From: Desulfobacterales bacterium
GTDB lineage: Bacteria > Desulfobacterota > Desulfobacteria > Desulfobacterales > SG8-13
Direction: 5' to 3'
Assembly (NCBI GenBank): GCA_051155755.1
Contig: DAXETY010000010.1
Coordinates: forward strand, 9,530-73,529
DNA: 64,000 nucleotides
Within the stretch, counting starts at the first letter, position 1. Each line of letters opens with the position of its first letter. Below are positions 1-64,000 of the stretch, in pieces. The notes below the pieces were generated by a model, which was not told the DNA's origin, ran no database searches, and was given only the letters and a program-made list of their open reading frames with translations. The translations under genes were made by a program, and so were the position numbers.

Positions 1-2
1 CC

Positions 3-596
3 TTGCTTCGCGATCAGGGGCGAAAACCGTATGTCATCCCCGAAGGTGCCTCCAATGCCCTGGGGGCCTGGGGTTACATCCGGACGATGGAGGAGATCGC
101 CGGCGACCTGGCGGAACTTCCCGGCGGGCTGCTGCGACCGACGACCATCATACATGCCGCCGGCTCTGGAGGCACCACGGCCGGGTTGATCCTCGGCAAG
201 GCGCTGCTCGGACTGGATATACGGGTGGTCGGGGTCAATGTCAGTGACGATCGGGACTACTTCATCGAACGCATCGGGGATATCTGTGAGGATTGGCTCC
301 ATCGATATGGACCGGAACTTTCTTTCTCCAGGCAGCGAGACATCGAGATTTTGGACGGCTATGTCGGCCGCGGATATGCACTGTCCCGCCCGGAAGAGCT
401 GGCCTGCATCGGCGCGTTGGCCCGCGCGGAAGCCATTTTCCTGGATCCGGTGTACACGGGCAAGGCCTTTTACGGCATGACCCGCGAGCTGGAGCGCAAC
501 CCGGATTGCTTCGGCGCGCGCGTCGTATTCCTCCACACCGGCGGCATTTTCGGGCTTTTTCCAAAGGCAGCCGAGTTGGCGACCGCTCTCCAGTAG
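3..596 (+). CDS. D-cysteine desulfhydrase / ACC deaminase family PLP enzyme (5' truncated by window edge)
   Basis: Motifs IPEGASNALGAWGY, AGSGGTTAG, LDPVYTGKA and VFLHTGG are typical of the DcyD/ACC deaminase family. Confidence 0.9.
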   Translation: MLRDQGRKPYVIPEGASNALGAWGYIRTMEEIAGDLAELPGGLLRPTTIIHAAGSGGTTAGLILGKALLGLDIRVVGVNVSDDRDYFIERIGDICEDWLHRYGPELSFSRQRDIEILDGYVGRGYALSRPEELACIGALARAEAIFLDPVYTGKAFYGMTRELERNPDCFGARVVFLHTGGIFGLFPKAAELATALQ

Positions 597-817
597 TGTA
601 CCGCATTTGGGCCCGGGCTTTGTTGCCGCAAAAACCGGAAACCGCGCCCTGCAAGACCGCACACCATCCTTACAGGCACTGCGTGTCGATTGGGCCCGCC
701 GGGGAATCCCACCGGCGGGTCTCGCATCGGTCTTCGGAGGTCAGCCGCCGTTCACGCCCTTGGCGATGCAGCATGGGCTGCAATCGCAGGTTCCGTTCAT
801 GCTGACGGCCATTTAAA

Positions 818-859
818 AATAAATATTATCGACTAATAATAATTATCTATTATAGTCAA
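818..859 (-). promoter_or_regulatory. Tandem Fur/PerR-type boxes overlapping a putative minus-strand -35 (TTGACT)
   Basis: AT-rich island. Minus strand reads TTGACTATAATAGATAATTATTATTAGTCGATAATATTTATT, containing GATAATTATTATT and GATAATATTTATT (Fur/PerR core GATAAT-N-ATTATC) inside a GACTA...TAGTC inverted repeat. Confidence 0.55.
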
Positions 860-866
860 AAAAAAT

Positions 867-1334
867 TTAGCCCGGCGCCTCCCGGCACTCGCGGCAAATA
901 CCGAAGAAATCCACCCGGTGGGTCAGGATTTGAAAACCGGTTTCTTCGGCGACCTCGTCGGTCAGATCTCTCAGGCTGTTCAGTTCCGGATCGATGATTT
1001 TGTGACACCGGGTGCAAATGACGTGCGGGTGCGGATCGGGGTTGTGCCCGTCATAGCGGTTGCTGCCGTCGGCAAAGCCAAGCTCCAACACCTCATTGAC
1101 CTGCTTGAGAAGGTGTACGGTCTTGTAAACCGTGGCAATGCTGGTCGTTGGAAACTCGGTGCGAACGTTTTCGTAAATGTGTTCCACCGTCGGGTGCCCG
1201 TCATCGGCGGCCAGTACTTTCAGTACGGCCAGCCGCTGGGGCGTAATCCGGAAATCGTGCGCTTTCAGCTTTAACAGCATCTGCTCCAGACGCTGCTTCA
1301 CGGTTGCCGTCGGGGCTCTGTGATCCATACGCAT
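867..1334 (-). CDS. perR: Fur-family transcriptional regulator, PerR-like
   Basis: RITPQRLAVL, HPTVEHIY, SIATVYKT, HPHVICTRC and C-terminal CREC (two CxxC Zn sites). PerR versus Fur assignment is inferred. Confidence 0.85.
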   Translation of the reverse strand: MRMDHRAPTATVKQRLEQMLLKLKAHDFRITPQRLAVLKVLAADDGHPTVEHIYENVRTEFPTTSIATVYKTVHLLKQVNEVLELGFADGSNRYDGHNPDPHPHVICTRCHKIIDPELNSLRDLTDEVAEETGFQILTHRVDFFGICRECREAPG

Positions 1335-1345
1335 TAAAGAAACCT

Positions 1346-1370
1346 GTTATTTTAAAATAACGATTATCAA
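1346..1370. promoter_or_regulatory. Putative autoregulatory Fur/PerR operator
   Basis: Perfect 16-bp palindrome GTTATTTTAAAATAAC (1346-1361) overlapping AAAATAACGATTATCAA (minus strand TTGATAATCGTTATTTT), just upstream of the regulator start. Confidence 0.55.
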
Positions 1371-1431
1371 AAAATTACTACGGCATCTGTGGCATGTCAA
1401 ATGAAATCCGGCGGCGCGACACCGGCCCGCA

Positions 1432-1752
1432 AGTTCCCTGGTCGTCGATCACCTCACTTCCGGCGGCAAGCTCGATTCTCCGGTGCCGCAACGTATTTTC
1501 TGGGGCGTTATCGAGGGGGTATGCACTGCCGCACTGCTGATGGGCGGCGGATTGGTTGCCCTGCAGAGTGCTTCCATTGCCACCGGTCTGCCGTTTACCG
1601 TTGTTTTGCGGATCATGTGCTACAGTTTGTATCTCGGTCTGCAGGAGGAGCATTATCACGCCACGATGATCGGTAAGATGGAACCGGAGACCCATCGAAT
1701 CGAGATCCCTTTGGACAAAGAAAAGCAAACCGGACAGAAGAAGCGCTCTTGA
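1432..1752 (+). pseudogene. C-terminal fragment of a BCCT (betaine/carnitine/choline) transporter
   Basis: SSLVVDHLTSGGKLDSPVPQRIFWG...GGLVALQSASIATGLPF matches the last TM helices of BCCT proteins. In-frame TGA at 1402-1404 leaves no room for the N-terminal ~400 aa. Confidence 0.8.
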
Positions 1753-1790
1753 GCCGAACGGTAAGACAACAACTTGAAAAATGCTGCTGA

Positions 1791-2774
1791 TTATGGGTCC
1801 GGACTGATGAGAAGATGACCATTTCGGCTGAGTCTGGAGCGATCGATGACATCGAATATCCCGAGACCGAAGCCCGAACCTCCGATAAAAACCCGACTGG
1901 CAAGGCCGTACACGCTGTGCGTTTTCCCGGGGGTATCGTAGGAAGAGACGATGCGCAAGGATCCGGGACTGCGGATATCGATGAGTTGAAGACCGCGGGA
2001 GCCGTCCGCGACAATGAGAAGATCGTACAGGGAGTAAACGCCCTGCGCCCTTCCGGGTGTTTTCACAGATCCGATGATTTGAGGCCGTCCCGGATCCCGG
2101 ATCGCTACGGCAAAGATACCATCCGCAAAGTCCGCCACATAGGCATGATTGGATGTCACGTGCACTGCACGTGCATCGTGAAATGTGCGGATCGAAGCAA
2201 CGGTTTGCGGCTCGGCGGGTCTGCGGATGTTGATGACCTGAAGTCCGCCATTGCCATCCGCCACGTAGGCATGGTTGGCGGCAACGACGACACGATATGC
2301 TTCGCCCGGCGTGTCGATGGATGCCACGATCCTTGGACGCTCCTTGTTGCGAATATGGACGATTTGAAGTCCTGACTGTGCGTCCGCCACACAAGCATAG
2401 TTGCTGAAGACATAAACGCCCCGTGCGTACCCGGGCGTATCGACGCTCCCAACGATGAACGGCTCGGCGGGATTGCGAATCCCGATGATTTGAAGACCGG
2501 CCGAACCGGCCGCGACATAGGCAAAGTTGCCGGCAGCGCAGACGCCGTTTGCTTCACCGGGCATATCGACGATTGCCACCTGCCTTGGATCCGCCGACCT
2601 GCGGATGTGAACCACGGACAGTCCGTTGGCCCCGCCTGCAAGATAGGCATGCTGACCGTGAACATATACATCCAATCCCGACAGACGGCTCGCCCGCGCG
2701 CCGGCTGCATCCAAAATCAGTGCCGGCAAGAGCACCGCACCTGCCAATAACCAAGCATATTTCCGCATCGTCAT
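1791..2774 (-). CDS. Secreted LVIVD-repeat beta-propeller protein
   Basis: Signal peptide, then about seven ~42-aa repeats (AYVAD..GLQII.I..P..P..VGS.DTPG.A..V). Confidence 0.9.
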   Translation of the reverse strand: MTMRKYAWLLAGAVLLPALILDAAGARASRLSGLDVYVHGQHAYLAGGANGLSVVHIRRSADPRQVAIVDMPGEANGVCAAGNFAYVAAGSAGLQIIGIRNPAEPFIVGSVDTPGYARGVYVFSNYACVADAQSGLQIVHIRNKERPRIVASIDTPGEAYRVVVAANHAYVADGNGGLQVINIRRPAEPQTVASIRTFHDARAVHVTSNHAYVADFADGIFAVAIRDPGRPQIIGSVKTPGRAQGVYSLYDLLIVADGSRGLQLIDIRSPGSLRIVSSYDTPGKTHSVYGLASRVFIGGSGFGLGIFDVIDRSRLSRNGHLLISPDP

Positions 2775-2883
2775 TCCCCGAATTGAAATGCCAAGCAGTA
2801 TGTTTTCGCTGCAGTCTTTTTACCACAGTTCCGGAGGTTGATCATGTTAAATTTTCGATCGTCTTGATCTTTAGGATTCGGCC

Positions 2884-2927
2884 AAAAAAAACGAGGGGCA
2901 TTGGAATGGCTCCAAGCCCCTGTTTTT
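2884..2927 (-). terminator. Rho-independent terminator after tRNA-Glu
   Basis: Minus strand AGGGGCTTGGA...TCCAATGCCCCT followed by a T run; T/A runs on both sides. Confidence 0.75.
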
Positions 2928-2933
2928 ATTGAG

Positions 2934-3008
2934 TGGTGATCCCACCGGGATTCGAACCCGGGTTACCGGCGTGAGAGGCCGGCGTCCTAACCACTAGACG
3001 ATGGGACC
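2934..3008 (-). tRNA. tRNA-Glu (anticodon CTC)
   Basis: Minus strand GGTCCCATCGTCTAGTGGTTAGGACGCCGGCCTCTCACGCCGGTAACCCGGGTTCGAATCCCGGTGGGATCACCA: cloverleaf, TTCGAAT T-loop, encoded CCA. Confidence 0.97.
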
Positions 3009-3131
3009 ACGATGTTTTTTAAAGGCTTATGAATAATAAAAGTCGGCGTCCCTGTCAATATCCATTCCGTCAACCCATCCACTGCAAGCGGTTGGTTGCC
3101 GCAATCGTGGGTCGCGGCCTGCGAGCTGCTT

Positions 3132-3347
3132 TCACTCCTCTTTTTCCGTTTTTTTGCGGCCCTGGCGGATGCCGATCAGGAAATAGGGAACAAAGCCGAC
3201 AAACGGGATCGAGGCCACCACCCACCAGACCACTTTTTTCGCCGGTGAATCAAAACTGCGCTGGGCGACGTCCACAACGGCCCAGACGGTCAGCAGGAAA
3301 AAAGGAATGCAAAGCGCCAGAAAAACGGCGATCTGAATCAGAGTCAT
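3132..3347 (-). CDS. Small membrane protein, PLDc_N (cardiolipin synthase N-terminal-like) domain
   Basis: Two TM helices with D...R.F....K..W.....PF.G...Y...G pattern. Confidence 0.75.
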   Translation of the reverse strand: MTLIQIAVFLALCIPFFLLTVWAVVDVAQRSFDSPAKKVVWWVVASIPFVGFVPYFLIGIRQGRKKTEKEE

Positions 3348-3353
3348 GCGGCC

Positions 3354-4244
3354 TTAACCCCTCAGAAGATCGAAGATCGACAGAATCGCTTCCACGTAAG
3401 GCTCACTGTGATTGTAATGATAAATCACTTTTTGGGCTTTTTGTCGAGGAATTCCGGGTTTCCAGCCATGAATCTTGAGATAATAGGCGATGCTGGCGAT
3501 GGCGTCGGCGTCGTCAAAAAGGTCGATCCGGCCGTCGTTGTTGCCGTCCCGGGCCAGTGAATCGATGTTGCTGGGCATAAACTGGGCAATGCCCATGGCG
3601 CCGGCAAAAGACCCTTTCACCGCAGCCGGGTCGAACCCTTCGGTTTCGGCGTGCCGCAGGAAGGCGGTCAGCTCACGGAAAGCCCAGGCCGACTTTCGAT
3701 CGGCCCATTTGTCGAAGGCGCTGTGGGTCAGGTCCGCTGATTGTGAAATCTCTTCCCACAGCTGTTGGCGAACCTGCAAGTCCGCAAGGGCCGCCAGGGT
3801 GGAAAGCGTGTTCAATACCGACCGCGTCCCCACCAGTCTGCCGAGCTGGGTTTCCACCAGAATAATGGCGGTAATGACCTCGCGGTCAACCCCGTAGGTT
3901 TCCTCGGCTGCCTCGAAAGCTGCCTGGTGAAGAGCCAGGTAGGTTCTCGCGCGCCGGATCAGCCGCTCGTCGGTGTATTGATTGTAATTTACATTGGATT
4001 CGCGGTGCACGAAATACACCGAAAGCCCTTCGGTTTCGAACCGTACTTCAGGTCTGGCGTACAGTGCCTGTAGTGCGTCGGCCTCGAAGCCCTCGGCTGT
4101 CAGCTGCCGCTGCAGAGAAGCAAACGAGTCGGCTCCGGTTGGTGAAGCAGCGGCGACAGCGGCCGGCGCCATCAAAATACAGATTCCCAACAGTCCAATA
4201 AACCGTTTGAATAACAAAGATTTCGTTGCGATTGATAATTGCAT
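3354..4244 (-). CDS. mltB: Lytic murein transglycosylase B family
   Basis: YGVDREVITAIILVET (catalytic Glu), GSFAGAMGIAQFMPS, EF-hand-like DGNNDGRIDL, YNHS. Start uncertain (ORF extends to 4325). Confidence 0.9.
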   Translation of the reverse strand: MQLSIATKSLLFKRFIGLLGICILMAPAAVAAASPTGADSFASLQRQLTAEGFEADALQALYARPEVRFETEGLSVYFVHRESNVNYNQYTDERLIRRARTYLALHQAAFEAAEETYGVDREVITAIILVETQLGRLVGTRSVLNTLSTLAALADLQVRQQLWEEISQSADLTHSAFDKWADRKSAWAFRELTAFLRHAETEGFDPAAVKGSFAGAMGIAQFMPSNIDSLARDGNNDGRIDLFDDADAIASIAYYLKIHGWKPGIPRQKAQKVIYHYNHSEPYVEAILSIFDLLRG

Positions 4245-4387
4245 GCCCTGATCCTTTGCTGCAGTTTCTCGATGGGATTGAATCGAGCCCGAATGATGTG
4301 GTAATTGATCGCGGTTAGCTTTCACCGATCGGATTCCGAACGGATTCGGAAATTGGATTATAACACAAAGGGAGCCATGTCGGAATT

Positions 4388-5752
4388 GTGAAAAAAGGCA
4401 ATCGATCCGTCTTTACCTGCCAGAGCTGTGGTTATCACGCCGCCAAGTGGATGGGACGATGCCCGGACTGCGGCGCGTGGGATTCCATGGTGGAAGAGGT
4501 GCAACGGGCCCTGGGGCCCCGCTCGAAATCGCGTTCCTCAGCAGCCGCATCCATCGAGCCCATTCCCATCGACGCTGTGGACCTGGAAGATGAGGAACGC
4601 ATCCGCACCGGAGTCGAAGAGTTCGATCGGGTGCTCGGCGGCGGCATCGTCGCCGGCACGCTGGTGCTGATCGGCGGCGATCCGGGTATCGGCAAGTCCA
4701 CGCTGATGCTGCAGGTACTCCACGGATTGGCAACCGCGGGCCGCAAGGTGCTCTACGTGTCCGGTGAGGAGTCCGTTCGCCAACTCAGGCTGCGGAGCCG
4801 GAGATTGAAGGCGGTTTCTCCCGAACTGCTGGTGGCGGCCGAAGTCGATGTGGATGCCGTGCTGGAAATGGTGGGACGGCATCGACCGGAAGTGCTGGTC
4901 GTCGATTCGATTCAGACCATGTTCAACCGGGAGCTGTCGTCGGCTCCCGGCAGCGTTTCCCAGGTCCGGGAAGCCACGGTGCGCTTGATGATGCTGGCCA
5001 AGCGCAGCGCCGTATCCACATTTCTGGTGGGGCATGTGACCAAGGAGGGCGCCATAGCCGGGCCCAAACTGCTCGAGCACATGGTCGATACCGTGTTGTA
5101 TTTCGAAGGCGAACGCAGCCACATGTTTCGGGTGCTGCGGGCGGTGAAAAACCGTTTTGGTTCCACCAATGAAATCGGTGTCTTCGAAATGAAAACCGAC
5201 GGCCTGGCCGAAGTTGCCAATCCATCGGCGGCGTTTCTTTCCGAGCGTCCGGCCAACGCACCGGGTTCGGTGGTCACGGCCAGTATCGAGGGCACCCGCC
5301 CCATTTTAGTGGAACTGCAGGCTTTGGCCAGCAGCAGCGGCTACGGGACGCCGCGGCGCACCATTCTCGGCCTGGAGCCCAACCGGGTGGCTTTGCTGGT
5401 GGCCGTCATGGAAAAGAAGCTTGGAATGCACCTGATGGGTCATGATATTTTCATGAACGTGGCCGGGGGTGTGAAAATCTCCGAACCCGCGGTGGACCTG
5501 GCCGTGGTGGCCGCCATCGCCTCCAGTTTTCTGGACCGACCGGTCGACGAAGCCACCCTGGTGCTCGGAGAGGTCGGGCTTGCCGGGGAAGTCCGCGGTA
5601 TCGGCAACATGGAAACCCGCATGGCCGAAGCAGCCAAGATGGGCTTTCAGCGATGCATCCTGCCGTCCAGAAACCGCAAACAGCAAACCGCAGGCGGGAT
5701 TCAGGTGGTGGGGGTGGGAAACGTTTCCGAAGCCGTCGAAGCCCTGTTCTGA
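4388..5752 (+). CDS. radA: DNA repair protein RadA/Sms
   Basis: C4 zinc finger, Walker A GGDPGIGKST, KNRFG motif, Lon-like C-terminus. Confidence 0.97.
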   Translation: MKKGNRSVFTCQSCGYHAAKWMGRCPDCGAWDSMVEEVQRALGPRSKSRSSAAASIEPIPIDAVDLEDEERIRTGVEEFDRVLGGGIVAGTLVLIGGDPGIGKSTLMLQVLHGLATAGRKVLYVSGEESVRQLRLRSRRLKAVSPELLVAAEVDVDAVLEMVGRHRPEVLVVDSIQTMFNRELSSAPGSVSQVREATVRLMMLAKRSAVSTFLVGHVTKEGAIAGPKLLEHMVDTVLYFEGERSHMFRVLRAVKNRFGSTNEIGVFEMKTDGLAEVANPSAAFLSERPANAPGSVVTASIEGTRPILVELQALASSSGYGTPRRTILGLEPNRVALLVAVMEKKLGMHLMGHDIFMNVAGGVKISEPAVDLAVVAAIASSFLDRPVDEATLVLGEVGLAGEVRGIGNMETRMAEAAKMGFQRCILPSRNRKQQTAGGIQVVGVGNVSEAVEALF

Positions 5753-5932
5753 TCGGCCGGGTTCATGCCTCCGGCTTGATTGTTGCCGCAAATGGTATTA
5801 TAAACGTTCGCTCGAACGTGACCGGACTGCGAACACGGCGAAGTCCGGTTGACAAAATGAGGCCTTCGGCCCGGGGCGCCCTGTGGCGTCTGCGAGATCA
5901 TTGCCGCCTCACCGCCGGCAATCCACAGTGCG

Positions 5933-6538
5933 ATGAAACGCAAGGGAGCGAAGTCCAACCGCTGGAGCGATCATTATACCCGGCGTGCCCGGCAGGAAAA
6001 ATTTCCGGCGCGCTCCGTATACAAGCTCCAGGAAATTCAGCAGAAATTCCGGATTATCCACCGGGGGGACCGCGTTCTCGATTTGGGATGCGCACCCGGC
6101 TCCTGGCTGGCCTACGCCGCGCGCTGCACCGGTTCCGGCGGTCGGGTGATCGGCATCGATCCCAGGCCGGTGAAGGCAAACCTGCCGGACATGGTAACGG
6201 TGGTGCAGGCCGACGCACTGGGAACCGGATCCACGGCGATGAAACCGGTAATGGAGCGCACCTTCGACGTGGTGCTCAGCGACATGGCACCGGCCACCAC
6301 CGGGCAGAAAGATACCGATGCGGCGCGCTCCTTTCGGCTTTGTGAGGCGGCCCTGGAAATCGCCGAACAGGTCCTGGTGCCGGGAGGCCGGCTGCTGGTC
6401 AAAATTTTCCAGGGACCGGATTTTGAAACCTATCGGGCAGCGATGGTCACGGCCTTTCAACAGTGCCGCATTTACAAACCCCGAAGCAGCCGCAAGGCGA
6501 GCAAAGAGATCTACGTCATCGGAATCGGGAAACGGTAG
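5933..6538 (+). CDS. rlmE: 23S rRNA Um2552 methyltransferase RlmE/FtsJ
   Basis: ARSVYKL, VLDLGCAPGSW, VLSDMAP, KP.SSR..S.E. Confidence 0.95.
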   Translation: MKRKGAKSNRWSDHYTRRARQEKFPARSVYKLQEIQQKFRIIHRGDRVLDLGCAPGSWLAYAARCTGSGGRVIGIDPRPVKANLPDMVTVVQADALGTGSTAMKPVMERTFDVVLSDMAPATTGQKDTDAARSFRLCEAALEIAEQVLVPGGRLLVKIFQGPDFETYRAAMVTAFQQCRIYKPRSSRKASKEIYVIGIGKR

Positions 6539-6547
6539 GAGGATTCT

Positions 6548-7291
6548 ATGTCAGGTCATAGCAAATGGTCGAGCATCAAACATAAAAAGGCTGCCGTGGA
6601 CGCCAAGCGCGGCAAGATCTTCACCAAGCTGATCAAGGAGATCACCGTGTCGGCCCGAATGGGCGGCGGTGACCCGGATGCAAACCCCCGCCTGCGAACG
6701 GCCATTCTCGCTGCCAAGAGCGAAAACATGCCCAAGGAAAACATCGAGCGGGCCATCAAAAAAGGGACCGGGGAACTCGAGGGCGTCAACTACGAGGAAA
6801 GCATCTATGAAGGCTACGGGCCGGGCGGGGCAGCGGTCCTGGTGGAGTCCTTGACCGACAACAAAAACCGTGCGGTCGCCGAGATTCGCCATATTTTTAC
6901 CAAAAACGGCGGCAGCCTGGGTGAAAGCGGCTGTGTCGCCTGGATGTTCAAAAAGAAAGGCTACATCGTGGTCGAACGGTCGGCCGTGGAAGAAGACCAC
7001 CTGATGGAAACCGCCCTGGAGGCCGGCGCCGAAGACATCCGGGAAGATGCCGACAGCTACGAGATCATCAGCGCAACGGAAGATTTCGAAGCCGTCAAGG
7101 CGGCGATCGAAGCTGCTGATATTCCACACGTGACCGCCGAAATCACCATGCTGCCGCAGTCCACCACCGAACTGGCCGGCAAGGAGGCCGAACAGATGGT
7201 GCGCCTGATGGAAATGCTGGAAGACTGCGAAGACGTGCAGAACGTCTACACCAATGCCGATATTCCCGAAGAGATTTTTGAAAGCGCCTGA
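6548..7291 (+). CDS. yebC: YebC/PmpR family protein
   Basis: [34 protein letters not shown]. Confidence 0.96.
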
Positions 7292-7354
7292 TGAGGGCCT
7301 GCATCTTCGAAATGCGTACCGCTAAGCCCGGTTCCCGCGCTGACCCGGAAAGAT

Positions 7355-8254
7355 TCAGGCCAGATCGACCATCCGCTTGACGGCTTCGAAGGCCGGACGG
7401 CGGATTTCTTCCGGCACAGCCACCCGCCCTTCCATGCCCTCCAGGCTGCGCAGGACATCTTCCAGCCGGATTTTTTTCATGTCCTCGCAGCGCATCTTCT
7501 CGGAAACCGGAAAGAAGCGTTTGTCGGGGTTGTTTCGGCGCAAAGGATGCAGCAGCCCGACTTCGGTGCCCACCAGAAACGTTTCCCGCTCCGAGTCCGC
7601 GACATGCCGCAGCATACCGGATGTGCTGGTGATCACATCGGCCAGTTCCAGGACCTCCGGGGGGCATTCCGGATGGGCCATGAACAGGGCCTGCGGGTGA
7701 GCCGCCCGCGCCATGTGGACATCTTCGACCGTCAACCGGTCGTGGATCGGGCAGCACCCTTCCCATATGTGCACGGTTTTGGCGGTGCGTGCCGCCGTGT
7801 AGCGGGCCAGGTTTCGATCCGGGGTCATCAGGACCTGGTCTGCCTCCAGGCTGTTGACGACCTTCACCGCGTTGGCAGAGGTGCAGCAAATCGTGGACAT
7901 CGCTTTGACCGCCGCAGTGGAATTGACGTAGGTGACCACCGGCATGGGCGGCAGGGAGTCGATTTTGGCCGCCAGCGACTTCGGATCGATGGTCTCGGCC
8001 ATGGGGCAGCCGGCATCCAGACGCGGCAGCAAAACGGTTTTTTGCGGTGAGAGGATGGCGGCGGTTTCCGCCATGAAATGCACGCCGCAGAACACAATGA
8101 CATCCGCATCGGTGCGGGATGCCCGTATGCTCAATTCCAGGGAATCCCCGCACAGGTCGGCCAGGTCCTGGATTTCCGGCGGCTGGTAATTGTGGGCCAG
8201 TATGACGGCCTTGCGCTCCCGCGCCAGGTTCCGGATTCGCTGCTGAATGTCCAT
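7355..8254 (-). CDS. nadA: Quinolinate synthase
   Basis: ILAHNYQ, CGVHFMAE, AGCPMA, YVNS, AHPEC; Fe-S cysteines present. Confidence 0.96.
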   Translation of the reverse strand: MDIQQRIRNLARERKAVILAHNYQPPEIQDLADLCGDSLELSIRASRTDADVIVFCGVHFMAETAAILSPQKTVLLPRLDAGCPMAETIDPKSLAAKIDSLPPMPVVTYVNSTAAVKAMSTICCTSANAVKVVNSLEADQVLMTPDRNLARYTAARTAKTVHIWEGCCPIHDRLTVEDVHMARAAHPQALFMAHPECPPEVLELADVITSTSGMLRHVADSERETFLVGTEVGLLHPLRRNNPDKRFFPVSEKMRCEDMKKIRLEDVLRSLEGMEGRVAVPEEIRRPAFEAVKRMVDLA

Positions 8255-8324
8255 CGGGTTCCTCTCCTCCGGTCACGTTTTGCATACAACCCGCGGCAAC
8301 ACCATCACCTTTCCGCAAATGGAC

Positions 8325-8392
8325 ACGAACTGAGTCACCGTTGTGCTTCGATGTTGAACTTGCAGTCGCACCGGGTTTGGGCAAGAATCTCC
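8325..8392 (+). repeat. Dispersed IS200/IS605-end-like repeat, copy A (3' half)
   Basis: 8341-8388 is 40/48 identical to 14926-14973 and 38/48 to 40097-40144 (ungapped, counted by eye). Confidence 0.75.
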
Positions 8393-8413
8393 GCACACCG
8401 GGCCAAAGCCGAT

Positions 8414-9106
8414 TCAGCCCTGCTCGTCCATGGTCACCACATCGGTGCCTTCCGGTATGGTGAATGTAAACAGGTCCGGCTCGGGAACCAGGCCGAATTG
8501 CGAGTTGAACAAATCGATGCGGGTTTCGTCTCCATAGGGGTTGTAGGTGATCACCCGTTGGACGGCGTAGTCGGATTCGCGGACGTAAAGATCGATTGCG
8601 GCCACCTCGATGGTTTGCTCCAGGGGGCTGAGTTTCAAAACGTAAAAGCCGGGTTCCTCTTTATCGGCAAAGGCGATGTCGAACTTGCGTCGTAGCACCC
8701 GGATATCGGCCAGAAATCCGGCGCCCTTGCCGTCGCCGAAAAACGCCGGCGAGCGGCCGATAATCACCTGGTTGTCTTCCGGGCGGTAGATCCACAGGCG
8801 AGCGCCGTTGGTGATAATCACCTGTGGTTCGGGCTGTTCGTATTCCCAGCGCATCATCTGGGGTTTGCGGACGAACATCCGTCCCCGGGCCTCGTCGGAA
8901 ATCTGCATGGCCTTTATGGTCGAGATCTGGTAAAAATCGGCGGAAAAACCGGGCACGTCGTAGCGGGCCTCGACCCCGGCGATCACCGTCTGCAGATCTG
9001 GTTCCGGCGGGTTGGATTGCGATTGGGCCATCACGGCCGCCGTCGACAACCATCCGCCCATCACAATCCAGAACACCCAGTTGCGAATCAACCCCGTTAC
9101 ACACAT
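8414..9106 (-). CDS. lolA: Outer-membrane lipoprotein carrier LolA
   Basis: FSADFYQ, G.M.VRKP..MRWEY..P..Q.II.NG..LW.Y.P, F.F.IPEGTDV. Start placed at the signal-peptide Met. Confidence 0.9.
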   Translation of the reverse strand: MCVTGLIRNWVFWIVMGGWLSTAAVMAQSQSNPPEPDLQTVIAGVEARYDVPGFSADFYQISTIKAMQISDEARGRMFVRKPQMMRWEYEQPEPQVIITNGARLWIYRPEDNQVIIGRSPAFFGDGKGAGFLADIRVLRRKFDIAFADKEEPGFYVLKLSPLEQTIEVAAIDLYVRESDYAVQRVITYNPYGDETRIDLFNSQFGLVPEPDLFTFTIPEGTDVVTMDEQG

Positions 9107-9302
9107 AAAAATCTCTCCAGGAAACGGCACCCGAAATGCCGCGACGACCGGCGCCAATATCGCACCGGCCGCGGTGGTTGCGCGGCGGAAAACGCCGCAA
9201 ACGATGCGGCGCCGGTATCCGCCGGTTTCAATGGTCCTGAAAGTTCCCGCGGATCCATACGCGATCTCCGCCGTTTTGTAAACCATCGTGGCGCAATCGG
9301 CC

Positions 9303-10205
9303 TTATCGCATCCTGTGCACCAGCGCTTTGAGATCATCGGCGCTGGCGCACAGGATGCGGTCTTCCGTCTGAACCAGGTCGCGGATCGGTTCGGTGCGCC
9401 CCCATAAACCGATGCAGACCCGGTCAATTCGTTCAATGGTTTCCAGCACCGCGGCTTTGTCCACATATGGAAAGCGTTCGCCCCCTGCCAGCAGCGTCTC
9501 CATGGTTTCGTTTTTCAGCCGCGCCTCGAAACGCTGCTGCTTGATCAGGTGAATGGCAGCAGCCCGTTTTTTTTCGTTCAGAGACCGGTACATATCGCAG
9601 GATTCGTCGAATTCCTCCATAACGTCCAGCAGAAAAGTCAGGTCTGCCAAAAATTCCGAATCGGCGGCCTGCTTCTGAATGTAGTCGCACAGAAAATCGC
9701 GCTTGATCTTTCCCGGCATCCGCCGGGCGTTGCGCAGGGTTACCTTGACGACATCCTGCAGTCCGGAAGCAACACAGGCCTCGATCCGGCGCCGCAGCTG
9801 CGGATCGATCCGAACGGTGATGTTCAGACGGTCTACGAAGGCTGCGGCCGCCTCTGCTGGAAAACGCACCTGCAGGGGCACGCGGCGGTCTTCGAAGCGC
9901 AATGTCGCCTCCGGTGACCGGCGCCCGATGGCTTCGGCAACAATGCGTGCATCTTCTGCGTTGTAAGCATTTCGCTCCAGCACAGGTTCCAGGCGAACCT
10001 GCATGGCTTCGTCCGGGAAGAAAAGCAGCTCGCAAAGGGTATCGCGTTCCGGGTTCGAGGGCCCCGTCACAAGGGCTGCCAGTTCTTCGGCAGAGGGGTT
10101 GGCGACGGTGGCGTCGATAAAATCGGACACCGCGGCGTCGACAACCACTCCTTCCTGGAACAGGGTTTCGATCCATCCAATCAATTCCCGGCAGTGCGCC
10201 TGCAT
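9303..10205 (-). CDS. Hypothetical protein
   Basis: Long ORF with protein-like composition, co-oriented with its neighbours; no motif recognised. Confidence 0.75.
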   Translation of the reverse strand: MQAHCRELIGWIETLFQEGVVVDAAVSDFIDATVANPSAEELAALVTGPSNPERDTLCELLFFPDEAMQVRLEPVLERNAYNAEDARIVAEAIGRRSPEATLRFEDRRVPLQVRFPAEAAAAFVDRLNITVRIDPQLRRRIEACVASGLQDVVKVTLRNARRMPGKIKRDFLCDYIQKQAADSEFLADLTFLLDVMEEFDESCDMYRSLNEKKRAAAIHLIKQQRFEARLKNETMETLLAGGERFPYVDKAAVLETIERIDRVCIGLWGRTEPIRDLVQTEDRILCASADDLKALVHRMR

Positions 10206-10282
10206 ACATCCCTTCTTTTCCGGCCAATCTCTGAATAAAGACGGAATCATGGATTTTGAAAAGCGGAAACGCTCCATATCGT

Positions 10283-10870
10283 TCAGAGATACGATGCCAT
10301 TTTGAACATCAGCTGGTGCTTCTGCAGTCCGCCCGGAAAGCTTTCCTTGAGCTTGCCGTTATCGAAAATGAACATGTAGGGCACGCTGAGCACTTCGTAG
10401 CGGGAGGCAAACTGGGGGCTGGCATCCACATTCACCTTGGCCACCCGGATTTTTCCTTTGGATTCCCGCGCGAATTCGTCAACGACTGGCGCCACCGTGC
10501 CGCATGTGGGACACCAAGGTGCCCAGCAGAACACGACCACCGGCAGGGGGGACTGCAAAACCATCGATTCGAAATTCCGGTCCGTAACCATCACCGGTTG
10601 GGGGCGGAAGAGTTCACTGGTCGGAAGCACCTGTCCGCATTTTCCGCATTTGGGTTCGGAGTCGACCCGCGATGCCGGTATCCGATTGCGGGTTCGACAG
10701 GCCGAACAACGCAGGGTGAACGTTTCCTCAGACCGATGGTCTTCGGCCGCAACGGCCAGTGGTTTGCGGCATTTACCGCAACGGGCCCTTTCGGGGTCCC
10801 GATCCGGGGGAATTCGATTGCGGGTGCCGCAGGACGAACAGCGCACGACATCCGTAGCCGTCTGGTTCAT
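10283..10870 (-). CDS. trxC: Thioredoxin-2 (TrxC)-like protein with duplicated N-terminal zinc ribbon
   Basis: Two CxxC-(NRIP)-CGKC modules, then a Trx fold with WAPWCPTC and SVP cis-Pro. Confidence 0.88.
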   Translation of the reverse strand: MNQTATDVVRCSSCGTRNRIPPDRDPERARCGKCRKPLAVAAEDHRSEETFTLRCSACRTRNRIPASRVDSEPKCGKCGQVLPTSELFRPQPVMVTDRNFESMVLQSPLPVVVFCWAPWCPTCGTVAPVVDEFARESKGKIRVAKVNVDASPQFASRYEVLSVPYMFIFDNGKLKESFPGGLQKHQLMFKMASYL

Positions 10871-11145
10871 GAATCTGTCTCCGTCTCCGTCAACATTTTT
10901 GGCAACAATATAAACTGGATTCACCCATTGTCGAGGCGGTCGCACCGGTGTTGCGGCTCAGGCCGCGTCTTTCCGGACGCGAAACCAAAGCAACACCCGC
11001 GGCAGTGCCGAGGGCGGCGCGGAATGCTTCAAGGAACGGCACGCAAATCACCCCTCTGCCGATCGGACGTTACCGACACAGCCGTTTTGAAGGGTAATGC
11101 GTATCCGATGTGCGATCGACAATCGAAGACAGGGAAAGGTAAAGA

Positions 11146-11757
11146 TTACAAAATGTTGCGGAAGGCTAAAAAGGTAAGAATCCCTGAGGTGAACAATCCC
11201 AGCGATCCGAAAAGAACCGGGCGTCGATATACCAGCGAATCGAATGCATGGTAGGAGCGATCGAGTTGTTCGAGCACCGGTTCGGTGGAAAGCCAGGTAT
11301 TGAGCTTAAACTCCATACTCTTTACGTGCTCGGGGCTGTACAGCAGAATCGATCCGATCAACAATCCCACGATTCCGGTGATCTTGCCGATCAATGCCAT
11401 CGCGCTGACGATCATCTCTCCGGTGGACTGGAAGGTGCCGTCCTGAAAAAATATCGTTACGAAACTGCGCACATCCAGGCGATAAAAGAGAAACACCAGA
11501 ATGAACGCGCAACTGACGATAAAGGCGACACCGAACATCATATTGTGGCGATAGATCAGGTTTTCGGTATTAATGGATTTGTCGACAAAACGCGTGAACT
11601 TGCGATCCAGGTAAACCATGCGATTGCAGATATCTCCGAATTTGCGCATGGTGGTCGGGCTCACGATCAACAACAGGGAAAAAAGCGCTCCGAGGATTCC
11701 GATGGTTAACGTAAACAATTCAAGTGCTTGCAGGCAAATTTCCCAAATGATATGCAT
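11146..11757 (-). CDS. Hypothetical membrane protein
   Basis: Four hydrophobic segments; looks like an internal duplication of a 2-TM unit. Confidence 0.75.
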   Translation of the reverse strand: MHIIWEICLQALELFTLTIGILGALFSLLLIVSPTTMRKFGDICNRMVYLDRKFTRFVDKSINTENLIYRHNMMFGVAFIVSCAFILVFLFYRLDVRSFVTIFFQDGTFQSTGEMIVSAMALIGKITGIVGLLIGSILLYSPEHVKSMEFKLNTWLSTEPVLEQLDRSYHAFDSLVYRRPVLFGSLGLFTSGILTFLAFRNIL

Positions 11758-11988
11758 TAACGATTCTCCTGTGCAGGCCGCGTTGATCCGTTTCCAGAGG
11801 GTGCGATTTCATCAGCATTCGCGGCCACCTGCTCTGACCCTTTCTCGTTAAAGTCTAATTATACCTTCTGACCGGTCATCGGGCAAGGCTTATTCCCTGG
11901 ACCGCCGATCCGGTGCCGATGCCGTGCGGATGCGTCCAAGGCAAACCAAAATGGAAGCAAACGCTGCGATTCGCCCGATCGAGGCTCC

Positions 11989-12017
11989 TTGACACCTCCG
12001 GGGCGATCTTTTAGTAT
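11989..12017 (+). promoter_or_regulatory. Sigma70 promoter for the LUD-thiM-thiL operon
   Basis: TTGACA-17 bp-TAGTAT; AGGAG RBS before ATG 12065. Confidence 0.7.
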
Positions 12018-12064
12018 CACTGGCCAGTTTCCGCCTAAGTAGATGACTCAGATAAGGAGCCGCC

Positions 12065-12718
12065 ATGGATAATCCTATTCAGAACTACTGGCATCACCGC
12101 CTGCATGAACTGCAAAAGGCGCTGGAAGCGAATCATTTCCGCGTCTATCGGGCCGAAAACGGCGATGAGGCCCGGCAGCGGGTGCTCGAGGAAATTCTGC
12201 CCGCCGTCCGACCGCAAAGCATATCCTGGGGCGGTTCACTGACATTTGTATCCATCGGTTTGTACGAAGCACTGAAAGAAAGAGACGATATCGAAATCCT
12301 CGACACCTTTGACAAGTCGCTCCCACCCGAGCAAATGCTGGAACGCCGCAGACGGGCCCTGTTGACGGATCTGTTCGTAACCGGTACCAACGCCGTCACC
12401 GAAACGGGCCAGCTGGTCAACCTGGATATGATCGGCAATCGAGTGGGCGCCATCACCTTCGGCCCCCGGAACGTATTGATCCTGGCCGCCCGCAATAAGA
12501 TCGCAGCCGATTTGAAAGATGCCATCTTCCGCATCAAAAATTACGCGGCGCCGGTCAACGCCATGCGACTGGACAAAAAAACGCCCTGTACCCGCACCGC
12601 TTATTGTGAAGAGTGCCGAAGCCCGGACCGAATCTGCAACAGCTGGACCATCACCGAAAAATCGTTCCCCAAGGACCGGATCAAGGTTGTGTTGATCAAT
12701 CAGGCTCTCGGCTTCTAA
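12065..12718 (+). CDS. LUD-domain (LutC/YkgG-like) protein
   Basis: GGSLT, TGTNAVTETGQLVNLDMIGNRV, TPC....C.EC.SPDRICN. Confidence 0.88.
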   Translation: MDNPIQNYWHHRLHELQKALEANHFRVYRAENGDEARQRVLEEILPAVRPQSISWGGSLTFVSIGLYEALKERDDIEILDTFDKSLPPEQMLERRRRALLTDLFVTGTNAVTETGQLVNLDMIGNRVGAITFGPRNVLILAARNKIAADLKDAIFRIKNYAAPVNAMRLDKKTPCTRTAYCEECRSPDRICNSWTITEKSFPKDRIKVVLINQALGF

Positions 12719-12722
12719 TCCC

Positions 12723-13550
12723 ATGGACACGGCATCGGAATACGCTGTACAAAACCTGGTTGCTGTGCGGAAGAAACGCCCGCTGGTGCACAGCATCACC
12801 AACCTGGTTTCGATCAACACGGTTGCCAATGCGCTGCTGGCGGCCGGCGGTGCACCGGTGATGGCATTTGCGCCGGAAGAGGTCGGCGAGGTGGCCGAGC
12901 ATGCCGATGCGCTGGTTCTGAACACCGGCACGCTGACCGAAAACCGGCTCAAAGCCATGCAGATTGCCGGCCGGCGGGCGGCTTCCCGGGGCATTCCGTT
13001 GGCTGTCGATCCGGTGGGGGCCGGCATATCCTCCTTCCGCACCCGTGCCGTGCAGGAAATCCTGACACAACTGCCGGTGCAGGTGTTGCGCGGAAATCCG
13101 TCCGAGATCCTCGCATTGAAACGAAAAAAAACGGACATGGCCGGAGTGGATGCAGTTCACTCCATGGAACAGGCCCGCCGGGCTGCCGTTGAAGTCGCTA
13201 CAGAATTTGGCATCACGGTGGCGGTTACCGGTCCCGTCGACCTGGTGACCGATGGCCGCCGCGCACTTCTGGTGGCCAACGGACACCCGCTGCTCACCCG
13301 GATCACCGGTGCCGGATGCACGGCCACGGCCATGATCGCGATGTTTCTGGCCGTGGCATCGGAACCGCTCCGTTCGGCCGCAAGCGCCCTGGCCTATTTC
13401 GGTCTGGCCGCCGAAATGGCCGCCGAAAGTGCCCAAGCACCGGGCAGTTTCTGGATACGACTGCTGGATGTGCTCTATGCAATGACACCCGCGGAATTTG
13501 CCGAAGGCTGCCGGATCACAACGGCATCGACCGACCGGCAAACACGATGA
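12723..13550 (+). CDS. thiM: Hydroxyethylthiazole kinase
   Basis: PLVHSITN.V, ANALLA.G..P.M, DPVGAG, RGNPSEI, TGAGC. Confidence 0.95.
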   Translation: MDTASEYAVQNLVAVRKKRPLVHSITNLVSINTVANALLAAGGAPVMAFAPEEVGEVAEHADALVLNTGTLTENRLKAMQIAGRRAASRGIPLAVDPVGAGISSFRTRAVQEILTQLPVQVLRGNPSEILALKRKKTDMAGVDAVHSMEQARRAAVEVATEFGITVAVTGPVDLVTDGRRALLVANGHPLLTRITGAGCTATAMIAMFLAVASEPLRSAASALAYFGLAAEMAAESAQAPGSFWIRLLDVLYAMTPAEFAEGCRITTASTDRQTR

Positions 13551-13643
13551 TACGTTGCACGGTACATCCGGGGCCCATAAACATCTGAATGGCGCGGTTG
13601 TCGAGCAACCTTCGCCCGGCGATTACCGGGTACAAGCTTACCA

Positions 13644-14660
13644 ATGGACTTGAAAGAAATTGGCGAATTTGGATGGATCGAACGGATCCGAAAGGCCCTG
13701 CCGATCCGCAACCGCCGAATTGTCAAGGCAATCGGCGACGATGCCGCGGTCTTTCGCTGTGACGGTGATTTCCTGCACCTGTTGACCACCGACCTGCTGG
13801 TGGAGCGGGTTCATTTCGAAAGAGCGACCATCGGCGGGGCGGATCTCGGCCACAAGGCCCTGGCGGCCAACCTCAGCGATATCGCTGCCATGGGGGGCGT
13901 GCCGCAGGATGCGTTTATCAGTATCGGGGTGCCGAACAACTGCCGCCTCGAATATCTCGACGCGCTTTACGACGGTATGAAGCAACTGGCACAGCAGTAT
14001 GATGTCAACATCCTCGGCGGCGACACCACCGGGTCCAAAATCGACCTGGTGATCAATATCGCCCTGTCCGGCAAAGTCGAAGAAGATCGGGTGCGGTTCC
14101 GCAACACCGCCCGGCCCGGCGATACCATTTTCTGCACGGGCTGGGTCGGTGAAAGCCGGGCCGGACTGCATCTGCTTGCCAACCGGCTGCCCATCGATTC
14201 GGAGGACCTGGCGACGTTGCGAAATGCGCATTTGCGCCCCCGGCCGCATATCGAAGAGGGCCGTTTTCTGGCCTCCTGTCCGGGGGTGCACGCGGTGATC
14301 GACGTCAGTGACGGGCTCAGCTCCGACCTGGGCCATATTGCCCGGGAAAGTCGGGTTGGCGGCCGGATCTTTTCGAACCGCATTCCGGTCTCTCCGCCAT
14401 TGGCCGAATTCTGCCGCCGCTTTGATTTCGATCCACTGGAAATGGCCCTGGCCGGAGGCGAAGATTACGTACTGCTGGGTACGATGGCCGCCGCCTCCGC
14501 GGAAAGCGTGGCGCGGCGCTTTCGAAACGCCTTCGGCCGGCCGTTGCACTGTGTCGGCGAAGTGACCGACCTCGGGATCCTGGAGTGGGTCGATGCGGCT
14601 GGAGATTGTCGTCCGCTGACCGCCACCGGCTGGGACCACTTTGCCACGGACGTTCCTTAG
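13644..14660 (+). CDS. thiL: Thiamine-monophosphate kinase
   Basis: GEFGWI, IGDDAA, NLSDIAAMGG, GGDT, IDVSDGL, GGEDY. Confidence 0.96.
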   Translation: MDLKEIGEFGWIERIRKALPIRNRRIVKAIGDDAAVFRCDGDFLHLLTTDLLVERVHFERATIGGADLGHKALAANLSDIAAMGGVPQDAFISIGVPNNCRLEYLDALYDGMKQLAQQYDVNILGGDTTGSKIDLVINIALSGKVEEDRVRFRNTARPGDTIFCTGWVGESRAGLHLLANRLPIDSEDLATLRNAHLRPRPHIEEGRFLASCPGVHAVIDVSDGLSSDLGHIARESRVGGRIFSNRIPVSPPLAEFCRRFDFDPLEMALAGGEDYVLLGTMAAASAESVARRFRNAFGRPLHCVGEVTDLGILEWVDAAGDCRPLTATGWDHFATDVP

Positions 14661-14662
14661 CT

Positions 14663-14840
14663 CGTGTCCATCCAGAAATGGCCCTTTTTCCGCTGAGCTG
14701 CGTTCTCCGCGGGTTTGGCGGCTGCGACGTACTCCATGTACGCCTCGCCGCAAACCCTTGTGCGGCCTTGCTCAATGAAAAAATTGCTCATTTCTGCATT
14801 GGACACTCTACAGTGCCATCAACTTTCAGTGGATGGGCAC
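14663..14840. mobile_element. MITE-like palindromic element inserted at the thiL stop codon
   Basis: Ends GTGTCCATCC...GGATGGGCAC (inverted, 1 mismatch); internal inverted repeat GTGTCCA-TCCAGAAATG...CATTTCTGCATTGGACAC; flanked by direct repeat TAGCT at 14658 and 14841. Confidence 0.75.
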
Positions 14841-14852
14841 TAGCTCGCGTTG

Positions 14853-14977
14853 GCGCCCGCGAAGCGGGTGGCTTGAACGTTCTGGCTGCGGCACTCGCCG
14901 CCGGCAAGTGAAGACAGAAGCACGTTTGTGCTTCGATGTTCAACTTGCAAAAGCAGCCGGTTCGGGCAAAAATCACC
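14853..14977 (+). repeat. Dispersed IS200/IS605-end-like repeat, copy B
   Basis: Hairpin CCCGC-GAA-GCGGG-TGGCTTG followed by AGACAGAAGCACG..TTGTGCTTCGATGTTCAACTTGCA...GGCAAAAAT, shared with copies A and C. Confidence 0.75.
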
Positions 14978-15002
14978 AATACGCAAATAAAGAGGCAGCC
15001 TG

Positions 15003-15827
15003 ATGATTTCCGACTCTTCCATTCCGTATCGCAAAGTGATGTCCATCGCCGGGTCCGACAGCGGTGGCGGCGCCGGCATTCAGGCGGACTTGAAAACGAT
15101 TTCCGCCCTCGGATGCTATGCGACGACTGTGATCACCGCGCTGACGGCCCAGAATACCCGGGGCGTCACCGGAATTCATGCCGTCCCGGCCGAGTTCGTC
15201 GACCGGCAGATCGAGTCGGTGCTGTCGGACATCGGCACCGACGCGGTCAAGATCGGAATGCTGTTTTCGGTCGAGTTAATTCAAGTCGTCGCCGAAGCCC
15301 TGCGGCGTCATGCGGTGACCAACGTGGTGCTCGATCCGGTAATGGTCGCCCAGAGCGGTGACAAACTCTTGCAGGACGACGCGGTGGAAGCCCTGAAACG
15401 CGAATTGTTTCCGCTCGCCGCAGTGGTTACGCCCAATCTGCCGGAAGCGGCCGTCATGCTGGGAAGGCCGCCGGAAGAACTTGCGGACCTGAAATCCGCC
15501 GCCACCGAATTGGCGGACCTGGGCGGCCGCAGCATTCTGATCAAAGGAGGGCATTCGGAGGGAAGCCGCAGCGATGACCTGTTGTATCTGGTTGAGTCGG
15601 ACCGGTTTGTCACGCTTTCCGGCCCCCGGATCGAAACGGTCAACACCCACGGCACCGGCTGCACGCTTTCCTCGGCCGTCGCCGCCCGGCTGGCCTGTGG
15701 CGCGGACATCGAAACCGCGGTTCGGGATGCCAAAGCTTTTATTACCGGCGCGATCAAAGCCGGTGCGGCCTATCGGCTGGGACACGGCCACGGCCCGGTG
15801 CATCATTTTCACCGCTTCTGGAAGTAG
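15003..15827 (+). CDS. thiD: Hydroxymethylpyrimidine/phosphomethylpyrimidine kinase
   Basis: IAGSDSGGGAGIQADLKT, KIGML, TPNLPEA, KGGH, HGTGCTLS. Confidence 0.97.
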   Translation: MISDSSIPYRKVMSIAGSDSGGGAGIQADLKTISALGCYATTVITALTAQNTRGVTGIHAVPAEFVDRQIESVLSDIGTDAVKIGMLFSVELIQVVAEALRRHAVTNVVLDPVMVAQSGDKLLQDDAVEALKRELFPLAAVVTPNLPEAAVMLGRPPEELADLKSAATELADLGGRSILIKGGHSEGSRSDDLLYLVESDRFVTLSGPRIETVNTHGTGCTLSSAVAARLACGADIETAVRDAKAFITGAIKAGAAYRLGHGHGPVHHFHRFWK

Positions 15828-15842
15828 ACAGCCTTTTCAGCA

Positions 15843-16928
15843 TCAGGTCTTGTGCGTCTTCAGTTTTAATTCATTGGCGGAATAGCCGAACATGGAAAGG
15901 ACCGAGTGGGCCAGGCGAACGGCCTCTTCGGCATGCAGGCGGGTTTCCACGAATATGTTGGTGCCTTCGATATTGAGCGGCATCCGCAGTTCATCCGGAT
16001 CTTCCCGGAAATAAAAACGTCCGTCCACCGAGTGCCAGAGGAGTTTTTCCAGGTCGCGGTCGTGGCGGGAAACCAGCACGTTGCAGAGTTTGAAAATAAA
16101 CTGACTCCAGGATTCGACCTCGTAGTCGCGTCCGTTGAATTGAAAACTCTCGATGGATTGGCCTTCGTAGCCGGGCTTGACCGCCTCTTTGAGTTCGATG
16201 ATCTCCTCACGGGATTCCACGGCCTCGGACAGCTCCAGGGGTTCCGAGTCGGCTGCAGGCGACTTGATGGAGTGACGGATCAGAAAATCGACGATGCGTT
16301 CCTTCTCGGGCCGCAGACCGCAGCTCTTTTCCACGGAATCGGTCAGCAATTCCACGATGCGGGGGTCCGGCTCGGCCAGCATGCGGCTCCAGTTGTCGCC
16401 AATGGCCTTTTCCAGCACCCGGCCGCTGCGTTTTCGATGCATCGACTCGGCCGTCTTCAGCGACATGCCCGACAACACGTTTTTTCTGGCCAGCAGCTCC
16501 ACGAGCGGTAGGGCCGCATCGCGGGGATTTTGCTTCTGCAGGTCGAGGGAGCAGAACCGTTTCCGTTCGGTGGGGCCTTCGCTGAAAGCCAGAAAAAACC
16601 ACCACAGCACCCCGTTGGTCAGCACTGCCAGCTTGACGCCTTCCTGCAGGGCACAGCCGAGCAACTGCTTCTGCTGGGGGGCCAATTCGTCTCCGACTTT
16701 CTTTACGTCGATAAACACCTTGTCCATTTTGTTGATGCGCAAGGCGTAATCCACGCGCTGAGACTTGACCGGATGATCGGGCTTCACCTCTTCCACGTTG
16801 AAAATATCCCAGCCGAGAAGCGAGAGCACGCGAATGACCAGGGCCTGCTTGGTGGAGGCCTCGTCCAGACTCCCGATGCGTTTGTTTTTCTTCACACTTT
16901 CAATGTATTCGGCAACTGCTTTTTCCAT
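15843..16928 (-). CDS. Solo HsdR_N-type (PD-(D/E)xK) restriction endonuclease-like protein with SeqA-C-like C-terminal domain
   Basis: EASTKQALV..L..LGWD, RVDYAL, FIDVK, LTNG..W.F; C-terminal YF......P..I.GT...V.T......L..FGY pattern. Confidence 0.7.
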   Translation of the reverse strand: MEKAVAEYIESVKKNKRIGSLDEASTKQALVIRVLSLLGWDIFNVEEVKPDHPVKSQRVDYALRINKMDKVFIDVKKVGDELAPQQKQLLGCALQEGVKLAVLTNGVLWWFFLAFSEGPTERKRFCSLDLQKQNPRDAALPLVELLARKNVLSGMSLKTAESMHRKRSGRVLEKAIGDNWSRMLAEPDPRIVELLTDSVEKSCGLRPEKERIVDFLIRHSIKSPAADSEPLELSEAVESREEIIELKEAVKPGYEGQSIESFQFNGRDYEVESWSQFIFKLCNVLVSRHDRDLEKLLWHSVDGRFYFREDPDELRMPLNIEGTNIFVETRLHAEEAVRLAHSVLSMFGYSANELKLKTHKT

Positions 16929-17145
16929 GATGACGCCCGTCGGTTTTTTTCAAAGCGAGCCCGGATGGCTTCCTTCACGGCTGCGCCCGGCGGTTAAACG
17001 ACCGATGATTTTCAGACGATAACCCCTTTTTAATACAAACATTTCTTTTCAGCAAGCAACTTTTCCGCCGTCGTGTTCCCGTCGGCCTCGAAATGCGGCC
17101 GGCAATTGAGCTGAACACTTTTTGAACGTTATGAAATTCAAATGG

Positions 17146-19137
17146 TTACACGTCCACAGCATTGCGGAAAAAACGTCGTCGTTCGGGTTTGGGTCGAAAG
17201 CGGCGTATCCGGCTGCGCAGGTTCCGCAGCGCCGCGCGGCCGCCTCGATTTCCATAGCGCAAATACGCGTACAGCCGGATGATCGCTTCCACCTCTCCGC
17301 TCAGATCGGGCCGCCGGCTGCCGATCCGAATCGCGAAATCCAGCGGGCCCTCATGGGGATGCCGCACCAGGCCGGCCCGGGCAAGACGGGCGCAAAATTG
17401 CCAGTACGCCTTTTGAGCCGCATCGGAAGAAGCTTCGCGGGTCTGTGAAAAACCGTAACGGTAGAGCACTGCCAGCAGGAAACAAATCCCGACGGCGAAC
17501 AGCAGCAAGACCAGTACCGCCGCGGCGCCTTCGAGCTGGAAACCCATCCGTCCCAGCATGGAACGCTGTCGTTGCGGTGAATACGCCATGACCCAGCGAT
17601 CCCAACGATTTTCGGCCGCATCCCAGCCCAACTGGAGCTGATCCCACAGCTCGGAAACCGCTCCGAGGCGTCCCCGAAAGGGCTGCAGATCGGATCGCTC
17701 TTCGACCGGCAGCGCTTCGGAGATACCCTGCAGGATGCGGCTAGGCTCCACCGCCAGGGTCGGATCGCGCCGGGTCCAACCGGATTGCGGAAGCCAGACT
17801 TCCACCCAGGCATGGGCGTGCAGTTGGCGCACCATCCAGTAATCAGCGTAGGGATTGGGTTCGGCTCCCAGATAACCGGCCACCACCCGAGCCGGAATGC
17901 CGGCCGCGCGCATCAGAAATGCGAATGTCGAGGCATAGTGTTCGCAATACCCCTGTCGCGTATCGAACAGCAGGCTGTCGACGGCGTCGTCACCCAGCAG
18001 CGGCGGGCGCAGCGTGTAGCGAAAACCGTTTTCCCGGAAAAACCGCAGGCCCAGATCGACAACGTCTGAAGAGACTCCGGCCTGCTGGCGCCACTGCGCT
18101 GCCAGCTTGCGGGCCCTGGGATTCCCCCGGGCCGGAAGCTGCAGATAACCCGCTTCCCAGAGCTCCGAAGGCCCGGCGCTGCGATAATCCACCCTTGATT
18201 CCACCGCGTAGGTATAGTTTTGTTTGACCTTGCGCCATTTCATCAGGGTGTAATCGGAATAAACGCTCAGACGCCCCCGGGCCTCGACCGGAAGGTCCAG
18301 TGCAAAAAGCCACTGCCGGCCGTGCGGTTCCATGGTTATGGTATATTGAACCGGTCGCCCCCCGAAAACCATCGGCTGCGCCCGGCCCCGCTCCCCGGAA
18401 CGATGCCAGCTGCGACCGTCGAAGGCATCAAAGGTCAGTCCGCGCCAGTACAGGTGCTCGATGGCCGGAACCTCATCCTCGAACTCGACTCGAAACGCCA
18501 CCTCGCGACTCAGGACGATTTCCGATATGGTTCCGGAGGACAGCACGTCGGAAAATCCGCTGACGGCCTGCTCGGCAGCGATTCCCCACAGCCCGCCGTG
18601 CATGCGCGGAAAAAACACGAACAGAACGACGGCGATCGGAACGGCCTGGATCAGCAGTCGGGCCGAAACTTTCAGCGGCCTGCGCCAGCCGCCCGGCACC
18701 TCGTGCAGGCGCACCAGCACGGCGGTGGTCACCCAAAGACCGACGGGTACAAACAGGCCCGCCATCAGGGAGCTGGTAAAAAACACCACCGAAACGCCGA
18801 GAAAATAGGCCAGAAATAGACTCACGACGACATCCCGGTGGGTTTCCACCTCCATTAGCTTCACGGTGGCCAAAATCCAAAGCAAGGCCACCGCGGTGTT
18901 GCGATCCAGCGCCCCGCCCGTGCCGACCAGCACAGCCAAAATTCCGGCAAGGGTCAACAGCCGGCGCGTCCGGGGAGCTGCCGGCGACCGCCCGCTGCGA
19001 ACCCGGAGCAGCAGGATCGCCCAGGTGGCAACGCATCCCCCGGCGACCCACCAGGGCAGCCAGCCGATGTGGGGCAACAGATTTACGGCCAGAGCCGCGA
19101 TCAATGCCGGTATGTGAGCCACGGCCGAATGTGTCAT
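17146..19137 (-). CDS. Membrane transglutaminase-like protein (TgpA; DUF3488 + transglutaminase core)
   Basis: N-terminal TMs, LYWRG, GYCEHYA, HAWVEVW, DPT catalytic triad. Confidence 0.92.
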   Translation of the reverse strand: MTHSAVAHIPALIAALAVNLLPHIGWLPWWVAGGCVATWAILLLRVRSGRSPAAPRTRRLLTLAGILAVLVGTGGALDRNTAVALLWILATVKLMEVETHRDVVVSLFLAYFLGVSVVFFTSSLMAGLFVPVGLWVTTAVLVRLHEVPGGWRRPLKVSARLLIQAVPIAVVLFVFFPRMHGGLWGIAAEQAVSGFSDVLSSGTISEIVLSREVAFRVEFEDEVPAIEHLYWRGLTFDAFDGRSWHRSGERGRAQPMVFGGRPVQYTITMEPHGRQWLFALDLPVEARGRLSVYSDYTLMKWRKVKQNYTYAVESRVDYRSAGPSELWEAGYLQLPARGNPRARKLAAQWRQQAGVSSDVVDLGLRFFRENGFRYTLRPPLLGDDAVDSLLFDTRQGYCEHYASTFAFLMRAAGIPARVVAGYLGAEPNPYADYWMVRQLHAHAWVEVWLPQSGWTRRDPTLAVEPSRILQGISEALPVEERSDLQPFRGRLGAVSELWDQLQLGWDAAENRWDRWVMAYSPQRQRSMLGRMGFQLEGAAAVLVLLLFAVGICFLLAVLYRYGFSQTREASSDAAQKAYWQFCARLARAGLVRHPHEGPLDFAIRIGSRRPDLSGEVEAIIRLYAYLRYGNRGGRAALRNLRSRIRRFRPKPERRRFFRNAVDV

Positions 19138-20099
19138 GAAGATTCGATTCCGGGAAACAGGGCCAGCGCTGTCAGACAGCGATGGCGATGGGCTTCTCCG
19201 CCACCGGGTGCAATAACCCGGCCGGGCAATTCCAGTCCGTAGGCGTCTCGGTTTCGGTCCGCATCGAGCACCTGTCCACAGAGAATGGAAAGTTTTCGTT
19301 CGATGTCCGTTTCCGCAACGGCGTCCCATGCGAGAATTCGAATCTCTCCGCGGGCCCCGGTGAAATCCTTGGTGTAAAGCCCCTGTCCGCGGGAAGAAGC
19401 TTTCCAGGAGATGCGCTGGAGCGGATCCCCGGGGCGATAGGCGTTGAGCCCCTGAAAATCCTCACTTCCGGATCGATTCTCGTCGGCGCCTTCGCTGCCG
19501 GCGCCGCCGCCGTTTGCGGCAAACGCGGTCGGCTCCGATCTTTGCGGGGCCGGGTACACAAGACACTCCAGGTGCTCCGCCAAGCAGCGGCGCCGCCGAA
19601 ACAACCCGAGCGGATGGACGGTCGTCGCCACACAGGGACCGGTGATCATCCGACCTCGCTGCCGGGCCGCCATTTTCAAACGTACCCGCCGGTTCTGATC
19701 GGCGTGGAGATCGACCTTTCGAAATTCTGCCCCGGCACCTTCCAGACCGATCTCCACCGTCTGGCCCCCGGCACGACAGTCTCGCACCACGATTTCAAAA
19801 ACGGCCGGCTCACCGGCAAACACCGGCAGGGCCTTACCGGAAACCAGCATCACTCCGCTGAGGTTTCGCCAGGTGTGCAGCGTGGAAACCAATCCAACGC
19901 CGCCCAGCAGAAACGTAAGCAGAAATCCGAAATTATTGCCGTAATTGATCGAGCCCACCAGCATGGCGGTCAGCATTACCAGATAGGCCCACCCGTAACG
20001 GGTCGGCACCAGCGCTGTCCTGCCATGCCGACAATTGCCGGGCACCGACAGGCGGGAGACATCGCGGAGCGCACTGGGGACAGGATTGGGTTCGATCAT
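19134..20099 (-). CDS. DUF58 family protein
   Basis: PTRYG..., INYGNN, HPLGLF, L.Y.PGD....ISWKA; lies between MoxR and transglutaminase. Confidence 0.9.
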   Translation of the reverse strand: MIEPNPVPSALRDVSRLSVPGNCRHGRTALVPTRYGWAYLVMLTAMLVGSINYGNNFGFLLTFLLGGVGLVSTLHTWRNLSGVMLVSGKALPVFAGEPAVFEIVVRDCRAGGQTVEIGLEGAGAEFRKVDLHADQNRRVRLKMAARQRGRMITGPCVATTVHPLGLFRRRRCLAEHLECLVYPAPQRSEPTAFAANGGGAGSEGADENRSGSEDFQGLNAYRPGDPLQRISWKASSRGQGLYTKDFTGARGEIRILAWDAVAETDIERKLSILCGQVLDADRNRDAYGLELPGRVIAPGGGEAHRHRCLTALALFPGIESS

Positions 20100-20102
20100 C
20101 GA

Positions 20103-21041
<939 letters not shown>

Positions 21042-21179
21042 AGGGGAGTATTATAGCGTGAATCCTGCACCCGGCCAACTGTTTCCGTGGAGATCGATGG
21101 ATCGCTCGGCCCTCGCGGCCCCTGCCGGGTGCGTGGATGCCCGGCGGTTCGTATGACTCCCGAGGGTCTTGATACCGGC

Positions 21180-22019
21180 TCAGCCCAGAAACCGGAAGGC
21201 GAAACTGGTAACCACCGACCAGAGCAGCACCGCCACGGTTGCAAAAAGACACAGGGCGCCCAGTACCCGATGCGGCAGCCGTTCGCGTTTGCTCTCCTCG
21301 TAACCCAGCAGATACCCCAGCAGCGCGCCGAAAACCAGGCCGCCGCCGTGCCCCCAGTTGTTGATACCGGGCACCAGGAAACCGAAAATGAACAAAACCA
21401 CCACCCAGGTTCCCACCTGGCGGTAGATCGCCATACCGTAGCTGCCCCCCCTGCTTTTGCCGAAGTACAGGGCCGCGCCGATCAGGCTGCAAACCGCCGC
21501 CGAAGCACCGATGGTAAATCCGATGCCCACCAGGTACGAAACCAGAAAGCCGGCCGTGCCGCCCAGTGTGTAGATGGCAAACATCCGGTAGGTGCCGTAC
21601 TCGCGGATGACCAACGGGGCGAGCTGCCGGAAGGCGACCATGTTGAAAAAAATGTGCAGAATGCCGGAATGCAGATAGTTGGCCGCCAGCAGGCTCCACC
21701 AGCGGCCGAATCGATCGATGGGCACCTTGCCGGTCATCCCCAGCAGCAGCAGACTGCGGTCGTCGGGAGCCAGAAAGGTAAAAAGATTGGCGGCCATGCT
21801 GGTGGATGCGGGGTTGAGCAATATCGCCAGGACGTACATCACCACATTGACGCCGATGACGCGGTAAACCAGCTGCTGAGGATCGCGCAGGCCCACCGAT
21901 CCGAACAGCCGCTTCAAGGGCGAATTCGGACGCCGCAGCCCGCAATGGGGACAGCGCGGTTCGTCGGCACTGATCAACCGACTGCAATTCGGACACAGCA
22001 TCGAATTACGCGCTGCCAT
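21180..22019 (-). CDS. Rhomboid intramembrane serine protease with N-terminal zinc ribbon
   Basis: CPNC...CPHC, HIFFNM, GASA, N.GHGGG. Confidence 0.92.
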   Translation of the reverse strand: MAARNSMLCPNCSRLISADEPRCPHCGLRRPNSPLKRLFGSVGLRDPQQLVYRVIGVNVVMYVLAILLNPASTSMAANLFTFLAPDDRSLLLLGMTGKVPIDRFGRWWSLLAANYLHSGILHIFFNMVAFRQLAPLVIREYGTYRMFAIYTLGGTAGFLVSYLVGIGFTIGASAAVCSLIGAALYFGKSRGGSYGMAIYRQVGTWVVVLFIFGFLVPGINNWGHGGGLVFGALLGYLLGYEESKRERLPHRVLGALCLFATVAVLLWSVVTSFAFRFLG

Positions 22020-22383
22020 GCCGGGCTCCGATCCTGCGTCCGGTATTGTTGTATCGCAAATGATGCCACCGAAAGACCGGCGTGCGTTGCACGGCGGCGT
22101 GCGGTCTGCTTTGCCGGACCTGTAGTAGAAAGCGCTGCTTTATGATCGAGGATTTCATCGGGTATGGCCGTTCCGACTCGGGGAGATTTTTCGGTTGATG
22201 AATTCGGTATAAATCAACAATTGCTTTCCAACACACCGGTGACAAAATTAGTACCGGTTACCATCCGGTCAAGAAAATTCGAACGAAAAAGCCGGAGACG
22301 CCTTGTCTATACGGGCGCCTCCGGCCTTCAATCGATGCAAAAGGCATCGCGGATGTCAGTTGTGTAAAAAAGGGGACTGCGGA

Positions 22384-22857
22384 TCAGTATTCCGGATGAC
22401 ATTCGATGCAACCGGAAGGACCGGCTTCGGGCAGTTTTTCGTCCAGCACCATGTAGGATTTCGCCCGCTCCAGATTCCTGGCGCGGATTTCCCGGTGGCA
22501 GCCGATGCAGGACTGGTGAAAGGCATACTTGTAGTATTTGATGGCCTCGTCCGAATAAGAAAGGTAATCGGAGGGCTCCTCCGGCGCTGTGGCCTGGTCG
22601 TGGCAGCCGGTGGCCATGCAGCCTTGAATCGGCTCTTCGCCCTGCCACTTGTGGTGACAGACCCTGCATTCGGTCGCGAAATGACGGGAATGGGGAAAAT
22701 CCACCGGTGCTTTGGTCGCCTCGACGCCTTCAGGCGGTTTGAGCGTGATCACCCCCATGGGAACCACCATCTCATCGCTTTCACCGGAAACTTCCAATGA
22801 CAGTGCCGCAGTCAACAAAAGCGCCAAACAGACAATCACCAGTGCTTTTCGCTCCAT
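22384..22857 (-). CDS. Periplasmic tetraheme cytochrome c3 (class III)
   Basis: Signal peptide; FPHSRH, CRVCHH, CMATGCH, AFH..CIGCH, CIECH (4 heme motifs). Confidence 0.92.
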   Translation of the reverse strand: MERKALVIVCLALLLTAALSLEVSGESDEMVVPMGVITLKPPEGVEATKAPVDFPHSRHFATECRVCHHKWQGEEPIQGCMATGCHDQATAPEEPSDYLSYSDEAIKYYKYAFHQSCIGCHREIRARNLERAKSYMVLDEKLPEAGPSGCIECHPEY

Positions 22858-23206
22858 CCTCGCCCCCTTCGGCCAGAAACATTGATAATTCAATCAATTG
22901 CATATCGATCGGTTCCGACGCGCTGCAAGCATTGTTTGCTATATTATTTGAAAAATTGCAACCCCAAAATTTGTACCGGCTCGAACCCATGGCGGAAACG
23001 AACACCCCCGGCGATTCGGCGTCAAAGAAGGGGCGAATCGCACGGTCCGGATTCCATTCGGCCGGATGTCCGCGGTCCGGCATAAACGACGAAAACGGTC
23101 GTTCGCTTTGGGTTTGACAGTACCTGAGATTTTATCTATAAAAAATGTTTACACTCAAATTCCTGTCCGTTATTTCCCCGTTCCACCCATGCATTTCGAG
23201 GCGGTT

Positions 23207-24235
23207 TTGGAGCGCACGCAACTTACCGGAAAAACTGAAACCATCATCAGTATCGTGATTCTGACGCTGCTGGTCGCAATCGGTACATCCGTTTTTTACC
23301 GGCAGTCTTTCTTTAACCCGGCTGTGCTTACGGCCACAGTGCCGGATCGGGCATCCACGGCCGAAAAGGACCAACAAGACGGGTCACCGGCGACAAGCAT
23401 CGTGCCGTTGCCGGGTTCGGTCATCCCGCTCTCTGCGCCGGAACGCTTCGACCCCGAAACCCTCTCGGACAAAATCAACGGTAAGGCCGAGCTCTACCTG
23501 TCGGCCGGTTTTCAGCGCCTGGAAACCCAGCGCTTTCGACTCCGCGATACAGCCGAAGCGTGGATGGAGCTTTTTTTGTATGAAATGGGAAACCCGGAAA
23601 ACGCCTTTGCAGTTTACAGCAGCCAGCAGCGGGACAATGCGCAGCCGCTGGATGTCAGCCGGTTCGCCTATCGGACGGAAAATGCCCTTTACTGGGTTCA
23701 TGGCAGCAACTACGCCGAGCTGATTGCATCCGAACCTTCCGAATCCCTTCAGCAGGCCATGCTGGCCATTGCAAAATCGATGGTTTCCGGCCGGAAAGTC
23801 GAAAAACAGGGCGTGGACCTGCCTTCGATCTTCCCGACCCGGGATCGAATCAAGGACAACATCACGCTGATTCCCAGTGACGCGTTCGGCTTTTCCAGAC
23901 TGGACCGGGTCTACACCGCCGAGTATCAAATCCCCGAGGGCACTTTCACCGCGTTTCTGTCCGACCGCGGCACACCGGAAAAAGCCCTGGACGCCGCCGA
24001 GGCTTATCGAAGCTTTCTGCTGGAGTTCGGCGGCCGGCAGCTCGAGTCGCCCGTAAAAGGCGAAACGGCTTCCGGACTCATGGTGGTGGAAATCCTGGGC
24101 AGCTATGAAGTGATCTTCTCCCGGGGGCGTTTTCTGGCCGGTGTCCACGAAGCCCCCGCAATCATGCCGGCCCTGGAGCTGGCAAAATCCATGAAATCAC
24201 AAATCGATGCATTCATTACCTCCCAATCCCGTTGA
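23207..24235 (+). CDS. Membrane-anchored DUF6599-like protein
   Basis: N-terminal TM; L.D.INGKAELYL..GF, LYEM....NAFAVYS. Start uncertain (TTG 23207 after GAGG; ORF opens at 23066). Confidence 0.7.
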   Translation: MERTQLTGKTETIISIVILTLLVAIGTSVFYRQSFFNPAVLTATVPDRASTAEKDQQDGSPATSIVPLPGSVIPLSAPERFDPETLSDKINGKAELYLSAGFQRLETQRFRLRDTAEAWMELFLYEMGNPENAFAVYSSQQRDNAQPLDVSRFAYRTENALYWVHGSNYAELIASEPSESLQQAMLAIAKSMVSGRKVEKQGVDLPSIFPTRDRIKDNITLIPSDAFGFSRLDRVYTAEYQIPEGTFTAFLSDRGTPEKALDAAEAYRSFLLEFGGRQLESPVKGETASGLMVVEILGSYEVIFSRGRFLAGVHEAPAIMPALELAKSMKSQIDAFITSQSR

Positions 24236-25205
24236 TCCCGACCGCCGGCGATTTCTGCTGCGGCTCACCAAGACCGGGCTTGCCGCCCTTGCAGCCGGCG
24301 CAATCGGTTACCGGTTTTTCGATCCGAACCCGCCCAGCGGAGCGCCGAAGGAGGGCTCCGGTGCCCGGCTGGCCGATTTTTCAATAAACGGAAGCGGACC
24401 GCAAATGGCCATCGTGCGCGGCGGTCAGCGCGAAAAAACCGTCCAGTCGGCTTTGGCTGCGCTGGGCGGCATCGAGCGTTTCGTTCGCCCCGGCGACCGG
24501 GTCCTGCTCAAGGTAAATGCGGCCTTTGCATCGCCGCCTTCGTTGAATGCCACCAGCCATCCGGAGCTGGTGAAAACCGTCGCCGGTTTGTGCCTGAAGG
24601 CCGGCGCCGGCCGGGTGATCGTCACCGACAACCCCATCAACGACCCCCAGAGCTGTTTCGACCTGACCGGGATATCCCGGGCCGCCAAAGAAAGCGGTGC
24701 CGAAGTCATGTTGCCGGCAACGCGGTATTTCCGTCCCGTAACGGTACCCGGCGCCACCCTGCTCGAAAACTGGCCGGTGCTGTTCGAACCGTTCCGGTTT
24801 GTAAACAAGGTCATCGGCCTGGCACCGGTCAAGGATCACCACCGCAGCGGGGCTTCCATGACGCTGAAAAACTGGTACGGTCTGCTGGGCGGCCGACGCA
24901 ATATCTTTCATCAGGACATTCACACCATCATAACCGAACTGGGAATGCTGATGCGGCCGACCCTGGTGATCCTGGACGGAACCCAGACCATGATGCAAAA
25001 TGGACCTACAGGCGGGTCGCTGTCCGATCTGAAGGATACAAACACCATGATCGTCAGCACCGACGCGGTGGCCGCAGATGCGTTCGGTGCCTCGCTGCTG
25101 GAGCGCCGGCTCAGCGATCTGCCCCACATTCAGTCTGCCGCCGAGGCCGGTGCCGGTACGGCCGACTGGCGCTCGCTCAACCCGGCGATGATCGAAATAG
25201 GATGA
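24207..25205 (+). CDS. DUF362 domain protein with twin-arginine signal
   Basis: DRRRFLL, LGGIERFV.PG..VLLKVN, KDH, MTLKNWYG, D.VA.D. Confidence 0.88.
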   Translation: MHSLPPNPVDPDRRRFLLRLTKTGLAALAAGAIGYRFFDPNPPSGAPKEGSGARLADFSINGSGPQMAIVRGGQREKTVQSALAALGGIERFVRPGDRVLLKVNAAFASPPSLNATSHPELVKTVAGLCLKAGAGRVIVTDNPINDPQSCFDLTGISRAAKESGAEVMLPATRYFRPVTVPGATLLENWPVLFEPFRFVNKVIGLAPVKDHHRSGASMTLKNWYGLLGGRRNIFHQDIHTIITELGMLMRPTLVILDGTQTMMQNGPTGGSLSDLKDTNTMIVSTDAVAADAFGASLLERRLSDLPHIQSAAEAGAGTADWRSLNPAMIEIG

Positions 25206-25325
25206 GATGGAAAAAGCGGGAAATCCCCTTGTGCGGGACCCGGCGGAATGAAACCGGCCGGCCGCCGGGCCGCATCCGAGGCCGGGCCGCCGTAAACGAT
25301 TCGATTTGATCACAGCAGGAACGCA

Positions 25326-27272
25326 ATGAACATCCGTACGACCCGTCGTATCAGTCAGGGATTTTTTCTGGTTCTGTTTCTATGGTTCTGTGTCACCACC
25401 ACCCTGGGCGACAACTGGTGGCAGCTGCGGGGCTGGCCGGTAAACTGGTTGATACAGCTCGATCCGCTCACGGCCCTGGCGACCCTGTTGACCACCGGCA
25501 CGATCTATGCCGGTCTCCTGTGGGCCCTGGCCACGGTGCTGTTGACCCTGGTGCTGGGACGCTTCTTTTGCGGCTGGCTCTGCCCGTTCGGAACCATGCA
25601 CCAGATCATCGGTTACCTCGGCCGCCGGGGCATGTCGACATCCGCCCAAGCCCGCCGCAACCAGTATGATCCCAAACAATCCATCAAGTACTGGATCCTG
25701 ATTTTTCTGCTGGCCGTCGCCGCCGCCGAACTGTTGATCGATCTGCTGCGCCTCCCGCTGCGAGGTCCGATTGCGGCGCTTTGGGCCGCTATCGTGCTGC
25801 TGGCCATTTCGGCCGTGTGGATGCTGCGCGGCCGGATGCGCCGGGGAGTGATCTTTTTCGTGTTGGCGGCACTGGGATGGTTTTCGACCGCAATGCTGGC
25901 CGGAGACGGCCAGCTGCCCTCGGCCTCCCTTCAGATCGGTTTGCTCGATCCGCTGGCCCTGGTCCACCGATCGGTCAACCTCGCGTTGCTGCCGCTGGCG
26001 GATCAGTCGGCGGTCGATCTTTCCGTCAACCCCCGTTATTACCGGGGCGCCTGGCTCATCGGCGGCATTTTCGCAGCCGCCCTGCTGCTGAACCTGAAGG
26101 TGCCGCGGTTTTACTGCCGCTACGTGTGTCCCCTGGGCGCCCTGCTGGGCATTCTGGCCCGCAATGCACTGTGGCGATTCGGAAAAACCGAGGCCGAATG
26201 TATCGACTGCCGGGTGTGCGAAAAAAACTGTGAAGGTGCCTGCGCTCCGGCATCGACCATCCGCATTCACGAATGCGTCCTGTGCACCAACTGTCTGAAA
26301 GACTGCCGCCACGACCTGATGCGCTACCGCATGCGGCCCTCGGCAGCCGGCGAGATTGCGGCCCCGAATCTGTCCCGCCGTCAGTTCGTGAGCGCCACGG
26401 CCGCCGGTCTGGCCGCAATACCGCTGCTGCGGCTCGACGGACACCTGGCCGCGGGCTGGAATCCCGAGCTCGTCCGGCCGCCGGGGGCGCTTGCCGAAGC
26501 ACAATTTTTATCGAGATGCATCAAGTGCGGCCAGTGCATGCGGGTGTGTCCGACCAACGTGATTCACCCGGCCGGCCTTCAGGCCGGCATCGAGGGTCTG
26601 TGGACGCCGGTGCTCGACTTTCGGCTGGGAACCAGCGGTTGCCAGTACAAGTGCATTGCCTGCGGCAACATCTGCCCGACAGCGGCCATTCGGCCCATCA
26701 GTCTGGACGAGCGCCTGGGACGCAACCAGTTTTCCGCAACCGGCCCGATCCGGATCGGCACGGCCTTTGTCGACCGGGGCAGATGCCTTCCCTGGGCCAT
26801 GGGCACGCCCTGTATCGTCTGCGAAGAAAATTGTCCCGTCAGTCCCAAGGCCATCGTAACCCGGGTGGAATTTGCGCCGCTGCCGGCAACCCAATCGGTT
26901 TTCCGAATCCAGGAAGCCGCTCCCCGCGAAGTGTGGCTGCAAAACGCCGACCTGCTGCCGGGGCAATTCAGCGGCGGGGATTATTTTTGCCGGGTTGGCG
27001 CAGCGCCCGATGCCGGACCGCGTCGGATTCTGGCCAATACGGACCGAACGCTGGAAATCGCGCCGGAAAATCCCTGGAATCCGCCGCCGGAGCCGGGCAG
27101 CCGCATCGAAATCCTGATCCGCCTGCAGCAGCCCCAGGTCGTGCCCGAACGCTGCATCGGATGCGGGGTGTGCCAGCATGAGTGCCCGGTGCGGGGAAAA
27201 AGAGCCATCCGGGTCACGGCGGAAAATGCCACCCGGGATCCGGAAAAAGCCATGACCATCGCCGGGAGGTAG
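25326..27272 (+). CDS. Membrane polyferredoxin, NapH/MauN-like domain fused to NapG/MauM-like domain
   Basis: GRFFCGWLCPFG, RFYCRYVCPLGA, multiple CxxCxxCxxxCP, internal SRRQF and RPPGA..E..F...CIKCGQC. Confidence 0.9.
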   Translation: MNIRTTRRISQGFFLVLFLWFCVTTTLGDNWWQLRGWPVNWLIQLDPLTALATLLTTGTIYAGLLWALATVLLTLVLGRFFCGWLCPFGTMHQIIGYLGRRGMSTSAQARRNQYDPKQSIKYWILIFLLAVAAAELLIDLLRLPLRGPIAALWAAIVLLAISAVWMLRGRMRRGVIFFVLAALGWFSTAMLAGDGQLPSASLQIGLLDPLALVHRSVNLALLPLADQSAVDLSVNPRYYRGAWLIGGIFAAALLLNLKVPRFYCRYVCPLGALLGILARNALWRFGKTEAECIDCRVCEKNCEGACAPASTIRIHECVLCTNCLKDCRHDLMRYRMRPSAAGEIAAPNLSRRQFVSATAAGLAAIPLLRLDGHLAAGWNPELVRPPGALAEAQFLSRCIKCGQCMRVCPTNVIHPAGLQAGIEGLWTPVLDFRLGTSGCQYKCIACGNICPTAAIRPISLDERLGRNQFSATGPIRIGTAFVDRGRCLPWAMGTPCIVCEENCPVSPKAIVTRVEFAPLPATQSVFRIQEAAPREVWLQNADLLPGQFSGGDYFCRVGAAPDAGPRRILANTDRTLEIAPENPWNPPPEPGSRIEILIRLQQPQVVPERCIGCGVCQHECPVRGKRAIRVTAENATRDPEKAMTIAGR

Positions 27273-27308
27273 CCGCGATCCAACGGACCGGGTTTTTCCA
27301 CATAAACC

Positions 27309-27465
27309 TTGACGATCTCGTAAAAAGTCCAAATTTCATTAAGGTCTGTCATTCCCGCGCAGGCGAAAATATATAAATTATAGTTATTACAGTATCTTAA
27401 ACTCGAGATCCTCGCCTGCGCGGGGATGACACACTGTTGAGACTGACTTTTTACGAGATCGACAA
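27309..27465. mobile_element. MITE-like element (copy 1) with 21-bp terminal inverted repeats and internal GTCATTCCCGCG REP-like arms
   Basis: TTGACGATCTCGTAAAAAGTC ... GACTTTTTACGAGATCGACAA (20/21); inner GTCATTCCCGCGCAGGCG...CGCCTGCGCGGGGATGAC; AT-rich core. Confidence 0.85.
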
Positions 27466-27605
27466 TGTTGAGAAATTACCGAAACACCCAATGAAGTTGA
27501 CCGGTAAAGAGTCCCGCGGTTTCTTCCGGGATCCACCGGAGAACCGGATCGACTTGTTTCCGTCCACCTTAAAATGCGAAAAATCACACCGGAGGGTTGT
27601 ATTGT

Positions 27606-28823
27606 ATGAGTTCGAAACCGATTTCAAGTTGTTCGCGCCGCAATTTTCTCAAGGTCGCCGGCGCAGCCGGCCTGAGCACCCTGATCGCACCGAACGCGAT
27701 CCGATCGTCCGCAGCGGCCGAACCGGACGGGGAGGTCGCAATGCCCCGCCGGCCCTTTGGCCGCACCGGCGTCGAAGTGCCGATTCTCTCCCTGGGGGGC
27801 ATGTTTGACATTCCCAACAATCAGCTGCTTCTGCGCCAGGCGGTACGCTGGGGCGTAACCTACTGGGACACGGCCAATTCCTACGGCGGCGGACGCAGCG
27901 AGCGCGGCATCGGCAAATATTTTTCGCGGTTCCCGCAAGATCGCCAAAAAATCTTTCTGGTTTCGAAAACCGGCGCCTGGACGATCGGCGGCATGACCGA
28001 AGACCTGGAAGAATCCCTGGAGCGGCTGCAGACCGATTACATCGACCTGCTGTTCGTTCACGGAATCAGCAGCATTCGTGAAATGAACGACGATGTGCGC
28101 GCCTGGGGCGAAAAAGCCAAATCCCAGGGCAAGATTCGCTTTTTCGGCTTCAGCACCCACAGCAACATGGCCCAGTGTCTGCTGGACGCATCCAAGCTGG
28201 GCTGGATCGACGGCATCATGATGACCTACAATTACCGGCTGATGCACGACGAGGACATGCAGGCGGCCGTTGCGGCCTGCAACCGGGCCGGCATCGGCCT
28301 GACCGCCATGAAGACCCAAGGCGGCGGTCCGGTGCGCACCAACAGTGAAAGCGAAATGCAGCTGGCGGGAAAATTTCTGCGCAAAGGGTACACCGACGGT
28401 CAGGCCAAGCTCAAGGCGGTCTGGGAAGAACCGCAGATTGCCAGCATCTGCTCCCAAATGCCGAACCTGACATTGCTGATGTCCAACGTGGCCGCCGCTG
28501 TAGATCGCACCAAAATCAGCGCCTTCGAACGAGACCTGCTCCAGCGTCATGCGCGTGAAACCCGGCAGTCTTACTGTGCCGGCTGCCGCAGTCGCTGTGA
28601 GGAAGTCCTGGCCGAGACGGTTCCGATCGGAGACGTCATGCGCTGCCTGATGTACAGTCGCAGCTATGGCGAGCTGGAGCGTGCGAGGTCTGAATTCAAG
28701 GGCCTTCCGGAAACCGCCCGCCGCCGGCTGGCCGGCCTGGATTACACCGCGGCCGAGCGGCAGTGTCCGCAGGGGTTGCCCATCGGAGAGCTGATGCGCG
28801 AGGCGGTCGACGAACTGGCCTGA
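27606..28823 (+). CDS. Tat-signal aldo/keto reductase with C-terminal Fe-S cysteine cluster
   Basis: SRRNFLK; R.FGRTG..V..LSLG; WDTANSY, VSK, SLERLQTDYIDL..VH; CAGCRSRC...C...CPQG. Confidence 0.9.
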   Translation: MSSKPISSCSRRNFLKVAGAAGLSTLIAPNAIRSSAAAEPDGEVAMPRRPFGRTGVEVPILSLGGMFDIPNNQLLLRQAVRWGVTYWDTANSYGGGRSERGIGKYFSRFPQDRQKIFLVSKTGAWTIGGMTEDLEESLERLQTDYIDLLFVHGISSIREMNDDVRAWGEKAKSQGKIRFFGFSTHSNMAQCLLDASKLGWIDGIMMTYNYRLMHDEDMQAAVAACNRAGIGLTAMKTQGGGPVRTNSESEMQLAGKFLRKGYTDGQAKLKAVWEEPQIASICSQMPNLTLLMSNVAAAVDRTKISAFERDLLQRHARETRQSYCAGCRSRCEEVLAETVPIGDVMRCLMYSRSYGELERARSEFKGLPETARRRLAGLDYTAAERQCPQGLPIGELMREAVDELA

Positions 28824-28846
28824 ATTTTAATGCAAGGGAGTGCGAA

Positions 28847-29167
28847 ATGGACGTTCGATTTGTCTACATGACCGCCGGCAGCCTGGATGAAGCCCGCAAG
28901 ATCGCCCGCGAACTGGTGGAGGCCAAGCTGGCGGCCTGTGTCAATCTGATCGACAACATGAACTCGTTCTACCTTTGGGACGGCCGGCTGCAGGATGACC
29001 GCGAAGTCGTTCTGATTGCCAAGACCACCGCCGCCCGCATCGCCGATCTGACCGCCCGGGTCCGGGCGATTCACAGCTATGATTGTCCCTGCGTGGTCAG
29101 CCTGCCGGTGGACGGCGGCAATCGAGCGTTTCTGGATTGGATTGCCGCCGAAGTCACTGCGGTGTAA
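28847..29167 (+). CDS. cutA: Divalent-cation tolerance protein CutA
   Basis: IARELVE.KLAACVN, S.Y.W.G, KT, HSYDCP. Confidence 0.93.
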   Translation: MDVRFVYMTAGSLDEARKIARELVEAKLAACVNLIDNMNSFYLWDGRLQDDREVVLIAKTTAARIADLTARVRAIHSYDCPCVVSLPVDGGNRAFLDWIAAEVTAV

Positions 29168-29368
29168 TCGGCCAAAAAATCCTTCCCTTTTGGCCGACAG
29201 TGTGGTTAGAGACCGGTTCCAGAAATCCTGTCCGGGGCGGGTGCGCTTCGTTCGATTTCGGTTGCCGGGCTTTTGCAACCCGGTCGCCGGGCAGGACTCG
29301 GGTTTACTCCGGGACAAGGATGATTATTATTCAGGATCAACTTCTGGCCCAACAAGGAGGCAGCTATC

Positions 29369-29881
29369 ATGTACAACAAAGTCGTTATGGATCATTTTCG
29401 CAATCCCCGCAATGTGGGCACCATCGAAGATGCCGACGGCGTCGGAGAAGTCGGCAACCCGCTTTGCGGCGACATGATGACCATTTACCTGAAAATCGAT
29501 GACGATCATATCGAAGATATCAAGTTTCAGACCTTCGGCTGTGGGTCGGCCATCGCCGTATCGAGTATGCTGACGGAAATCGCCAAGGGCAAGTCTCTGG
29601 AGGAGGCCAAAAAAATCACCAACAAGGATGTGGCCAAGGCCCTCGAGGGGCTGCCCAAAAACAAGCTGCATTGCTCGAACCTGGGGGCCGACGCGCTCCA
29701 GATGGCAATCAAAAACTACGAAGACCGCAAAGCCGGCAAACCCACCCCCGAACCGATCCGAAAAGACCAGCACGAACACTCCCACGGAGACAAGTGCTAC
29801 TGTCCGTATTGCGACATTGAAATTGCCGACGGGGTCAACTTCTGCGAAGCCTGCCAGACCGATCTCGAGGAAGAACATTAA
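29369..29881 (+). CDS. iscU: IscU/NifU-type Fe-S scaffold with C-terminal His-rich linker and Cys4 zinc ribbon
   Basis: HFRNPRNVG, NPLCGD, FGCGSAIA, KLHCS; tail HEHSH..CYCPYC...CEAC; AGGAGG RBS. Confidence 0.93.
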   Translation: MYNKVVMDHFRNPRNVGTIEDADGVGEVGNPLCGDMMTIYLKIDDDHIEDIKFQTFGCGSAIAVSSMLTEIAKGKSLEEAKKITNKDVAKALEGLPKNKLHCSNLGADALQMAIKNYEDRKAGKPTPEPIRKDQHEHSHGDKCYCPYCDIEIADGVNFCEACQTDLEEEH

Positions 29882-29917
29882 TCCGCATTGCGCCGCAATG
29901 AATCGGGGGGATGGAAA

Positions 29918-31093
29918 ATGAAGTACATCAATCTGGATCATATTTCCGCCAAACCGCTGCTGCCGGAAGTCAAGCAGGCGATGATCGAAGCCATCCAGGC
30001 CGACTACCACAATCCCTCCAGCCAGCATAAGGCCGGTGAGCTTGCCGCTGAAAAATTGCAGCAGGCCCGGGAATCGGTGGCCCGGCTGATCAATTGTGCC
30101 AACTCCAAGGAAGTGATTTTCGGCTCGGGCGGCACCGAGTCTGTCAATCATGCCATCAAGGGGGTGGCAATGGCCAATGCGGAAAAAGGCAAGCACATCG
30201 TCATCTCCAACATCGAACACAATGCGGTGATTCGCAGTGTGCGACGTTTGAAGTCGATGGGATTCAAAGCCACGTCGGTGTCGGTTGACGAACAGGGCCG
30301 GGTGAACCCCCAGGAGGTGGCCGACGCCATCACCGATGAAACCATTCTGGTTTCCATCATGCACAGCAACAATGAAACCGGAACCATTCAACCGATCGAA
30401 GAAATCGCCAAAATCACCCGCGACAAAAAGGTGATATTTCATACCGACGCCGTGGACTCGGTGGGCGTCGTACCCATCGACGTGCAGAAAATGGGAGTGG
30501 ATCTGCTCAGTTTTGCCGCCAACACTTTCAACGGCCCCACCGGCGTCGGCGGCCTTTACATTCGGCGCGGCACCCGCATATTCCCGATCCTGGACGGCGG
30601 CGTGCAGGAGCACAACAAGCGCGCCGGAACCGAAAACCTGGTCGGCATCATTGGGACCGGCGTCGCCGCCGAGGTGGCCCGTGAGAACCTGCCCCAATGG
30701 CAGGAACACCTGCTGCGGCTGAAGAAAAAACTCCTTGGCGAACTGCCCGAATATATCGATGAATACATCATCAACACGCATCCGGAGTTCAGCCTGCCCA
30801 ACATGGTGTCGCTTTCGGTGAAATATATCGAAGGCGAAAGCGTCATGCTGATGCTGGACGACGAAAATCTCGCCGTCTCCACCCGGTCCGCCTGCGCCAC
30901 CGGGTCGCTGCGGGCCTCCCACGTGCTGATTTCCCTGGGACTGAGCCACGCCGACGCCCAGGGCACGCTGGTGGTGTCCTTCGGCAAGGACAACGATGAA
31001 AAAGACATCGAGCATTTTCTGAAGGTCCTTAAAAACGTGGTGGTCACGTTGCGAAACATGTCGCCGCTTTATCAAAAAGTATCCCAGGGCTAA
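29918..31093 (+). CDS. iscS: IscS/NifS-like protein lacking the PLP-binding lysine
   Basis: Class V aminotransferase fold motifs (NPSS, GGTES, EHNAV, NNETG, RAGTEN, SACATG), but SxHK is replaced by AANT. Confidence 0.9.
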   Translation: MKYINLDHISAKPLLPEVKQAMIEAIQADYHNPSSQHKAGELAAEKLQQARESVARLINCANSKEVIFGSGGTESVNHAIKGVAMANAEKGKHIVISNIEHNAVIRSVRRLKSMGFKATSVSVDEQGRVNPQEVADAITDETILVSIMHSNNETGTIQPIEEIAKITRDKKVIFHTDAVDSVGVVPIDVQKMGVDLLSFAANTFNGPTGVGGLYIRRGTRIFPILDGGVQEHNKRAGTENLVGIIGTGVAAEVARENLPQWQEHLLRLKKKLLGELPEYIDEYIINTHPEFSLPNMVSLSVKYIEGESVMLMLDDENLAVSTRSACATGSLRASHVLISLGLSHADAQGTLVVSFGKDNDEKDIEHFLKVLKNVVVTLRNMSPLYQKVSQG

Positions 31094-31106
31094 GGAGCGT
31101 GGTGCG

Positions 31107-32174
31107 GTGCCACGGTCGAAACCCATCCAAAAGCCGAAACCATCCGGCACAGTCAAAAAGATCAATCTGGCCCTGCAGGGGGGCGGCGCCCACGGCGCTT
31201 TCACCTGGGGTGTGCTGGACCGCCTGCTGGAAGCCGAAAATGTGGAAATCAGTGCCATCAGCGGCACCAGTGCCGGTGCCATTAACGCGGTGGTGGTGGC
31301 CGATGGCCTCATGGCCGGCGGAAGAAGCCGGGCCCGGGAGGCACTGGCCCGCTTTTGGAAAGCAGTCAGCCATGCGGCGGCATTCAGCCCGCTGCGCCGC
31401 ACGCCGCTCGATACCCTGTCGGGGAATTGGAACCTGGATTATTCCCCGGGGTATCTGTTCTTCGATCTGTTCAGCCGCATGGCGTCCCCTTATCAGCTCA
31501 ATCCATTTAACCTAAACCCCTTGCAGGATCTGCTGGTCGATCAGATCGATTTCGAACGGGTGCGCAGCTGCGACAAAATGAAGCTGTTCATCAGTGCCAC
31601 CCATGTTCGCAACGGACAGGTGCAGGTCTTCGAACGCAACCAACTGACGGCCGAGGCCGTCATGGCCTCTGCCTGTCTGCCCCAGATTTATCAGGCCGTA
31701 TCGGTCGATGGGGAGGATTACTGGGACGGTGGATATGCCGGCAACCCGGTCCTGTTTCCCTTTGCCTACCGCAGTGACACGAGGGATATCGTCATTGTTC
31801 AGATCAATCCGCTCACCTGCCGGGAGACGCCGACCACGGCACGCGAAATCCTCAACCGGGTCAATGAAATCACCTTCAACGCCAGCCTGCTGCACGAATT
31901 GCGGGCCATTGAATTCGTAGGGCGCATGCTCGAAGAGGGCAGTCTCGATCCGCAGCGCTATCGCAAGATGCTGGTGCATATCATCGCCGACGCCGAAGGC
32001 TTCGCCGCGCTGAATGCTTCCAGCAAAATGAATACCGAGTGGGGCTTTCTCGAACAACTCCACACTGCGGGCCGAACAACGGCTGAAGAATGGCTGAAGA
32101 CCCATTTCGACGATCTCGGAGAGCGATCCTCGGTGGATCTGCGCAGCCTGCTCCACGGATGTGAATCGCGCTGA
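31107..32174 (+). CDS. Patatin-like phospholipase/esterase
   Basis: LALQGGGAHG, GTSAG, WDGGY.GNP. Confidence 0.92.
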   Translation: MPRSKPIQKPKPSGTVKKINLALQGGGAHGAFTWGVLDRLLEAENVEISAISGTSAGAINAVVVADGLMAGGRSRAREALARFWKAVSHAAAFSPLRRTPLDTLSGNWNLDYSPGYLFFDLFSRMASPYQLNPFNLNPLQDLLVDQIDFERVRSCDKMKLFISATHVRNGQVQVFERNQLTAEAVMASACLPQIYQAVSVDGEDYWDGGYAGNPVLFPFAYRSDTRDIVIVQINPLTCRETPTTAREILNRVNEITFNASLLHELRAIEFVGRMLEEGSLDPQRYRKMLVHIIADAEGFAALNASSKMNTEWGFLEQLHTAGRTTAEEWLKTHFDDLGERSSVDLRSLLHGCESR

Positions 32175-32403
32175 ACTGGCAAGATAAAATTCGATTCCAG
32201 CGGTCAGGGTAAGCATTTCGGGCCGGTTGCCGGCCAGCCGATGTGAATCGATTTGCCTGCCGGCGGGGTAATTCAATGCAAGTTGACATGATGCCGCAAA
32301 ACGATTTATAGATCCAGGTCATCAAACCGACTGTGGACGTCACCCTGACGAAATGCACCATTCCAGTCAACGACAATCAATTTACGGCGAGGAGGAGACA
32401 ATC

Positions 32404-32736
32404 ATGGCAGACGCATATGTAAACATCATCCTCGATGATGCCAAACTGAACCAGTTGAAGGAAATGGGATTGGACGGGCAGATCAAGGATATCGAAGGCA
32501 AAAAAGCGGTTCAGGTGGAAATGTCCAGAAAAGACCGTAAAAAACTGGAAAAAGGATTTGCCGGCCTGGCATTCGATGCATCCAATGCCTGCGTGCTGCC
32601 CGCAGAAGCCGAACAGCTTCTGTGGCAATTCATCTCCGACAACAAAAGTCTGGATGTCATGAAGTACGCCATCACCAAACTTTACAATCCGCTGGCAGGG
32701 CGGGATGTGTTCGGGCGCGGCACCGGCATGCGCTGA
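32404..32736 (+). CDS. Hypothetical protein
   Basis: GAGGAG RBS, natural composition, followed by a terminator. Confidence 0.75.
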   Translation: MADAYVNIILDDAKLNQLKEMGLDGQIKDIEGKKAVQVEMSRKDRKKLEKGFAGLAFDASNACVLPAEAEQLLWQFISDNKSLDVMKYAITKLYNPLAGRDVFGRGTGMR

Positions 32737-32763
32737 TTTTCTTCATAAGGATGGATCGATACG

Positions 32764-32798
32764 AAAACCCCGGTCGGATGACACCGGGGTTTTTATTT
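32764..32798. terminator. Bidirectional Rho-independent terminator
   Basis: AAAACCCCGGT-loop-ACCGGGGTTTTT between convergent genes. Confidence 0.8.
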
Positions 32799-33221
32799 GC
32801 CTTCCAGGCATATGGTGTCCAGAACCGGACCCAATTCGGGTTTGATTCTTCTGAGTTCCCGCAGCCGCCTGCGATCGAAGATGTTATCCAACGAAGGCGG
32901 CTCCATGGCGAAGGCGTTCTGCCTTCCAACGCTTTCCATGGTCACCGCCAGCGAATAAATGGTAACCTTTTCAAACAATTCTTCTTCGGAAAGCTCGACT
33001 TCGGTTCCCTTCTGGTAGCGAATGATTTCGGAAACACAAGCCGTCAGCACCGGATCGGCATGAAAGCCTTCGTGCTTGCAATCCCCACCGATGAAGTGCG
33101 AATCGATGAAATGGTCCGCCAGTTGTTGAATATGAGCCAGCCAACCGGCATCCAGGTTCTGGGGCAGTACGGCGGAGGGCCCCCTGGAAAGCACTTCGTT
33201 ACCGAATTTTGAAAGCATCAT
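32793..33221 (-). CDS. Hypothetical protein
   Basis: GGAG RBS, natural composition; downstream of the cereblon gene. Confidence 0.7.
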   Translation of the reverse strand: MMLSKFGNEVLSRGPSAVLPQNLDAGWLAHIQQLADHFIDSHFIGGDCKHEGFHADPVLTACVSEIIRYQKGTEVELSEEELFEKVTIYSLAVTMESVGRQNAFAMEPPSLDNIFDRRRLRELRRIKPELGPVLDTICLEGK

Positions 33222-33312
33222 AAGTCATCACTCCAGAAATGGTGCCGTTTTTACCGGTGCAGATCGCCGAAGGTGGATTTGCGGCGGAAAACCGGTCGTT
33301 GAACGCTGCCGA

Positions 33313-33744
33313 TCAGGGTTCTTTGAGGCGGTCGAGAATCAAACCGTAAAACCGGTCGCTGCCGGCTGCAGAGAAAACCCAGCCCAGATGGGTCTGGCAC
33401 GATCGGCAGATCGCCACCCGCCAATCATAGCCTGGAAACCAGGTGAATTCGTCGGTGCCCGGACCGGTGTAACCACATCCGATTGCCGAGCGAAAACATC
33501 CGATTTCATACACGATCCCATGGGGATTGGCAAATGTGTGGCGATGGGCGCCTTGCTTGCTGATTCGCTCGGCAGCCCGGGTAATGGCCTGGCTGCATTG
33601 CCGGCAGAGGATATAGGATTCTTCCTCTTCTTCGAGGGCATCTTCGACTTCTTCCTCCGGCGCGCTCCCCGGCAGTGCTCCGGGCCTTTGTCCGCGGTCC
33701 TTCAACAGAGGATTGCCGAATTCGTTTCCCGGTATCATTGCCAT
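33313..33744 (-). CDS. Cereblon-like (CULT / thalidomide-binding domain) protein
   Basis: CRQC, F.NPHG, FTWFPGYDW, C..C..HLGW.F, FYGL. Confidence 0.92.
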   Translation of the reverse strand: MAMIPGNEFGNPLLKDRGQRPGALPGSAPEEEVEDALEEEEESYILCRQCSQAITRAAERISKQGAHRHTFANPHGIVYEIGCFRSAIGCGYTGPGTDEFTWFPGYDWRVAICRSCQTHLGWVFSAAGSDRFYGLILDRLKEP

Positions 33745-33844
33745 CGATCCTGTTGTTTCCGGTGATCTTTACAATGCTTTACGGACCATTATATTCAAAA
33801 AGTTCGGGTTGTAAAGGCGGATATCCACAACGGGGCGGGTTTGC

Positions 33845-34384
33845 ATGCGCAAAATCATCACCGTGGCGATCCTCGCAGGATGGCTGGCGTGCCTGCCGGT
33901 TTTACCCGGCATCGCCGGTGAAGATTGGAAGGCGGAAATTCGGCCGCTGGTCGAACGGCTGCACGTCAACTACCTTAGTCTGGATGCGGTTTACCACCGA
34001 TTGCATGAAGCGGCAGTCGAGTCGGTGGACCGCTCCGCGGAAGAACTCAGTTACATTCAAAAATCCTACCTGTTTGTCAGCGAAGCCAATCTGATCTGTT
34101 TTTACCAGTGGGAACTTCTGGCGGCCATCGATTTCATCCAGGAAAAAAAGATGGCCGATTACCTGACGCTGCGCATCGAGGACCTGAACCGTTCCATCTT
34201 CGAGTCCCGGGACCGCATCCACTTGCTGAAAATGTATTCGGGTTTCATCGAACACAGCGGGGCGCTCGAATCGATCGACCAGGCCATCGGCCTCATCGAG
34301 GGCAATATCTATACCTACGAGGCCCTGCGAGATGCTCTGCAGCCGCGGGCCAATCCCGCCAACCGATACAATCAGAAATTATAA
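33845..34384 (+). CDS. Exported hypothetical protein
   Basis: Sec-type signal peptide; helical composition. Confidence 0.7.
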   Translation: MRKIITVAILAGWLACLPVLPGIAGEDWKAEIRPLVERLHVNYLSLDAVYHRLHEAAVESVDRSAEELSYIQKSYLFVSEANLICFYQWELLAAIDFIQEKKMADYLTLRIEDLNRSIFESRDRIHLLKMYSGFIEHSGALESIDQAIGLIEGNIYTYEALRDALQPRANPANRYNQKL

Positions 34385-34398
34385 CCGAAACGACGGTG

Positions 34399-35394
34399 TC
34401 AGGGCGCCTGCACCTGAAGTGCGATTTTTCCAAAGTGCCGGCTGGCGGCCATTTCACGATGGGCCTCTGCGGCCTGCTCCAGCGGAAACACCCGGTGTAA
34501 GATCGGCGTGATGGCGCCGGAGGAGATATGGGGCATCACCTCCTTGCGAAAGGCGGCGACGATGGCCGTTTTTTCATCCACCGGTCGGGCCCGCAGCACC
34601 GAGCCGATGATGCGTTGACGCTTGACCATCAGTCGACCCAGATTCAGTTCGGCCGTCGCACCGCCCATCAAGCCGATGATCACCAGGCGCCCGCCGATCG
34701 CCAGGGTTTCCAGATTGGCCGTAAGGTACCCGGCTCCGATGTGATCGAGAATGACGTCCGCGCCATGGTCCCGGGTAAACTTTCGTACTTCCCTGGAGAA
34801 ATCTTCGCGCTGATAATCGATGACCCGATGGGCTCCCAGCGCTTCGACCCTTGCCACCTTGCCGGAAGAAGCCGTGACCAGAATCCTGCCGCCGGTAACC
34901 AGGGTGCGGCACAGCTGGATGCCGGCGGTGTTGACCCCTCCGCCCCCGCCGTGCAGCAGCACCGTCTCTCCCGGGTTGAAGCCGGCAATCGAAAACACGT
35001 TCAAGAAGGCGGTGATGTAAACTTCGCTGATGCAGGCCGCCTGCTCGAAAGGCATCGAACCCGGAATGGGAATCAGGTGTTCGGCCGGCGCCACCACGTA
35101 CTCGGCGTACCCGCCGCCGGTCAGCAGCGTCATGACGCGGTCTCCCGGCTGCCAGGAACCGCTCTGCACACCCGGGCCGGTTTTGTCCACCACGCCGGCA
35201 GCCTCCAGACCGAGGATTTCAGATGCGCCCGGCGGAGGTGGATAGTTACCCTGCCGTTGCACCAGATCGGCCCGGTTGACCGAAGTGGCGACCACGCGGA
35301 TGCGGACCTGGTTTTCCGCCGGTTCCGGAGTTTCCACTTCGCCGACCCGCATCACATCGACGTCACCGAATCCATCCAGCACGATCGCTTTCAA
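34399..35394 (-). CDS. NAD(P)H-quinone oxidoreductase, PIG3 family
   Basis: VNRADL.QRQG.YPPPPGAS.ILGLE, GGGYAEY, HGGGGGV. TTG start after GGAGG, overlapping the upstream stop. Confidence 0.92.
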   Translation of the reverse strand: MKAIVLDGFGDVDVMRVGEVETPEPAENQVRIRVVATSVNRADLVQRQGNYPPPPGASEILGLEAAGVVDKTGPGVQSGSWQPGDRVMTLLTGGGYAEYVVAPAEHLIPIPGSMPFEQAACISEVYITAFLNVFSIAGFNPGETVLLHGGGGGVNTAGIQLCRTLVTGGRILVTASSGKVARVEALGAHRVIDYQREDFSREVRKFTRDHGADVILDHIGAGYLTANLETLAIGGRLVIIGLMGGATAELNLGRLMVKRQRIIGSVLRARPVDEKTAIVAAFRKEVMPHISSGAITPILHRVFPLEQAAEAHREMAASRHFGKIALQVQAP

Positions 35395-36017
35395 GAAGGC
35401 ACCTCCCTTTGCGCTCCATCCAGATGCCCCTGCAGCGCTTTCCGGACGGCTCGCGCAAATCGCTCGAAGACCGCATTGGGTTGCTTTTGCCCGGATTGCA
35501 ACGATCCGGCAAACATCCGCCGGCGCAGACCGGCGGAGAGTTCCAGCTGAACCCCCTTGCCGCAGCGGCATCGATTGCAGATGTTCAGCGGGTGTGCCCC
35601 CGGGAAAAAGGGGCTTTCGCGCACCGCAAAACCGGCTCGCCGCAGCCAGTCTCCGACACCGGCGCGCAATTCCCGGTGGCGGCCGCCGATATCGACCACC
35701 GGAACGTTGCCGCCGCAGCCGTGAATCGAAACGACCGCATCGGATCGTTGAACCAGCGCCAGTGCGGACGGTTCATCGAAATTACGGCTCGTTAAATGGA
35801 GAATCCGGTTGTCCGACGGCATCAGGCCGCGGAAACTGTAGTAGCCATGACGGCTGCCGGCGATGGCGTCGGCCAGTTCGCTGGTACCGGGCTCGATGCC
35901 GCCGCCGTGAATGGCCATTACCAGAATTCCCGAGGCGCCTTCGCGGGCCTCCACGGTAAAGTCGATGTCGGCCCGCGCGTGCTGCGACAGCTCTGTATAG
36001 TTGCGATAATATTCCAT
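35391..36017 (-). CDS. Poly-gamma-glutamate hydrolase family (DUF867/PghP-like)
   Basis: AIHGGGIEPGTSELA, LHLTS..FDEP, SIHG, NICN, GVQLELS..LR. Confidence 0.88.
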   Translation of the reverse strand: MEYYRNYTELSQHARADIDFTVEAREGASGILVMAIHGGGIEPGTSELADAIAGSRHGYYSFRGLMPSDNRILHLTSRNFDEPSALALVQRSDAVVSIHGCGGNVPVVDIGGRHRELRAGVGDWLRRAGFAVRESPFFPGAHPLNICNRCRCGKGVQLELSAGLRRRMFAGSLQSGQKQPNAVFERFARAVRKALQGHLDGAQREVPS

Positions 36018-36174
36018 AGCCCTGCATGTAACCGGTTCGCCCGGGACATACCACAGCGCCCACCGAAATGCTACGGTTTGACGCCGGCGGCGATCGAACC
36101 CTATATTACAGACGCGCTCCGCCCTTGCAGGGCGCCGAACCATGGCATTCACCGAAGCTGCAAAACCGAGACGC

Positions 36175-37323
36175 ATGGGGTTTATTCTGTTTCTGGTCAC
36201 CTTTTTCGGCCTTTACGGCTCAGTGCACGTTTACACCTTCCTCAAATGGAAGCGTGCAGTGGGACCGGGACCGGCGGCGGCGCTGGCCGTCGTGATGTGG
36301 ATGGCGGTGATGACCGCCGCCCCGGTATTGGTGCGCATCCTGGAAAAAAACGGGCTGGACACCGCCGCCCGCAGCCTGGCTCACGTCGGCTACGGATGGA
36401 TGGGCCTGCTGTTTGTCTTTTTCTGCGGTGCGCTGGCGATCGACCTGCTGCGTTTGATCCTGTTTCCCCTGCGGCAGTTGGGCCTTCACCTGCCGCTGCC
36501 GGAATTTTCCGCCCGTGCGGCGTTTACGATTCCGCTGATGCTGTCGATCGCCGTTTGCGTCTACGGATTTTTCGAAGCCCGACAGATCCGCACCGAGCAC
36601 CTGGTGATCCGCACCCACCGCATACCGGCTCATGTCGGCCGGGTACGGATTGCCCAGATATCCGACGTCCACCTGGGCCTGATCGTGCGCGCCCAACGCC
36701 TGGACCGCATCCTGGAGCGTGTGCGGGCGGCCGCACCCGACATGCTGGTCTCCACCGGCGATCTGATCGACGGTAAGCTGGACCAGATCGGCGGCCTGGT
36801 CCGCAAAATCCGGGAAGTCCAGACACCGCTGGGCAAGTTCGCCGTCACGGGCAACCACGAATTTTACGCCGGGCTGGACGCCGCCCTGGCGCTTACCCGG
36901 CAGGCCGGGTTCACCGTGCTGCGCGGCGAGGCCCGTCCGGTCGCCGGGGTGCTGAACGTGGCCGGCGTCGACGACCCGGCCGGCAGACCCCACGGCCGGA
37001 TGGGCGAGGTGCCGGAAAAAACCCTGATGGAGAACCTTCCCGGCGACCGATTCACCCTGCTGCTCAAGCACCGGCCCTACCTGGATAAAGACGCCGTCGG
37101 TTTTTTCGACCTGCAGCTTTCGGGCCACACCCACAAAGGCCAGATCTTTCCCTTCAATTTTGCCGTGGCCCCGCTCTATCCGACCGTCGCGGGCCGATTG
37201 GAACTCGAACGCGGACTTTTGTATGTCAGCCGCGGATCGGGCACCTGGGGCCCGCCGGTGCGTTTCCTGGCGCCGCCGGAGGTGACCATCATCGACCTGG
37301 TTGCGGCCGACAAAGCCGAGTGA
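36175..37323 (+). CDS. Membrane-anchored metallophosphoesterase (YkuE-like)
   Basis: N-terminal TMs; SDVH, TGDLID, GNHE, H.P, SGHTH.GQ. Confidence 0.93.
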   Translation: MGFILFLVTFFGLYGSVHVYTFLKWKRAVGPGPAAALAVVMWMAVMTAAPVLVRILEKNGLDTAARSLAHVGYGWMGLLFVFFCGALAIDLLRLILFPLRQLGLHLPLPEFSARAAFTIPLMLSIAVCVYGFFEARQIRTEHLVIRTHRIPAHVGRVRIAQISDVHLGLIVRAQRLDRILERVRAAAPDMLVSTGDLIDGKLDQIGGLVRKIREVQTPLGKFAVTGNHEFYAGLDAALALTRQAGFTVLRGEARPVAGVLNVAGVDDPAGRPHGRMGEVPEKTLMENLPGDRFTLLLKHRPYLDKDAVGFFDLQLSGHTHKGQIFPFNFAVAPLYPTVAGRLELERGLLYVSRGSGTWGPPVRFLAPPEVTIIDLVAADKAE

Positions 37324-37512
37324 GACCTTCTGCAGGTTAAAAAACCGCTCTACAGCAGCAGACGCGGGATGCTGCGATTCCAGTGTTTTTGAAAATGCAG
37401 CGCCCCGTTCACATGGACGGTCAACCCGACGGCGATCTGAAAAAACCCGTCACTGCCGGTGATGGTGACCTGCACTCATCCAAAGAACCGCCGCCTTCCA
37501 CACCCGGCATAC

Positions 37513-37542
37513 TTGACGGGTCGAAGGGGCTTGGCGTAAAAT
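37513..37542 (+). promoter_or_regulatory. Putative sigma70 promoter
   Basis: TTGACG-18 bp-TAAAAT, about 250 nt upstream of the beta-helix gene start. Confidence 0.55.
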
Positions 37543-37792
37543 TTTAAAACTTGTTTCCATCACGAGGCGGGGGAATTTCCCTGAAGCAGGAGTCGTCATT
37601 CCCCTGCCGGTGGAAAAGCCGGCCGGCACGGTGGCCGGTCCTTCGGATTTCGTTGCAGCCGCATGCCGTCGCAAGGCGGGACCCGTTACCCGCCCGTTGC
37701 CGCAGGAGCCGTTGCTTGCCCGTTTGGCCGCTGCGAAGCGGAGTGTAAGGCTTTTAAGGCCTTCGTTGCCGCTGCGGGAAGGAAGGAGTGCG

Positions 37793-40024
37793 ATGTTGCG
37801 TGCCCAATTTTTCCGGATTTTATTCCTGTGCCTGCCGGCGGTCGGAATCGCGTTTCCAGGACCGTCCGCCGTCTCGAGCGTCGGTGCCGCCTCTCTTTAT
37901 TACGTCTCTGCCGAGGGTTGCGACAACAACGATGGACGCTCGCCGAAAGGCGCATGGCGCAGCCTCACCCGGCTCGCACGATATCGCCTGCAGCCGGGCG
38001 ACCGTGTGTTGTTCCGCCGCGGTGACACCTGGCGCGATCAGTTGACCGTCTCTTCTCCCGGCACGGCCGATGCCCCGGTCCGATACGGCGCCTACGGCAC
38101 AGGGCCGCTGCCGCGCATCGCCGGTACCGTTCCCATCGCACCCCGTCGCAATGCCGTCCGCAATTTCGATTTCGCCGAGTTCCATGGTGCAATCGACGAC
38201 GGCCGCGGAGATGCATTCCTGCACTTCATCGCCGCCGGCGGCCTTGTGGAAGCCGTATCCGACACAACTTCCTCCGACGGGGTTGCCGCCAGGCTGACCG
38301 AAGCCGACGGCACCAAAGCTCACCTGCTGGCCGACGTTTACCTGCCGGCCGATGCGCGGGTCTCCCTGCACTGGAAAGCCAAATCCCGAATCGCCGACGG
38401 CACCATGGCCCTGCGCCATCAGATGGACGGTATGCGCTACCTGCAGGACGACCTGCAGACCTGGTCTTCGAAAGCATGCTGGCGGGCGGCGGTACTGGCG
38501 GGCGGTGTGGACGCAACCTGGCGGGAACGCTCGATCGGTTTTTCCACGGACACGGTTTCCGGTAAATACCAGCTATATTTCATTTCGGGCAATGCGTCCG
38601 GTGGCGACAGCACCACCTGGCTGGACGACGTACGGCTGCAGATCGACTGGGAGCGCGCTGAAGACAATATTTACAAAATCGGAACCGGATATCGTCCCCG
38701 GCGGCTTTTGATCAAATCCGGCGACAAATGGAGGGCAGCACCTTACCGCCTACCTGGAGACGGATCCCCGTTGAAGTCACTCGATACCGGACAGTGGCGC
38801 TACGATCCGGCTGACGGCCGGATTTACCTGCGCTGGGAGGGAAGCCACCCCGCAGCCGCCGGCGTACGCATGGAGATCTCGGTACCCGAAAACGGTGACC
38901 AGGGCCAATGCGGCATTTACATCGACCATCCGCATGTCGCCGTGGAAGGCCTTGCCGTGGAAGGCTGGCCGGACGACGCCCCGGCATTCAGTTCTGCGGG
39001 CGGCATCGCCATCACCGACAAGGCCCATTCCGTGGCGATCTCCCGGTGCCGGGTGGATTTCAACTATCGCGTCGGCGTTTATTCCAGAGCCGATTACGGC
39101 CGCTTCACCGACAACCGTTTCACCTACAACGGGGGCAGCGGCCTGGTGTTTTACGGTGCCGCCCGCGGCAATCGAATCACCGGCAACCAATCGAGCCACA
39201 ACGGGTTTCAGGGTCAAGACAGCGACGACGGCGAAGGCATCGGACTCGGAGAGGATACCGCCGAGAATGTGATCGAGGCCAACCGCATCCATCACAACAA
39301 CCTGAACCCGGCCAGCGGCAACCACGGGGGCCTGGTTCTGCACCGCAGCAACTACAACGTGATCCGCTACAACCGCATCTTTGCCAACACCCGGTCGGGC
39401 CTGGTCGTCGAAGGCGACGGGAACGAGGTGTACTACAATCTGGTCTACGACAACGGCACCGCCGCCGCAAAGAGCCGTGCCTCCATAACGGCCAACCTGT
39501 ACCTGCGCGATGGCTCGAAAACGGGAAAAGGCGGCAACCGCGTATGGAACAACGTATTCTATGGCGGCGGCACCGCCGTACGTTGGATGGGAAACCTGTT
39601 CGTCAAGGAGGCCCTGAGGGGCGCGGAAATTCGCAACAATGTCTTCTGGGGATTCCGCAACCTGAATTTCGAGGACGTACAGATCCGGATCGACACGGCA
39701 ACGCAGATGGACGGCACCGTTTTTTCCAACAATCTGATCGGTCCCGAAGGCGCCGGATTCATCCACTACCTCGGCCGGGATTATGCCGGACTGGAAGAAT
39801 ACCGCAGCCGGGCAGGACGCGAAATCGACTCCATTGCCCGAATACCGCGGTTTGTAGCACCCGAACGGGGCGATTTTCGCCCGCAGGCAGCCTCTCCGCT
39901 GATCGACGCCGGTGTCGACGTCGGTCTGGAAAGCGATCTTGCGGGCAATCCGTTGCGCGGGGCGCCGGATATCGGTGCATTGGAATTCATTGCGCCTCCC
40001 ATCGAACCGGCCGCAGCGCCATAA
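37793..40024 (+). CDS. Secreted right-handed parallel beta-helix protein (pectate-lyase-like fold) with inserted jelly-roll-like domain
   Basis: Signal peptide; YYVS..G.D.NDG.S...AW, L.PGD.VLFRRG, Asn-ladder repeats, C-terminal SP.IDAG...D..GN.....PDIGA.E. Confidence 0.85.
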   Translation: MLRAQFFRILFLCLPAVGIAFPGPSAVSSVGAASLYYVSAEGCDNNDGRSPKGAWRSLTRLARYRLQPGDRVLFRRGDTWRDQLTVSSPGTADAPVRYGAYGTGPLPRIAGTVPIAPRRNAVRNFDFAEFHGAIDDGRGDAFLHFIAAGGLVEAVSDTTSSDGVAARLTEADGTKAHLLADVYLPADARVSLHWKAKSRIADGTMALRHQMDGMRYLQDDLQTWSSKACWRAAVLAGGVDATWRERSIGFSTDTVSGKYQLYFISGNASGGDSTTWLDDVRLQIDWERAEDNIYKIGTGYRPRRLLIKSGDKWRAAPYRLPGDGSPLKSLDTGQWRYDPADGRIYLRWEGSHPAAAGVRMEISVPENGDQGQCGIYIDHPHVAVEGLAVEGWPDDAPAFSSAGGIAITDKAHSVAISRCRVDFNYRVGVYSRADYGRFTDNRFTYNGGSGLVFYGAARGNRITGNQSSHNGFQGQDSDDGEGIGLGEDTAENVIEANRIHHNNLNPASGNHGGLVLHRSNYNVIRYNRIFANTRSGLVVEGDGNEVYYNLVYDNGTAAAKSRASITANLYLRDGSKTGKGGNRVWNNVFYGGGTAVRWMGNLFVKEALRGAEIRNNVFWGFRNLNFEDVQIRIDTATQMDGTVFSNNLIGPEGAGFIHYLGRDYAGLEEYRSRAGREIDSIARIPRFVAPERGDFRPQAASPLIDAGVDVGLESDLAGNPLRGAPDIGALEFIAPPIEPAAAP

Positions 40025-40029
40025 TCGAA

Positions 40030-40144
40030 GGCAACAACCACCCGCAAAGCGGGTGGCTCGGATTTTCGGCCGTAGACCGGAAAGACAGAAGCACGGTTGT
40101 ACCGCTATCTTGAACCTGCGGTAGCACCCGGTTTTGGCAAGAAT
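40030..40144 (+). repeat. Dispersed IS200/IS605-end-like repeat, copy C (most complete)
   Basis: CAACAACCACCCGCAAAGCGGGTGGCT hairpin plus the downstream block shared with copies A and B. Confidence 0.8.
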
Positions 40145-40383
40145 AAACCGGTCATCGTCCTGAAGCAATTCAGCATGCAGATTCCGGACGGACGGGTTTT
40201 CTCCGAATCGCGAAATTTTCGCCGTGACATTTTGTTCTTTTTCCGCTCGTAAAAACGGTTCATAATATATCGATGAAAATTGAGGCACGCAGTGATCCAA
40301 GACCTGCGTCTACAACAAACGGGGCCCCTTCGGTGGGATCACATTTCCATTGGGGTGTTGTCCAACGATCCGGTGAAGAATTG

Positions 40384-41091
40384 ATGCCCACACTAAATAA
40401 AAGCGAATCATTTCAGGCTTATGAAAGAGCGGTCATCGGCACCGAGCGGGCCCGGCACACTTACATGAAACGTTTCAACACCATTTATGACCTGGCGGGC
40501 GGATATAAAGGCAAAAGGATACTCGATATCGGCTGCGGCTTTGGATTTCGCACCGTCGGGGTGGCCCGGCGAGGTGCCTTGTCGGTTCATGCGATCGACG
40601 CGGATGCGGAACGGATCCGGGAAGCCGCCCATTATGCCAGGGTCTGCAATGTTCAAAATACCGAATTTCGTGTAATGGATGCGGCCAACCTTGTCTTTGA
40701 CGATGAAAGCTTCGACCTGGTGTTGGCGGATGAAATGATACACCACCTCAGCAACTTGTCCGTAGTCTTCAACGAAATCCATCGGGTGTTGAAAACCAAC
40801 GGTGCGGCCGTTATCTCCGACCATAATCGCTTGAGTGTGCCGTCAGAATTGGTCAGAACGATGTATTTTGGAAAGCAGAAAGAACGGGTGTATACGGCCA
40901 GGGAAGTAAAAGATTTTTTTGTAAATGCCCGTTTTCATCACATCGCGTGGAAACATATCATTTTTACCATGCCGGTTGCCAATGCCCCCGGATTGATTCT
41001 GAAATTAAATTATTGGTTGGAATCGATGATCGAATTGACCCCGGTTTTACAAACCCAGTGCGGTGTCTACGTAATTCGTGGCGTAAAATAG
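40384..41091 (+). CDS. Class I SAM-dependent methyltransferase
   Basis: ILDIGCGFG, F.DESFDLV, HH, E..RVLK..G. Confidence 0.9.
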   Translation: MPTLNKSESFQAYERAVIGTERARHTYMKRFNTIYDLAGGYKGKRILDIGCGFGFRTVGVARRGALSVHAIDADAERIREAAHYARVCNVQNTEFRVMDAANLVFDDESFDLVLADEMIHHLSNLSVVFNEIHRVLKTNGAAVISDHNRLSVPSELVRTMYFGKQKERVYTAREVKDFFVNARFHHIAWKHIIFTMPVANAPGLILKLNYWLESMIELTPVLQTQCGVYVIRGVK

Positions 41092-41111
41092 GCGCCGCTA
41101 AGGTGATTTCC

Positions 41112-42047
41112 ATGGCCAGCCGATTTTTACCGAACCTGCGCTCGCTTTCCCGGGATCAAGTTTTTCAGGGATTGAAAACCACCATCACCATCAGCCTGGG
41201 TGCGATCATCGTGGCGGTGGGTTTCAGCCTGTTTCAGGTTCCCTACAACCTTGCCGCCGGCGGCATCACCGGCGTGGTCATTATCGTGCGCAACTTTGTC
41301 GAGCTGCCCGGTGGAACCCTCTATATGGTACTGAACGTGCCCCTGATGATCATTGGATACCGCTATCTCGGACGCTGGTTGTTTCTGTTCCGAACCCTGC
41401 TGTCGGTATTCGTCTTTTCGGTCGCCACCGATTTTTTTGCCTATACCATGCCGCGGATTCTTCCCGAATATCCAATGACCGACGACATGCTGCTGGCTTC
41501 GGTTTACGCCGGCCTGATCACCGGCATCGGCAGCGGCCTGATCTATCGCGCCGGCGGCACGATCGGCGGCACCAGCATCATCAGCCGGATCATCCAGCGC
41601 AAGTCCGGCATCCCGCTCAGCCAACTCTATCTGCTGGTGGACGGCGTCATCATTCTGGTGGCGGTGTTCACGTTTGGTTGGGAAATCGCGCTGCACGCCA
41701 TCCTGGTGCTGATGATCGGCGGTATTGCCTCGGATTTCGCCCTGGAAGGCCCCAGTGTGGTTCGAACCGCCAGCATCGTCACCGATCATCCGCGGGAACT
41801 GGCCGATGCCTTGATGGCCCGCCTTCGTCGCGGGGTAAGCATCTGGGAGATCACCGGCGGCTATACCGGCAAAAAACGGGCCATGGTGTTTTGCACCGTC
41901 AATCGGGCCCAAATCTTCGAATTGAAACAGGTGGTCAGCGATGTGAATCCGGATGCGTTTGTGGTCATCGGAAATGCGCACCAGGCACTGGGGGTCGGCT
42001 TTCGACACGTCAAGCACAAAAGAAAAACCGATGCCGGAAAGGATTAA
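41112..42047 (+). CDS. YitT family membrane protein (DUF161 + DUF2179)
   Basis: GG.TG, GG..GGT, RGV......GGYTG, D.AF. Confidence 0.92.
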   Translation: MASRFLPNLRSLSRDQVFQGLKTTITISLGAIIVAVGFSLFQVPYNLAAGGITGVVIIVRNFVELPGGTLYMVLNVPLMIIGYRYLGRWLFLFRTLLSVFVFSVATDFFAYTMPRILPEYPMTDDMLLASVYAGLITGIGSGLIYRAGGTIGGTSIISRIIQRKSGIPLSQLYLLVDGVIILVAVFTFGWEIALHAILVLMIGGIASDFALEGPSVVRTASIVTDHPRELADALMARLRRGVSIWEITGGYTGKKRAMVFCTVNRAQIFELKQVVSDVNPDAFVVIGNAHQALGVGFRHVKHKRKTDAGKD

Positions 42048-42049
42048 AT

Positions 42050-42078
42050 CGTGTCATCACCTCTTCGTGGACGGGCAC
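42050..42078. mobile_element. Minimal copy of the stop-codon-targeting MITE
   Basis: CGTGTCATCACCTCTTCGTGGACGGGCAC resembles 14813-14840; flanked by direct repeat TAAAT (42045, 42079) that includes the yitT stop. Confidence 0.6.
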
Positions 42079-42119
42079 TAAATAATTCAGTGATCGGGGA
42101 GTTTCCCCTAAAAAGTTCT

Positions 42120-42146
42120 GTCATTCCCGCGAAGGCGGGAATCCAG
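42120..42146 (+). repeat. Solo REP-like palindrome GTCATTCCCGCGAAGGCGGGAATCCAG
   Basis: Same unit as the inner arms of the MITEs at 27309 and 46255. Confidence 0.8.
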
Positions 42147-42212
42147 ACAATTCTACTGTTGCATTCCAAAGTCTGTACGATCAATGGATAGGCAAAAAAA
42201 CGCACCGACTGT

Positions 42213-43001
42213 TCAAATAATTTGGTCGGCAATCTCTTCAATCGACCGGTTGGTCACCTCGATGACGCGCAGGCCCGGAATGGTTCGAAAAATGCGGTGA
42301 CTGTAAAGCACTTCGGAACGGATGGCACGCATGTCTCCGTACTCCCCCTGTCCGGCATAACGCATGCGTTTTTGCCGGATAATGGCCAGTTTTTCCGGGG
42401 CGATGGTAAAACCGATTTTGCGCGCCTTGACCGTAAACAGTTCCCGGGGCAGAGCAAAATCCGGAATGATCGGTATGTTGGCCACTTTCAGGTTGTTGTT
42501 ACAGGAGATGTATAGACTGGTAGGCGTTTTGGAAGTACGCGATACCCCCAGAATCACCAGTTCGGCGTCTGCCAGGGTTTCAATGTTCTGCCCGTCGTCA
42601 TGTTTGAGCGTGTAGTCGATGGACTCGGCCAGGCGGTAGGTTTCCTCTCCCAGGCCTTTCAGCAGCCCCGGTCGAAATACCGGCAGCATGTTCCAGCGGT
42701 GTTGCAGTTGTTTGAGCAGGGGACCGAGCAAATCAATGGTGTAGATACTCTTGTGATGCTTGGAGCGTTTTATAAAAAGCCGCAGCGCCTCGGAAACGAG
42801 CGAATAAATGACAATCGAGTTCGAGGCGACGGATTGGTCCAGCACTTCCTCCAGTTGTTCGACGGTCTGAATGTATGGAAAGCGCATGAAATTGGGGTCC
42901 ACGCGATCGAATTGAACCAGGGCGGCCCGGATGACGCGTTCGGCCGTAATTCCGGTGCCGTCGGAGATGATATACACGTGAACGGTTTGCGTCTGATCCA
43001 T
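42213..43001 (-). CDS. ppsR: PEP synthase / pyruvate,phosphate dikinase regulatory kinase-pyrophosphorylase
   Basis: ISDGTGITAE, KHDDG, LGVSRTSKTPTSLY, SIEE.A. Confidence 0.93.
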   Translation of the reverse strand: MDQTQTVHVYIISDGTGITAERVIRAALVQFDRVDPNFMRFPYIQTVEQLEEVLDQSVASNSIVIYSLVSEALRLFIKRSKHHKSIYTIDLLGPLLKQLQHRWNMLPVFRPGLLKGLGEETYRLAESIDYTLKHDDGQNIETLADAELVILGVSRTSKTPTSLYISCNNNLKVANIPIIPDFALPRELFTVKARKIGFTIAPEKLAIIRQKRMRYAGQGEYGDMRAIRSEVLYSHRIFRTIPGLRVIEVTNRSIEEIADQII

Positions 43002-43265
43002 CGGACGGTTTCCGACCGAAGGTGAGATCATCGGGGATCATGCAATTATTATGGCGCCTGCCGTGATATTGCCGAACCCGGAACAATTAGGATTTCATTT
43101 TATGACTTATCGACAATATTGTAACAAGCCAATGGGGTGAAATCCGTATTTTGCCGTTACCTTGTCAATCCGGGTCCGAATGCTTTCGAGTCGCGAAAAC
43201 ACAGGGGATGAAAACCATTCGAGCCGAGATCCCGAGGAACAACGCACCCATGCTGTCCGTATTGA

Positions 43266-43316
43266 GTCAACAACCACCCGTGAAGTGGGTGGCTTGAATT
43301 TTCGGCCATCGACCGG
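43266..43316 (+). repeat. Dispersed IS200/IS605-end-like repeat, copy D (5' half)
   Basis: GTCAACAACCACCCGTGAAGTGGGTGGCTTGAATTTTCGGCC...; 42/49 identical to 40032-40080. Confidence 0.78.
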
Positions 43317-43510
43317 GTTCTTTCATGACCAACAGCATGGGTAGATTTTCTTCCCCGCCCACGGCGGTTGTGGACCCACATCAGTTCGAAATTGTTTACA
43401 AAATCAATAAGGACTCGTCACGAGGAAGGCAGCAGTTGCGGAGAATGCTGCAGTTTCAGGAGACGGGATCATCATCGGGCGACGGACCCCGATTGCGGTC
43501 GGCCAACTGC

Positions 43511-44272
43511 TTATTGGTTCCTGTGAAAATTCATGTGGATGACTTTACCGCGGGTCGAAAAGCGATCTGCCGGGGAACCGTTTTCAAACGGTGAACCTTC
43601 AGCGGGCGTATAATGATCGGCAAATATCACGCTCTCGATCCGGCCGTCTCCCAGCGCGGCGACGCGGTCTGCAATGAAAACGGCTTCTTTCCACTCACGA
43701 GTGGCGTAAATCGTCGTCATGTAAAATTCTTTGATGATTCGGGCAATATCGAGAAGCAGTTTCTGCCGGATACGGGTGTCCAGGGTTGACAGCGGCTCGT
43801 CCAACAGCAGAATGCGGGGCTGACGCGCCAGCGCTCGTCCCAGTTCCAGGCGCTGCTGCTCAACGACGGTCAACTGGCCGGGGTATTTATTTTCGACATC
43901 GACAAGACCCACTCTTTCCAGCAAATAGGCCACTCGCATTTGCTTGAGCATTTTTTTGCAGCGGCCGGCGGCAAACTCCAGATGCTGACGCACCGTGAGA
44001 TGCGGCCAGAGGGATGGCTCCTGGAAAACCATGGCAATCGACCGGGCGTGGGGTTTCATGTGACGACCCGGAAGACTGGCGATGCTGCCGTCGAGCCAGA
44101 TCTCACCTTCTACAAGGGGCGCAAGGCCTGCGATCGATCGCAACAGCGATGTTTTGCCACTTTCCGATGCGCCCAGCAGTGCCATGCACTCACCGGGATA
44201 AACGTGCAGATCCGTCTTTTGCAGAACCCGTCTGTTTCCATATCCAATCGCGAGATTTTTTATCTTGACCAT
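43511..44272 (-). CDS. ABC transporter ATP-binding protein (FbpC/PotA-like), degenerate motifs
   Basis: Walker A GASESGKT, VFQ..LWPHLTV, LLLDEP; signature LTVVEQQR, H-switch YATRE. Confidence 0.85.
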   Translation of the reverse strand: MVKIKNLAIGYGNRRVLQKTDLHVYPGECMALLGASESGKTSLLRSIAGLAPLVEGEIWLDGSIASLPGRHMKPHARSIAMVFQEPSLWPHLTVRQHLEFAAGRCKKMLKQMRVAYLLERVGLVDVENKYPGQLTVVEQQRLELGRALARQPRILLLDEPLSTLDTRIRQKLLLDIARIIKEFYMTTIYATREWKEAVFIADRVAALGDGRIESVIFADHYTPAEGSPFENGSPADRFSTRGKVIHMNFHRNQ

Positions 44273-45762
44273 TTCGGATGTCTCCCGGAAATTCCGATCG
44301 ATACCATCGATGCCTGCACGAACCGAAACAGACGCATGCGGTTCAAGCGCCGAAGCCGTTTCTTCCCGCCGCTGAATCCTGCGGCCAGTACCAGCACAAG
44401 CAGATTTACGCCAAAAAGGGCAACCAATGCCATGGGCTCGGTTGCCGTGATCGCTGGAACCATACCGGGTTCCACCAACGGTGGCGCGGCACCGGGCGGC
44501 GCCGGTGTTCCGGTGACCACACCCAGGGACCTGCTCAAGACAAATGCAACTGCAGCGGACATGACCAGCCTTTGGGCGGATAACGGCATCAGGATCCGGC
44601 GATATCGATCCCAGGGCGAAGCCTGGTACAACAAAGCAGCCTGCCGCATCGGGGCTGAAATGAAAAATACCGCGCCGTTCGTATAACCCACGCAAACGGC
44701 CAGAAATTGGGCCGCACTGCAAATCGTTGCCACCCAGAGTCCGACGTAAATGCCCTGGCTGAGTGTCAGATCGAGCGACGGGGAAAGGCCGGTGATTCCG
44801 ACAGCCGGCAGGAGAAGAAACAGCCATCCTTTCAGCGTCCACCGGAGTTGGACCTGTCTCCGGAAGTTTTCCGAACCCCCCTCGGCCGAAACCGGCAACA
44901 ACATCGCCGCCATGAAAGCGGCAAGGCCGCCCAGGACGACATGTGATCGGACGATCTTTTCAGCGGGCAAAACGCCCGGGTTGAAAACGGAAGGGAAAGC
45001 CGACAGCAGCAGCGGCAACAGGATCGTCGCCGCCAGCAAAATCATCATGGCGGTCAATGCCGCAATGCAGGTTTTGCTGCAGGTTTCTCCGGTGACGTAG
45101 GACCTTCCATTTGCCCCTTCGCATTCGGCTTGCATTCGATGGATCTCTCGTGTCAGCCGACCGGAAACAAGGACGGCAGCAAAGAAAAACGGCATCAGTT
45201 GCACCGCAGCCGGCAGTATCTCCCGGGATGCGCCACTGCCCGGTGTCCATACGGTCGATAGGGTATGCAGCCGGTACACAGCGGGAATCATATAATCGAA
45301 TAGACAGAAAACAAACACGAGGCCCGCCCCCGTCAACGCGAAGGGAACCACCAGGGGAAGCTTGATGCGGCAAAACACCGGAATGGATGAACGGTAGATG
45401 ATGGCTGCCTCCGTTACCCTGCGGTCCACATGGATCAACCGCCAGAGGGTCGGCAATGCCACCAGCGGAAAATACGCGATGGCCTGTTCGGCTGCCGCCG
45501 CAAGCAAATATTCATTGAACATCAGGGTTGGTTCGAGAAGGTGAAGGGCCTCATCACGGGTGGCCGGGTCGATCAGCTGCGGCACGAAACGCCATATGAA
45601 ACCGTGGGCGGGCAAGCAAAGCGGCAACAACAGCATCCACAGCCAGAACCGCTTTCCCGGGACATCCGGGCGGGATGCCAGAAGCGCGAAAGGAAGGCCG
45701 ATTGCCGAGGCAAGAATGGTTGCGATCAAGGCCAGCTGCAAACTGCTAACAAGGCTGCTCAT
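44260..45762 (-). CDS. ABC transporter permease (FbpB-like, two-domain), highly diverged
   Basis: About 12 TMs; IGLPFA......PG, EAA-like loops (RVTEAAIIY; MRQAALLY), I.LPL..P. Confidence 0.75.
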   Translation of the reverse strand: MSSLVSSLQLALIATILASAIGLPFALLASRPDVPGKRFWLWMLLLPLCLPAHGFIWRFVPQLIDPATRDEALHLLEPTLMFNEYLLAAAAEQAIAYFPLVALPTLWRLIHVDRRVTEAAIIYRSSIPVFCRIKLPLVVPFALTGAGLVFVFCLFDYMIPAVYRLHTLSTVWTPGSGASREILPAAVQLMPFFFAAVLVSGRLTREIHRMQAECEGANGRSYVTGETCSKTCIAALTAMMILLAATILLPLLLSAFPSVFNPGVLPAEKIVRSHVVLGGLAAFMAAMLLPVSAEGGSENFRRQVQLRWTLKGWLFLLLPAVGITGLSPSLDLTLSQGIYVGLWVATICSAAQFLAVCVGYTNGAVFFISAPMRQAALLYQASPWDRYRRILMPLSAQRLVMSAAVAFVLSRSLGVVTGTPAPPGAAPPLVEPGMVPAITATEPMALVALFGVNLLVLVLAAGFSGGKKRLRRLNRMRLFRFVQASMVSIGISGRHPKWSR

Positions 45763-46254
45763 CGCTTGCGATCGTTTCCTATCTTCGGGCTTGCGGGCAC
45801 AACCCCTGATTCAGCCGAATTCGGGTCATGTCGTTACCCAATTTCCGGAGAGCAAAACGTTTGCAGTCGCCGGAATGACACACACGGTTATGACGAAAAC
45901 TCCGGCTGCATTATCCAACGATTCCCAAGGAATTCCATAGCAAGGTCCGGCGACTGCAAACGTGATGTTATAAAATCAAAAACCGGGATTCCTTTCAATC
46001 GGAAGAATTTCGTATTTTGTTCTGGTACTTTTGTACTAGACGACATGCATTTACCATACGTTGCGCTTCATCTGACATGCGCATAATCGGGTAAGCCGGA
46101 TCGCAGAAGAATATGGATGACAACGACGAGGAATCGATTGGCGGCAACCCTGTCAAGGTAACTTCTTTGCCCTAAAAATAAAATATTATCAAAGGATTAA
46201 TTAAAATCTAACATCATTTTTACGCTTGCCAAAACTCGTTTCGGCAGGTAAACT

Positions 46255-46410
46255 TTGATGAAGTCGTAAAAAGTCCAAATATACTCAAATCCGTCATTCC
46301 CGCGAAAGCGGGAATCTCGAAATTATAGTTATTGCTGCATGTTAAACTCGAGACCCCCGCCTGCGCGGGGATGGCACACTGTGAAGACGGACTTGTTACG
46401 AACTCATCAA
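46255..46410. mobile_element. MITE-like element (copy 2, same family as 27309-27465)
   Basis: TTGATGAAGTCGTAAAAAGTCC...GGACTTGTTACGAACTCATCAA; shared internal AAATTATAGTT and TTAAACTCGAGA..CGCCTGCGCGGGGATG.CACACTGT. Confidence 0.85.
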
Positions 46411-46552
46411 CTTTGATATGTTCCGAAATTGAGCGGTTGTCGGGGTTGCCGCCCTGGTGCAACATATTGCATACTGCACGGGGGCGAACCAATCCTGGGA
46501 AGAGACCCCTCAACTCGATCTTCCGATTGCGAACAAAGGGTTCCAAAACGGT

Positions 46553-47776
46553 ATGCCGGTATACGAGTACAACGCGCTGGATCAGCGCGGTAAAAATATC
46601 AGCGGCATCATCAACGCCGACAGCGCGGTCGCTGCGCGCCAGAAGCTGAGGTCATCCAGCAATTTTCCGGTCTCCATCAAGGAGGTTTCCGAAGATGCAA
46701 CCTCCCGCAGGGCCGGCCGGGGCATCCGCATGCCCTTTGCGCGCGTGCGGGAGCGGGATGTAACCATGATGACACGCCAGCTGGCGACACTGGTCGGTTC
46801 CGGCTTTCCGCTGGTCTCGGCCCTGGACGCATTGATCCCGCAGATCCGTTCCATCGCCTTTAACAAGGTAATGGCCCGGATCAAGAACTCGATCCTGGAG
46901 GGCAACAGCTTTGCCGGCGCCCTGACACTGTATCCGGAGGTGTTTACACCGCTGTATAAAAACATGGTCCGCGCCGGTGAAAGTTCAGGGACCCTGGAAA
47001 TCGTTCTGGCCCAGCTGGCCGAAATCATGGAAAAGCAGCAGGAGCTGAAAAACCGCATCCGGTCCGCCCTGGCCTACCCGATTTTAATGACCGTCCTGGG
47101 CTCGGCGGTACTGGTCCTGCTGCTCATCTACATCGTGCCGACCATCACCGGCATGTTCGAAGACATGAACCAGGTGCTGCCGGCTCCGACGCGGTTTTTA
47201 ATCGGCCTCAGCGACTTGCTGAAAGCATACTGGTGGATCATTGTCGTGGCGATTGTCGCCGGCTATGTGGCGATCCAGCAGTTCAAAAAGACAACCCGGG
47301 GCCGCCATCTGATTGACAAGCTGATGCTGACCTTTCCTGTCAGCGGTGAGTTGATCCGGAAGCTGACAGTCGCCCGGTTTTCGCGTACGCTGGGATCGTT
47401 GCTGGCCAACGGTGTTCCCATGCTTTCGGCCCTGGACATTGCCAAGAATATTGCCGGCAACGTGGTGATATCGCATTCGGTGAACATCGCCGCCAGAGAA
47501 GTCGGACAGGGGCAGGGGCTGGCCAATGCGTTGTCGGCAACCCGCGTATTTCCGGACCTCACCATCCAGATGATTCAGGTTGGCGAGCAGAGTGCGGAGT
47601 TGGAGGCAATGCTCGCGAAGATGGCGGACGTGTTTGAAAACGAGGCCGAATCGAGTATAATGAGTCTCACTTCGCTGCTCGCCCCGGTATTGATTCTGAT
47701 CATGGGTGTAATTGTCGGCTTCATCGTGCTTTCGATCTGCTTGCCGATATTCGAAATGAGCCAATTGATCCGGTAG
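46553..47776 (+). CDS. gspF: Type II secretion inner-membrane platform protein F
   Basis: MPVYEY.A, TRQLATL..SG.PL, AGESSG.L, SALAYP. Confidence 0.95.
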   Translation: MPVYEYNALDQRGKNISGIINADSAVAARQKLRSSSNFPVSIKEVSEDATSRRAGRGIRMPFARVRERDVTMMTRQLATLVGSGFPLVSALDALIPQIRSIAFNKVMARIKNSILEGNSFAGALTLYPEVFTPLYKNMVRAGESSGTLEIVLAQLAEIMEKQQELKNRIRSALAYPILMTVLGSAVLVLLLIYIVPTITGMFEDMNQVLPAPTRFLIGLSDLLKAYWWIIVVAIVAGYVAIQQFKKTTRGRHLIDKLMLTFPVSGELIRKLTVARFSRTLGSLLANGVPMLSALDIAKNIAGNVVISHSVNIAAREVGQGQGLANALSATRVFPDLTIQMIQVGEQSAELEAMLAKMADVFENEAESSIMSLTSLLAPVLILIMGVIVGFIVLSICLPIFEMSQLIR

Positions 47777-47963
47777 TTTCCATGCGTTGACGGCCGAAAG
47801 GGGCAAGCGCATGGCAGCGCTCGGTGCATCCTTCATGTTCGCGTTGGCACGGTGACGCGGCCGGTACTTGTCCCGCTCCTGCAAACGTTGAATGTGGAAC
47901 ACCGAATGTGATATTCAACAATTTAAAACGCTCAGTTTAGGTATAACCACTTTCGGAGGGATA

Positions 47964-48410
47964 ATGGTTCCATACCGTTCAGACAACCGGGGCTTTTCAC
48001 TGATCGAGTTGATGGTGGTGATCGTCATACTCGGCATCCTGGCCGCATTCATCGGTCCCAAGCTCATGGGGCGCACCGAACAGGCCAAAGCGGTTCAGAC
48101 CCGGGTTCAAATCGAAAGCCTCGAGACGGCGCTGAAGCTCTACAAACTCGACAATGGATTCTATCCGAGTACCGAACAGGGGCTGCAGGCGCTGGTGGAA
48201 AAACCCGAAACCGGCAATGTCCCCAGAAATTGGCGGGCAGAGGGTTACCTGGAAAAAGGCCAGGTGCCCACAGATGCCTGGAAAAACGATTTTATTTATC
48301 TGGCGCCGGGAACCCACGGTGATTACGACATTACCTCCTACGGCGCCGACGGCGTCCCGGGCGGTGAAGGCGACAACAAAGATATCAACAACTGGGAGCT
48401 CGATTCTTAA
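47964..48410 (+). CDS. gspG: Type II secretion major pseudopilin G
   Basis: RG/FSLIELMVV, YKLDNG.YP.TEQGLQAL, D.W, SYGADG. Confidence 0.96.
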   Translation: MVPYRSDNRGFSLIELMVVIVILGILAAFIGPKLMGRTEQAKAVQTRVQIESLETALKLYKLDNGFYPSTEQGLQALVEKPETGNVPRNWRAEGYLEKGQVPTDAWKNDFIYLAPGTHGDYDITSYGADGVPGGEGDNKDINNWELDS

Positions 48411-48647
48411 TTATCCGGTCTTCATATTTTCTTTGAAAGCGTCCGGGGAAGCGGAGCCAAACGATCGGAACCGGCAACCAGCATCTTGCGCCGGGTGGCG
48501 GCTTGGATCCGGCCGAAATATTCATCCGGGGTGGCTGCTGCGGGCCGAATTCGTAAATCCACCCGGCTCGTTATACCGGTTTGCATGGCCGCAAGCCCCC
48601 ACTGCCGGCAGGGCGAAACACATCGTCCCGCCGATACCTGAAACCCC

Positions 48648-49265
48648 ATGACAGCGAATCTCTTCGATCACCCAGCCCAGCCGTACCGATTTTCCAATAA
48701 ATCCCCAATGGGCTGCAACTGCCGGGATTGGGCTTACGCAGACCTTCGGCCGGTAACTTACCGCCACCGGTCGACCGCCGGATTCACGCTGATTGAAATC
48801 ACCGTGGTGGTGTTTCTGATCGGCATCCTGCTACTGGTCGCCATGCCGCGCCTGCCGGAAGCGCCGCTGACCGATCATACGCGCAAAGCCTCCCGCTGGC
48901 TGGTTTATACTGTCAAAGAACTGAAGCAACGCTCGGTCCGCGAACAAAAAACCTACAGTCTGCAGCTGGACATGGACGCCAATCGGTTCTGGATCATCCG
49001 TGAAGACATGTCGGAAGAAGAGAAATTGGCCGCCGAAGAAGAAGCCTATCGCCCCGGCGACAATGTGCGCATCACCGATGTCGAATTTCCGCAGCGGGAT
49101 CAGGTGACCGTCGGCAGGTCCGAAATCCGTTTCTACCCGAGAGGTTATTCGGATCGGGCCATCATTCATATCGACGACGGCAAGCAGCGCTATTCGTTTC
49201 GTGTCGAACCGTTTTTGTCCAGCGTAAAGATCTATGAAACCTATGTCGGGTATAAAAAGGGATAG
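48648..49265 (+). CDS. gspH: Type II secretion minor pseudopilin H
   Basis: AG/FTLIEI prepilin motif, IRFYPRG; position in operon. Start uncertain. Confidence 0.85.
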   Translation: MTANLFDHPAQPYRFSNKSPMGCNCRDWAYADLRPVTYRHRSTAGFTLIEITVVVFLIGILLLVAMPRLPEAPLTDHTRKASRWLVYTVKELKQRSVREQKTYSLQLDMDANRFWIIREDMSEEEKLAAEEEAYRPGDNVRITDVEFPQRDQVTVGRSEIRFYPRGYSDRAIIHIDDGKQRYSFRVEPFLSSVKIYETYVGYKKG

Positions 49266-49689
49266 GGGCAACGCGATCACGGATGCCGGTTCTTCCGGAA
49301 CCTGCGCCGGCTTTACCCTCCTGGAGATGATGGTGGCCGTGGCGGTCATCTCCATTGTTTTGCTGGCCGTGTATCGTCTGCACTCTCAGACCCTGCTGAT
49401 GAACCAATCGGCTCAGTTTTACAGTCTGGCACCGCTGCTGGCCCAGGAAAAACTGGCCGAGCTGGCGATCGCCGAAGACATCGATCTGCTGGAACAAAAA
49501 GGGGCTTTCGGCGAAAACTACCCCGGCTATGGCTGGGAGTTCAGCACCGAGGTGGTCACCCCCGGATCCCTGAAACACACCGCAGACCGTTTTCGGCGCA
49601 TCGACCTGAAGCTGACCTTTAACCAGGATGAACTATCTTACGACGTCCGCACCTACCGGCTTCAGCAGCCGGAAGACGATGGGCGTTAG
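49234..49689 (+). CDS. gspI: Type II secretion minor pseudopilin I
   Basis: AG/FTLLEMMVAVAV; LA..KLAE; position in operon. Confidence 0.85.
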   Translation: MKPMSGIKRDRGNAITDAGSSGTCAGFTLLEMMVAVAVISIVLLAVYRLHSQTLLMNQSAQFYSLAPLLAQEKLAELAIAEDIDLLEQKGAFGENYPGYGWEFSTEVVTPGSLKHTADRFRRIDLKLTFNQDELSYDVRTYRLQQPEDDGR

Positions 49690-49708
49690 GCAGCCGGGCA
49701 CAGGCGCT

Positions 49709-50425
49709 ATGAATACGGGCTTGAATCGACATCTCCGCACCAATCGCCGGCCGCCGCTCGGTTTTACGCTGCTGGAAATCCTGGTTGCCATGTTCATTTT
49801 CGGCATCGTGGTGACGACCGTTTTCGGTTCTTTTCACGGTGTCTTCGGCAATGTCGAACAGCTCGAAGACAGCATGAACGCCTTCAGTATGGCACGGGAC
49901 AGCTTCGACCGGATCACCGCCGACCTGCGAGCGATCCATGTGACCCCGGCCGTCGCGTTCTCTCCGCCGGCAGAGGCCGACGACCAGGACCTCTTTCGAC
50001 TCACCGGCGAGGCCGACACCGGTGTGGACGGCGACTTCAGCCGCCTGCGCTTCACCTCGCGCGCACATCTGCCGATCGGCGACGATCGCCGCAACGGCAT
50101 CGCCGAGGTGATCTATTACGTCACGCAAGAAACGGACGGCACCCGGGTGCTGCGCCGATCCGACCGCCTGGAGCTTTCCGAAACGGAAGCGCCGAGCGGG
50201 GACGATCCGATTCTGAGTGAACAGGTCCGTGTGTTTCGGATCGGTCTTTACGACGCCGAAGGCGAGGTGCTCGAACGCTGGAATTCGGATTCGGAAGAAT
50301 ATGATTACGCCACGCCGCGGGCGATTCGCGTGGAACTGGAAATCGGCGACGACAGCTACGCCCGGGGGTTCGATACCGTGATATGGCTGCCGCAATACCG
50401 GGAGAAGGTAGAGGCCAACCGCTAA
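49709..50425 (+). CDS. gspJ: Type II secretion minor pseudopilin J
   Basis: LG/FTLLEILVA; DL, V.Y, W.S, P.AIRV.L. Confidence 0.87.
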   Translation: MNTGLNRHLRTNRRPPLGFTLLEILVAMFIFGIVVTTVFGSFHGVFGNVEQLEDSMNAFSMARDSFDRITADLRAIHVTPAVAFSPPAEADDQDLFRLTGEADTGVDGDFSRLRFTSRAHLPIGDDRRNGIAEVIYYVTQETDGTRVLRRSDRLELSETEAPSGDDPILSEQVRVFRIGLYDAEGEVLERWNSDSEEYDYATPRAIRVELEIGDDSYARGFDTVIWLPQYREKVEANR

Positions 50426-50472
50426 CATTTGTAACGGATCGTTGATTGCGTCGTTTGAACCTGCATACCGAC

Positions 50473-51552
50473 ATGAAACCGCTGATGCCGCTGAAAAACC
50501 GGCGCGGGATGGCGCTGTTGATCACACTGACGGTGATCTCGCTGCTGATGATCACCACGGTGGAGCTCAACCGCAGAACCCGCAGTGACGTCCAATCCAC
50601 GGCCATTGCCCGGGATCGCTATATGATATCGGAGATGCTGACATCCGGGGTTCACCTGGCATTGGCGCTGCTGGCCGAAGACCGCAGAGACAGCGAGGCG
50701 GATTCACTCCAGGAGGACTGGGCCGATCCCGATAAAATCCAATCGCTGCTGCAGTCGATTCCCTTCGATCAAGGCGAGATCGCCCTGCAGATCAGCGACG
50801 AACGCAGCCGCGTGCAGGTAAACGCACTTGTTAAATTCCCGGAAGGTCGCGAGTTCAATGAAAACCAGCGCCGGCTCTGGGAGCGCATATTGCGGGTTGC
50901 CATGCTGGCCCATGAGCAGACCGAAGAAACCGATTCGGTCAGCACCATCGTCAACTCCTTGAAAGACTGGATGGATTCGGGGGACGACGACGCCATTACC
51001 GGGCTGACGGGCGCCGAATCGGATTTTTACCAGGATCTGTCACCGCCCTACGGCTGCCGTAACGGAATGTTTACCCACCCGGCCGAAATCCTTCAGGTCC
51101 AGGGAATGACACCGGAGCTGTTTTACGGCGACAAAGAGATCCCCGGTCTGATAGACTATCTGACGGTGATGGGAATGACCGACGACGGCGGCGGACGTTT
51201 TACCTTCGACGGAAGGATCAACATCAATACCGCGCCGCTTCCCGTATTAATGGCGCTGCTGCCGGAGGAAAATCAGGACCTGGCGGTGGCCATCGATGAA
51301 TACCGGCAGGAAAAGGACGGGGAGAACTACGTGCACGATCTGACCAGCCCGACCTGGTATCGCAACGTGCCCGGTGCCGGCGATATTACCATCGACGCGG
51401 ATCTGATCACCACGCGCAGTGATTTTTTCCGCATTGACGTGCAGGCCAAACGCAACGGGATCGAGAACGCCGCAACGGTCTTCATACAGCGGGAGCCCAT
51501 CGGAGAATCCGATCAAATTCGCTGCCGTATCTTGAGCTGGGAACAGGATTGA
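50473..51552 (+). CDS. gspK: Type II secretion minor pseudopilin K
   Basis: RG/MALLITL (no Glu5), D.L.EDW, DW.D.DD, GAES..Y, ININTAP. Confidence 0.92.
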   Translation: MKPLMPLKNRRGMALLITLTVISLLMITTVELNRRTRSDVQSTAIARDRYMISEMLTSGVHLALALLAEDRRDSEADSLQEDWADPDKIQSLLQSIPFDQGEIALQISDERSRVQVNALVKFPEGREFNENQRRLWERILRVAMLAHEQTEETDSVSTIVNSLKDWMDSGDDDAITGLTGAESDFYQDLSPPYGCRNGMFTHPAEILQVQGMTPELFYGDKEIPGLIDYLTVMGMTDDGGGRFTFDGRININTAPLPVLMALLPEENQDLAVAIDEYRQEKDGENYVHDLTSPTWYRNVPGAGDITIDADLITTRSDFFRIDVQAKRNGIENAATVFIQREPIGESDQIRCRILSWEQD

Positions 51553-51561
51553 TGCTATAAT
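51532..51561 (+). promoter_or_regulatory. Putative internal promoter for gspL
   Basis: TTGAGC-18 bp-TATAAT with extended -10 TG. Confidence 0.5.
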
Positions 51562-51609
51562 CGGCATGTTGGCCTTTACCGGGCCGGCCGTGTCGAAGGC
51601 ACAAAGGCT

Positions 51610-53061
51610 ATGGGCAAGAAAATTCTGGGACTGGACATTCAAAATCACGCCGTGGCGGCTGTGATTGTCAACAGCGGTCTGCGCACCAGCCGGATCGAAA
51701 GTTACACCTTTATCCCGTTTGACGATCCCTCCGTCGAAGACGGCGGACTGTCGGCGGCACTGGACATCCTGACGCAACGGCTGGACCTCGGCGGGAGTGT
51801 ATGCGTGGTCTCGCTGCCGCCGGATCGAGCCTCCTTTCGCAATCTGCAGGTGCCGTTCAAACAGGTTAAGAAGATCCGGCAAATCCTGCCGTTTGAACTC
51901 GAGCCGTCGTTGCCGTTTCCGGTGGAAGAGGTTGTGATCGACTTTCATCCGATCCGCAATGACGCGCTCGGCGAGGCCACCGAACTGATCGCCGCCGCAT
52001 ATGAGACCTCCGGCATGCGTTTTTACCTGGAACAACTCTCCGCCCGCCATATCGAACCCCGGATCGTCACCGTCGGTGCCTATGCCGCTGCCATTTGCCT
52101 CTGCCGTCTGGGAAATGTTCCGCCAAACAGTCTGCTTATGGATGTCGGCGATGACAGCAGCACCATGTTCGTTCTGGCCGACGGCCAGCTGCGGCTGGTA
52201 CGCTCGATTCCGTCCGGCAGCCGCAAACCGTTTCGCCCGGAATTGCTGTGCCAGAACATTCAGCGAACCCTGTTTGCCCTGGAGGAGCTGGTCGACCCCG
52301 GCTATCTGCCCGAACAGATGCTGATCACCGGTCCGGCGGTGGGCCGCAACGGTCTGGTGGCCGACATGGGCCAGATGTTGAACATCCCCACCGTTCCGAC
52401 CGATCTGACCCGGGATACGGAAAATCGAATCGATGAATTTCCCGCCGACGCCTGGCGGCCGCATCAGATGAACAACGCCTTGGCCCTGGCATTGCTGGAA
52501 GTGCTGGGCATCAAGGGCCTCAATTTTCGCAGAGGACCGTTCGCCATTCGCAAGCGCTGGGCCGAATACAAACAGAACATCACCGTGGCCGCGATCCTGG
52601 CCGGCGTACTGGTGCTGATGATGCTGACCAACGTGTTTCTCGATTACCGTGCCAGGTCCCAGCGGCTCGAGATGCTGGACCGGCGCATCACGGAAATTTT
52701 TCAGACCACGTTTCCGGAGGTCACCCGGGTGGTGGACCCGGTGCAACAGATGCGGGTCAACATCCAGCAGTTGAAAGGAACGTCTCTGTCGGTCTCCGAT
52801 TCCGGCAATCAGCTGCCGGCCGTGGACATCCTCAACGAAATCAGCCGACGGATTCCGGCCGACGTCGACGTACAGTTTTCCCGTCTGATTCTTGCCGACG
52901 ACAGCGTGGTCATCAGCGGGGACAGCGATACGTTCAATTCGGTGGACACCATCAAAGGCAGCCTGGAATCCTCCGACACTTTCCAGGAGGTCACCATCGT
53001 CTCCACCACCAAGGAAGCCAAAGACAACCGCATCCGGTTCCGGCTGCGCATCAAACTGTAA
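51610..53061 (+). CDS. gspL: Type II secretion protein L (PilM/PilN-like)
   Basis: ILGLDI actin-like N-domain, LPF, LNFRRG.F, single TM, PilN-like C-domain. Confidence 0.88.
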   Translation: MGKKILGLDIQNHAVAAVIVNSGLRTSRIESYTFIPFDDPSVEDGGLSAALDILTQRLDLGGSVCVVSLPPDRASFRNLQVPFKQVKKIRQILPFELEPSLPFPVEEVVIDFHPIRNDALGEATELIAAAYETSGMRFYLEQLSARHIEPRIVTVGAYAAAICLCRLGNVPPNSLLMDVGDDSSTMFVLADGQLRLVRSIPSGSRKPFRPELLCQNIQRTLFALEELVDPGYLPEQMLITGPAVGRNGLVADMGQMLNIPTVPTDLTRDTENRIDEFPADAWRPHQMNNALALALLEVLGIKGLNFRRGPFAIRKRWAEYKQNITVAAILAGVLVLMMLTNVFLDYRARSQRLEMLDRRITEIFQTTFPEVTRVVDPVQQMRVNIQQLKGTSLSVSDSGNQLPAVDILNEISRRIPADVDVQFSRLILADDSVVISGDSDTFNSVDTIKGSLESSDTFQEVTIVSTTKEAKDNRIRFRLRIKL

Positions 53062-53126
53062 CGATGCTTTTATAACCGGCGCACGCCGCCGAACCGTCAC
53101 AGCAGCCATAGAAACGGCGACAAGAC

Positions 53127-53696
53127 ATGAATTGGAATGAAATCCTGAAAAAACTGAAAATCAAGGGAATTCCGCTGACGGTGACCCGGCGCGAGCGATT
53201 GGCTCTGATGGTTGCCGGCGGTGTCATTGCCGCTTTCCTGCTGATCCAGCTGGTGGTGATGCCCCTGATCGAAAAAAACCGCCTGCTCAATCGCCGGTTG
53301 GAGGCCCAGAGCCGGTCGCTGCAGGAAATGGTCGCCCTTCAGGGCGAATACCTGCAGCTGAAGCGTCGCAGTGAAACCGCCCAGGCCGAACTTTCGCGCC
53401 GCAGACCCGGATTTACGCTTTTTTCGTTTCTCGACAGCCTGGCCGGGCAGACCGGGCTCAAGGACCGCATCGCCTACATGAAGCCGTCCACCACGACCCA
53501 GGAAGGCCTGCCGTACAAGATTTCAGTGGTGGAGACCAAGCTGCAGGGAATCACCATGAAGCAGCTCACCGGTTATCTCTACCGGGTGGAAAATTCGGAA
53601 AACAGCGTGCGCATTCGTCGGCTTTCCATCACGAAAGAAGGAAACCAGCAGGGAACCGTCGATGCGGTAATGCTGGTGGAAACCTATGAAATCTGA
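53127..53696 (+). CDS. gspM: Type II secretion protein M
   Basis: RER + TM, coiled coil, ferredoxin-like C-terminus; position in operon. Confidence 0.85.
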   Translation: MNWNEILKKLKIKGIPLTVTRRERLALMVAGGVIAAFLLIQLVVMPLIEKNRLLNRRLEAQSRSLQEMVALQGEYLQLKRRSETAQAELSRRRPGFTLFSFLDSLAGQTGLKDRIAYMKPSTTTQEGLPYKISVVETKLQGITMKQLTGYLYRVENSENSVRIRRLSITKEGNQQGTVDAVMLVETYEI

Positions 53697-53725
53697 ATCG
53701 GCGATGGGGCAATGCCGAAAATTCG

Positions 53726-53754
53726 TTGTGCCGGCCTTCGTCAGCGGCTATAAT
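53726..53754 (+). promoter_or_regulatory. Putative promoter for gspD-gspE
   Basis: TTGTGC-17 bp-TATAAT in the gspM-gspD gap. Confidence 0.5.
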
Positions 53755-53890
53755 CCAAACCGACCGTGCGTCGTTGCGACACGCCAGCGGCGGCGGCAAC
53801 CAATAACCGGGCATCGGTGCCGGGCGTTTGCTGGGAGCACAACAGCGACGGCCGCCGGGTGCTGCAGCGGAAAATTTTGTCGGAAGACAT

Positions 53891-55819
53891 ATGATAAGAC
53901 GGCATAACCAATCAATCCGGATCGCACTGGTGGTGCTGGTGTTGATGTCGCTGGCGGTGTCGGCCCTGGCTCAGAAAGCCGGAACGCCCAAAGTCGGCGA
54001 TCGCTTCGTGACCATCGACTTCAACAACGTCGACATCAATGTATTCATCAAGTTCATCAGTGAACTGACCGGCCGCAACTTCATTGTCGATCAGCGCGTC
54101 CGGGGCAACGTCACCATTATTTCGCCCACGAAAATATCGGTGGACGAAGCTTACAGGGTCTTCGAATCGGTCCTGGAGGTTCACGGCTTTACCACGGTGC
54201 AGGCCGGCAAGGTCACCAAGATTCTGCCCTCGCCGGAGGCCCGCACCCAGAATATCGAAACCTACCTGGAAAGCCGCCGCCTGCCCCCGGAAGACCGGCT
54301 GGTCACCCAGTTGATCCCGCTGACTTACGCCGATCCGGACGAAATCAAGCGACTGTTCACCCCGCTGGTTTCCAAAAGTAGCGTGATCGTGTCCTACGCC
54401 CCCACCAACATGCTGATCGTCACCGACATGCAGTCGAACATCCAGCGGCTGCTGCGGATCATCGATGAAATCGACGTGGCCGGCATCGGTCAGGAAATTA
54501 CGGTCCTGCCTTTGGCGCACGCCGACAGCAACAAGCTGGTCAGCCTGCTGAGCTCGATTTTCCAGGCCGGCCCGCCCAAAAAGGGCGGCACCGACAAGCT
54601 GCTGAAATTTGTGGCCGACGAACGCACCAATTCGCTGATCATCCTGGCCAGCGAGATCGACACCATGCGCATCCGCAGCCTGGTGGACATGCTGGACCGC
54701 GAAACCCCCCGCGGCAAGGAAAAAATCCGGGTCTATTTCCTGGAATACGCCGACGCCGAAGAGCTGGCCAAGGTCCTGCAGCAGGTGCCCTCCAAAGAAG
54801 CCGCCGGGGCCCAGCCCAAGGGCCAGGCGCCGATCGTTTCCGGGAACGTCCAAATCACCGCCGACAAGGCCACCAACAGCCTGGTGATCACGGCCAGCAG
54901 CGAGGACTACCAGGTGCTGGAGGAAATCATCCGCCAGCTCGACATCCCCCGGCCGATGGTTTACATCGAGGCGCTGTTCATGGAGGTCGACGTCAACAAG
55001 GACTTCCGGCTGGGGACCGAGTGGCTGGCCGCCGGCGAGACCGAAATCAGCGGCAGGGACACCTTTTTCGGCGGCGGGTTCCGTCAAAGTGAAGGCAGCA
55101 ACCTGATCGGCCTGGCCACCGACCCGCCGGTGTTCCCGGGCGGCATGTCTTTAGGGGTGTTCACCGAGGCCATCACGATCGCCGGGGTTGAATTCAGCAA
55201 CCTGGCAGCCGTGGTTCAGGCTTTCAAGGAAGACCGGGAAGTGAACATCCTGCAGACGCCTCAGATTCTGACCACCGAAAACCAGGAAGCCAAGATCAAC
55301 GTCAGCACCAACATCCCTTTTCAGACCCGCACCTCCACCTCGGAAAACGAGACCTTCAACTCCTTCGAGTACCGCGACGTGGGCACCATTTTGAGCATCA
55401 CTCCGCACATTACCCGCGAACGCCTGGTGCGGCTCACCCTCGCCCTGGAGGTCTCGGCGGTGGAAGACACCACCGACTTTCGTCCCACCACCCTTAGGCG
55501 CACGGTGGACACCACTGTGATCGTGCGCGACAACGACACGGTGGTGATCGGCGGATTGATCGAGGACCAGACGGCGAGCTCCGAGTTCAAGGTGCCCCTT
55601 CTGGGCGACATCCCGGTCCTGGGCTGGCTGTTCAAGGTCCGCAGCGAGGCCAGTCGCAAAACCAATCTGTACGTCTTTTTGACACCGCGGGTCATTAAAA
55701 ACCCCGAAGAAGCCGAACGCATTTACGGCAGCAAGCGCACCCAGATGGACACCTTCCGGGAGGGCCAGATCAAGCTCTTCGACCCGCAGGCCGCCGAAGA
55801 ACCCAAGCAGGTCGACTGA
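53891..55819 (+). CDS. gspD: Type II secretion secretin D
   Basis: F.NVDI..FI..IS..TG.NF, repeated D..TNSL, KVPLLGDIP.LG.LF. Confidence 0.96.
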   Translation: MIRRHNQSIRIALVVLVLMSLAVSALAQKAGTPKVGDRFVTIDFNNVDINVFIKFISELTGRNFIVDQRVRGNVTIISPTKISVDEAYRVFESVLEVHGFTTVQAGKVTKILPSPEARTQNIETYLESRRLPPEDRLVTQLIPLTYADPDEIKRLFTPLVSKSSVIVSYAPTNMLIVTDMQSNIQRLLRIIDEIDVAGIGQEITVLPLAHADSNKLVSLLSSIFQAGPPKKGGTDKLLKFVADERTNSLIILASEIDTMRIRSLVDMLDRETPRGKEKIRVYFLEYADAEELAKVLQQVPSKEAAGAQPKGQAPIVSGNVQITADKATNSLVITASSEDYQVLEEIIRQLDIPRPMVYIEALFMEVDVNKDFRLGTEWLAAGETEISGRDTFFGGGFRQSEGSNLIGLATDPPVFPGGMSLGVFTEAITIAGVEFSNLAAVVQAFKEDREVNILQTPQILTTENQEAKINVSTNIPFQTRTSTSENETFNSFEYRDVGTILSITPHITRERLVRLTLALEVSAVEDTTDFRPTTLRRTVDTTVIVRDNDTVVIGGLIEDQTASSEFKVPLLGDIPVLGWLFKVRSEASRKTNLYVFLTPRVIKNPEEAERIYGSKRTQMDTFREGQIKLFDPQAAEEPKQVD

Positions 55820-55820
55820 A

Positions 55821-57584
55821 ATGGAAAACCGGCTTTTCCACATTCTGAAAAAAAGCTTCGGCGTTTCGGAAAACGTATATGAAGAAGCCCGACGCATCCA
55901 CCGCGAAAAAGGCGAACGCCTGGGCGAAGTGCTGGTGGGCAAAAGCATCCTGACCGAACACCAGCTTCTGGAAGCCCTCAGTTTCCTGTACGACCTGCCG
56001 GTGTGGCCCGATCTGCCGCTGGACAACATCGATTTCGAGTTCACCCGCCTGGTTCCAATCCATTTCCTGAAGAAATACCGGATGGTCCCGCTGGTGATCA
56101 ACACCTTCGAGCAAAATGCACCGCGATCCGGGTCCGGGGATGGGGTTGCCGAAAATCCCGAATCCACCCGCATCGCTCCCCGTTACGTGATCGCCATGAA
56201 CGATCCGAGCCTGTTTCAACCCCTGGATGACCTGGTGCGCATACTCAAGCTCAAGGAGTACGACGTGGTGCTTTCCACCCGGGAAGCCATCCTGGCGGCC
56301 ATCAACCTGTCATACGACCTGGGCCAGGACTCCGCCGAGGAACTCGTCCAGGGTCTGGAAGAAAGCAGCGGCGAGATCATCGGCGAGCTGGAAGAGTCGG
56401 CCGATTTGCTGGATGACACCAGCGATGCACCGATTATCAAGCTGGTCAACCACATTATCTCCCAGTCCATTAAAGCCCGGGCCAGCGACATCCACGTCGA
56501 GCCGTACCAGGACAGTTTCAAGGTGCGCAACCGCATCGACGGTATTCTCTACGATCTGCTGTCGCCGCCCAAATGGGTCCAGCCGGCGTTGATCTCACGG
56601 CTCAAGGTCATGGCCAAGCTGAACATCGCCGAAAAACGCCTGCCCCAGGACGGCCGCTTCGACGTCAAAATCGGCGCCCAGGAAATCGACGTGCGCGTAT
56701 CGACGATACCGACCGCCTTCGGCGAACGGGTCGTTCTGCGCTTGCTCAACAAGACCAGCTCCGTGTTCGAGTTGTCCGAACTGGGCCTGGCGCCGGAACG
56801 GCTGAATCAGCTCAAAGAACTGGTGCACACCCCTAACGGCATCATCCTGGTGACCGGTCCCACCGGCAGTGGAAAAACCACCACCCTGTATGCGGTGCTG
56901 CAGTCCATCAACAAACCGGACATCAACATCATCACGGTGGAAGATCCCATCGAATACCAGATCAAGGGCATCAGCCAGATTCAGGTCAACCCGAAGATCG
57001 AGCTGACCTTCGCCCGCGGCTTGCGCTCCATCGTGCGTCAGGATCCCGATGTCATCCTGATCGGAGAAATCCGGGACAAGGAGACCGCCGATATCGCCGT
57101 GCAATCGGCCCTTACCGGGCACCTGGTGTTCTCCACCCTGCACACCAACGATTCGGCCAGCGCCGTCACCCGCCTGGTGGACATCGGTGTGGAACCGTTT
57201 CTGCTCTCCTCATCTCTGACCGCGATCGTCGCCCAGCGATTGGTGAGGATGCTTTGCAACGAGTGCAAGGAACGCTATCGCCCCGACGATCTGGCCCTGC
57301 AAAGCGTCGGCATCGATCCGGCCCGTTTCGGCAACCGCACCCTCTACCGTATCCGCGGCTGCGAAAACTGCTTCCACACCGGTTACCGGGGCCGCTCGGC
57401 CATATTCGAAATACTGGTGATGGACGAACGTTTAAAAAGCCTGATTTTGAAAACCTACGACTCCAACAAGATCAAGAAGCGCGCGGTGGAAAACAACATG
57501 ATCACCTTGCGCCAGGACGGGGTTCAGAAGCTGATCGAAGGCAAGACGACCATCGAGGAAGTGTTCCGGGTGACGCAATTGTAG
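55821..57584 (+). CDS. gspE: Type II secretion ATPase E
   Basis: ASDIH.EP, AEKRLPQDGR, GPTGSGKTT, RQDPD.I..GEIRD, TGHLVFSTLH, C4 motif. Confidence 0.96.
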   Translation: MENRLFHILKKSFGVSENVYEEARRIHREKGERLGEVLVGKSILTEHQLLEALSFLYDLPVWPDLPLDNIDFEFTRLVPIHFLKKYRMVPLVINTFEQNAPRSGSGDGVAENPESTRIAPRYVIAMNDPSLFQPLDDLVRILKLKEYDVVLSTREAILAAINLSYDLGQDSAEELVQGLEESSGEIIGELEESADLLDDTSDAPIIKLVNHIISQSIKARASDIHVEPYQDSFKVRNRIDGILYDLLSPPKWVQPALISRLKVMAKLNIAEKRLPQDGRFDVKIGAQEIDVRVSTIPTAFGERVVLRLLNKTSSVFELSELGLAPERLNQLKELVHTPNGIILVTGPTGSGKTTTLYAVLQSINKPDINIITVEDPIEYQIKGISQIQVNPKIELTFARGLRSIVRQDPDVILIGEIRDKETADIAVQSALTGHLVFSTLHTNDSASAVTRLVDIGVEPFLLSSSLTAIVAQRLVRMLCNECKERYRPDDLALQSVGIDPARFGNRTLYRIRGCENCFHTGYRGRSAIFEILVMDERLKSLILKTYDSNKIKKRAVENNMITLRQDGVQKLIEGKTTIEEVFRVTQL

Positions 57585-57650
57585 CGGAGGACGCTGGCTT
57601 TCATCGGGAAGGAAGTGCTGATTCGAACGCATTGCCCGTTGATGAGATTG

Positions 57651-57924
57651 AAACGGCGAAGCGGGATAACGGCGAAACGGCGAAAAAATCGGTTTCATCG
57701 GCCGATTGGTTTCATCGAGGACGCCAGGATGCTTATTTGGCTGGTAAGTTACACGTGCCTGAATAGAGTGTTTCAAATTTTTCCGTCACGCCGCTTCGCC
57801 CTTTCACCGACTCGTCGTCTCGCCCCCTCGCCGTATCGCCCCGTCACCCTTTCTCCGTTACGCTGTCACGCCCTTTCGCCACCGCGCCGTCTCGCCGTCT
57901 CGCCCGATCGACCCGTCGCCGATT
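57651..57924. repeat. Inverted arrays of degenerate 8-nt tandem repeats
   Basis: 4 units of about AAACGGCG (57651-57682) and 18 in-register units of about CGCCGTNT (57781-57924). Confidence 0.85.
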
Positions 57925-57983
57925 CAAGTGGATAACGGTCAAGATACCTTAAAAAAGAACACCCTCCATCAACCGCAGTGTTG

Positions 57984-58469
57984 CTAATCTAAATCGCGCA
58001 CCGGCAATGCCCGATAGCCGCGATGGTGGGCCATGCGCACCGTGTAGTGATAGACGTTGTCGAAATTGAAAATCCGCGCAACGGGGGCAATGGGATCGGT
58101 CTCGGAAGTCCACACCCAACCGCAGCTGAGACGGATGACCGGTACGATCTGCACCCACTGACCGCAGTCGGTTTCGTAGCCCCGATAATCGGGCTTATCG
58201 GATACCAGACTCTGGAGTTCTTCCAGTGTGGGCAGGCGCCAGTTGTCATAGGTTGCCGTCAGCGTGTCGGGGAAGGTGTATTTGACCCAGCGCTGTGCCT
58301 GCCGCCAGTTGATGTCGCCCTGGTTGTCGAATTTGGACCACATCACTCCCAGTTGCCGGTCGGTCACCGTGTCGTCGCCGTTGTCGACAAACCGCTGCTG
58401 GGACGCGGCCGGAAACGCCCAGATCAGAGCGAAAACCAACATTGCAGACGCCGCAAAAGGCTTCATCAT
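57984..58469 (-). CDS. Secreted DUF1566 (Lcl C-terminal-like) protein
   Basis: Signal peptide, RF.DNGD.TVTD...G.MW, WRLPT.EEL.SL, WTS, VR. Confidence 0.9.
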   Translation of the reverse strand: MMKPFAASAMLVFALIWAFPAASQQRFVDNGDDTVTDRQLGVMWSKFDNQGDINWRQAQRWVKYTFPDTLTATYDNWRLPTLEELQSLVSDKPDYRGYETDCGQWVQIVPVIRLSCGWVWTSETDPIAPVARIFNFDNVYHYTVRMAHHRGYRALPVRDLD

Positions 58470-58563
58470 GTTCGGCCTCCCTTCCTAAGCGGTGCACGGT
58501 TCAAAAATGAAAGCGACCGAGGGGCCGCCCGGACAACCGGGAAGCTCGCCGGCCTGGCTGCCA

Positions 58564-59058
58564 TCAATCGAGTTGAATGCGGTTGCGCAGCCGTTCGGCC
58601 TCGGCGCCCTCCCGGTAGGAAACCACCGGCACCGGCGCACGTCGAAACACCTTGTCCGCCACCGAGCCCACAAATACATATTCCAGGTTGGAGCGTCCTT
58701 TGATCCCGACCACGATCAGGTCGACATCTTTCTCCACGGCAATTTTGAGCAATTCGTCGGCGGGGTCGCCCATTCGAATCAGAATTTCGATCCGGTTCGT
58801 CGGAAATGGGTGCGCCTGCACGATGTCATCGAGATTTTTGCGGCGTTCCTTTCGAATGGCGTCAACGTACTGTTCGCCGTTTACCTGGTAGCCCATGGCC
58901 GAGATCGTCTGCACGGCGTCCACGTCGCGCCGGTTCACGACACTGGCAACCAGCAGGTCGGCGACCAGCGCCTTAGCCAGGATGGCCGCATAGCGGTAAA
59001 TTCCGGCTGCGTGTTCCGAAAACGCCAACGCCGCCATGATCTTTTTGATTTCGGTCAT
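58564..59058 (-). CDS. Universal stress protein (UspA family)
   Basis: G.PADEL...A....DLIVVG..G.......GSVA..V.R..PVPV. Confidence 0.92.
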   Translation of the reverse strand: MTEIKKIMAALAFSEHAAGIYRYAAILAKALVADLLVASVVNRRDVDAVQTISAMGYQVNGEQYVDAIRKERRKNLDDIVQAHPFPTNRIEILIRMGDPADELLKIAVEKDVDLIVVGIKGRSNLEYVFVGSVADKVFRRAPVPVVSYREGAEAERLRNRIQLD

Positions 59059-59132
59059 CGCTGGATTTCCTTCACCCCCTTCGGGTACCGGTGGGTCCGC
59101 GGCGGGGGTCTAACGGTTAAAATTGCACCCGG

Positions 59133-61211
59133 TCAGCTCGTCGCCTCGACCGGCTCTGCTTCCACGGGAATTCGCGGCCGCTGCATCAAGTACAACATGC
59201 CATAGATGGCCAGTCCGATCATATAGGTCCAGTAACGCTGCTCGTGGGGAATCCCCACCCAGGAGGCGATCAGATCCGGGCGCATCAGCACCAGAGTCAC
59301 GCAGAGAAACAACGGGATCTCCCAGATCTTGTTGGCGGCCACAAACCAACCCTGGGTCGCGGAAGCAAAAGCGAAATTGCCGACGCAGGCCATCGCGAAT
59401 ATCAGCAGTCCCTGGGGCCAGCTGTAAATATCGTGCAGGATCAGGTCGGTGTTGAAAATGAACATGAACGGCAGAATAGCCGTGCGGATATCGTACATGA
59501 AACCCTGTATTCCCGTGGGAATGGGCGGCGATTTGGCGATCGCCGCCGCCGCATAGGCCGCCAGCCCCACCGGTGGCGTATCGTCGGCCAGGATTCCGAA
59601 GTAAAAGCAGAACAGGTGGGCCGCCATCAACGGTACGATGAAACCCTGCAGGCCGCCGATGGTGACAATGGCCGGGGCGGTCAGCGAGGCCATGACGATG
59701 TAGGTGGCCGTAGTGGGCAGCCCCATGCCGATGATCAGGCTGGCCACCGCCGTGATGACCAGCATCAGGAATATGTTGCCGCCGGAAAGGGTATCGATGA
59801 TCTGGGTGATCAGCTGTCCCAGGCCCAGGGCCACCACGCCCACGATGATGCCCGCCGCCGCCGTGGCCAGCGCCACCGAAACCATGTTGCGGGCCCCGGA
59901 GGCCAGGGCCGCAAAAATGTCGACCACGCTCCTTTTAAAGGCCGGCAGCAGGGGCTCTTTTTTCAGGTACGCTTTGACCGGATTTTGAAACAACATGACG
60001 ATGGCCATCACCCAGATCGCATTGAATGCCGCCAGTTCCGGCGTATGCCGCACGACGATCAGTTCGTACAGCAGAATGAAAAGGGGCAGCAGGAAGTGGC
60101 AGCCGCTGAGCAGGGTCTTAAAAAACGGCGGAAGTTCACTGCGGGGCATGCCGCGCAGACCCAGTTTCGAGGCTTCCAGGTGGGTGATGCAAAACAGGGC
60201 GGCATAGGAGGCAAACGCCGGTACGGCCGCGGCTTTGATCACCTCCACATACGGCACGTTGACGTATTCGGCGATGATAAAGGCCGCCGCCCCCATGATT
60301 GGCGGCGCCAGCTGACCGTCGGTGCTGGCGGCCACCTCCACCGCCGCGGCTTTTTTGGGCGGATAGCCGACCTTCTTCATCAAGGGGATGGTAAACGTCC
60401 CCGTGGTAACGATGTTGGCGATGCTGGAGCCGGAGACCAGGCCGGTCAATCCACTGCCCATGACGGCCGCTTTGGCCGGCCCGCCCTTGAAACTGCCCAG
60501 CATACTCAGCGCCAGATGAATGAAGTACTGCCCGGCCCCAGCCTTGTCGAGCATGGCCCCGAAAAGCACGAACAGAAACACGATGGTGGCTGAAACATCC
60601 AGGGGAATGCCGTAAATGCCTTCGGTGGACATGGTCATCTGCCCCATGAACCGGTTCAGCGAGGTCCCGCGAAAGGCGATCAGCGAGGGCATGTGGGGAC
60701 CGAGAAACGCATATACGATGAAAAAAATCGCGATAATCGGCAGCGCCGGGCCGATCACCCGTCGCGAGGCTTCCAGCAGTACGACGACCAGGATGGCACC
60801 GAACACGAGGTCCATGGTGATCGGCATGCCGTAGCGCATGGCGATCGCTTCGTAATAGATGGCGATGTAAAGGGCCGCATAGGCTGCCAGCGCCGCAATG
60901 ACGTAGTCCAGAATCGGAATCCGATCCTTGACGGAAAAATACTCGATTCCGAAAATCGGCCGTTTGAACATCGGGAAATTCAGATAGACCAGTGCCAGAG
61001 CGAAAGCCAGGTGAATGGCCCGGATAAAGGTGGAATCGAGGATCAGCCAACTGGCAACGGAAAGCTGAAACAAACTCCAGGCGACGGCAATGATGGGGAT
61101 CACATAACGACCGAGCCCTTTGGGACGCCGGCCCATGCCTTCTTCCTCTTCCGCCATCCTTCGGGCAATCTCCAACCCCTCGTCGATTTGCTTGGCCTCG
61201 GTATCACTCAT
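59133..61211 (-). CDS. TRAP transporter 4TM/12TM fusion permease (TAXI type)
   Basis: GGPAKAAV, GS..AN...TG.FTIP.MK, PPIMGAAAF, GMGLPT..Y, TPPV. Confidence 0.95.
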   Translation of the reverse strand: MSDTEAKQIDEGLEIARRMAEEEEGMGRRPKGLGRYVIPIIAVAWSLFQLSVASWLILDSTFIRAIHLAFALALVYLNFPMFKRPIFGIEYFSVKDRIPILDYVIAALAAYAALYIAIYYEAIAMRYGMPITMDLVFGAILVVVLLEASRRVIGPALPIIAIFFIVYAFLGPHMPSLIAFRGTSLNRFMGQMTMSTEGIYGIPLDVSATIVFLFVLFGAMLDKAGAGQYFIHLALSMLGSFKGGPAKAAVMGSGLTGLVSGSSIANIVTTGTFTIPLMKKVGYPPKKAAAVEVAASTDGQLAPPIMGAAAFIIAEYVNVPYVEVIKAAAVPAFASYAALFCITHLEASKLGLRGMPRSELPPFFKTLLSGCHFLLPLFILLYELIVVRHTPELAAFNAIWVMAIVMLFQNPVKAYLKKEPLLPAFKRSVVDIFAALASGARNMVSVALATAAAGIIVGVVALGLGQLITQIIDTLSGGNIFLMLVITAVASLIIGMGLPTTATYIVMASLTAPAIVTIGGLQGFIVPLMAAHLFCFYFGILADDTPPVGLAAYAAAAIAKSPPIPTGIQGFMYDIRTAILPFMFIFNTDLILHDIYSWPQGLLIFAMACVGNFAFASATQGWFVAANKIWEIPLFLCVTLVLMRPDLIASWVGIPHEQRYWTYMIGLAIYGMLYLMQRPRIPVEAEPVEATS

Positions 61212-61289
61212 GGCTGTCCCCTATCTCAACTCTGCAGGCAGATGCGATGGTCATCGCAAGCCGGCCACCGTAAGGCATCCTTATGAGGT

Positions 61290-61334
61290 AAAAAAAAGGC
61301 GGACTCAAGAAAGGATTTCCCTTAAGAGTCCGCC
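61290..61334 (-). terminator. Intercistronic terminator between TAXI receptor and permease
   Basis: Minus strand GGCGGACTCT...GAGTCCGCC followed by T8. Confidence 0.75.
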
Positions 61335-61371
61335 GCTGTTAAATGCACAGTATCAATCCTGTGGGTGGCAA

Positions 61372-62397
61372 CTACATCATGCCGACTTCCTGGAAGTACT
61401 TCATCGCACCCGGGTGGAACGGCGCGGACAGACCCTGAAGCATCCCTTCTTTGGTGAGCACCTTGTAGGCGGGATGCAGGGATTTAAAGGTCTCGAAGTT
61501 TTCGAAAACCTCTCTGGTAATGGCGTACACGACGTTGTCGGGCACCTTGGCCGAAGTTACGAAAGTCGCCTTCACGCCGAAGGTGGGCACATCTTCTTCG
61601 TTGACCGCACCGGGGTAAAATTCGATGGGAATCACCGCCGGGGCGTAGTACGGGTGTTGCTCCAACAGGGTGTCGATGTTTTTGATGGAGGCAAACCGGA
61701 CCTCGCGCGCGCCGGCAGTGGCTTCCTTGATGGCGCCGCTGGGATGGCCGACGGTGTAGAAGAAAGCGTCAATGCGGCCGTCCTGAAGCAGGCCGGGCGC
61801 CTCGGCGGCTTTGATCCCTTCGGCGATCAGGTCGGTTTCATAGTTAAGGCCGTTGGCCTCCAGTGCATCGATCGAATTCTGGCGCTGGCCGGAACCGGGG
61901 TTGCCGATGTTTACCCGCTTGCCCCTCAAATCCGTGATGTCGTAGATTTCAGCATCCACGGCCGCCACCAGGGTGATCGATTCGGGATGGATGCTGAAGA
62001 CAGCCCGCAAATCTTCCTGGGGGCCGGCCGCTTCCCACTCGGCCAAACCATTGATGGCCTGGTATTGACGGTCGGACTGCACGACGCCGAACTGCAGGTC
62101 GCCGGCCATAATGGCGTTTACGTTGAACACCGAGCCGCCGGTGGATTCCACCGTGGCGCGGATCCCGTACTCGTCTTTCCGGGCGTTGACGATTTTGGCG
62201 ATGGCGCCGCCGGTCGGATAGTAAACCCCGGTGATGCCGCCCGTGCCGATGGTCACGAACGTCGTCTCGGGCCTGGCGGGTGCCGTCTCTTCAGCCGCCT
62301 GTTCCTGTTGCTGCTGTGGCTGCTGCTCTTGGCCGCATCCAAGCACCAGGCCAAACCCCACAAGCAGCAACAGTGTGAGCGTCAATACTTGCTTCAT
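61372..62397 (-). CDS. TAXI family TRAP solute-binding lipoprotein
   Basis: Lipobox LGC; IGTGG.TGVYY..GG, TGGSV.N, G.PGSG, HPGA.KY. Confidence 0.95.
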   Translation of the reverse strand: MKQVLTLTLLLLVGFGLVLGCGQEQQPQQQQEQAAEETAPARPETTFVTIGTGGITGVYYPTGGAIAKIVNARKDEYGIRATVESTGGSVFNVNAIMAGDLQFGVVQSDRQYQAINGLAEWEAAGPQEDLRAVFSIHPESITLVAAVDAEIYDITDLRGKRVNIGNPGSGQRQNSIDALEANGLNYETDLIAEGIKAAEAPGLLQDGRIDAFFYTVGHPSGAIKEATAGAREVRFASIKNIDTLLEQHPYYAPAVIPIEFYPGAVNEEDVPTFGVKATFVTSAKVPDNVVYAITREVFENFETFKSLHPAYKVLTKEGMLQGLSAPFHPGAMKYFQEVGMM

Positions 62398-62676
62398 CGA
62401 GACCTCCTTTTTGGTTTAGATGAGAAATTCTCAAAGAAACCCGTCTTTGTGAGCCCTGAGTACGTCCCCCCTCTAGGCAATTAATTAGAATGTGATTTTC
62501 GATGGATGAAAAGTCAAGTCGATTAACGTCAAATTCGTATCAGAATTCAAAAAGCAATGCAACAAATTTGTCCGATTTTACTTTCCGAGAGAAAAATGTA
62601 GAAAATAACGGGCAGCAATCCCGGCAGTATCTTAGACAAGCAAATTGCAATCGTAAAGCGGAATCCGAACATTTCT

Positions 62677-63531
62677 TCACTCCGCCTTTAAGTGATATTT
62701 CTTCGCGAGCCGCGCATAACGGCCGGCCTCTTCCAGACGCCCGCGTTTCAGGCATCCATTGCCGTAAACGACACATTTACGGCGCAGTGCCATTACGGCC
62801 GCATTGTACTGGGCAACCCGCAATGACTCGTTTTCAAGGATTTTCACCAGAGATCGGATACGATATTTGTCCAGGCAGGGCTGCCGCGAGAGTTGATCGG
62901 GGTGCCCGCCGCGCTTGACGACCCCGGGACGGTCGAGGCGAGCAACCGGCCACCGGCAGGCCACGCGCAGCCAGAGATCGTAATCCTCGCAGGCCGGCAG
63001 TTGCTCGTCAAAGAAGCCGACTTCGTCCAACAGGGACCGGCGCAGCATAACCGCCGAGGGGCTGACCAGGCAGCGCTCCAGGGAAGGCTCGAAAATGTCC
63101 CCGCTGGGCTTGCGATGACGCCGGGCGGGATTGACCCGCACGCCGTTGCGAATCCAGATCTCCTCGCTCTGGCAGATCATTCGCCGGGGATGATCTTCCA
63201 GGTAGGCCACCTGCTCGGCCAATTTGCCGGGCAACCAGAGATCGTCCGAATCCAGGAATGCGATCAGCCTCCCCGCGGCGGCCCGAATTCCGGTATTGCG
63301 GGCGGCGCTCACCCCGCGATTGCTCGAATGGATGACTGTCAGCCGATCGCCGTACCCGTCCAGAATTGCGGCGGTCTCGTCGGTCGATCCGTCGTCCACC
63401 ACGATCAGTTCAAATCCTTCAAAATCCTGGGCCAGCACCGATTCCACCGCCTCCTGCAGAATCCAGGCCCGGTTGTAGGTCGGAATGATAACGCTGACCC
63501 GCGGTATCGAATGGTGGAAATCTTCGGCCAT
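62677..63531 (-). CDS. Glycosyltransferase family 2
   Basis: VSVIIPTYNR, VDDGSTD, GVSAARN.G, FLDSDD, EDYDLWLR. Confidence 0.93.
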   Translation of the reverse strand: MAEDFHHSIPRVSVIIPTYNRAWILQEAVESVLAQDFEGFELIVVDDGSTDETAAILDGYGDRLTVIHSSNRGVSAARNTGIRAAAGRLIAFLDSDDLWLPGKLAEQVAYLEDHPRRMICQSEEIWIRNGVRVNPARRHRKPSGDIFEPSLERCLVSPSAVMLRRSLLDEVGFFDEQLPACEDYDLWLRVACRWPVARLDRPGVVKRGGHPDQLSRQPCLDKYRIRSLVKILENESLRVAQYNAAVMALRRKCVVYGNGCLKRGRLEEAGRYARLAKKYHLKAE

Positions 63532-63625
63532 TGTTGTTCTTCGGTTTAAAGCGATCATCGATTTTTCGGATGCGGCCACAACGGCTCCGGCTGTTTGCAT
63601 GCGCACGCAGGTGAAATCGATGCCG

Positions 63626-64000
63626 TCAAACCATTCGTTCGATTTCGTCCAACTTCCGGCGCAGTCGCTTGGCCGAAACCGGTGCGGCCGTGCCAAGCTC
63701 CTGGGCGAACACCGACACCTTGTATTCTTCCAACAGCCAGAAAAATGCTTCCAGTGCCTGTTTTTTCTCCGCACTGGATGAAGGGTTCAGGTCCGAGACC
63801 AGGCGCTGGAGTGCTTCGTTGAAGGGCGTTGTTTCCGCGGCCTTGAGCCGGTCTTTTTCGATGTTGACCGCCGCCCGCTCCGCCCGCATGGCGTTGGCGC
63901 GAATAAACCGCGGCAGCTGGCCCAGGCGTTCTTCTTCGTAGATTTCCAGGAAATTGTCGGGAACCAGTCGATCCAGTTCAAGCGTCAGGTGTCGGCACAG
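63626..64000 (-). CDS. hrpA: ATP-dependent RNA helicase HrpA, C-terminal part (truncated by window edge)
   Basis: LPRFIRA...RAER, W.LEEYKVS.FAQELGT..PVS.KR (DUF3418 end). Confidence 0.88.
   Translation of the reverse strand: MCRHLTLELDRLVPDNFLEIYEEERLGQLPRFIRANAMRAERAAVNIEKDRLKAAETTPFNEALQRLVSDLNPSSSAEKKQALEAFFWLLEEYKVSVFAQELGTAAPVSAKRLRRKLDEIERMV

What the first reader, a model, noticed from the sequence alone, without database searches (positions are those of the whole stretch)
29918..31093. IscS homolog without the PLP lysine or substrate arginine but with the catalytic-loop Cys: candidate sulfide-fed Fe-S assembly
Seen: the SxHK(F/I)YGPKG motif reads AANTFNGPTG (Lys to Thr, codon 30524-30526); DAxQ reads DAVD; the carboxylate-binding Arg of SIRFS reads TLVVS; DYSATTP reads DHISAKP. 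STRSACATG keeps the Cys and the ORF is intact and full length. Established: cysteine desulfurases need the Lys-PLP Schiff base. Archaeoglobus fulgidus IscS naturally lacks this Lys, lacks desulfurase activity and supplies its Cys as a ligand to the cluster on IscU; as I recall it also has SAKP and lacks the Arg. Inference: this bacterial sulfate reducer has an analogous non-catalytic IscS that helps assemble clusters from ambient sulfide. The changes cluster at the active site, which suggests selection rather than decay.
Basis: partly seen in the sequence, partly recalled or inferred. Interest (0 to 1): 0.8.

Follow-up and report, generated by a model that had tools for sequence, protein, structure and literature searches.

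The report
Lysine-less IscS paired with tailed IscU
This sulfate reducer carries a strongly conserved copy of the sulfur-supplying enzyme IscS that has lost its key catalytic residues but kept its reactive cysteine, right beside a cluster-building scaffold gene with an extra cysteine-rich tail, so the pair likely builds iron-sulfur clusters from sulfide instead of cysteine, as proposed for one archaeon.

Summary
Observation confirmed: K206→T, H205→N, Q183→D, R354→V (E. coli numbering); the cysteine is kept. It is neither error nor decay: 120 of 120 top homologs lack the lysine and dN/dS is 0.07-0.16. At least 73 of 300 sampled genomes of the phylum carry a lysine-less IscS. In 164 such sequences Gln and Arg are lost too, while the cysteine and IscU-docking motif stay. 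New here: the adjacent IscU has a C-terminal CxCxxC-CxxC tail in 108 of 108 close relatives and 0 of 20 partners of normal IscS. In four near-complete genomes the only scaffolds found sit beside lysine-less IscS, with no SufB. Corrections: this genome also has a normal NifU-NifS pair, the SAKP lysine is not conserved, and 12 of 73 carriers showed no dsrA. It works like Archaeoglobus IscS-IscU; shared ancestry is unresolved and sulfide feeding is untested. This scan noted the same kind three times on other genomes. New variant of a known kind.

The parts
29303..29330 (+). sigma-70-like promoter candidate (TTTACT-16-TATTAT) upstream of iscU
   Evidence: Consensus match, 9 of 12 (2 found in the region versus 1.4 in shuffles, so weak alone). 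Similar words recur upstream of iscU in relatives: TCTTTACT in 12 of 108, AATGATTA in 14 of 108.
29355..29360 (+). ribosome-binding site AGGAGG of iscU
   Evidence: sequence
29369..29881 (+). IscU/MisU-type scaffold, 170 aa, with all cluster ligands (C33, D35, C58, H101, C102); LPKNK in place of the HscA motif LPPVK
   Evidence: TIGR03419 198.4 bits, cut-off 187.9; best solved relative is A. fulgidus IscU, 4eb5_C; residue map
29795..29854 (+). C-terminal CxCxxC-x10-CxxC motif of the IscU, after a His-rich linker; predicted metal-binding (zinc-ribbon-like) tail
   Evidence: Present in 108 of 108 distinct IscU partners of the close clade and 0 of 20 IscU/NifU beside Lys-bearing IscS. Pfam zinc-ribbon hits only below cut-off. 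Absent from A. fulgidus IscU.
29918..31093 (+). lysine-less IscS homolog, 391 aa, type I desulfurase fold
   Evidence: AlphaFold model pLDDT 87, TM-score 0.91-0.94 to NFS1, A. fulgidus IscS and E. coli IscS
30455..30457 (+). Asp180 in place of the PLP-binding Gln (E. coli Q183)
   Evidence: Gln in 0 of 164 lysine-less and 62 of 62 Lys-bearing sequences
30521..30526 (+). Asn202-Thr203 in place of His205-Lys206 (the PLP Schiff-base lysine)
   Evidence: Asn is invariant in 114 of 114 of the close clade; the Lys site is T, Q, P, S, A, N or others.
30830..30841 (+). EGES motif at the start of the IscU-contacting helix (E. coli E309-S312)
   Evidence: interface as described in PMC2854127; EGE or DGE in 164 of 164 lysine-less sequences
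30884..30895 (+). RSAC loop: clade-specific Arg323 (Gly in other IscS) and the retained Cys326
   Evidence: Cys in 164 of 164 lysine-less sequences; R or K at 323 defines the 114-member close clade
30971..30973 (+). Val352 in place of the substrate-carboxylate Arg (E. coli R354)

Best explanation
The gene encodes a conserved IscS that lacks the PLP lysine, the substrate arginine and the PLP-binding glutamine but keeps its loop cysteine and IscU-docking motif; it likely cannot take sulfur from cysteine and likely acts as a docking partner that lends Cys326 as a temporary ligand while the neighbouring IscU builds a [2Fe-2S] cluster, likely from the cell's own sulfide. Shown: the residue losses and retentions, purifying selection, the fixed iscU-iscS gene pair, intact IscU ligands and the conserved IscU tail. 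Inferred from characterised proteins: no desulfurase activity (about 0.9; E. coli K206A and Q183E and A. fulgidus IscS are inactive); binding to IscU and a role in cluster assembly (about 0.8); Cys326 as ligand. Untested: sulfide as the direct sulfur source, and the tail as an iron- or zinc-binding module that would feed iron or electrons to the scaffold. In this genome it would be a cysteine-sparing second route beside a normal NifU-NifS; in some relatives it appears to be the main route.
For: Residue map. Lys, Gln and Arg are lost together and Cys kept: 164 lysine-less versus 62 normal sequences; among 150 distant cluster representatives, 125 are K/Q/R/C and 13 of 14 full-length lysine-less ones also lack Q and R and keep C. 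dN/dS is 0.07-0.16 in 15 of 16 comparisons with relatives (one saturated); median 0.10 over 371 non-independent pairs. iscU lies beside the gene in 111 of 112 close-clade loci with enough flank and in 38 of 47 other lysine-less loci; nothing else is conserved in more than about a fifth of 76 neighbourhoods. EGE is kept in 164 of 164, but missing in 17 of 25 stand-alone normal desulfurases. In 6 of 10 hand-picked genomes every IscU/NifU match sits beside a lysine-less IscS. Four of them (G006, G081, G113, G277; 94-99% complete, all with dsrA) had no SufB match. In G006, G081 and G113 the one normal NifS-like protein stands alone and lacks EGES and the C-terminal SP helix. E. coli K206A and Q183E have no desulfurase activity (PMC9978102, passages). 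A. fulgidus IscS is inactive and ligates the cluster on IscU (PMC8918507, PMC7585200). Complex prediction gave weak support: score 0.60, best control 0.00; the mark was reached by 116 of 157 solved and 2 of 215 mismatched pairs, but at 0.60 or under by only 18 of the 157 and both mismatches; run agreement at least 82%, partner pLDDT at least 77; probably by likeness to solved IscS-IscU.
Against: No biochemistry on any member. This genome has a complete NifU-NifS pair, a further HK-bearing NifS-like gene and cysteine synthase, so a sulfide route is not needed here. 68 of 73 carriers have a verified or presumed Lys-bearing type I desulfurase that could supply sulfur in trans. Of the other five, the three read in full (G025, G063, G277) still have a distant HK/Cys class V protein. 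12 of 73 carriers showed no dsrA, and 43 of 80 comparison genomes have dsrA without a close match. His101, Asp177, Asn152 and Glu153 of the PLP pocket are invariant in the close clade, which a pure scaffold would not obviously need. The A. fulgidus cluster-bound structure used an IscU D35A mutant (PMC8918507), and Asp35 is intact here, so the Cys-ligand state may not be physiological.
Confidence: 0.55

Rival explanations
1. Persulfide relay: the protein has no catalytic activity, but Cys326 is charged with sulfur by another donor (the normal NifS, a TusA/DsrE-type carrier, or polysulfide) and hands it to IscU, as the second half of the normal IscS reaction.
For: Cys326 and the docking motif are invariant. 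68 of 73 carriers have a verified or presumed normal type I desulfurase. The lysine-less iscS1 of M. acetivorans lies beside DsrE- and SirA-like genes (supplement of PMC7585200). The clade-specific Arg/Lys three residues before the Cys could stabilise a persulfide anion (inference).
Against: No sulfur-carrier gene is conserved beside the pair in 76 loci. The stand-alone desulfurases of G006, G081 and G113 lack the docking motifs. The solved A. fulgidus complex shows the Cys as an iron ligand (PMC8918507).
Confidence: 0.2
2. Cluster chaperone, store or sensor: the protein does not take part in de novo assembly; it caps and stabilises a cluster on IscU, or regulates its release, with the IscU tail sensing metal or redox state.
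For: It coexists with a complete NifU-NifS in this genome and most carriers. No HscA motif in the IscU and no chaperone genes nearby. The IscU has an extra Cys-rich tail.
Against: In G006, G081, G113 and G277 no other scaffold and no SufB were found, so the pair should do the assembly itself there.
Confidence: 0.13
3. Residual or new chemistry: the protein binds PLP or PMP non-covalently and catalyses a slow desulfuration, or a different reaction on a substrate without a carboxylate.
For: His101, Asp177, Thr73, Asn152 and Glu153 are (nearly) invariant. A. fulgidus IscS crystallised with PMP or PLP (PMC8918507). E. coli K206A still binds some PLP (PMC9978102).
Against: No substitute lysine: the only lysines over 80% conserved in the clade are at 81, 90, 269 and 387, outside the motif, and Lys12 is in 30 of 114. 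The Lys site drifts among T, Q, P, S, A and N. Thr238 (PLP phosphate contact, from my knowledge) is Ala in 21 of 114. Restoring the Lys in A. fulgidus IscS still left PMP bound.
Confidence: 0.1
4. Decaying paralog or sequencing artefact.
For: A normal NifS exists in the same genome.
Against: Intact ORF; 120 of 120 top homologs share the loss; dN/dS about 0.1; present in at least 22 families of the phylum; an independent contig agrees.
Confidence: 0.01

Closest known systems
Archaeoglobus fulgidus IscS (IscS2) with IscU; PDB 4eb5, 4eb7, 4hvk, D199K variant 4r5f
   Same: No Schiff-base Lys, no Gln, no substrate Arg; Asn before the Lys site; loop Cys kept. Its IscU is the best solved relative of the window's IscU. 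Sulfate-reducing host. TM-score 0.89-0.92.
   Different: Thr (or Q, P, S, A) instead of Asp at the Lys site; GPTG instead of GPKG; TRSAC instead of TGSAC; only 42% identity. The window protein scores 326 bits against it (331 against an unrelated desulfurase), whereas true 'ND'-type relatives score 510 versus 430. Its IscU lacks the CxCxxC-CxxC tail.
Methanosarcina acetivorans IscS1-IscU1 (MA0808/MA0807), uncharacterised
   Same: Lys replaced by Thr, loop Cys kept, iscU upstream of iscS, IscU with an extra C-terminal part, coexists with active IscS (PMC7585200).
   Different: IscS1 keeps the substrate Arg and loses the stacking His. The IscU1 extension has no cysteines. DsrE- and SirA-like neighbours.
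MIS (minimal iron-sulfur system, MisS-MisU)
   Same: Two genes only, desulfurase homolog plus single-domain scaffold, no chaperones or carriers nearby (definition from PMC13066941).
   Different: MisS is defined as a cysteine desulfurase; this one lacks the catalytic residues. The scaffold has an added Cys-rich tail.
SMS (SmsBC), sulfide-fed cluster assembly
   Same: Precedent that sulfide can be the direct sulfur source: smsBC rescues E. coli isc/suf loss with sulfide, not cysteine (PMC13066941, passage).
   Different: Unrelated proteins (SufB/SufC homologs). No SufB match in this 85% complete genome.
E. coli IscS and type I cysteine desulfurases (EC 2.8.1.7)
   Same: Fold, 152 of 387 identical residues, H104, D180, N155, E156, C328, IscU-contact helix and C-terminal SPL.
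   Different: K206, H205, Q183, K211 and R354 replaced; below NCBIfam cut-offs.

Membership tests
Type I cysteine desulfurase (IscS/NifS) | Class V PLP fold | tested here: met
   PF00266 237.5 bits; model TM-score 0.91-0.94
Type I cysteine desulfurase (IscS/NifS) | PLP Schiff-base Lys in the SxHK motif | tested here: not met
   AANT; Thr203; no conserved substitute Lys
Type I cysteine desulfurase (IscS/NifS) | Gln of DAxQ and substrate-binding Arg | tested here: not met
   Asp180, Val352
Type I cysteine desulfurase (IscS/NifS) | Stacking His and pyridine-binding Asp | tested here: met
   His101, Asp177 in 164 of 164
Type I cysteine desulfurase (IscS/NifS) | Persulfide-loop Cys | tested here: met
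   Cys326 in 164 of 164
Type I cysteine desulfurase (IscS/NifS) | Curated model cut-off | tested here: not met
   TIGR03402 424 versus 530.75; TIGR02006 343 versus 643
Type I cysteine desulfurase (IscS/NifS) | Cysteine-to-alanine turnover | not testable with these tools
   needs an assay
A. fulgidus-type inactive IscS | Lys, Gln and Arg absent, Cys kept | tested here: met
A. fulgidus-type inactive IscS | SSND..GPKG motif with Asp at the Lys site | tested here: not met
   AANTFNGPTG here; ND in 118 and NE in 1 of 119 relatives of the ND-type P0141
A. fulgidus-type inactive IscS | One clade with the A. fulgidus-type proteins | tested here: inconclusive
   Separate in the best trees. AU test does not reject a single origin: p 0.56 with 39 rows, 0.41 with 64 rows. 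A. fulgidus IscS itself was not in the trees; ND-type stand-ins were used.
A. fulgidus-type inactive IscS | Binds IscU | tested here: inconclusive
   Gene adjacency and docking motif kept; prediction weak, 0.60 versus best control 0.00, probably by likeness to solved pairs
A. fulgidus-type inactive IscS | No activity, PMP/PLP non-covalent, Cys ligates [2Fe-2S] | not testable with these tools
   needs protein
MIS system | Desulfurase homolog plus scaffold without accessory genes | tested here: met
MIS system | MisS is an active cysteine desulfurase | tested here: not met
   catalytic residues absent; activity itself not assayed
MIS system | Placement in the published MisS/MisU phylogeny | not tested
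   the defining paper and its profiles were not seen
IscU-type scaffold | Three Cys, Asp and His ligands | tested here: met
   C33, D35, C58, H101, C102; the same five in 149 of 149 partner rows of lysine-less IscS, some genomes counted twice
IscU-type scaffold | LPPVK HscA motif (ISC type) | tested here: not met
   LPKNK

The most novel reading that the evidence does not exclude
A widespread, overlooked branch of Fe-S biogenesis: across many anaerobic bacteria and archaea a pseudo-desulfurase and a scaffold build clusters straight from sulfide. In the Desulfobacterota form the scaffold carries its own metal-binding tail to deliver iron or electrons, and in some sulfate reducers this pair is the only cluster-assembly machine. 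Loss of Lys, Gln and Arg with retention of the Cys may have happened more than once.
Probability: 0.35. Interest if true: 0.78.

Novelty: new variant of a known kind. Interest (0 to 1): 0.55.

Why it matters
How an inactive IscS and IscU make a cluster is an open question known from one hyperthermophilic archaeon (PMC8918507). A conserved bacterial family in at least a quarter of sampled Desulfobacterota genomes shows this is a maintained design, not an oddity. It gives many more proteins, from a much wider range of hosts, for the decisive test, and points to genomes where the pair seems to be the only scaffold. These proteins are annotated as cysteine desulfurases (names), so surveys that count MIS systems as cysteine-dependent may be wrong for them. 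The IscU tail is a concrete, undescribed part to test. The basic idea is in print for Archaeoglobus, which limits the surprise.

Tried and rejected
SAKP lysine as substitute catalyst: rejected, Lys12 in 30 of 114. Sequencing error and pseudogene: rejected. 'Confined to sulfate reducers': rejected; 12 of 73 carriers showed no dsrA (incomplete genomes can hide it) and named lysine-less relatives include Latescibacterota, Zixibacteria, Gemmatimonadota, Chloroflexota, Nitrospirae, Odinarchaeum and Thermoplasmatota. 'Only desulfurase of this genome': rejected. 'Independent origin from Archaeoglobus': suggested by FastTree (203 rows) and quick IQ-TREE (64 rows) but not established. The careful tree and the mixture-model one-clade test did not finish; a first direct run timed out; the finished tests used LG+F+G4 with fast searches. 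Motif columns were dropped from all trees. ESM Atlas on the IscU tail: best score 0.79, no information. RNA-library contigs of two studies cover iscU-iscS, one near-identical piece bridging the junction (29735-30003), but contigs cannot show transcription. No shared operator upstream of iscU beyond promoter- and RBS-like words. The matches column scored only 6 candidates per genome and was not used for absence. The 80 comparison genomes for dsrA were the first 80 of 100 picked for a weak best match, and their Lys status was not read one by one. The primary papers on A. fulgidus IscS were not seen (Pagnier 2015 not held; the other two not looked up) and are cited through reviews. Eight searches listed no paper on a bacterial lysine-less family or the IscU tail; subscription journals and their supplements, including the MIS-defining paper, are outside the library.

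Full report
Observation. The ORF at 29918-31093 is intact. Aligned to E. coli IscS fetched from K-12 it has Thr for the PLP lysine K206 (ACT, 30524-30526), Asn for H205, Asp for Q183, Thr for K211, Val for R354 and Arg for G325. It keeps H104, D180, N155, E156, T76, T243 and the loop cysteine (C326). It falls below the NifS and IscS cut-offs but models confidently as a type I desulfurase (pLDDT 87, TM-score 0.91-0.94).

Surroundings. 36 bases upstream ends a 170-aa IscU (29369-29881), above the TIGR03419 cut-off, with C33, D35, C58, H101 and C102; its best solved relative is A. fulgidus IscU. A weak promoter match and an AGGAGG precede it. No chaperone, ferredoxin or carrier gene is adjacent; across 76 loci only iscU is constant, other neighbours appear in at most about a fifth. 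The genome (85% complete) has dsrA, cysteine synthase, no SufB match, a normal three-domain NifU-NifS pair on C122 and another HK-bearing NifS-like gene at contig ends.

Not error, not decay. The best 120 of 7863 homologs (77-97% identical) all lack the lysine and all read TRSACATG. Of 80 genome loci, 74 show no Lys, 1 is cut before the site and 5 are normal Clostridia proteins. Sixteen relatives have Thr (14, all four ACN codons) or Asn (2); dN/dS is 0.07-0.16 in 15 comparisons, one saturated. A contig from an independent study matches across the site.

A family with a consistent design. In a sample of 300 genomes of the phylum I fetched the 89 best-ranked matches outside the window's genome; 73 genomes in 22 families carry a lysine-less IscS, a lower bound. 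Over 226 distinct sequences from all loci, chosen by likeness to the window protein and so not an unbiased sample, all 62 with Lys have Gln, His and Arg. None of the 164 without Lys has Gln or Arg (4 unreadable at the Arg), and all 164 keep the Cys, His101, Asp177 and the EGE motif. EGE begins the helix that contacts IscU in E. coli (PMC2854127, one passage); 17 of 25 normal desulfurases without a nearby iscU lack it. A profile search of 1.84 billion representatives gave the same coupling: of the best 150, 125 are K/Q/R/C, 13 full-length ones lack K, Q and R and keep C, 4 are lysine-less fragments, and 8 are mixed, partial or exceptions. Named members come from several bacterial and archaeal phyla (10 of 17 clusters looked up). 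No lysine is placed to substitute; the SAKP lysine is in 30 of 114.

The partner IscU ends in a His-rich linker and CxCxxC-x10-CxxC. This tail is in 108 of 108 distinct partners of the close clade, in about half of the partners of more distant lysine-less IscS, and in 0 of 20 scaffolds beside normal IscS. A. fulgidus IscU lacks it and M. acetivorans IscU1 has a different, cysteine-free extension (supplement of PMC7585200, read whole). Pfam gives only below-cut-off zinc-ribbon hits; metal binding is inferred.

Is it ever the only system? 68 of 73 carriers have another type I desulfurase: 54 by a match over the NifS cut-off, not all read, and 14 read as HK. Five have none found (G025, G063, G277, G099, G126); G025, G063 and G277 still have a distant HK/Cys class V protein. 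SufB was found in 17 of 73. In 6 of 10 genomes picked as likely cases, every IscU/NifU match lies beside a lysine-less IscS; G006, G081, G113 and G277 (94-99% complete, dsrA present) also had no SufB. In G006, G081 and G113 the single normal NifS-like protein stands alone and lacks EGES and the C-terminal SP helix. These are draft genomes, so this is strong circumstantial evidence, not proof.

Sulfide link. dsrA was found in 61 of 73 carriers (19 of 22 families) against 43 of 80 comparison genomes without a close match. Kin are not independent, so no test is given. The link is an enrichment, neither exclusive nor required.

Relation to Archaeoglobus. A. fulgidus IscS has Asp at the Lys site, binds PMP or PLP, is inactive, and gives one Cys to the cluster on IscU D35A; sulfide as source is a hypothesis (PMC8918507, passages and section 10; PMC7585200, passages). 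E. coli K206A and Q183E are inactive (PMC9978102, passages). A set of 119 'ND'-motif proteins from Thermoplasmatota, Euryarchaeota and Desulfosporosinus is the Archaeoglobus type (510 bits to 4eb5 versus 430 to the next). The window protein scores 326 and groups apart from them in both free trees, but forcing all lysine-less rows together is not rejected (AU p 0.56 and 0.41). So it works like the Archaeoglobus protein; whether it descends from the same loss is open. A complex prediction passed weakly: 0.60 against a best control of 0.00; the mark was reached by 116 of 157 solved and 2 of 215 mismatched pairs, at 0.60 or under by 18 of the 157 and both mismatches; agreement at least 82%, partner pLDDT at least 77; likely from likeness to solved pairs.

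Mechanism. Most likely the protein is a pseudo-enzyme that docks its IscU and lends Cys326 as a transient ligand while a [2Fe-2S] cluster forms from iron and cellular sulfide (0.55). The main rival is a persulfide relay charged by another donor (0.2), then a capping or sensing role (0.13) and residual or new PLP chemistry (0.1). Sulfide-fed assembly has a precedent in SmsBC (PMC13066941, passages). The roles I give to T76, N155, T243, R354 and K211 are from my knowledge of the family, not from a call.

Novelty. The concept is in print for one archaeon and noted for Methanosarcina. Eight searches listed nothing on a bacterial family or the IscU tail, but subscription papers are not covered. This scan has reported lysine-less IscS beside IscU three times on other genomes (AI notes, read after my own analysis). 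Verdict: new variant of a known kind, interest 0.55.

Noticed in passing
PDB 9wep, 9wew, 9wfe and related entries: A series of variants of one 406-aa cysteine desulfurase carries Ile at the position of Ile9 and, in 9wfe, Val at the Arg position of Val352: the same residues as the window protein, but with the lysine kept. The study behind them was not identified.
   Followed up: no
L227 (G163:C264), L231-L245: Several genomes hold two different lysine-less IscS-IscU pairs. G163 has both the window's type and an Archaeoglobus-like SSND type, each beside an iscU.
   Followed up: partly
G171:C59, G077:C27, G232:C285, G247:C1 and others; P0157: NifS-like domains inside open frames of about 1130-1170 aa recur in the phylum, probably a fusion family.
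   Followed up: no
P0172: A 515-aa protein with a normal IscS fused to a C-terminal IscU domain.
   Followed up: no
window 22384-29167: A redox gene run upstream: a multi-CxxCH cytochrome-like ORF (22384-22893, minus), a Cys-rich membrane polyferredoxin-like ORF (25326-27272), an aldo/keto reductase-like ORF with a twin-arginine-like start (27597-28823) and cutA. Kept beside the pair in only 10-15 of 76 loci. The first two labels are by eye.
   Followed up: partly
window 31107-32174: Patatin-like phospholipase gene directly downstream (weak matches); not among the conserved neighbours.
   Followed up: no
G000 contigs C169 (end) and C128 (start): A third, HK-bearing NifS-like gene appears as two pieces at contig ends.
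   Followed up: partly
P0125, P0200, P0203: Exceptions to the coupling: Lys kept with Gln and Arg lost (P0125), Lys lost with Gln and Arg kept (P0200), Arg alone lost (P0203). P0125 groups with the lysine-less branch.
   Followed up: partly
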